Shown here: piece after piece, positions 1 to 30,008 of the stretch
How positions within the stretch are numbered: the stretch's first letter is position 1
How the letters are laid out: every line of letters begins with the position of its first letter
Sequence record: DRR723986_697
Strand: one strand, 5' to 3'
Length of the DNA: 30,008 nt
Program-made: the position numbers and the translations under genes
Notes under the pieces: generated by a model
What the model saw: only the letters and a program-made list of their open reading frames with translations
Databases searched by the model: none
Told to the model about the DNA's origin: nothing

Positions 1-64
1 ACCAACTGGTCACAGCGCACCACGACTGGAAAAGTCTCCTCATTGCCAATGAGGACCTCGCCCG

Positions 65-1045
65 TTGCCGTCTCCAGCCCAGCCTCCCGCAACCATCGCC
101 CGGCATGCCTCCATGCTGCGCACGGCCTTTGCCGGACCTGTTCAGGCGGCGCTGGAAGCCAGCGACACGGTCGAAATCCTTGCCAATTCCGACGGATCGG
201 TCTGGATCGAGCGGACCGGACACGGACTGGTTCGGGCGCCGGATTTTCTCGGCGCGCCCGAGCGGGAACGGATCATCCGCCTGGTCGCGTCATTTACGAA
301 AGAGTCCTGTGATCACTCAAGCCCGATCATTTCGGCCGAACTCCCCCACACAGGAGAGCGGTTTGAAGGCATTCTTCCGCCCGTGTCGCAAGCGCCTTGT
401 TTCGCAATACGCAAAGCGACTCAGGATCCGGTGCCCCTGGACCGTTACGAGCGGTCCGGCGCCATCTCTCCTGCACTTCTGACCGCGCTTCGCAAAGCCC
501 TTCAGGAGCGGCTAAACATTGTCATCGCCGGAGGCACCTCTTCGGGAAAGACAACCTTTGCCAATGCCCTGCTCGCAGAGCATCTGCTGGTGGAAGATCG
601 CATCGTCATTCTTGAGGATACGCGAGAGCTTCGCTGTATCGCTCCCAATGTCGCGCAATTGCGAACTCATAGGTCTTCTGTCACGCTTTGCGATCTCGTC
701 CGGTCGACCATGCGCCTGCGACCGGACCGGATCATCGTCGGAGAGGTCCGTGGCGGAGAGGCCCTGGATCTCCTGAAGGCGTGGAATACCGGCCATCCCG
801 GCGGGATCACGACGCTGCATGCCAATTCAGCCCATGGCGCCCTCATTCGCCTCGAGCATCTGGTCGCAGAAGCCACATCCGGACTTCCCTACGCATTGAT
901 CGGCGAAGCCGTCGATGTCGTCGTCTTCATGTCACGCAGCTCAGGTGAGCGGCGGGTGGAAGAGGCCCTGCGGGTCCTGCGCTTTGACGAAGACGGATAC
1001 CACACCGAGCCACTCGTCGCCCCCAGCTTCACAATCGTTCAATAA
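65..1045 (+). CDS. trbB: P-type conjugative transfer ATPase TrbB (VirB11 family)
   Basis: 326 aa; Walker A GGTSSGKTT, LEDTREL, RLRPDRIIVGEVRG and WNTGHPGG motifs; first gene of the trb run. TTG start with GAGG upstream, so the start is uncertain. Confidence 0.95.
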   Translation: MPSPAQPPATIARHASMLRTAFAGPVQAALEASDTVEILANSDGSVWIERTGHGLVRAPDFLGAPERERIIRLVASFTKESCDHSSPIISAELPHTGERFEGILPPVSQAPCFAIRKATQDPVPLDRYERSGAISPALLTALRKALQERLNIVIAGGTSSGKTTFANALLAEHLLVEDRIVILEDTRELRCIAPNVAQLRTHRSSVTLCDLVRSTMRLRPDRIIVGEVRGGEALDLLKAWNTGHPGGITTLHANSAHGALIRLEHLVAEATSGLPYALIGEAVDVVVFMSRSSGERRVEEALRVLRFDEDGYHTEPLVAPSFTIVQ

Positions 1046-1057
1046 GGAGATTTCCAG

Positions 1058-1390
1058 ATGCTCTATAAAACGGTCGACGCCATCCATCGCAGTCTTCAAT
1101 GCGGCCTCATCCTCACAAGTATCGCGCTGGTTGCTCCGCCAGCACATGCCGCAGGGTCCGGTATGCCCTGGGAAGGACCGCTTGATCAAATTCTTCAGTC
1201 CATTGAAGGCCCCGTTGCCCGGATCGTGGCAGTGATCATCATTACACTGACCGGCCTGACCCTCGCATTCGGTGAATCCTCTGGCGGTTTCCGCAAGCTT
1301 ATCCAGATCGTATTCGGTCTGTCGATCGCCTTTGCTGCGACCAGCTTTTTTCTGACTTTTTTCTCATTCGGCGGCGGCGCGCTGGTCTGA
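1058..1390 (+). CDS. trbC: Conjugal pilin TrbC (VirB2 family)
   Basis: Leader ending AHA, then the typical AGSGMPWEGPL..IEGPVA motif and two hydrophobic segments; SD AAGGAG. Confidence 0.95.
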   Translation: MLYKTVDAIHRSLQCGLILTSIALVAPPAHAAGSGMPWEGPLDQILQSIEGPVARIVAVIIITLTGLTLAFGESSGGFRKLIQIVFGLSIAFAATSFFLTFFSFGGGALV

Positions 1391-1644
1391 TGGCAGAAGG
1401 GTACGAAATTCCGCTTCACCGGGCGATCGCGGAACCCATTCTTCTGGCGGGGGCCCCGAGAAGCGCAGCTATTGCGATCGGAACGCTCGCGGCAGTCCTC
1501 GCACTCGGCCTTCGCCTCTGGTTACCCGGGCTTGGCGTGTGGATCATGGGGCATTCTGCAGCGGTCTTTCTGGCGCGCCTCGATCCGGACTTCATGTTGG
1601 TTGCCCTTCGCTCCGCCCGTCACAGGGAGCACCTTTCATGCTGA
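1390..1644 (+). CDS. trbD: Conjugal transfer protein TrbD (VirB3 family)
   Basis: 84 aa, PLHRAIAEPILLAGAPR motif, hydrophobic core, DPDF near the C-terminus; TGATG overlap with trbC. Confidence 0.93.
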   Translation: MAEGYEIPLHRAIAEPILLAGAPRSAAIAIGTLAAVLALGLRLWLPGLGVWIMGHSAAVFLARLDPDFMLVALRSARHREHLSC

Positions 1645-4091
1645 ACCTTTCAGAGTACGCCACCAGGCCCCGCCTGCTTGCGGACTATTTGCCATGGGCC
1701 TGCCTGGTCGCACCCGGCATCGTGCTCAACAAGGATGGCTCTTTTCAGACGACGTTCCGCTATCGCGGCCCCGATCTTGAGAGTTCGACCGAAAGCGAAC
1801 TCGTTGCCACGACCGCGAGGGTCAATAATGTTCTGCGACGGTTCGGCAGCGGCTGGGCCTTGTTTTTTGAAGCCGCACGCCGACCGGCAGACGATTACGT
1901 CGAAGGCCGGTTCAACAATGCCTTTGCCTGGTTGGTGGATCAGGAACGCGGCGCCGCAACGCAAGAGAATACAGCGCGGTTTGAGAGCGACTATTTTCTG
2001 TCTCTTGTCTGGCTACCTCCTGCGGATGTGGAAGGCCGCGCCGAGCAGGCGCTGATTGAACGCCCGCCGCGTAGGGAAAACGAAGGCTGGCGGCAGAAAC
2101 TGGAACAATTCGAAACAAGATCCAGACAGGTCTTTGACCTGCTCTCAGGGTGCCTGTCCGAAATGGCTCCGCTCAGCAATGACGAAACGCTGACCTATCT
2201 CCATGCCTGTGTTTCGACCCGGCATCACCTGGTCCAAACCCCGGATCTGCCCGTCTTCCTTGATGCCATTCTCGCCGATGAGCCCTTTACGGGCGGCCTC
2301 GAACCCATGATCGGAGAGGCCCACATCCGGACACTGACCTTACTCGGTTTTCCGGCCACGACATTCCCCGGCCTGCTCGACGAGCTCAATCGTCAGGGTT
2401 TTGCCTATCGATGGGTGACCCGTTTCATTGCGCTCGACAAAGCCGACGCAGAAAAGCTCTTGTCCAGGAAACGGCGCCATTGGTTTGCCAAACGCAAATC
2501 GGTCGGGGTCGTCCTTCGCGAAACACTTTTCAATGAGGCTGCAGGCCTTCTCGACAATGATGCATCCAACAAGGCGGCAGATGTTGACAGCGCCCTTCAG
2601 GAGCTCGGATCGGACCTTGTCTCCTATGGCTACATGACCACGACGCTGATCGTCACAGACAAGAATGTTCGCGCGGTCGATGACCAGCTTCGCGCGGCAG
2701 AGCGCATCTTTCATGGCCGCGGCCTCACATCTATCCGGGAAACCCTGAACGCCGCAGAAGCCTGGCTCGGATCTCTGCCCGGCCATGTCTATGCCAATGT
2801 CCGCCAACCCATTGTTTCTTCATTGAACCTGGCCCACCTCCTGCCTTTGTCCGCCGTCTGGGCGGGTGCTGCCCGCAATGAACACCTGAACGCACCGGCA
2901 CTTCTGGAAGCCCGAACGGATGGCACGACCCCTTTTCGGGTAAACCTGCATGTCGGAGATGTCGGACACACGCTCATTGTCGGTCCAACCGGGGCAGGAA
3001 AATCCGTCCTTCTCTCCTTCCTGTCCTTGCAATTCAGCCGTTACACGGATCCGCAGGTCTTTGTGTTTGACAAAGGACGCTCAATACGCGCCGCCATGCT
3101 GGCGATGGGCGGCGCTTATGTCGCCCTGAATAGCTCCGATGCGCCGTCACTTCAGCCTTTGAGAGATATCGATCGGGAGCGAGGGGCGACATTCGCAACA
3201 GACTGGCTGGCGGGTCTTTGCGCCGCCGAGGGCGTCGTCATGACCCCTGACCTGAAAGCAACACTCTGGGACGGGATACAGGCGCTTGCATCAACGCCGG
3301 TTCCCGAGCGTACCCTGACAGGTCTCAGCCTGCTCATTCAGTCACCTGTCCTGAAGGCCGCCTTGCATCCATACACATTGGACGGGCCCTATGGACGCTT
3401 GTTGGACGGTGATGAAGAAACGCTGGAATTCAGCCATTTCGCTTGTTTCGAAATGGAAGAACTGATGCATAGTCCAGGCGCTGTAGCTCCCGTCATCTCA
3501 TACCTCTTCCACCGGCTTGAAGCAAAGTTCGACGGACGTCCAACCCTCCTTGTTCTGGATGAGGCCTGGCTCTATCTGGATCACCCGGTCTTTGCATCGC
3601 GCCTGCGCGACTGGTTCAAGACACTCCGTAAAAAGAATGTTTCCGTTGTTTTTGCAACGCAATCGCTGACCGACATCGAAACCTCATCGATTTCATCCAC
3701 CTTGATTGAATCCTGTCCCACCAGAATTTTCCTGCCCAATGACCGGGCACGTGAGCAGGGGCAGACCGACATCTATCGCCGGTTCGGTCTCAATGACCGC
3801 CAGATTGACATTCTTGCACACGCCCAACCAAAGCAGGACTATTACTACACCTCCCCGCTCGGCGCCCGACTGTTCGATCTCGGCCTCGGACCAATCGCGC
3901 TCTCGGTCTGCGCCTCAGCGTCCCCCGGAGACCAGGCAATTCTGGAACGCTGCCTGGCAACATCAGGTGCCGGCGGACTGGTCGGAGATTACCTGCGCAT
4001 GAAAGACCTCGGATGGGCGGCGGACCTTTTGTCAGCCTGGCCTGGTCCAGGCGAAGCATCATCCCCTCACGCCAACGCAAAGCCGGAATAG
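1638..4091 (+). CDS. trbE: Conjugal transfer ATPase TrbE (VirB4 family)
   Basis: Start moved to ATG 1638 (MLNLSEY..LADYLPWA), overlapping the trbD end; Walker A GPTGAGKS, Walker B LVLDEAW, LRKKNVSVVFATQS. Confidence 0.95.
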   Translation: MLNLSEYATRPRLLADYLPWACLVAPGIVLNKDGSFQTTFRYRGPDLESSTESELVATTARVNNVLRRFGSGWALFFEAARRPADDYVEGRFNNAFAWLVDQERGAATQENTARFESDYFLSLVWLPPADVEGRAEQALIERPPRRENEGWRQKLEQFETRSRQVFDLLSGCLSEMAPLSNDETLTYLHACVSTRHHLVQTPDLPVFLDAILADEPFTGGLEPMIGEAHIRTLTLLGFPATTFPGLLDELNRQGFAYRWVTRFIALDKADAEKLLSRKRRHWFAKRKSVGVVLRETLFNEAAGLLDNDASNKAADVDSALQELGSDLVSYGYMTTTLIVTDKNVRAVDDQLRAAERIFHGRGLTSIRETLNAAEAWLGSLPGHVYANVRQPIVSSLNLAHLLPLSAVWAGAARNEHLNAPALLEARTDGTTPFRVNLHVGDVGHTLIVGPTGAGKSVLLSFLSLQFSRYTDPQVFVFDKGRSIRAAMLAMGGAYVALNSSDAPSLQPLRDIDRERGATFATDWLAGLCAAEGVVMTPDLKATLWDGIQALASTPVPERTLTGLSLLIQSPVLKAALHPYTLDGPYGRLLDGDEETLEFSHFACFEMEELMHSPGAVAPVISYLFHRLEAKFDGRPTLLVLDEAWLYLDHPVFASRLRDWFKTLRKKNVSVVFATQSLTDIETSSISSTLIESCPTRIFLPNDRAREQGQTDIYRRFGLNDRQIDILAHAQPKQDYYYTSPLGARLFDLGLGPIALSVCASASPGDQAILERCLATSGAGGLVGDYLRMKDLGWAADLLSAWPGPGEASSPHANAKPE

Positions 4092-4101
4092 GAGATCCGC
4101 C

Positions 4102-4806
4102 TTGAACCGACCCTCAGTCTGCGCCGCTCTGTCCCTCTCCATACTGCTGTGCGCGGGTATCGCTCCGCCTGCAACAGCGCAGTTGTCTGTCTACGACCCC
4201 GCAAACCATGCTCAGAACATTCTGCAAGCCGCGCGCGCCCTGCAGCAACTCGACCAGCAGGTCGAACAGCTGACCCATGAAATCGACATGCTTGAAAACA
4301 TGGCACGCGACCTTGAAACCTTTCCAACAGACCTCACCCGCGCGATCATTCAGGACCGCATCTCGCGCATCGAAATTCTTCTTCGCAAGGCAGAAGGGGT
4401 CGGCTACGAAATTGGTGAGGTCGAACGCAGATATAACGAGGCCTACCCCGAAACATATGGTGACACGCCGCCTTCTGCGTCTGCCCTCCTCAGAGACGCC
4501 CGCTCCCGCTGGGCACAATCGCGCACAGCGCACCGAGATGTTCTGCTCATGGTGGCGGAGACCACCGCAGCAAACCAGACCAATGCCGGGGCGCTGTCCG
4601 AGCTCGTTCGCGGAAGCCAGGAGGCTGCAGGTAATCTGCAGGCGCTTCAGGCAGGCAATCAGATCGGCGCGCTCTCAACCGAACAGCTGATCCGTATAGA
4701 AACCCTGATGGCAGCCCACTATCGCGCCCGGTCGCTTGATGAAGCCAGGCGTCTTGCTGAAGCCACCAGAGCGCGCGCACGCTTCAGAACCTTTCTGGAG
4801 AAGTGA
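4102..4806 (+). CDS. trbJ: P-type conjugative transfer protein TrbJ (VirB5-like)
   Basis: Signal peptide, VYDPANHAQN motif, GNLQALQAGNQ motif; position after trbE; SD AGGAGA before the TTG. Confidence 0.92.
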   Translation: MNRPSVCAALSLSILLCAGIAPPATAQLSVYDPANHAQNILQAARALQQLDQQVEQLTHEIDMLENMARDLETFPTDLTRAIIQDRISRIEILLRKAEGVGYEIGEVERRYNEAYPETYGDTPPSASALLRDARSRWAQSRTAHRDVLLMVAETTAANQTNAGALSELVRGSQEAAGNLQALQAGNQIGALSTEQLIRIETLMAAHYRARSLDEARRLAEATRARARFRTFLEK

Positions 4807-4812
4807 TGCCTC

Positions 4813-6114
4813 ATGGAAGAGATGGATGTCATCGATCGGTTCCTGGATATTTTTATCTCCTACATCGATTCCGGATTTGGCCTGCTTCAGGGCGATATCG
4901 CCTATCTCACATCCACGCTGATCGTGATCGACGTCACACTGGCGGGTCTCTTCTGGGCCCTGTCAGAGAGCGCAGACGTTATGTCGGGTCTCCTCAAGAA
5001 AGTTCTCTATGTCGGCTTTTTCGCCTTCCTGCTCGGCAATTTCTCTTTCCTGGCTGACACGCTGTTCCGGAGTTTTGCAGGCCTCGGGGTGAAAGCCGGG
5101 TCTGCGACCCTGAGCGCAGAAGACCTGATGCGACCCGGCTATATCGCCTCAGTCGGGTTCGAAGCCGCCCTGCCGCTGATTGAAGACATCGCAGATATGC
5201 TGGGCCCGATCGCCTTCTTCGAAAATTTCGTGATGATTGCCGTGCTGCTGATCGCCTGGGCTGTCATCCTGATTGCCTTCTTCGTGCTGGCCGTCCAGCT
5301 TTTCGTGACAATCCTCGAATTCAAACTGACAACGCTCGCCGGCTTCGTACTTGTTCCTTTTGCCCTCTGGAACAAGACGGCCTTTCTCGCCGAACGGGTG
5401 CTTGGCAATGTCATCAGCTCGGGCATCAAACTCATGGTGCTGGCCGTCATTATCGGCATCGGCTCGACCCTGTTCGGGGCGATCACAGATGCTTTTTCCG
5501 GTCCGGGCGATGCCACTCTGGCGGACGTTATGGGCGCCGTCCTGGCAGCCATCGTTTTTCTCTGGATTGGGATCTCCGGCCCCGGTATTGCCGCCGGACT
5601 TGTCACAGGTGCGCCTCAATTGGGGGCAGGCTCCCTCGCAGGCACCACAGCTGCTGTCGGCGCCGGAACCCTGCTTGCTGGCGCAGGTGGCGCCAGCGCC
5701 GTGCGGGGCGTTTCAGCCGGGGTTAAAGCCGGCGCCTCGCTCGCGGGCGGCGCCCGGACCGCCTATGACCTCGGCCAGGTCAGATCGGCTCAGACAGGCT
5801 GGCGTGGGGTTGTCGCCGGGGCGCGAGGCGTCGCTTCGGCCGGCGGGACTGGTCTTCGCAACATTGCCGCCAGGCCGTTCTCAAATGTCAGGTCCGCCTA
5901 TCGCGACGGCGCCCGGCAAGCCTTCGGCACGACGGGCGGCTCTGCCGGAGCAGGCGATGAACCGTCAGCCTCACCAGCGAAACCCGCCTGGGCCCGGCGA
6001 CTGACGGCAGAACAGCGACTGCAACATGCCGGCGCCCTGACGGTGCATGCCTTGCGAGACGGTGATCGCGGCATGAGCGGCGCAATCCCTTCCCTGAAAA
6101 ATGACGAGGACTGA
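4813..6114 (+). CDS. trbL: P-type conjugative transfer protein TrbL (VirB6 family)
   Basis: IDRFLDIFISYIDSGFGLL N-terminus, multiple TM segments, EFKLTTLAGFVLVPF motif, Gly/Ala-rich tail. Confidence 0.95.
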   Translation: MEEMDVIDRFLDIFISYIDSGFGLLQGDIAYLTSTLIVIDVTLAGLFWALSESADVMSGLLKKVLYVGFFAFLLGNFSFLADTLFRSFAGLGVKAGSATLSAEDLMRPGYIASVGFEAALPLIEDIADMLGPIAFFENFVMIAVLLIAWAVILIAFFVLAVQLFVTILEFKLTTLAGFVLVPFALWNKTAFLAERVLGNVISSGIKLMVLAVIIGIGSTLFGAITDAFSGPGDATLADVMGAVLAAIVFLWIGISGPGIAAGLVTGAPQLGAGSLAGTTAAVGAGTLLAGAGGASAVRGVSAGVKAGASLAGGARTAYDLGQVRSAQTGWRGVVAGARGVASAGGTGLRNIAARPFSNVRSAYRDGARQAFGTTGGSAGAGDEPSASPAKPAWARRLTAEQRLQHAGALTVHALRDGDRGMSGAIPSLKNDED

Positions 6115-6118
6115 GCAG

Positions 6119-6817
6119 ATGATTTTCAAACGCAGCTCAACCCATTACGGACAGAGCCCGTTTCCCGAGACACCCTACCAGAAAGCCGGTCAGGTCTGGG
6201 ACGAGCGAATAGGCTCTGCACGTGTCCAGGCGAAAAACTGGCGAATAATGGCGCTCGGTCTCCTTGGTGTCGTGATATTCAGCTCCGGCGCACTTGTCTG
6301 GAAGAGCCTGCAATCAACCGTCACGCCTTATGTGGTTGAAGTCGACGAGATGGGCGCCGTGCGAGCCGTCGGGCCGGCCATGGCGACTTACAAGCCGGAT
6401 GATGCCCAGATCGCCCACCACCTTGCAAACTTCATCGAGTATCTGCGAAGCCTTTCCATCGACCCGGTCGTCGTTCGACAGAACTGGCTGAAAGCCTATG
6501 ATTTTGTCACCGACAAGGCTGCCATCACCCTGAATGAATATGCGCGGGACAATGATCCGTTTGCCGATATCGGCAGAAAGTCGCGCGCGGTGGAGGTTGT
6601 TTCGGTTGTCCGGGTTTCCGATGACAGCTTCCAGGCGCGCTGGGTCGAGAAAACCTATGAGAACGGCGCGCTGACAATCATACGGCGTTACACCGGCCTG
6701 TTCACTCTGATCCAGGACCCGCCGCACGACGCCGAAACCCTTCGCGTCAATCCACTCGGCATATATGTCCACAGCCTCAATTGGGGCGAAGACCTTGTCA
6801 CAGGAGACAATAAATGA
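6119..6817 (+). CDS. trbF: Conjugal transfer protein TrbF (VirB8 family)
   Basis: ATG 6119 after SD GAGGA; ETPYQKAGQVWDERIGSARVQAKNWR, one TM helix, C-terminal NPLGIYV. Confidence 0.95.
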   Translation: MIFKRSSTHYGQSPFPETPYQKAGQVWDERIGSARVQAKNWRIMALGLLGVVIFSSGALVWKSLQSTVTPYVVEVDEMGAVRAVGPAMATYKPDDAQIAHHLANFIEYLRSLSIDPVVVRQNWLKAYDFVTDKAAITLNEYARDNDPFADIGRKSRAVEVVSVVRVSDDSFQARWVEKTYENGALTIIRRYTGLFTLIQDPPHDAETLRVNPLGIYVHSLNWGEDLVTGDNK

Positions 6818-7818
6818 TCCGCCCTCCGCTTACCGTCCTGGCCTGCCTGCTCGCATCTGCCTGCGCCACATCGCCGGAAAACCATTCCAGCCCGACTGAG
6901 CGGCACGACTTTGTCGCCGCAGCGCTCGATGCCAACATTCCCGAACACCCCGTTCAAATTGTCGAGACAGCAATACCGCTTCCTCTGCCAGGCCAGTTGA
7001 AACCCCTCGACCCCTCTCCTGCAGCAACAAGCCTGCCCCCCGCTGAAATCATTGCGAAGGGAACCCACGCGGCCCGGCTCGAACCGACGGCTGATGGCTA
7101 TTTGAACGCGATACATGTCTATCCTTATACAGAAGGGGCTCTCTACTGCCTCTATGCCAGCCCGGGACAGGTGTCCGATATCGCCCTCCAGCCCGGGGAA
7201 ACACTGGTTTCGGTATCTGCCGGTGATACTGTGCGCTGGGTGGTCGGTGACACCTCATCCGGATCGGGCGATGACACCCGGACCCATATTCTGGTGAAGC
7301 CAGTCGCCTCCGGCCTCACCACAAACCTCATGATCGCAACAGACCGGCGGACCTATCATCTGGAGCTGACCAGTCTCGAAACCAGCTATATGGCTGCCCT
7401 GTCCTGGCGATATCCAGCCGATGAACTGGCCATTCTGACATCCCGCAATCAGATCGCCCGGTCACGCCAGGCCGAATCGATCTCCCCCAATCTGAATCTC
7501 AGCGACCTCAACTTCGACTATCGGATGGAAGGCGACAGGCCAGACTGGCGTCCGGTCCGGGTGTTCGATGACGGACGACGGGTTTTCATTCAGATGCCGG
7601 CAGATCTCGCAATGACCGAGGCTCCGCCGCTCTTTGTTCTCGGCAGGAAAGGGAATGCCGAACTTATCAATTATCGTATTCGCGGCTCATACTATATTGT
7701 CGATCATCTCTTCGAGGCAGCTGAACTCCGCCTTGGCACAGCGCCGCAGACCATCGTTCGCCTGCGCAGAGGCAAGGCGCCAGCTGGTTTTGCCGCTTTG
7801 TTCGGTGACCGGAAATGA
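6814..7818 (+). CDS. trbG: P-type conjugative transfer protein TrbG (VirB9 family)
   Basis: Lipobox-like LASAC, DIALQPGE, GDTVRW, TDRRTYHLEL, VFDDGRRVFI; 4-bp overlap with trbF. Confidence 0.95.
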   Translation: MIRPPLTVLACLLASACATSPENHSSPTERHDFVAAALDANIPEHPVQIVETAIPLPLPGQLKPLDPSPAATSLPPAEIIAKGTHAARLEPTADGYLNAIHVYPYTEGALYCLYASPGQVSDIALQPGETLVSVSAGDTVRWVVGDTSSGSGDDTRTHILVKPVASGLTTNLMIATDRRTYHLELTSLETSYMAALSWRYPADELAILTSRNQIARSRQAESISPNLNLSDLNFDYRMEGDRPDWRPVRVFDDGRRVFIQMPADLAMTEAPPLFVLGRKGNAELINYRIRGSYYIVDHLFEAAELRLGTAPQTIVRLRRGKAPAGFAALFGDRK

Positions 7819-9059
7819 CCGGGCCTTCCCCCTTCCCGAAACGATCCGACACGTTGAAACTCGGGGCAAAGATCCGCCCCGTCACAAGGATCAATCGCAA
7901 GGTCCTCATGGCGGGAGCAGCAATCGGTGTTCTGGGGATTTTTGCGGCGATCTCGGTTGCGTTCGCGCCGCCCAGAGGTCTTGAGGCGGCCGATCACAGG
8001 GAGCTCTTCAACACCGTCACCAAACGCACGCCGGATGGTCTGACGGAGTTGCCCGCTTCTTATGCAAACTGGAACCCGGACATACCCCGGCTCGGCGCCC
8101 CGCTCACCGGCGATCTCGGCGCCACCATGGTGGCCGAAGAGCGGGAATGGGGATTGCAGCCCGATTGGCAGGTTCCGCCTGACCCGGACTTCCGGCCATC
8201 ACAGGAAGAAGAGGCCGCCCGCGCCCGAAAGCTCGCAGAGGCAAAACTTGCTGACCAGGCGCTCAAAGCGGGGGTCTTTTTCGACGTCTCCCTGCAGAGC
8301 CCGATGCAGCAGCTCCAACCACCCGACCGATCGAGGGAGACATCCGGCTCGGAACTGCTGGCGCTTGCCACACGCACCGGCGATGCTTCAGCCCGCCGCA
8401 GCCCGGACGCAAATGCCAATTTTCAGGATCGGAAGATCGCTTTTGCTGACAGCCGTGCCGATGATGACATTTACAATCCCCATGGAATCGAAACGCCCGC
8501 CTCGCCCTTCCAGCTGATGGCCGGATCGCTGATTTCAGCGTCCCTGGTGACCGGCATCAACAGCGACCTGCCCGGAACAGTCATCGCACAGGTGACCCAG
8601 CCGGTATATGATTCCATATCCGGCAACCACCTCCTGATCCCGCAGGGATCCCGCCTGATTGGTCGCTATCAGTCGGAAATCTCGTTCGGACAATCACGTG
8701 CGCTACTCGTCTGGGAAAGGATCCTGTTCCCGGATGGACGCTCGATCCGGATCTCGGAGCCGGGCGCAGATACAGCCGGCGCTGCCGGGCTCTCTGATCG
8801 AACCGACAATCACTGGGACAAGGTCCTGGCTGCAGCAGGTCTGGCAACAATACTCGGAATGGGCGCTGAATTCGGCAAGGACGATGATGGCCTGGAACGC
8901 GCGATCCGACGCGGGTTTGGTGACAGTATTTCCGATGCCGGTCAGCGGGTCGTTGACCGGAATCTCGCCATCCAGCCAACGCTTCGCATTCGTCCCGGCT
9001 GGCCTGTCCGAATCCTGGTGACCCGCGATATCATTTTCGAGCCATTTGAGCGACCATAA
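7815..9059 (+). CDS. trbI: Conjugal transfer protein TrbI (VirB10 family)
   Basis: N-terminal TM; AGSLISASLVTGINSDLPG, LLIPQGSRLIGRY, DNHW and IQPTLRIRPG motifs. Confidence 0.95.
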   Translation: MTGPSPFPKRSDTLKLGAKIRPVTRINRKVLMAGAAIGVLGIFAAISVAFAPPRGLEAADHRELFNTVTKRTPDGLTELPASYANWNPDIPRLGAPLTGDLGATMVAEEREWGLQPDWQVPPDPDFRPSQEEEAARARKLAEAKLADQALKAGVFFDVSLQSPMQQLQPPDRSRETSGSELLALATRTGDASARRSPDANANFQDRKIAFADSRADDDIYNPHGIETPASPFQLMAGSLISASLVTGINSDLPGTVIAQVTQPVYDSISGNHLLIPQGSRLIGRYQSEISFGQSRALLVWERILFPDGRSIRISEPGADTAGAAGLSDRTDNHWDKVLAAAGLATILGMGAEFGKDDDGLERAIRRGFGDSISDAGQRVVDRNLAIQPTLRIRPGWPVRILVTRDIIFEPFERP

Positions 9060-9130
9060 CCGCGACGCCCTGACTCTGGACGCAGCGCAACAGTCAGAAT
9101 AAGTCTCCCTCCGACAAGAGGAGACACCGG

Positions 9131-10303
9131 ATGTACCAGATTGCGCCGATGAGCGAAGACCAGGAAGCCATCAAGTCGGCCGTCGAAAAGACGCTGGAGC
9201 CGTTCGACGACGAATACTGGGGCAAAGTGGACGAGACCGGTAACTGGCCGGAAGAGTTCTGCGATGCCATGGCCAAGGGCGGCTGGCTGGGTATTGCCTT
9301 CCCGGAAGAATATGGCGGCGCGGGCCTCGGCCTTACTGAAGCGGCGCTGATGATGCAGACCGTGACCCGCACGGGCGCAGGCTATTCCGGCGCCTCCGCT
9401 ATCCACCTCAACATCTTCGGGCCGAAACCGCTGGAGAAGTTCGGCAATCCCGAACTGAAGCAGGAGAACCTGCCCAAGATCATCTCCGGCGAGGAAAAAA
9501 TGTGCTTCGCCGTGACCGAGCCGAATTCCGGCCTCGACACGTCCAGCCTCGAAACCCGGGCCGAGCGGACCAACAATGGCTATGTCATCAATGGGCGCAA
9601 GATCTGGACAACCGGCGCCCAGCGCGCCGACAAGATCCTGATCATCGCGCGTACCACGCCGAAGGACCAGTGCTCGAAGCCGCATCTTGGCCTGTCGCTG
9701 TTCTACACCGACCTCAACCGCAACCGGATTGAGGCGAACCCGATCCCGAAAATGGGCCGCAAGGCGGTGGAGTGTAACACGCTCTTCATCGACAATCTCG
9801 AAGTGCCGAAGGAGCATCTGATCGGCGAGGAAGGCGCAGGCTTCAAATACCTGCTGCAGGGCCTGAACCCCGAACGCGTGCTGTTCGCTGTGGAAAGCGT
9901 CGGCCTTGGCTTCGCTGCGCTGGAACGCGCCGCGCGCTATGCCAATGAGCGCGTCGTGTTCGGCCGGCCCATCGGCCAGAACCAGGGCATCCAGCATCCG
10001 CTCGCAAAATCATGGGCGGAGCTCTCCGCCGCCGAACTGCTCGCCTACAAGGCTGCCGGGCTCTTCGACAAGGGCGAGGATTGCGGCGCCGAAGCCAATG
10101 CCTCGAAATATCTCGGCACCGAAGCCGGCTTCCGCGCCTGCGAGACTGCGGTGCTCACCCATGGCGGTATGGGCTATGCGAAAGAATACCATGTCGAGCG
10201 CATGATGCGCGAAGCCATGCTCGCCCGCATCGCCCCCGTCAGCCGCGAGATGATCCTGAACTTCATCGCCGAACGCGTCCTGGGCCTGCCGAAAAGCTAC
10301 TAG
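9131..10303 (+). CDS. Acyl-CoA dehydrogenase family protein
   Basis: PEEYGGAG, FAVTEPNSG, INGRKIWTT, RVVFGRPIG, HGGMGYAKEYHVER motifs; SD GAGGAG. Confidence 0.95.
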   Translation: MYQIAPMSEDQEAIKSAVEKTLEPFDDEYWGKVDETGNWPEEFCDAMAKGGWLGIAFPEEYGGAGLGLTEAALMMQTVTRTGAGYSGASAIHLNIFGPKPLEKFGNPELKQENLPKIISGEEKMCFAVTEPNSGLDTSSLETRAERTNNGYVINGRKIWTTGAQRADKILIIARTTPKDQCSKPHLGLSLFYTDLNRNRIEANPIPKMGRKAVECNTLFIDNLEVPKEHLIGEEGAGFKYLLQGLNPERVLFAVESVGLGFAALERAARYANERVVFGRPIGQNQGIQHPLAKSWAELSAAELLAYKAAGLFDKGEDCGAEANASKYLGTEAGFRACETAVLTHGGMGYAKEYHVERMMREAMLARIAPVSREMILNFIAERVLGLPKSY

Positions 10304-10325
10304 GCGAGAGACCCGGCGCAGCTGG

Positions 10326-10952
10326 CTAGAGTTCGTCCGCCTTCTTCATGTGCTGGAAGAACTCTTCCTTGCTGTTTGTGCGGGGATAATCGCCTTCCGG
10401 CACCGGCACACCGAGGAAGGCACAAAGCGGTTCCCAGCCGTCCTTGGCGGAGTGCACCAGCAGCCGCTCTGCCGGGATCGCGGCTTTCACGGCCGCTTCA
10501 TGCGCGTGGAAGACCTCGATCAGCTCTTCCTTCGTCTTTGCGCCGCCGAAGCTGCGCTCCAACACTTTGGAGACCATCATGAACCATTCGGCAGCCTGCG
10601 GCGGCCAGTTCTCCGGCGCCCAGACCGTGGCGAGGATCGTCTCTGAAATGCTGCCATACCAGCTCTCGGCAGAGCGCGAAGACAGGATGATCTTCGCATC
10701 CGGATAATCGTCCGCAAGTTCCTTCCAGAACGCCGCCGAGGGCCAGTCCACGGCCGAGCTGTAGCCCTTGTAGATGGCGTCGAAGTCCGGCTTGCCGGCC
10801 AGCGCATCATTCCACAAAGGCACCTGCTTCTCGCCATTCTCGATCACTTCGATCATGTGGTGGCAGGGCCCGAGGCCCAGTTGTTCCAGCGCGAGTTTGA
10901 GGGACATCGTCCCGGTCCGGCCAAAGCCGGCACTGATTGCCTTGAGTGTCAT
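10326..10952 (-). CDS. Sulfotransferase-family P-loop protein (Sulfotransfer_4-like)
   Basis: AGFGRTGTMSLKLALEQLG, CHHM, VDWP, GWEPLCAFLGVPVP and YPRTN motifs; SD GGGAGA. Confidence 0.88.
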   Translation of the reverse strand: MTLKAISAGFGRTGTMSLKLALEQLGLGPCHHMIEVIENGEKQVPLWNDALAGKPDFDAIYKGYSSAVDWPSAAFWKELADDYPDAKIILSSRSAESWYGSISETILATVWAPENWPPQAAEWFMMVSKVLERSFGGAKTKEELIEVFHAHEAAVKAAIPAERLLVHSAKDGWEPLCAFLGVPVPEGDYPRTNSKEEFFQHMKKADEL

Positions 10953-11031
10953 ATCATTCTCCCTGAGCCCGGTTGATCCGGAACTGTTTCAACAGCGCCA
11001 GCATAATTGCCCTGCGCAAGACAGACGCGCC

Positions 11032-11886
11032 CTAGTGGCGCGGAACCCGGCCGCGGATGCGGTCAAACCCGGCCTTCACATTGGCGAAGCGTTCCATGAT
11101 CGCGGGCTCGAACTCATTGTCTGTAAAGATGTAGGGCCAGTTACCTTCGATCCCTTCACGGACCAGTTCGCCCACATAAAGCGGATCGATGCCTTGAGCG
11201 ATCGCCTGACGCGCCATCTCGGCGAATTCGGAATCCGCCATATTCGCGTCCTCCCCTGTCGTGTCGCGCGCACCGGCAAAGCGGGCCGGTACGTTACGGG
11301 CAGAATCCATGATCTTTGTCCGGATGAAGCCAGGACACAGTACAGACACGCCAATGCCACGGGGCTCCAGCTCCGTCCGCAGACCTTCGCTCAAAGCAAC
11401 GACGCCGAACTTGGTGACATTGTAAGGCGGGTTTGTGACAGGCAGGAACCCCGCGATCGATGCCGTCGAAACGATCTGTCCGCCCTCGCCATGGGCCTCG
11501 ATCAGGGGCCCGAAGATCTCGATCCCCCACACGACCGACATCAAATTGACGCCAATGGTCCAGTTCCAGCCCGCATCGGTCCACTCGCCATAGCTTCCGC
11601 CCCCGCCGACGCCGGCATTGTTGACCAGAATATCCACCCGGCCGTAGCGCTCCATCGTTGCGTCGGCGGCGGCCTGTAACTGGTCTTTCAGGGAGACATC
11701 CGCGATCACGCCGTCGACATCGGCATTGGTCTGCTTCAGCCCGCCGACCGCTTCATCGAGCGCGTCTTTCTCGATATCGCACATCATCACCTTCACGCCG
11801 GCCTGTGCCAGCGCGGTGGTGATGCCCAGTCCGATGCCGGATGCGGCCCCCGTTACAAAGGCAACCTTGCCTGCCAGATCTTTCAT
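11032..11886 (-). CDS. Short-chain dehydrogenase/reductase (SDR)
   Basis: Start moved to ATG 11886 after SD GGGAGGA; TGAASGIG, NNAG and YNVTK (YxxxK) motifs. Confidence 0.93.
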   Translation of the reverse strand: MKDLAGKVAFVTGAASGIGLGITTALAQAGVKVMMCDIEKDALDEAVGGLKQTNADVDGVIADVSLKDQLQAAADATMERYGRVDILVNNAGVGGGGSYGEWTDAGWNWTIGVNLMSVVWGIEIFGPLIEAHGEGGQIVSTASIAGFLPVTNPPYNVTKFGVVALSEGLRTELEPRGIGVSVLCPGFIRTKIMDSARNVPARFAGARDTTGEDANMADSEFAEMARQAIAQGIDPLYVGELVREGIEGNWPYIFTDNEFEPAIMERFANVKAGFDRIRGRVPRH

Positions 11887-11917
11887 GATGTCCTCCCGGT
11901 GTTCTGTTTTGCCGGGA

Positions 11918-11946
11918 AGCATGCGCCTGCCCTGCCGAACCGGCAA
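11918..11946 (-). promoter_or_regulatory. Putative sigma70 promoter of the SDR gene
   Basis: Minus strand TTGCCG-17 nt-CATGCT, about 30 nt upstream of the ATG. Confidence 0.5.
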
Positions 11947-11995
11947 GGCCAGACTAAAGGAATTTCAGAAGGCAGCCACCGCAAACCAATTCGGC

Positions 11996-14005
11996 TTACG
12001 CAACGTCGCGCTGCGATCCCTCCAGCAATTCCCGGTAAGTCGGGAAACGCTTTTCGCCGATCAGGTAGGCGTGCAGCTCATGCGCCTCCAGCGGGGGGGC
12101 ATAGAGATAGCCTTGCACCAGGCGGCACCCGGCGCTGCGGGCGACCTCCAGCTGTTCGCTGGTTTCGATGCCTTCGATGATGCACTCGATCGACAGCGAC
12201 CGGCAAAGATGCTGGATCGTTGCCACGAGGCCGAGGCCGCGGGCCGTCGTGTTGATGGCTGCGCCGAAGCTGCGGTCGATCTTCACGATGTCGAATTCCA
12301 GTTCCTGCAGGTAGCGCAGCGAGGAATACCCTGTGCCGAAATCATCAAGCGCAATCTTCAGGCCCATGAAGCGGAACTTCATGAGATTGTAGCGCGCTTC
12401 TTCCATATCGTTCAGCAGGGACGATTCCGTGACCTCCAGAACCAGACGATGGCGCACGCTTTCCGGCTCTGCCAGGATCATCGCCACCAGCGCGTCGCTG
12501 GTCTCGCGGCTGATGATGTCCTGTGCCGACAGGTTTACCGACATGGACGGCAGTTCAGGCCAGTTGCGCAGCTGGTCCAAGGCCTTGCGAACGACCACGC
12601 GGGTCAGCTGCTGGGTCATGCCCATCTTTTCGGCAATGGCCACGAATTCCAGCGGCGACACAGACCCCAGCTCCGGACTGTCCCAGCGGGCCAGCGCCTC
12701 GCACCGGGTCACCTCGCCTGCAGTGGAGTTCACGATCGGCTGGAAGACCAGTCGCAGTTCTTTTTCGAGATCGGCCTTCTTCAGCGCCTGATGCACGACA
12801 GCTTCGCGCATTTGTGTTTCAGCATGGCTGGCGGAGAATTCAATCGCCTGCCCCACCTTGTGTTCCTTGGCACGGAACAGGGCGAAGTCAGCCTGCTCCA
12901 TCAGGTCGTGGGCAGAATTGACCGGGAAGGAGCGCGAGGAATAGCCGACCGAAGCCGATACACGGCTGATATCCTTGTTCGGCAGGTGCACAGGCTCGTT
13001 CATGGCATTGACGATCTGCTGCGCGATGCGTTTGGCATCCTTCTGGCCCACGGTCTGCGGCAGGATATATGCAAATTCGTCCCCGCCGAGACGTGCGACG
13101 CTCGCCTTCTCACCTAGCACGCGTTTCAGGCGCCGGGCCGTTTCCACCAATACGGCATCGCCCGCCGTGTGGCCGAACACGTCATTGATCGGTTTGAACC
13201 CATCCAGGTCAATCAGGCCGACGACCGGAAGCAGTTTATCTGTCTTCGGATCATATGCGGCGTCAACATCGATGAAGAATTGCCGCCGGTTGGGCAGGCC
13301 GGTCAGCATGTCGGTCAACGCCATGGATTCATTCGTATTGGCCAGCTCCGATGAGCGGCGGTTCTCCGCATTGAGCCGGTTGAGCAGCACGACTGACTGG
13401 GCCAGGCGCATCTTGTACGTCCGGGATGCCAGGAAAAAGACGAGATAGGTGCCCCCCAGCTGAATGGTTGCGTAGAAATAAAACCGCTCGTTCCAGTCGA
13501 AGAACAGCAGACAGAAAACGCCGAGCGTCATGAGCAGGCACAGGCCGACCAGTCGCGGCCGGGAAATGGCACAGATTGTCGACGACGCGCCTGTGAAAGC
13601 CGTGAAGAAGGACAGGTAAAGCCGTTCCTGGCTGCTCGCATATGGCAGGAGCGTCCAGACCCAAACGCCCAGAATCAGGAACAATACGGCAGTAAGGACC
13701 TCCACCTGGAACAATTTTCTGCGCGCCTCATCCGGATACATCAGCCTTGCATTTCCGAACTTCCAGAATGCCAGTCGGACCACACTCAGGAACACGAAGA
13801 GGCACGGAACGCCCATTGTCAGGAACTCCGGCGCCTTGCCGTCAAAGGTCGCCCCGAGCGCAATCGCCGCCACGGTCAACATCAGGTAGAGCGCAGGGAT
13901 GTTCTGCGAGATCGCCCGCAGCTGTTCCATCATCACAGCTTCTTCCGGCGTGCGTGCGTTTTGAAGCATCGTCCGGTAAGTGTTGATGTTGGTTCTCTTG
14001 AGCAT
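11996..14005 (-). CDS. Membrane-bound bifunctional diguanylate cyclase/phosphodiesterase (GGDEF-EAL)
   Basis: About 6 N-terminal TM segments; TDMLTGLPNRR, DLDGFKPIND, intact GGDEF, EAL and DDFGTGYSS motifs; no RxxD I-site before GGDEF. Confidence 0.95.
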   Translation of the reverse strand: MLKRTNINTYRTMLQNARTPEEAVMMEQLRAISQNIPALYLMLTVAAIALGATFDGKAPEFLTMGVPCLFVFLSVVRLAFWKFGNARLMYPDEARRKLFQVEVLTAVLFLILGVWVWTLLPYASSQERLYLSFFTAFTGASSTICAISRPRLVGLCLLMTLGVFCLLFFDWNERFYFYATIQLGGTYLVFFLASRTYKMRLAQSVVLLNRLNAENRRSSELANTNESMALTDMLTGLPNRRQFFIDVDAAYDPKTDKLLPVVGLIDLDGFKPINDVFGHTAGDAVLVETARRLKRVLGEKASVARLGGDEFAYILPQTVGQKDAKRIAQQIVNAMNEPVHLPNKDISRVSASVGYSSRSFPVNSAHDLMEQADFALFRAKEHKVGQAIEFSASHAETQMREAVVHQALKKADLEKELRLVFQPIVNSTAGEVTRCEALARWDSPELGSVSPLEFVAIAEKMGMTQQLTRVVVRKALDQLRNWPELPSMSVNLSAQDIISRETSDALVAMILAEPESVRHRLVLEVTESSLLNDMEEARYNLMKFRFMGLKIALDDFGTGYSSLRYLQELEFDIVKIDRSFGAAINTTARGLGLVATIQHLCRSLSIECIIEGIETSEQLEVARSAGCRLVQGYLYAPPLEAHELHAYLIGEKRFPTYRELLEGSQRDVA

Positions 14006-14087
14006 GTTCTCCGCCCGTCTTGGTCTCCTCTGACTAAATGGGAAACCCTAATCTTCGATGGATTCCAGGCGCGAATTTGCGGGCCTG

Positions 14088-14105
14088 GTTAAGCATCTGT
14101 TTAAC
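14088..14105 (-). promoter_or_regulatory. CtrA-box-like site upstream of the GGDEF/EAL gene
   Basis: Plus strand GTTAAGCATCTGTTTAAC; the minus strand reads TAAA-N7-TTAAC, one mismatch to the CtrA consensus TTAA-N7-TTAAC. Confidence 0.4.
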
Positions 14106-14273
14106 ATGTTGGACTGGCGCCCGCTTTCCCGCCGGTTTATCGCGCGACCTGTTGCCGCCATTGCGCGTCATGCCGGCCAATCCGACACATCGGTGGACTC
14201 ACCCGGATGGCATGATCGCTTTGCCTGCCTCCCCCCTCTTGCCGTGGACGCGGCCCGCGCTAAAACCGCTGCC

Positions 14274-14522
14274 ATGACTGACCAGCTTCCCGACCGCCTC
14301 TGCGTCGACCCCGACAGCCCGTTCCACGATCCGGAGCTCCTCCAGAAGGAGATCGGTGTGCGCTTCAACGGCACGGAAAAAACCAATGTCGAGGAGTACT
14401 GCATCTCCGAAGGCTGGATCAAAGTCGCCGCCGGCAAGGCGCTCGACCGCAAGGGCAAGCCCCTGACCCTGAAGCTGAAAGGCCAGGTCGAGGTCTGGAT
14501 CAAGGACGCCAGCGAGGGCTGA
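14274..14522 (+). CDS. DUF3297-family small conserved protein
   Basis: 82 aa from ATG 14274; LPDRL..DPDSP, GVRFNGTEKTNVEEYCISEGWI and KLKGQVE motifs. Confidence 0.85.
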   Translation: MTDQLPDRLCVDPDSPFHDPELLQKEIGVRFNGTEKTNVEEYCISEGWIKVAAGKALDRKGKPLTLKLKGQVEVWIKDASEG

Positions 14523-14577
14523 AGCCCCTTCCGGATTCTGCCAAGTCGCCGTAAGCTCTCCTCAGGGAGGGCCCCTC

Positions 14578-15165
14578 ATGGCGATATTCATTCTCGGTCT
14601 GGTGATCTTTTTCGGCGCGCACGTCTTTTCGGCTGTGCGGTCGCGGGAACCGGGCAAGGATCTCAAGAAGAAGATGGGTTATGGGCCCTTCATGGGGACC
14701 TATACGTTCGTCTCCATCATCGGCTTCTTCCTGATCTGCGTCGGCTTCAACGAGACACGCGGCATGGGTCTGGTCTATTCCCCGCCCAGCTGGGGCAAGC
14801 ATGTCAATTTCGCCCTGATGCCGCCGGCCTTCATTCTGATCGTGGCCTCGCAGCTGCCGGTCGGCCGGATCAAGAAATGGGCGAAGCACCCGATGCTGGT
14901 CGCTGTGAAACTGTGGGCATTGGGGCATTTTTTCGCCACCGGCCAGCTGAACGCCTTCCTCCTGTTCACCGCCTTCCTCACCTTCGCCGTCTTCGATCGC
15001 ATCATGGTGAAACGCCGCGGTGATACCGGTCCTGCCCCGGATGCGCCGACGAAACTGTGGCCCGATGTGGTTTCGGTCATCGGCGGCATCGTGCTCTATG
15101 TCGCATTTGTCGGTTACCTGCATGCCGCCCTGATCGGCGTTCCGGTGGTCATGCCGGGCCGCTAG
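14578..15165 (+). CDS. NnrU-family membrane protein
   Basis: LGLVIFFGAH, KHPMLVAVKLWALGH, C-terminal LHAALIGV; several TM segments; SD GGGAGG. Confidence 0.88.
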   Translation: MAIFILGLVIFFGAHVFSAVRSREPGKDLKKKMGYGPFMGTYTFVSIIGFFLICVGFNETRGMGLVYSPPSWGKHVNFALMPPAFILIVASQLPVGRIKKWAKHPMLVAVKLWALGHFFATGQLNAFLLFTAFLTFAVFDRIMVKRRGDTGPAPDAPTKLWPDVVSVIGGIVLYVAFVGYLHAALIGVPVVMPGR

Positions 15166-15557
15166 CAGGCCCGCCAGCCAAACCGGGGCGCCAGCGCCAT
15201 TGCGGCAAGACCGATGGGGAACAGCGCTCCCTGACGGATGTCGAAGGACGCCAGGTACTCATCCAGCGGCTGACGCAACAGGCCGAGGGCAAAGCCGCTT
15301 TCGATCAGCAGCAGCACCGCAACACCGCCCAGCCCAACAGTCCAGGTGCCCGGCTGGAAACCTATCCCCTGGCCAAATCTGTATCCGAGGAAGCAGATGG
15401 CGCTGGTCACCAGCGGAAACTCCAGCCAGTGGGCCGCCGGATCCCCCAGCCATGGCATGAAAACAAATTCCCGCAGGGCGCCGAAAATGACGCCGATCAC
15501 AAAAGCAACGGCGCCATAAACCAGAGCCAGTTTCCATTTCCCATGTCGCGTCAACAT
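15162..15557 (-). CDS. Hypothetical small integral membrane protein
   Basis: 131 aa from ATG 15557 with about 4 hydrophobic segments (GVIFGALRE..P..G, LEFPL); fills the gap between the NnrU gene and panB. Confidence 0.7.
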   Translation of the reverse strand: MLTRHGKWKLALVYGAVAFVIGVIFGALREFVFMPWLGDPAAHWLEFPLVTSAICFLGYRFGQGIGFQPGTWTVGLGGVAVLLLIESGFALGLLRQPLDEYLASFDIRQGALFPIGLAAMALAPRFGWRAC

Positions 15558-15637
15558 GTGTCTGCCCCCAGATAACTTCCTTGTAATCCCAGAAGGAATT
15601 CTTGCCCGCACCTGCCGGAGCGGATAAGCCGCTGCGC

Positions 15638-16459
15638 ATGTCAAAGCAAACTGAGATCACCCGCAAGACCGTCAAGGACATTGCCAGGGCCAAGGGCGGT
15701 ACGCCGCTGGTCATGCTGACGGCCTATGACGCGCCGATGGCCGAGCTGATGGACCCGTATGTGGACATGCTGCTCGTCGGCGACAGCCTCGGCATGGTCG
15801 TCCATGGCCTGCCCTCCACCGTCGGCGTGACGATGGAAATGATGATCCTGCATGGCCAGGCCGTGATGCGCGGCTCGCAGCAGGCCTTCGTTGTCGTGGA
15901 TATGCCCTTCGGCAGTTACGAAACCAGCGAGGACCAGGCCTTCCTGAACGCGGTACGGATCATGAAGGAAACCGGCTGCCAGGCAGTGAAGATCGAAAGC
16001 GGCGCCTATGCCGCCAAGCAGATCGCCCATCTCGTCGAGCGCGGTATTCCGGTCATGGGCCATGTCGGCCTGCGCCCGCAGGCGATCAATGTCGACGGCG
16101 GCTTCCGCGCCAAGGGCCGGACCGAAACCGAACGCGAAATCGTCATCAATGAAGCCCGCGCGGCCGACCGCGCCGGTGCTTTCGCCATCGTCATCGAAGG
16201 GGTTGCTGAAGACCTCGCCGCCGAGATCAGCGCGGAAGTCAGCTGCCCCACGATCGGCATCGGCGCTTCGGCGGCCTGCGACGGGCAGGTCCTTGTTGCG
16301 CAGGACATGCTGGGCCTTTTCGACTGGGCACCGAAATTCGTCCGCCGATACGCCGACCTGCGCGCCGAGACGGAAACAGCCGTCAAAGCCTATGCCGACG
16401 ACGTCCGGACCCGTAATTTCCCCGGAAAAGCTGAAACCTACAGCCTGCGAAAACCTTGA
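15638..16459 (+). CDS. panB: 3-methyl-2-oxobutanoate hydroxymethyltransferase
   Basis: MLTAYD, LVGDSLGM, DMPFGSY, VKIE, GHVGLRPQ and IGIGA motifs; start moved to ATG 15638. Confidence 0.97.
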   Translation: MSKQTEITRKTVKDIARAKGGTPLVMLTAYDAPMAELMDPYVDMLLVGDSLGMVVHGLPSTVGVTMEMMILHGQAVMRGSQQAFVVVDMPFGSYETSEDQAFLNAVRIMKETGCQAVKIESGAYAAKQIAHLVERGIPVMGHVGLRPQAINVDGGFRAKGRTETEREIVINEARAADRAGAFAIVIEGVAEDLAAEISAEVSCPTIGIGASAACDGQVLVAQDMLGLFDWAPKFVRRYADLRAETETAVKAYADDVRTRNFPGKAETYSLRKP

Positions 16460-16478
16460 CCAGAACAGCGCTGGCACA

Positions 16479-16507
16479 TTGCAGCCAGCGGCGGCGACGT
16501 CTAGGTT
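16479..16507 (+). promoter_or_regulatory. Putative sigma70 promoter for the yfgM-like/bamB-like/der cluster
   Basis: TTGCAG-17 nt-TAGGTT. Confidence 0.5.
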
Positions 16508-16543
16508 CCCGCCAGAATTGTGAACCCCGACCGGAGCGGCCCC

Positions 16544-17266
16544 TTGAGCGACATTTTTGAAGAAGTCGACGAAAGCCTTCGCCAGGACAAGATCGAGACC
16601 ATCTGGAAGCGCTATCGCCTCTTTGTCTATGGCGGTGCGGCGCTCCTTATCGGTGCGGTCGCCCTGAATGAATTCGTGCTGCAGCCCCACTTCGCCGAAG
16701 TCCGTGCGGAAAGGGCGAAAGCCTTCGAACAGGCCGCCACACAACTGATAGACGGCGACTATACCGATGCCGAAGCCGGCTTCCGCGAACTGGTGGACGA
16801 GGAATCGAGCCTGTCGCCATTGGCAGCAAACTTTCTGGCCCAGACCCTTTATGAAGGCAGCGGTGATGCTGCTGGCGCCACCGACGTGCTGGCAGCGTCC
16901 GGCAAGGCAGACGGAACGCCCTTCGAGCGCGCCGCCTTGCTGAAGGCCGCCTATGCCAGGGCCGATACCGTTTCGCTGGCAGAATTGGAAACCCTGCTGG
17001 GCGACCTGAAAGAAGAAGAGTCCGGCCTCGGCGCCCTCGCCCGCGAACTGATCGCTGCGAAGGCCTATGCCGAAGGGGACGCCGCCCGGGCCCGGACGGC
17101 CTATAACCGGCTGAAGTTCGATGCCGCTGCGCCGCAGGGCGTCGTCCGGCGCGCCGAGATTGCCCTCGCGGCGATCCCGATCCCGGAAGAAACGGCTGTC
17201 GAGACACCTGCCGAAGCGGCAGCCCCTGCAGAGCCGTCCGAAACCACCGAGGAGACCGGTCAATGA
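16544..17266 (+). CDS. YfgM-like TPR membrane protein (DUF2659 type)
   Basis: MSDIFEEVDESLRQD..WKRY plus a single TM helix and helical periplasmic part; TTG 16544 with SD GGAG; conserved position before bamB-der. Confidence 0.85.
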   Translation: MSDIFEEVDESLRQDKIETIWKRYRLFVYGGAALLIGAVALNEFVLQPHFAEVRAERAKAFEQAATQLIDGDYTDAEAGFRELVDEESSLSPLAANFLAQTLYEGSGDAAGATDVLAASGKADGTPFERAALLKAAYARADTVSLAELETLLGDLKEEESGLGALARELIAAKAYAEGDAARARTAYNRLKFDAAAPQGVVRRAEIALAAIPIPEETAVETPAEAAAPAEPSETTEETGQ

Positions 17267-18618
17267 CCCCAACCCGCAAGTTCCTGCTGGCCGGAGCCGC
17301 ACTCGGCTTCCTTGGCCTGACGGCCTGCTCCAGCCTGCCCAGCTTCAATTTCGGAAACGATAACGCAAAGGAACTGGCCGAGGCTGAAAAAGCCGGGCGG
17401 ATCACCATGGTCCTGTCGGATACCGAGCTGGAGGCCAATCCGGAACTCGCCACTGAAACCATCAACCTGCCGCCTGCGCAGGACATCACGGCCTGGCCGC
17501 AAGCTGGCTCGAATGCCGAGAAGGTGATCGGGCACATCAAGGCCGCCGAAACGCTATCGGTTGCCTGGCGCAACGGCGTCGGCAAGGGTTCCGGCAAGAA
17601 ATCGGCCATCTCCACGCCGCCGGTCGCCAGCGAGACGACCGTGTTCACACTCGATTCCGAGCAGACTGTGGTCGCGACCGACCTGGCAAGCGGCAACACC
17701 AAATGGCGCAAGAAGCTGGAAGGCCTGACCCGGCGCGACAGGGCCGCGCTCGGCGGAGGTCTTGCTGTCCAGGGTGACTCCCTGATCGTTGCCAGCGGCT
17801 TCGGTTATGTCACGGCGCTCGATGCCAACACGGGCGAAGAAAAGTGGAAGAACACACTGAGCGCGCCGATGACGGGCGCTCCGACCATCAAGGATGGCCG
17901 GATCTTCGTCGAATCCAACAATAATGAAATCTACGCCCTGTCGATGGACAGCGGTGAAATCGAGTGGTCCGACCAGGCAATCTCCGAAACGGCCCGCGTG
18001 CTGGGCAGCCCCAGCCCCGCCGCCGTGGAAGACTTCGTGATCGCGCCCTTCTCTTCCGGGGAAGTGATCGCCTATCTCGCCTCGAACGGCCGCCGCCTGT
18101 GGACGGATGCCATTTCAAGCGCCGGGCGGTTCACCCCTATTTCCGAGATCAACGACATCGGCTCGCGTCCGGTGCTTGCCGGCGGGCTCGTTTATGCCTC
18201 CAGCCAGTCCGGCATCACGATCGCCATCGATGGCCGCAGCGGCCAGCGCATCTGGTCCAAGCAGATCGGATCGGTCCAGCCTCCAGCCGTCACCGGCGAG
18301 CATATGTTCGTGCTCGGAACGGATGGAAAGCTTGCCTGCCTCAACTCCTCCTCGGGCGAGGCCTACTGGGTTGTCCAGCTGCGCCAGTTCGAGAAACAGG
18401 AAAAGAAGAAAAAGCGCATTTCCTATTCCGGTCCGGTCGTGGCATCCGACCGGATCCTGGTCGTCTCATCGACCGGATACCTGCTCGCCTATTCGCCGCA
18501 AACCGGCGAAGAGGTTGGCTCCCTAAAACTGGGTGACCGCGTTTACCTCGAACCCATCGCCGCTCAGGACAAACTCATTGTTCTGACGGATGACGCCAAA
18601 CTGATCGCAATCAAGTAA
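17263..18618 (+). CDS. bamB: PQQ-like beta-propeller lipoprotein (BamB-like)
   Basis: Lipobox LTAC, repeated AxDxxxGxxxW propeller motifs; lies between the yfgM-like gene and der. Confidence 0.85.
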   Translation: MTPTRKFLLAGAALGFLGLTACSSLPSFNFGNDNAKELAEAEKAGRITMVLSDTELEANPELATETINLPPAQDITAWPQAGSNAEKVIGHIKAAETLSVAWRNGVGKGSGKKSAISTPPVASETTVFTLDSEQTVVATDLASGNTKWRKKLEGLTRRDRAALGGGLAVQGDSLIVASGFGYVTALDANTGEEKWKNTLSAPMTGAPTIKDGRIFVESNNNEIYALSMDSGEIEWSDQAISETARVLGSPSPAAVEDFVIAPFSSGEVIAYLASNGRRLWTDAISSAGRFTPISEINDIGSRPVLAGGLVYASSQSGITIAIDGRSGQRIWSKQIGSVQPPAVTGEHMFVLGTDGKLACLNSSSGEAYWVVQLRQFEKQEKKKKRISYSGPVVASDRILVVSSTGYLLAYSPQTGEEVGSLKLGDRVYLEPIAAQDKLIVLTDDAKLIAIK

Positions 18619-18665
18619 GGGGCGGCGCCGGCAGGCGCGAACCCCGCTTATGTTACGGGCCTGCC

Positions 18666-20195
18666 ATGCCGCTCAAACTCGCCATTGTCGGACGTCCGAA
18701 TGTCGGAAAGTCCACGCTCTTCAACCGGCTCGCCGGGAAGAAGATTGCGCTTGTCGACGACCAGCCCGGCGTCACCCGCGACCGCAAGGAGGCCGAGGGC
18801 AATCTCGCCTCGATGCCGCTGATCCTGATCGATACAGCCGGCTATGAAAGCGTCCATGACGACAGTCTCGAATCCCGCATGCGCGCCCAGACCGAGGCCG
18901 CCATCGCGGAAGCTGAGCTCTGCCTGTTCCTGGTCGATGCACGTGTCGGCATCACGCCGGACGATGAAAACTTCGCTCAGCTGCTCCGCAAATCCGGCCT
19001 GCCGATTGTTCTGGCGGCGAACAAGGCAGAAGGCCGCCAGGGCGAAGCGGGTGTCATGGAAGCCTGGTCGCTTGGCTTCGGTGAGCCGATCGGCCTGTCA
19101 GCAGAGCATGGCGAAGGCTTTGCGGAACTCTTCGACGCAATCCGCCGCGCGCTCGGCGAAGAAGCCTTCGAGAAGGCGATGGAAGAGCCCGAGCCAGACT
19201 ATGCGCGCGGCGGCGGCGAAGACATTCTCGAAAAGCTCGCTCATATCGACATTGACGACGACACATTGTCCGACGACGATCTTGTTGCCGCCATTGAAGA
19301 AGCCGATGTCGACGTGGAACCGGAGCCGCCGCGTGCTGACAAGCCGGTAAAGCTGGCCATTGTCGGCCGCCCGAATGCCGGCAAGTCCACGCTGATCAAC
19401 CAGCTCCTGCAATCTGACCGCCTGCTGACAGGACCGGAAGCCGGTATCACGCGCGACTCCGTCACGCTGGACTGGGAGTGGGAAGGCCGCCGCGTGCGGC
19501 TCGTCGATACGGCGGGCCTGCGCCGGAAGAGCAAGGTTCAGGAACGGCTGGAGCGGATGTCGACCGCCGAAACCATCCGCTCCCTGAAATATGCCGAGAT
19601 CGTCGCGCTGGTGATGGACCCGCACGACGCACTGGAAAAGCAGGACCTGCAGATCGCGGACCTCTGCCTGCGCGAAGGGCGCGGCCTGGTTCTGGTCGTC
19701 TCGAAATGGGATACGGTGAAGGATCCGGACGCTGCGGCGCGTCATATCCGCGATATTGCCAATCGCCTGATGCCGAATGCGGGCGGGGCGCCGGTTGTGT
19801 TCCTGTCCGGCCTGACCGGCAAACATGTCGACCGGCTGATGCCTGCCGTGCTGCAGGTCCACAAGGACTGGACGGCGCGCGTGAAGACCGGCGACCTGAA
19901 CCGCTGGCTGCGCCACACAATCGAGCGCCATCCGCCCCCGGCTGTCCAGGGCAAGCGGATCAAGCCGCGCTACATGGCGCAGATGAAATCCCGTCCACCG
20001 ACCTTCGTGCTGATCGCCTCACGCGGTGACCAGATGCCGGAAAGCTACAAGCGCTATCTGATCAACGAACTGCGCGATGCCTTCGACCTGCACGGCGTAC
20101 CGATCCGCCTGTTCGTGCGGCAGGGCAAGAACCCCTATGCCGGAAAGCCTGCCGGGTTCCAGAAGCCGCCCTCGAAAAAGGGCAGCAAGCACTGA
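18666..20195 (+). CDS. der: Ribosome biogenesis GTPase Der (EngA)
   Basis: Two G domains (GRPNVGKS..DTAG and GRPNAGKS..DTAG) and a KH-like C-terminus (PPTFV, SYKRYLIN). Confidence 0.98.
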   Translation: MPLKLAIVGRPNVGKSTLFNRLAGKKIALVDDQPGVTRDRKEAEGNLASMPLILIDTAGYESVHDDSLESRMRAQTEAAIAEAELCLFLVDARVGITPDDENFAQLLRKSGLPIVLAANKAEGRQGEAGVMEAWSLGFGEPIGLSAEHGEGFAELFDAIRRALGEEAFEKAMEEPEPDYARGGGEDILEKLAHIDIDDDTLSDDDLVAAIEEADVDVEPEPPRADKPVKLAIVGRPNAGKSTLINQLLQSDRLLTGPEAGITRDSVTLDWEWEGRRVRLVDTAGLRRKSKVQERLERMSTAETIRSLKYAEIVALVMDPHDALEKQDLQIADLCLREGRGLVLVVSKWDTVKDPDAAARHIRDIANRLMPNAGGAPVVFLSGLTGKHVDRLMPAVLQVHKDWTARVKTGDLNRWLRHTIERHPPPAVQGKRIKPRYMAQMKSRPPTFVLIASRGDQMPESYKRYLINELRDAFDLHGVPIRLFVRQGKNPYAGKPAGFQKPPSKKGSKH

Positions 20196-20275
20196 CGGCC
20201 CTGCACACCAGAATGTTATTCGTCTGATTGGGCGCGCGTTTATATGAGAGGACGCGTAGCAAAAGGAGCCGTGGC

Positions 20276-21343
20276 ATGAACCAGATCCAGGACATCGTGA
20301 AAACCTATTATGGGGAGACCCTGTCCACGTCGATGGATCTGAAGACCGATGCCTGCACGACGGCGGACCGCCCGCCCCCGCACGTCTCCGCCGCCCTTGC
20401 CGCCGTGCACGATGACGTCGCGGCAAAATATTATGGCTGCGGCCTGGCCATTCCTTCCATGCTGGAAGGCCTGAAAGTTCTGGACCTCGGCTGCGGCGCC
20501 GGGCGCGATGTGTTTGCGCTCGCCAGACTGGTCGGCCCCACCGGCCACGTCACCGGCGTGGACATGACCGACGCGCAGCTGGACGTCGCCCGCGACCACG
20601 AGGCCTGGCACGCCGAACAATTCGGCTATGACGCGCCGAATACACGTTTTGTGAAAGGCTATCTGGAGAAGCTCGGCGAGCTGGACCTTGAGCCGGGCTC
20701 CTTCGACCTGATCATTTCCAATTGCGTGATCAATCTGTGCACAGACAAGCCGGAAGTCTTCCGCCAGGCGCATCGCCTGTTGAAACCGGGCGGTGAGCTT
20801 TATTTCTCGGATGTTTACGCAGACCGGCGGATCCCTGCAGATCTTGCTGCAGATCCGGTGCTCTACGGCGAATGCCTCTCGGGCGCGCTCTATTGGGGCG
20901 ACTTCCAGTCCATCGTGAAAGCGGCCGGATTTACCGATCCGCGTACGGTGAGCCATCGCCGGCTCGGCATCATCGACCCGGCGCTGAAGGACAAGCTGGG
21001 CCCGATCCGCTTCGCCTCCGTTACGGCGCGCCTGATCAAGCTCGATAACCTCGATGTAGCCTGTGAAGATTACGGTCAGGCCGTCATCTACAAGGGCGGC
21101 ATTCCGGGCATGGAACAGGTTTTCGTGCTGGACGCAGAGCACAGTATCGAAGCGGGCCGCGTCTTCCCTGTCTGTGGCAATACGCTGGCCATGCTGAAGG
21201 ACACGCGCTTTGCGCCATACTTCGAGGTTATCGGCGACGGCGCCACGCATTACGGCCTGTTCCCCGGCTGCGCCGCGCCGGATGTATTCGCCGCCAGTAC
21301 CACAGACGAAGCCCCCGCTTCCCCGGGCGGCTGCTGCGGCTGA
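20276..21343 (+). CDS. SAM-dependent methyltransferase, arsenite methyltransferase (ArsM/AS3MT)-like
   Basis: ATG 20276 after SD AAGGAG; DLKTDAC, YYGCG, VLDLGCGAGRD, ISNCVINL, GECLSGAL and C-terminal GGCCG. Confidence 0.85.
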   Translation: MNQIQDIVKTYYGETLSTSMDLKTDACTTADRPPPHVSAALAAVHDDVAAKYYGCGLAIPSMLEGLKVLDLGCGAGRDVFALARLVGPTGHVTGVDMTDAQLDVARDHEAWHAEQFGYDAPNTRFVKGYLEKLGELDLEPGSFDLIISNCVINLCTDKPEVFRQAHRLLKPGGELYFSDVYADRRIPADLAADPVLYGECLSGALYWGDFQSIVKAAGFTDPRTVSHRRLGIIDPALKDKLGPIRFASVTARLIKLDNLDVACEDYGQAVIYKGGIPGMEQVFVLDAEHSIEAGRVFPVCGNTLAMLKDTRFAPYFEVIGDGATHYGLFPGCAAPDVFAASTTDEAPASPGGCCG

Positions 21344-21391
21344 ACTCAGGCAGACAGGGAATTTCTCCGAATTGCCTTTTCGCCCGTCATA

Positions 21392-21411
21392 ATATATAGA
21401 TATCTATATAT
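21392..21411. promoter_or_regulatory. Perfect 20-bp AT-rich palindrome, putative MarR operator overlapping the promoter
   Basis: ATATATAGAT|ATCTATATAT; TTGCCT (21372-21377) lies 17 nt before TATAGA (21395-21400) inside the palindrome; 16 nt before the ATG at 21428. Confidence 0.75.
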
Positions 21412-21427
21412 ATGAACGGAGACGACG

Positions 21428-22591
21428 ATGTTTTCCCGGCGAGCCCTTCTGGTCACTGGCGGCGCCAGCATTCTTGTTCTTGGCGGCGGCTATGCCGGCC
21501 TCTCGGCCATGAGCACTATCGCCCCGGCGCAGGAGCCCTGGCGTCGGGCAACACAGGGATTAGGCGATCCCCGCCTGAACGCGGCAGCCTATGCCATACT
21601 TGCCCCCAGCCCCCACAATCGTCAGCCATGGATGATCCGCCTGGAGGGTGATGACAGCCTGACCCTGTTCTGTGACCTGGACCGTCGCTTGCCGGAAACA
21701 GACCCGCCCGATCGTCAGACAACGATCGGCCTTGGTGCTTTCCTCGAACTGCTGCGACAGGCCGCTGCCGAACAGGGCCATCGGCTCGACATCACGCCTT
21801 TCCCGGAAGGCGAACCGGGTGAAAGGCTGGATGACCGCCCCATCGCGCATGTGCGCTTTGTCGAAGATGCCGGCGTCGAACGGGACGCGCTTTTCGGCTA
21901 CGCCCTGAAGCGGCGCACGGCACGGCGCAAATTCGATCCGGGCCGCCCTGTCCCCTCCGACAGGCTGGCTGCGCTGATGGACATTTCAAATGCCCTGCCC
22001 GGGCTGGACGCAATCAAGGTGGACGTCACCAGCCAGCCCGAAACCGTCAGCTGGTTGCGGAACATTTGCAGGCGCGCCTGGGAGATCGAACTTCGCAAGC
22101 CGGAAACCTGCCATGAAAGCTCCTACCTTACCCGAATCGGCGCGAAGCAGATCAATACCAATCCCGACGGCATCTCCCTCGCAGGACCGATGATGGAAGC
22201 CTACCGCATGACCGGCCTGCTGACCCGGGACAGTATGGACGAGATCGGCTCCACAGCGTGGGAGGCAACCCTCTCCACGTATAACGGACTGATCGACAGT
22301 GCACCGACCTTCCTCTGGTTCACCACGCCCGGTAATTCACGGGCTGAGCAGCTCGCGAGCGGTGCGGTCTGGATTCGCCTGCAGCTGGCAGCCGCGGCGG
22401 TAGGTGTCGGGTTCCAGCCGCTCTCGCAGGTGCTCGAAGAGTATAGCGAAATGGCCGAGCCGTTTGCCGAGATCCATGACCGTTTCAACGTCACGCTGCC
22501 GGGCCGGATACAAGGCCTCTTCCGGCTGGGTTATGCCGGCGGGCAACCGCCCTCGCCCCGCTGGCCACTTGAATCCCGGATCATAACATGA
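21428..22591 (+). CDS. Acg-like FMN-binding nitroreductase-family protein with twin-arginine signal
   Basis: N-terminal SRRALL plus hydrophobic stretch; LAPSPHNRQPW, TDPPDRQ, GFQPLSQ and FRLGYA motifs; SD GGAGA. Confidence 0.85.
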   Translation: MFSRRALLVTGGASILVLGGGYAGLSAMSTIAPAQEPWRRATQGLGDPRLNAAAYAILAPSPHNRQPWMIRLEGDDSLTLFCDLDRRLPETDPPDRQTTIGLGAFLELLRQAAAEQGHRLDITPFPEGEPGERLDDRPIAHVRFVEDAGVERDALFGYALKRRTARRKFDPGRPVPSDRLAALMDISNALPGLDAIKVDVTSQPETVSWLRNICRRAWEIELRKPETCHESSYLTRIGAKQINTNPDGISLAGPMMEAYRMTGLLTRDSMDEIGSTAWEATLSTYNGLIDSAPTFLWFTTPGNSRAEQLASGAVWIRLQLAAAAVGVGFQPLSQVLEEYSEMAEPFAEIHDRFNVTLPGRIQGLFRLGYAGGQPPSPRWPLESRIIT

Positions 22592-23040
22592 GCCGGCCAG
22601 CCGGCCTTGCCGGCGACCCGGTCGAGTTTGCCGCGATGACGGAGATCTCCATCATCGCCCACCTGGCCGATACTGCCTTTGCCCGACGCCTCCCGGATGG
22701 CCTGACTACGGCGCAGTTCGCGGTCCTCAACCATCTGCTTCGTCTTGAAACGCAGCAAACCATCGGAGAGCTCGCACGGGCACTTCAGGTGTCGCAGCCG
22801 ACCATGTCTTCGACCGTCCGCCGGCTGGAGGAAAAAGGGCTGGTCTCGCTGGAGCCTGACGCGGACGACCGGCGGATCCGGCGGGTCGCTGTCAGCCGGG
22901 CCGGAGCGGCTACACGGAAAAAGGCGGTGCAAGCTCTGGATGCGTCAAAGGAGGAACTCAAGGTGCTGAGCCAGAAGGAGTGGACGCAATTGCTGCCGCT
23001 CCTCAACAAATTGCGGGTCGCGCTCGATTCGAAGCGCTAA
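22588..23040 (+). CDS. MarR-family transcriptional regulator
   Basis: GLTTAQFAVL, ELARALQVSQPTMSSTVRRLEEKGLV and DADDRR wing; ATGA overlap with the nitroreductase gene. Confidence 0.93.
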   Translation: MSRPAGLAGDPVEFAAMTEISIIAHLADTAFARRLPDGLTTAQFAVLNHLLRLETQQTIGELARALQVSQPTMSSTVRRLEEKGLVSLEPDADDRRIRRVAVSRAGAATRKKAVQALDASKEELKVLSQKEWTQLLPLLNKLRVALDSKR

Positions 23041-23043
23041 GCC

Positions 23044-23481
23044 CTATTCTTCCGTCCGGTCGACATTGCCGCGCAGGGATTTGATTTCGCCCCGGCGCTT
23101 TTTCTCGGCGATGCGGCGGCGGATACTGCCCTTGGTCGGTTTGGTGCGGATGCGCCGCTTGGGTTTCTGGCTGGCCTTGAGAATCATCTCCGCCAGACGC
23201 TTGCGGGCAGCTTCCCGGTTCAGGGCCTGGCTGCGATGACTGCCGGCTTCGAGTATCAGCCGACCGTCATTGGTCATCCGGCTGCCAAACAGCTTCGCGA
23301 ACCGTTCCTTGATTTCCGCTGGCAGAGAAGAGGCCTCGACATGCCAGGTCAGCTGCACAGCGGTGGAGACCTTGTTCACATGCTGTCCGCCCGGCCCGGA
23401 CGCCCGGACAAAGGCTTCCGACAGCTCCCATGCCGGTACGGTGAGCGCATCCGAGACGCGGAGATCGCCGAAATCGGACAT
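23044..23481 (-). CDS. arfB: Alternative ribosome rescue peptidyl-tRNA hydrolase ArfB
   Basis: RASGPGGQHVNK (GGQ), RSQALNR and basic tail PKRRIRTKPTKGSIRRR. Confidence 0.96.
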   Translation of the reverse strand: MSDFGDLRVSDALTVPAWELSEAFVRASGPGGQHVNKVSTAVQLTWHVEASSLPAEIKERFAKLFGSRMTNDGRLILEAGSHRSQALNREAARKRLAEMILKASQKPKRRIRTKPTKGSIRRRIAEKKRRGEIKSLRGNVDRTEE

Positions 23482-23490
23482 GGATAAAGC

Positions 23491-23532
23491 TTAACTCCTC
23501 GTTCAGAGACCGTTCAGGCCGGGAAATATAGG
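23491..23532 (+). promoter_or_regulatory. Three half-sites on an 11-bp period (TTAAC/TTCAG/TTCAG) plus a -10-like TATAGG; putative OmpR/PhoB-type activator site
   Basis: Half-sites start at 23491, 23502 and 23513; CGTTCAG is repeated exactly; TATAGG at 23527. Confidence 0.55.
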
Positions 23533-23616
23533 TTTGCTCCAATGCGCAATGCGCGACAACCAGACGGCCAGCCAAACACAGTGCGGCAAGCCATTTCAAC
23601 GGAGGCCCAGCCTGCC

Positions 23617-24198
23617 ATGAAACTGATGAATACATTCGGAAAAGCCATGGCGGCGCTGGCGATTGCCGGCCTGACCATCGTTCCCGTTGCCAGCGCCGAT
23701 CCTGACCGTGGACGCGACCGCGGCGGTTGGGACCGGGGTGATCGCGATCATGACCGTGGCCGTCACGGAAGTGGCGACCGGCATGATTACCGCCGTGGCG
23801 GACATGACTATCGCGGTGACTATCGTCGTGATCATCGCCGGTATGACTGGCATGACCGCCATGACTACCGTCGCGATTACCGCCACCCCAGCTATGCCTA
23901 CCGGTATCCGCCGGTCCGCCACTATGCCCCGCCGCCGCGCTATGGTTCCTACGCGACCTATGGCTACCGGACGGGTCCTTACTTCCGTTCGGGCTATATC
24001 TCGCCCTACCGGATTGGCGGTTATTACCGCCCGCACCCGCGCACGGTCTATATCCGCGATTACTCCCGTTACGGCCTGTATGCGCCACCGCCCGGATACT
24101 ACTGGGTTCATGACTATGATCGCGGCGATGCGATCCTGGCTTCGGTGGCAACAGGCGCAATCATTGGTCTTGTCGTCGGCGCACTCGCTTACGATTAA
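23617..24198 (+). CDS. RcnB-family secreted protein with an Asp/Arg/His/Gly-rich low-complexity region
   Basis: ATG 23617 after GGAGG; signal peptide ending ASA; C-terminal DYSRYGLYAPPPGYYWV..DAILASVATGAI typical of the RcnB domain. Confidence 0.85.
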   Translation: MKLMNTFGKAMAALAIAGLTIVPVASADPDRGRDRGGWDRGDRDHDRGRHGSGDRHDYRRGGHDYRGDYRRDHRRYDWHDRHDYRRDYRHPSYAYRYPPVRHYAPPPRYGSYATYGYRTGPYFRSGYISPYRIGGYYRPHPRTVYIRDYSRYGLYAPPPGYYWVHDYDRGDAILASVATGAIIGLVVGALAYD

Positions 24199-24230
24199 GG
24201 CTGATAGGGCGTCCTGCCCGCTTGGTGAAC

Positions 24231-24257
24231 GCCCGGATGTCTTCCCGGCATCCGGGC
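24231..24257 (+). terminator. GC-rich hairpin after the RcnB-like gene
   Basis: GCCCGGATGTC-ttccc-GGCATCCGGGC, 11-bp stem with one G-U pair; U-tract weak. Confidence 0.45.
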
Positions 24258-24312
24258 AATTCATGTTCATCACGCAAAATTGGGCGGAAAAGTCGCGTTC
24301 TTAACTTTTGCA

Positions 24313-24328
24313 TGGCGCAAATCATGCT
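24313..24328 (+). promoter_or_regulatory. Putative sigma54 (-24/-12) promoter
   Basis: TGGCGC-AAATC-ATGCT with exact GG-N10-GC spacing (consensus TGGCAC-N5-TTGCW). Confidence 0.55.
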
Positions 24329-24400
24329 TAACTCCGAGTCGTCCGGGATGGTCCCGGACAAGAAGTACGCGCCTGTTGCGCGCCTGAAAGGAGGTGATCC

Positions 24401-24481
24401 ATGTCGAGTGAGAAACCAGGTGAGGCCAAGTGGTCCAAATCCTACGGTATCTGGCTGGAGCAGCCTCCAGTCAGTGCCTAG
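24401..24481 (+). CDS. Unannotated 26-aa small ORF MSSEKPGEAKWSKSYGIWLEQPPVSA
   Basis: ATG immediately after GAAAGGAGGTGATCC (24386-24400); TAG at 24479-24481; flanked by its own promoter-like motif and terminator. Confidence 0.6.
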   Translation: MSSEKPGEAKWSKSYGIWLEQPPVSA

Positions 24482-24538
24482 AGATTTGTACCGGTAAGCT
24501 GAGACGCTGCCGGGACCATTGTCCTCAACGGACTCACG

Positions 24539-24571
24539 GGAGCCGCCCTCATCGGGGCGGCTTCTTTGATT
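24539..24571 (+). terminator. Intrinsic terminator closing the small-ORF unit
   Basis: GGAGCCGCCCT-catc-GGGGCGGCTTC followed by TTTGATT. Confidence 0.75.
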
Positions 24572-24676
24572 CTGGACGAGAATTAGCCGACGATGGCACT
24601 CAATACTGGCCGAAACGGGTTCGCGTGGGCGGGCAATTCGGCTATCTGGCTTCAAACGCACGAACGGAGACCCAGC

Positions 24677-25525
24677 ATGACCGTCCTCACCCACGCCGCA
24701 TCCGGATGGACCATCGGGGCAGGCAAGCCGCTTTCCGTGATCGCGGGCCTGAACGTGCTGGAAGACGAAGGCCTTGCCCTCGAAATCGGCACAGAGCTGA
24801 AGCGCGTCTGCGCCGCGCTCGGCCTGCCCTATGTGTTCAAGGCCAGCTTCGACAAGGCGAATCGCTCCTCGATCAAATCCTATCGCGGGCCCGGAATGGA
24901 ATCCGGACTGAAGACGCTGGCCAGCGTCAAAGCGAAACTGGGCGTGCCGATCTGCGCCGACCTGCATGAACCCGGCCAGGCCGAACCTGTCGCCGAGATC
25001 GTGGACATCGTCCAGATCCCGGCCTTCCTGTGCCGCCAGACCGATCTGGTCGTCGCCACCGCGAAAGCCACGGCCGCTACCGGTGGCATCATCCAGGTCA
25101 AGAAAGCCCAGTTCATCGCGCCGTGGGATACCAAGAACATCGTGTCCAAGATTGGCGAAGCGGCCGATGTCGGCGTGATCCTGTGTGAGCGCGGCTCCAG
25201 CTTCGGCTACAACAATCTCGTCGTCGACATGCTGGGCATTCCGGAAATGCAGAAGCTCGGCTGTCCGGTGACCATCGACGCGACCCACGCGGTTCAGCTT
25301 CCGGGCGCCGACCCGCGCACGGCGGGCGCTTCCACCGGCGGGCGCCGGGAAGGCGTGGCGATCATTGCCAAGGCAGCGATCGCCGCTGGCGCCGATGGCG
25401 TCTTCCTCGAATTCCATACCGATCCCGACAAGGCTCTGTGCGACGGGCCGAGCTGCCTGCCAATCACAGATGCTGAAGGCCTGCTGACGACGCTGAAGGC
25501 GTTGCACGAGGTGGTTGCCGCGTGA
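24677..25525 (+). CDS. kdsA: 3-deoxy-D-manno-octulosonate 8-phosphate synthase
   Basis: ATG 24677 after GGAGA; FKASFDKANRSS, QIPAFLCRQTDL, ERGSSFGYNNLVVDM, DATHAVQ and ALCDG motifs. Confidence 0.96.
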   Translation: MTVLTHAASGWTIGAGKPLSVIAGLNVLEDEGLALEIGTELKRVCAALGLPYVFKASFDKANRSSIKSYRGPGMESGLKTLASVKAKLGVPICADLHEPGQAEPVAEIVDIVQIPAFLCRQTDLVVATAKATAATGGIIQVKKAQFIAPWDTKNIVSKIGEAADVGVILCERGSSFGYNNLVVDMLGIPEMQKLGCPVTIDATHAVQLPGADPRTAGASTGGRREGVAIIAKAAIAAGADGVFLEFHTDPDKALCDGPSCLPITDAEGLLTTLKALHEVVAA

Positions 25526-26139
25526 GGCGGGAAGCCGACAAGGAAACGCGCGTCATCCTGCTGAACAAACCTTTTGGCGTGCTCTCCCAGTTCACCGACC
25601 GGGGCAATGCCGGCTCGAAACGGCGCACCCTGTCGGAACTCATCGATATTCCGGGTGTCTACCCGGCCGGCCGGCTGGACCAGGATTCCGAAGGCCTGAT
25701 GATCCTCACCAATGACGGCCGCCTGCAACACCGGATCGCCAATCCGGCGAACAAGATGCCCAAGACCTATTGGGCGCAGGTCGAAGGCATTCCAGACGAC
25801 GCCGCCCTTCAGCGCCTGCGCGATGGCGTGGACCTCTCCGATGGCCTGACCGCACCGGCAAAAGCCAGCGCCCTGCCCGCGCCCGAGACTCTCTGGCCGC
25901 GCGTACCGCCGATCCGTTACAGGAAATCCGTGCCCGACAGCTGGATTGAACTGACGATTACGGAAGGGCGCAACCGCCAGGTCCGCCGCATGACGGCCAC
26001 TGTCGGTCACCCGACACTGCGTCTGATCCGTGTCCGCATCGGAGAATGGGAACTCGGCAGCCTACAGCCCGGCGAATGGCGCGAGGGCCATCTGCCGCAG
26101 CCACCGAAACACAGGAGTCGGGGCAGTTTGCGCCACTGA
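25522..26139 (+). CDS. rluE: rRNA pseudouridine synthase, RluE-like (RsuA family)
   Basis: LNKPFGVLSQFTD, catalytic GRLD, KTYWAQVEG and EGRNRQVRRMTA; GTGA overlap with kdsA. Confidence 0.88.
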   Translation: MRREADKETRVILLNKPFGVLSQFTDRGNAGSKRRTLSELIDIPGVYPAGRLDQDSEGLMILTNDGRLQHRIANPANKMPKTYWAQVEGIPDDAALQRLRDGVDLSDGLTAPAKASALPAPETLWPRVPPIRYRKSVPDSWIELTITEGRNRQVRRMTATVGHPTLRLIRVRIGEWELGSLQPGEWREGHLPQPPKHRSRGSLRH

Positions 26140-26175
26140 CACCACAGGGAAGCCAATCCCCAGGGGGAAATCAGA

Positions 26176-27435
26176 ATGGAAAATACCGCGCAGTTCCAGT
26201 CCGTCGGCGGCTGGTTCGACCAGAATGCACCGCAATGGGCACGGGACGCCGCCAGCTATATCGCCACAGTGTGGAACCAGGGCGATTACGGCCTGACCTA
26301 TGGCGAGATTTTTACCGCCGTCCTGATCGTCGTCATTGCTCTGTTGGTACGCGGCCTGTTCGCGCGGATCATCGTCTCGACGATCATGCGGCTTACAGCA
26401 GGCACCAGGACGCGTCTTGATGATGCGCTCGTCAAATCGATCTCTACGCCGCTGAAAGTCGTGCCGGTGATCATCGGTATCTATATCGCGTTGCAGGTCA
26501 CCGATATTTCCGGTGAGGCGGAAGTCTATGCCAACCGCATCCTGCGCTCGGTGATCACGCTGGCCGTTTTCTGGACGCTTGCCCGGGCCGTGAACGCATT
26601 CGAGTTCATGTTCGGCACGCTGCGCAACGCGCTCTCCTCAGCCGCCGTCGACTGGATGGTGAAGGCGCTTCAGGTCCTGCTGGTGGTTCTGGGTCTTGGC
26701 GCGGTAGCCGAACAATGGGGGATCCAGATTGCGCCGCTTCTGGCCGGCCTTGGCGTCCTCGGCATCGCCGTCGGCCTTGGCGCGCAGGACCTGTTCAAGA
26801 ACCTCATATCCGGCATCCTGATCATCACAGAAAAGCGCTTCGTACCCGGTGAATGGATCAAGGTGGATGGCGTCGTCGAGGGGACGGTTGAGAAGATCAA
26901 TTTCCGCTCGACCCTGATCCGCCGGTTCGACAAGAGCCCGGTCTATGTGCCCAACAGCGCCCTGTCCGATGCCGCCGTGACGAACTTCTCCCGGATGACC
27001 TATCGGCGGATCAAATGGGCCATTGGCGTCGAATACCGCACGAGCGTCGACCAGCTGAAATATGTCCGCGACGAAATCGAAGCCTGGCTTTGGAACGATG
27101 ACCGGTTCGTCAAACCGCCGGAAGCGGCGCTCTTCGTGCGGGTCGACAATTTCAATGCCAGCTCCATCGATTTCCTCATCTACACCTTCACCAGGACGAA
27201 GGACTGGGGCGAGTGGCTCACGATCAAGGAAGAGTTTGCCGTCGCGGTGATGGATATCATCGAAAAGGCCGGCACCAGCTTCGCCTTCCCGAGCCAGACG
27301 ATCTACATGCAGGAAACCGATCCGCCGGAAATCATGTCGCCACCCGCCCGCAGCGAGCGTGTCGCCCGGGCACAGCAGATGATCGAACAGAGCGGCAAGC
27401 GCCGCGGCATGGGCGAAGCCGACGATGAAGGCTGA
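26176..27435 (+). CDS. Small-conductance mechanosensitive channel (MscS family)
   Basis: Multiple TM segments; GLGVLGIAVGLGAQD, GTVEKINFRST, VPNS and FAFPSQT motifs. Confidence 0.94.
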   Translation: MENTAQFQSVGGWFDQNAPQWARDAASYIATVWNQGDYGLTYGEIFTAVLIVVIALLVRGLFARIIVSTIMRLTAGTRTRLDDALVKSISTPLKVVPVIIGIYIALQVTDISGEAEVYANRILRSVITLAVFWTLARAVNAFEFMFGTLRNALSSAAVDWMVKALQVLLVVLGLGAVAEQWGIQIAPLLAGLGVLGIAVGLGAQDLFKNLISGILIITEKRFVPGEWIKVDGVVEGTVEKINFRSTLIRRFDKSPVYVPNSALSDAAVTNFSRMTYRRIKWAIGVEYRTSVDQLKYVRDEIEAWLWNDDRFVKPPEAALFVRVDNFNASSIDFLIYTFTRTKDWGEWLTIKEEFAVAVMDIIEKAGTSFAFPSQTIYMQETDPPEIMSPPARSERVARAQQMIEQSGKRRGMGEADDEG

Positions 27436-27460
27436 TGTCCGGCGTTGATACCGGCAGCGG

Positions 27461-27979
27461 CTACTCCAGGCCTGGCGGCAAATCCGGTTGCGCCATCGCG
27501 CAAGTCAGCGGCGCCGCATCTTCCAGCGCGTGGAACAGGGCCGTGTCGTCCAGCACGTTGAACCGGGCTGTGAACTGGCCGTCGCTGCACGCCGGACCAA
27601 TCCGGGTCGGTGAACAGTCGAGGTAAAGCGGGACGTTCACCTTCCCGGGAATGAGGACAGCCGCCAGTTCTTCATCACCGTAGAAGACGGCGTGCGCGCT
27701 GACGCCTTCCTGGTTGCACGTGTAATCGGCTTCCTGTGTCAGGCCGAGTATCGCAGCCCGCTCTTCCGGATCGCCCGCAGTGCGTGAGGAAGGCATATCA
27801 TCGGTGTCTGCAGCATTTGCTTCAGATCCGCTGACCGGCGCCACCGCAGGCGCTCTTTCCGCCCTGGTCGCCTCGATCACGGCCGAGGAGGTGTCATCCG
27901 GGTAACCGGCCCCCACCGCATCGTCACATGCAGCAGGAATCAAAAGAAGTACTGAGCACAGTCCGGCATAGCGCATCAC
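27461..27979 (-). CDS. Hypothetical lipoprotein with an MliC-like C-terminal domain
   Basis: SD GGAGGAGG 7 nt before the GTG; lipobox-like PAAC; Ala/Asp-rich linker; YTC...LTC domain. Confidence 0.65.
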   Translation of the reverse strand: MMRYAGLCSVLLLIPAACDDAVGAGYPDDTSSAVIEATRAERAPAVAPVSGSEANAADTDDMPSSRTAGDPEERAAILGLTQEADYTCNQEGVSAHAVFYGDEELAAVLIPGKVNVPLYLDCSPTRIGPACSDGQFTARFNVLDDTALFHALEDAAPLTCAMAQPDLPPGLE

Positions 27980-28042
27980 GCATGATCCTCCTCCACCCTC
28001 GCGGATAGAGTATCATGCAGCAGGTGATTCCGGAAACGCCGA

Positions 28043-29245
28043 CTATTTCACCCAGGCACCCGGCGAATTCGTCCGATAACCGAGCGAGCGGTAGGCCGCA
28101 TCAATGAGACTCTGCCCACGGTCGTTCAGCAGAATGCCATTGCCCATCTGGTTCATCGTGTAGCTGAAGGCGAGACCGCAATCGGGATCGGCAAACCCGA
28201 TGGAGCCGCCCGCCCCGACATGGCCAAACGCCCGCTCGCCCATGATCGCGCTGGTGCCCGGCCCCATCTTGCGTCGCCGGTTGTCCATCGACTTCATGAA
28301 GCCCGAGGCAAACCGGGTGGGGATCAGAAGCGTCGCATCCCGGTGCGTCGCCGTTGACACCATGGTCATGTTGTTGAGCCGGTCATCCGACACCAGCGAC
28401 CCGTCATTCGTGGCGAGCGGCGTGTACATGGCCACCTGTCCGCGCGCATTGGACAAGCCGCCTCCGCCACCGATTTCGGCGGTCTGGCCCTTGCGGTCGT
28501 TGAAGTCCCATCCGCCGGAGTTCATGAAGCTCTTGTGCTGGATCGATTCCGGGTCGGTCATCAGCTTGATCCCGAACTCGGTCGCCTCGTCGCCCGGCTT
28601 CGGCACATATTGGCGGATCGGGGCGATGTGCACATCCTCCGTTTCCGGAAGGCCCAGCCAGAAGCGCGCGCCGGTCTTCTCCGCGACTTCTTCCCGGAAG
28701 AATGTACCGAGCGACTTGCCCGACACGCGGCGGACGAGTTCGCCGACCGTCCAGCCGAAATTGATCATGTGATAGCCATTGCGTGTGCCGGGCTCCCAGA
28801 ACGGTTCCTCATCTGCCATGCGCTGGACCATATAGTCCCAGTCGGCAAAGCCGCCCGGCTTCACCGGATCGCGCAGTGTCGGCAGGGCGCTTTCATGGTT
28901 CAGCATCATCTGAACCGTCGTCTTCTCTTTCCCGTTCTTCGCAAATTCCGGCCAGTATTCCGAAACCAGCGCCTCGGGGTCGAGTTCTCCCCGGTCGATG
29001 AGGATATGAGCACAGATCGCTGTGGCGGCCTTGGAACAGGAAAAGACGATGGAGATCGTGTCTTCCTGCCAGGGGTCATTCGTTTCCGGATTGGCCATGC
29101 CGCCCCAGAGATCCACAAGCGTTTCGCCGTTCACGGACAGGCAGACCGACGCGCCGACTTCTTCCCGCTCTGCGAAGTTCTTTTCGAATTCGCGTTTCAC
29201 TTCCTCAAAACGCGGATCGCACCGCCCGTCGACGCTTGCCGTCAT
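28043..29245 (-). CDS. Serine hydrolase, beta-lactamase class C / family VIII esterase-like
   Basis: VDLWGG, SxxK (SCSK), WEPGTRNGYH and FGHVGAGGS motifs; no signal peptide; SD GGGAGGA. Confidence 0.92.
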   Translation of the reverse strand: MTASVDGRCDPRFEEVKREFEKNFAEREEVGASVCLSVNGETLVDLWGGMANPETNDPWQEDTISIVFSCSKAATAICAHILIDRGELDPEALVSEYWPEFAKNGKEKTTVQMMLNHESALPTLRDPVKPGGFADWDYMVQRMADEEPFWEPGTRNGYHMINFGWTVGELVRRVSGKSLGTFFREEVAEKTGARFWLGLPETEDVHIAPIRQYVPKPGDEATEFGIKLMTDPESIQHKSFMNSGGWDFNDRKGQTAEIGGGGGLSNARGQVAMYTPLATNDGSLVSDDRLNNMTMVSTATHRDATLLIPTRFASGFMKSMDNRRRKMGPGTSAIMGERAFGHVGAGGSIGFADPDCGLAFSYTMNQMGNGILLNDRGQSLIDAAYRSLGYRTNSPGAWVK

Positions 29246-29275
29246 CTGAAATTCCTCCCGCTATGTTTTGCCGGG

Positions 29276-29304
29276 AGCATAAGCACCGCTCACGCCGGAT
29301 GCGA
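29276..29304 (-). promoter_or_regulatory. Putative sigma70 promoter of the serine hydrolase gene
   Basis: Minus strand TCGCAT-17 nt-TATGCT, just downstream of the clpA terminator. Confidence 0.45.
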
Positions 29305-29307
29305 GTA

Positions 29308-29337
29308 GGAAAAGGGCCGTACCCTTCGGTACGGCCC
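29308..29337 (-). terminator. Intrinsic terminator of clpA
   Basis: Perfect 10-bp stem GGGCCGTACC/GGTACGGCCC with a 4-nt loop, followed by TTTT on the minus strand, about 40 nt after the clpA stop. Confidence 0.85.
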
Positions 29338-29377
29338 CATAACGTTGCGGCAACTGAAGCGTCAGCCCTTGATCAGG

Positions 29378-30008
29378 TCAGGCAGGCTCCTGCGAGCCCT
29401 TCTTCGCAGCCGGTTTCTTCTTCTTCGGCTTTTCGGCCACGTATTTGAAGGCCAGCTTGCTGTCGTCGTCCTTGTCGATGTCGATGTGGACAACGCCGCC
29501 CTTCTGCAGCTCGCCGAAAAGGAGTTCCTCCGCCATCGGCTTCTTGACATGTTCCTGGATCGTCCGGGCCAGCGGCCGGGCCCCCATGTCGGCGTCGAAA
29601 CCGCGCTTGGCGAGCCAGTCGCGGGCCGGCTTGGAGATCTCGATCGAAACGTTGCGGTCTTCCAGCTGGACTTCCAGCTGCAGGATGAACTTCTCGACCA
29701 CACGGTCGATGATCTCCGGCGTCAGGCCGCCGAATGTGATGATCGAATCGAGGCGGTTGCGGAATTCCGGGGTGAACAGGCGCTTGATCGCCTCGTCCTG
29801 CTCGTCATCCTTCTTGCCAGCGCCGAAGCCAATGGCGTTCTTCGCGGCGTCCGATGCGCCCGCATTGGTGGTCATGATCACGACCACGTTGCGGAAGTCG
29901 ACCTTGCGGCCGTTGGCATCGGTCAGCGAGCCATTGTCCATCACCTGAAGCAGGATGTTGAACAGGTCCGGGTGAGCTTTCTCGATCTCGTCGAGCAGCA
30001 GCACGCAG
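29378..30008 (-). CDS. clpA: ATP-dependent Clp protease ATP-binding subunit ClpA (3' part; 5' end outside the window)
   Basis: LLLDEIEKAHPD, LLQVMDNG, IGF loop, FTPEFRNRLD, MGARPL and EELLFG motifs. Confidence 0.95.
   Translation of the reverse strand, partial: CVLLLDEIEKAHPDLFNILLQVMDNGSLTDANGRKVDFRNVVVIMTTNAGASDAAKNAIGFGAGKKDDEQDEAIKRLFTPEFRNRLDSIITFGGLTPEIIDRVVEKFILQLEVQLEDRNVSIEISKPARDWLAKRGFDADMGARPLARTIQEHVKKPMAEELLFGELQKGGVVHIDIDKDDDSKLAFKYVAEKPKKKKPAAKKGSQEPA

Follow-up and report, generated by a model that had tools for sequence, protein, structure and literature searches.

In the 30,008-nucleotide stretch of sequence record DRR723986_697 analyzed here (the window), a 16-nucleotide complement of the 16S rRNA 3' end runs directly into a minute open reading frame (ORF) between the genes for an RcnB-like protein and KdsA, raising the question of what kind of element this is. 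It had been proposed to be an undescribed, autonomous transcription unit with an RNA that encodes a hydrophilic micropeptide, acts as a 30S-binding decoy or a sponge for small RNAs, or does both. Our comparisons instead place it in the known rre class of small alphaproteobacterial mRNAs, of which it is a 26-codon branch typified by the peptide MSSEKPG...EQP, and not a new kind of system.

The 16-mer and a reading frame of constant length

The 16-mer, GAAAGGAGGTGATCCA, lies at 24386-24401 on the plus strand, and its final A is also the A of the ATG that opens an ORF of 26 codons plus stop (MSSEKPGEAKWSKSYGIWLEQPPVSA; 24401-24481, plus strand), the surrounding sequence being ...GCGCGCCT-GAAAGGAGGTGATCCA-TGTCGAGTGAG.... 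The positions given for both in the original prediction are confirmed in the sequence. This extended Shine-Dalgarno (SD) sequence had been described as a 16/16 complement of the 16S tail, which is what we find in four close relatives of the window (G091, G026, G008 and G001, with loci 98%, 96%, 95% and 77% identical to that of the window by BLASTN): their 16S genes end in the exact complement, ...CUGCGGC-UGGAUCACCUCCUUUC-UAAGG, and each genome has the 16-mer exactly twice, one copy lying at the homologous locus and the other being the complement of the 16S end. Since the Rfam SSU model stops one base short of the final C of 16S, the motif's first G is assumed to pair with the mature 16S 3' end. 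Elsewhere in the window, with both strands considered, parts of the 16-mer are matched exactly over 9 nt at most: there is a single match of that length, which lacks GGAGG, along with six of 8 nt and 26 of 7 nt. The computed duplex energy with the 16S tail is -29.7 kcal/mol for the 16-mer versus -9.2 for AGGAGG.

When 151 genomes sampled from the family to which Hyphomonas oceanitis belongs were searched by BLASTN with positions 24300-24600 (E <= 1e-4), the locus was matched in 101 of them, the closest loci being in Hyphomonas and Hyphomonadaceae records. The family rows comprise 30 returned loci and 40 further regions, L187 and L196 being without the motif; 76 rows contain it, and these yield 72 complete ORFs, 65 of them distinct, with L154 (the 5' half of a split gene), a 35-codon copy in L180, the MSHC-type L003 and L056 (at a contig end) left out of the count. 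The 16-mer is unchanged in 70 of the 76 Hyphomonadaceae rows, and the remaining six have a single C-to-U change which retains a G-U pair (GATTCA or GATCTA). All 72 complete ORFs begin with ATG and have 26 codons; the extended SD-ATG arrangement is conserved in relatives, a point that the original prediction had singled out for checking. Codon 27, the stop, reads TAG in 35 of the 65 distinct ORFs, TGA in 17 and TAA in 13, and premature stops are found in none of them in frame, in 28 in frame +1 and in all 65 in frame +2. The family alignment has no indels within the ORF and numerous ones in the 3' UTR. The exact 26-residue peptide is missing from a collection of 15 billion proteins, and no Pfam or NCBIfam profile matches it at E values up to 1.

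Kinship with the rre genes and with CC2171

The rre ("ribosome-regulated expression") genes of Alphaproteobacteria give small mRNAs in which a 16-17 nt stretch, complementary to the 3' end of 16S, extends into the start codon of an ORF with 14 or 18 codons (Hahn et al. 2016, RNA Biol 14:1353, PMC5711450). As presented in that article, rreB is a 165-nt Bradyrhizobiaceae mRNA whose 17-nt perfect 16S complement takes in the initial base of the GTG of a 14-codon sORF. Its RNA binds 30S subunits and co-sediments with them, an association for which the complementary region needs its three 5'-most nucleotides; its translation is weak, being suppressed by the extended SD and by GTG, and its half-life rises from 10 to 37 min upon a GUG-to-UAG change (PMC5711450). 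According to Hahn et al., growth is unaffected by 20-fold overexpression of the ribosome-binding rreB RNA, a putative overproduction of RreB has no growth phenotype, and ribosomes are far more numerous than rreB RNA; further, synthetic RreB and RreR peptides are unstructured, both are conserved inside their own clades, and outside Bradyrhizobiaceae rreB lacks a conserved genomic context (PMC5711450). The same authors argue against simple ribosome titration and call the function of these genes elusive (PMC5711450), and we found no explanation of it in the literature searched, in which rreB and rreR appear only in Hahn et al. and in three citing papers from the same group. The main text of PMC5711450 names neither Hyphomonas, Hyphomonadaceae, CC2171 nor Rfam, and its supplements may list more taxa.

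The hallmarks of the rre genes recur in the window: the 16S 3'-end complement at 24386-24401 matches at 16/16 positions, with that complement ending 16S in the four relatives; a conserved small ORF follows at its end, with 26 codons in 72/72 complete family copies; and the nearest loci, in Hyphomonas and Hyphomonadaceae records, indicate an alphaproteobacterial host. Together with rreB and rreR, the element has a perfect 16-17 nt complement reaching the start codon, a tiny MS-initial ORF, a short transcript with a terminator (the transcript being predicted here), alphaproteobacterial hosts and an essentially single-copy status. It differs in its ORF of 26 codons as against 14 or 18, in a peptide unrelated to RreB and RreR, and in an ATG start, which in this branch overlaps the last base of the complement or comes one base after it, whereas rreB and rreR start with GTG. 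In the genus Hyphomonas the 5' leader is longer than in rreB and rreR and has two hairpins. The consensus fold leaves most of the SD unpaired, while the SD of rreB is predicted to be sequestered, and the branch is tied to an RcnB-like gene, unlike rreB and rreR. The predicted fold of rreB thus differs from that of the window branch, and it is GTG that helps to keep rreB translation low where the window has ATG.

How widely the combination of motif and small ORF occurs can be seen from two scans. The motif is found outside 16S in 40 of 401 evenly sampled genomes of the class (0 of 401 for a reversed control), and 39 of the 40 have one copy. When one genome per species was scanned for the motif without the standard 16S continuation, at least 120 loci emerged; among the matches listed, 25 are rRNA-like (variant rRNA ends) and fall in 24 loci, 96 loci are non-rRNA, and nearly all hosts are Alphaproteobacteria. 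Among these listed matches, an ORF of 12-35 codons opens at +15 or +16 (+15 in the window) in 84 of the 96 non-rRNA loci, 80 of the 84 ORFs begin with MS, and the start codon is GTG in 68 loci, ATG in 22 and TTG in one. The ORF lengths of the listed matches cluster at 14, 18, 21-27 and 26 codons; the two published types, rreB with 14 codons and rreR with 18, are included. Still among the matches listed, the MSHC... type has 43 loci, the 18-codon MSRxxLExGVGT type 14, the 14-codon MSxxKRCHLAGIAR type seven (L017 being one), the 26-codon MSSEKPG... type of the window seven and other MSS... loci ten. The peptides of the separate rre branches are unrelated, and the 16-mer is identical throughout.

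A second link leads to the Rfam family RF01867 ("CC2171 caulobacter sRNA"). The window has no match at the Rfam gathering threshold (positions 23900-24900 and 24300-24600 searched); RF01867 scores 18.3 bits (E 0.06-0.2) against a gathering score of 75, and the alignment covers only the first ~24 positions and the terminator. Its consensus begins cAAcaAucGAAAGGAGGUGAUCCAGUGUCUCAU, in which ..GAAAGGAGGUGAUCCAGUGUCUCAU.. is the same 16-mer with a start codon, and in its structure CAUuGuC, at codons 3-5, pairs with GaCaAUG just before the terminator. At the gathering threshold the model catches four of five MSHC-type loci (L039, L049, L074 and L023, missing L015) and none of 13 others (three rreR-type, two rreB-type, two Hyphomonas-type and six other MSS loci). 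Since the consensus starts with the 16-mer and the model catches MSHC-type loci, CC2171 carries the rre hallmark, as judged from these sequence matches. The other sub-threshold Rfam hits (RcsR1 at 19.4 bits, sucA-II at 18.4, BSnc119 and mir-1803) are uninformative, CC2171 alone being informative. CC2171 and the window element are of similar size (the CC2171 model has 159 positions), both have the 16-mer and start codon, and the CC2171 helix between codons 3-5 and the pre-terminator bases is analogous to the helix P1 described below; Rfam files CC2171 as a non-coding sRNA, whereas the window element has an ORF. CC2171 has been validated by Northern blot in Methylorubrum extorquens (bioRxiv 10.1101/2022.01.24.477521), in a preprint whose main text does not use the terms "Shine-Dalgarno", "16S" or "sORF" and applies "small ORF" only to another RNA, and in the Rfam 15 paper CC2171 figures solely in a table of R-scape structure improvements. 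The original prediction could assign the element to no named family and put it forward as the best candidate for an undescribed system. This does not stand, as the rre hallmark was in print in 2016 (PMC5711450) and the first 24 nt match the RF01867 consensus: the element does match a characterized family in kind, through the rre class, and does not do so at the Rfam threshold (18.3 versus 75).

Selection on the frame and on the RNA fold

We compared the ORF frame with the two alternative frames using pN/pS (Nei-Gojobori proportions, codons 2-26). In the ORF frame it is 0.62 for pairs less than 10% divergent, 0.67 at 10-20% and 0.71 at 20-35%, and in the alternative frames it is 0.71-1.11. The variability at the three codon positions (1.00, 1.08 and 1.14 bits) lacks a three-base periodicity. 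MSSEKPG and EQP are conserved in the peptide, and the conserved residues are fixed as nucleotides, AGT, GAG, AAA and CCT having no AGC, GAA, AAG or CCN variants; AGT at codon 3, GAG at codon 4 and CCT at codon 22 are identical in 65/65 distinct ORFs, with zero synonymous variants. The codon for Ser2 does vary (TCG 43, TCA 18, TCT 3 among the 65 distinct ORFs), all four synonymous codons are represented at both Ala9 and Val13, and the Gln21 codon is likewise variable. Because the frame is uninterrupted and free of indels and its pN/pS is close to that of the other frames, these sequences indicate selection for an open frame whose length and end point are fixed, and at most weak selection on the amino-acid sequence. 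Several of the "conserved residues" appear to be a reflection of constraints on the RNA, and given the slightly lower in-frame pN/pS there may be some selection at the peptide level. The hydrophilic micropeptide as a functional product thus finds little support in the in-frame pN/pS, which is close to that of the other frames, and in residues fixed as nucleotides.

Attenuator-type leader peptides are short leader or upstream ORFs whose translation, not their product, remodels the RNA. On such a general comparison, the window element resembles them in having a short ORF constrained in position and length that lies over alternative helices, with weak selection on the peptide. Unlike them, it controls no downstream cistron, since the terminator follows directly, and has no evident run of regulatory codons; its defining feature relative to these leaders is the sequence complementary to the full 16S tail.

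RNAalifold was applied to a genus alignment (A1; 21 sequences, left from 28 after removal of near-duplicates) and to a family alignment (A2; 42 sequences, with three that lack the terminator dropped for folding), and the two share one core fold consisting of the 16-mer, the helices P1 and P2, a local hairpin and the terminator, all features being on the plus strand. The 16-mer is mostly unpaired in the consensus folds, with only a 3-bp GGA/UCC stem predicted inside it; folding of the window as a single sequence leaves the GGAGG core partly paired, with a probability of being unpaired of 0.0-0.6 that varies with the assumed 5' end. Upstream, A1 predicts a 5' hairpin 1 at 24341-24359 (GUCCGGG-AUGGU-CCCGGAC) with a conserved GGAUGGUCC loop region, in which the pairs 55-71 and 58-68 are kept through two-sided changes in six and eight of the 21 sequences, and a hairpin 2 at 24368-24382 (CGCGC-CUGUU-GCGCG), located 3 nt 5' of the 16-mer, with five pairs of which the middle one is U-A in 18 sequences and C-G in three. 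Hairpin 2 was also flagged in the terminator scan as a terminator-like site on the minus strand.

The other predicted helices fold the ORF against the 3' UTR or upon itself. In P1, GUGAG in codons 3-4 (24408-24412) has as its predicted partner in both alignments CUCAC at 24533-24537, directly 5' of the terminator; the former and CTCACG are each invariant in 42/42 A2 rows, and the support for P1 within the family consists of this joint invariance only. P2 pairs UGGUCC in codons 11-12 (24431-24436) with GGACCA in the 3' UTR (24513-24518) in both A1 and A2, with two-sided changes in six of seven pairs across the 42 family sequences. The local hairpin CUGGAG-CAGC-CUCCAG in codons 19-23 (24455-24470) pairs an SD-like GGAG with an anti-SD-like CCUCC, and its GAG is kept in 64/65 and its CCT in 65/65 distinct ORFs. 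By eye, GGAGCANCCUYC is also seen before the stop in the MSS-type loci L005, L009, L016, L026, L084 and L104. The predicted intrinsic terminator (24538-24571) has a 12-bp stem with eight G-C pairs, the hairpin proper at 24538-24565 being followed by the T-rich TTGATTCT; seven of its 12 pairs are changed on both sides in A2, and the terminator claimed in the original prediction holds up, with covariation in addition.

In A2, 92.0% of cells pair as against 37-51% with the partners slid, the covariation score is 0.336 as against 0.05-0.14 with the partners slid, and none of 500 shuffles reaches the observed value on four of five measures (one of 500 on pairs changed on both sides), comparisons that are inflated because the fold was derived from the same sequences on which it was scored. 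P1 was therefore tested outside the family, in 11 MSS-type loci. GUGAG/CUCAC is kept in L016 and L071; L026 has GUGGG opposite CUCAC, with one G-U pair; covariation is seen in L084 and L104 (GUGAU/AUCAC) and in L009 (GUGG/CCAC); L041 has GUG..UUUC opposite GAAACAC; and in L005 four of the five pairs form. Among the 11, no P1 partner was found in L120 and L021, and L010 is cut by the contig end. The rreR-like and MSHC-like groups gave a poor RNAalifold consensus from a quick MAFFT alignment, in which the GACAAUG and CACCUCCU motifs are visible. The earlier proposal of a selected small gene with an RNA of about 230 nt that contains a short ORF gains support from the 101/151 genomes, the 26 codons in 72/72 ORFs and the covarying fold.

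Neighboring genes, competing readings and a candidate mechanism

The neighbors are as originally proposed: the upstream gene carries an RcnB domain (PF11776, 38 bits) and the downstream gene is KdsA (NF003543, 374 bits). Among the matches listed in the species-wide scan, the SD is preceded at a distance of 133-202 nt by a same-strand RcnB-like gene in 6/7 window-type loci, and in 0/88 of the other non-rRNA loci. A tblastn search matched the RcnB-like gene in 48/71 family loci, many with only 400-nt flanks, and kdsA is next in only 25/71. The RcnB-like gene is followed by a terminator-like hairpin (24231-24257, terminator scan) and then by a conserved block at approximately 24301-24331 on the plus strand (TTAACTT ... 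GGCGCAAATCATGCTTA), composed of invariant or near-invariant A1 columns and promoter-like to judge from this conservation. The promoter-like motif of the earlier account is not confirmed by a simple consensus scan of 24100-24750, which returned no sigma-70 promoter. A sigma-54 reading of 24313-24328 (TGGCGC-N5-ATGCT) was rejected, as by eye the first G of the GG varies in four of the 21 genus sequences.

RNA-library contigs from four libraries of four studies cover 24100-24392, 24130-24455, 24100-24387 and 24100-24430, with pieces to 24547, and none falls on 24556-24651. They bridge the RcnB-like gene and the element, though contigs cannot show starts, ends, levels or single transcripts; the breaks at ~24387-24392 fall in a stretch common to many species, with loose ends from other species' copies. 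What the libraries establish is only that the element is present in them. As the RcnB-like gene adjoins upstream and the RNA contigs bridge the two, the element may be co-transcribed with, or functionally tied to, that gene. The label "autonomous transcription unit" is not supported, given a same-strand RcnB-like gene directly upstream across the family and contigs that span both.

The element is probably a Hyphomonadaceae mini-mRNA of the rre class that docks on 30S subunits, whose peptide counts for less than the fact of being translated and the fold of the RNA. An ordinary small-protein gene, with the 26-residue peptide as effector and an extended SD that only tunes expression, seems to us rather unlikely. 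Such a gene would agree with a frame open and constant in length in 72/72 copies, with the conservation of MSSEKPG and EQP and of Ala9 and Val13 through all four synonymous codons, with the slightly lower in-frame pN/pS and, in Hahn et al., with RreB and RreR being conserved in their clades (PMC5711450); it accords poorly with conserved residues locked at the nucleotide level (no AGC, GAA, AAG or CCN variants), variability without a three-base periodicity, unrelated peptides in the rre branches behind an identical 16-mer, a peptide that matches neither Pfam nor NCBIfam and, in the same article, unstructured synthetic RreB and RreR and the lack of a growth phenotype upon putative overproduction of RreB (PMC5711450). 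The duplex energy of -29.7 kcal/mol, the conserved secondary structure and the filing of the related CC2171 as an sRNA by Rfam could suggest a non-coding RNA that titrates 30S subunits or serves as a sponge for anti-SD-like (CCUCC) sRNAs, its ORF being incidental. We hold this to be improbable: frame, length and stop position are perfectly kept despite many indels in the 3' UTR, the stop varies solely among the three stop codons and, in the account of Hahn et al., the half-life of rreB depends on the start codon, 20-fold rreB overexpression has no effect on growth and ribosomes far outnumber the RNA (PMC5711450). The 20-fold overexpression result also speaks against the simple 30S decoy of the original prediction.

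That the sequence belongs in cis to a neighbor, as an RNA derived from the 3' UTR of the RcnB-like gene, a regulator of that gene or a leader of kdsA, is quite improbable. The upstream, same-strand position of the RcnB-like gene (6/7 window-type loci versus 0/88 other non-rRNA loci among the matches listed, and tblastn matches in 48/71 family loci, many with 400-nt flanks) and the contigs of four studies running from it into the element do point that way, but the terminator-like hairpin at 24231-24257 and the promoter-like block separate the two genes, other rre branches among the matches listed have no such neighbor, and contigs cannot show single transcripts. The context of rreB is, moreover, described as not conserved outside Bradyrhizobiaceae (PMC5711450), and kdsA is next in only 25/71 family loci and is preceded by a strong terminator. 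The minus strand of the 16-mer does read like a 16S 3' end, as would a coincidental match or a stray piece of rRNA operon on the opposite strand; these sequence data on conservation refute both, as the 16S identity ends after 16 nt with differing flanks, the locus is conserved in 101/151 family genomes with 26 codons in the 72 complete copies, and the motif occurs in 40/401 genomes against 0/401 for the reversed control.

For the 30S-docking mini-mRNA, we envisage the following mechanism. The 30S binding, weak translation and start-codon-dependent decay would be those of Bradyrhizobium rreB, carried over by analogy; the tight 30S binding previously suggested for the window element is published behavior of that class member (PMC5711450). 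The predicted transcript of ~230 nt would present the largely unpaired 16-mer, at once the AUG, the 26 codons, a structured 3' UTR and the terminator. A free 30S subunit would dock very tightly on the 16-mer, with the exposed GAAA(G) end as a likely docking seed, and P1, beginning 7 nt past the A of the AUG, would hinder accommodation of the start codon by the docked 30S, making translation inefficient. Occasional translation of the 26 codons would unzip P1 and P2 and expose the 3' part to decay, thereby setting the lifetime of the RNA, and the GGAG/CCUC hairpin could be a second SD/anti-SD module or a protein site. Selection would then act on the 30S-RNA contact, on the presence and length of the ORF and on the RNA fold, and much less on the peptide sequence.

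The identity of a 16-nt sequence across several alphaproteobacterial orders, always before a tiny ORF, implies a ribosome-directed function. To what was known of the rre genes, the family comparison adds an ORF length conserved much more clearly than the peptide sequence, covarying helices that fold the ORF against the 3' UTR, the rre hallmark in the CC2171 "sRNA" of Rfam and a conserved partner gene in Hyphomonadaceae, points which narrow the experiments for finding rre function. More speculatively, and with little expectation on our part, the rre RNAs, including CC2171 and the 26-codon branch, could form one class-wide riboregulator that caps the free 3' tail of 16S on the 30S subunit, with the peptide being irrelevant, the ORF timing release or decay via unzipping of P1 and P2, and a link to the RcnB-like envelope gene in Hyphomonadaceae. 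In such a riboregulator the tethered 30S may stay attached during translation with the mRNA looped out, as a "captive" ribosome. If this is true, the RNA would act as a reporter on, or a safeguard of, free 30S subunits and 16S 3'-end integrity.

Gene neighborhood and disruption of the rre 5' region

Across the Hyphomonadaceae, the rre gene, a member of the alphaproteobacterial mini-mRNA class, is adjoined on its upstream side by a gene for an RcnB-domain protein (23542-24198 in the window; family loci L121-L197). Its product combines a signal peptide and a long low-complexity stretch rich in R/D/H/Y with the RcnB domain itself, at residues 167-208. No such gene lies upstream of the other rre types among the loci listed in the scan of genome contigs, and the pairing is absent from the available main text of the 2016 paper on the class (Hahn et al. 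2016, PMC5711450).

One genome of the family has its rre gene interrupted by a 4.1-kb insert (locus L205, G123:C63:43300-48200, positions 435-4594), with direct repeats of 32 nt at its borders; these are 91% identical and include the SD and first codons of the rre gene. Inner 28-nt direct repeats, TTTCTGGGAAACCACTGGGAAACGAAAT, occur at 577-604 and 4419-4446. The insert carries, on the opposite strand, two reverse-transcriptase genes whose matches in the DRT type 3 defence system are Drt3a (312 bits) and Drt3b (586 bits). The gene is split in the same way in a second genome by a 3.2-kb insert (locus L206, G115:C48:12500-16500), near each end of which lies the repeat motif CTGGGAAAC, the same motif as in L205. 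Its cargo is unlike that of L205, consisting of ORFs of 169 and 329 residues that match nothing in Pfam or PADLOC; neither insert was seen to carry an integrase. The shared split and repeat motif, together with the differing cargo, raise the possibility that the rre 5' region is an insertion hotspot for variable cassettes.

Another locus (L180, G077:C46:15479-19006) has the entire rre gene twice, as units of about 240 nt that are 95-96% identical and 2682 nt apart. Between them lie an IS3-type transposase with rve domains and a 350-residue ORF for which no match was found. One copy has an ORF of 35 codons, as against 26.

Occurrences under other taxon labels and long ORFs

The available text of the 2016 paper reports rre genes from Alphaproteobacteria only (PMC5711450). 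Among the matches listed in our scan, the 16-mer and a tiny ORF also occur under other labels (L016, L071, L010, L038 and L050), though the taxon labels of the MAGs concerned may be unreliable. Records labeled Woeseiaceae and Gammaproteobacteria have the 16-mer, a 26-codon ORF and, before the terminator, the P1 helix partner CUCAC; a Gemmatimonadetes MAG has the 16-mer and a tiny ORF, and two MAGs labeled Burkholderiales or Bordetella have the 16-mer followed by an MRD... ORF of 24-26 codons.

Two Azospirillum-like records (L055 and L085) have after the motif an ORF of 59-60 codons, longer than any other of the class among the matches listed, with a signal-peptide-like N-terminus (MSHGA..VVAA.FGLA). 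The Azospirillum rre gene, as described in the available text of PMC5711450, is plasmid-borne and starts with ATG.

Possible masking of the SD

In rreR-type RNAs (L001, L007, L051), the 16S anti-SD is nearly reproduced by CACCUCCU, found near the 3' end, about 130-145 nt after the motif; in rreB-type RNAs, GUCACCUC sits within the ORF. Hence, the rre branches may mask the SD by differing means, with that of the window's branch predicted by consensus folds to be left largely unpaired.
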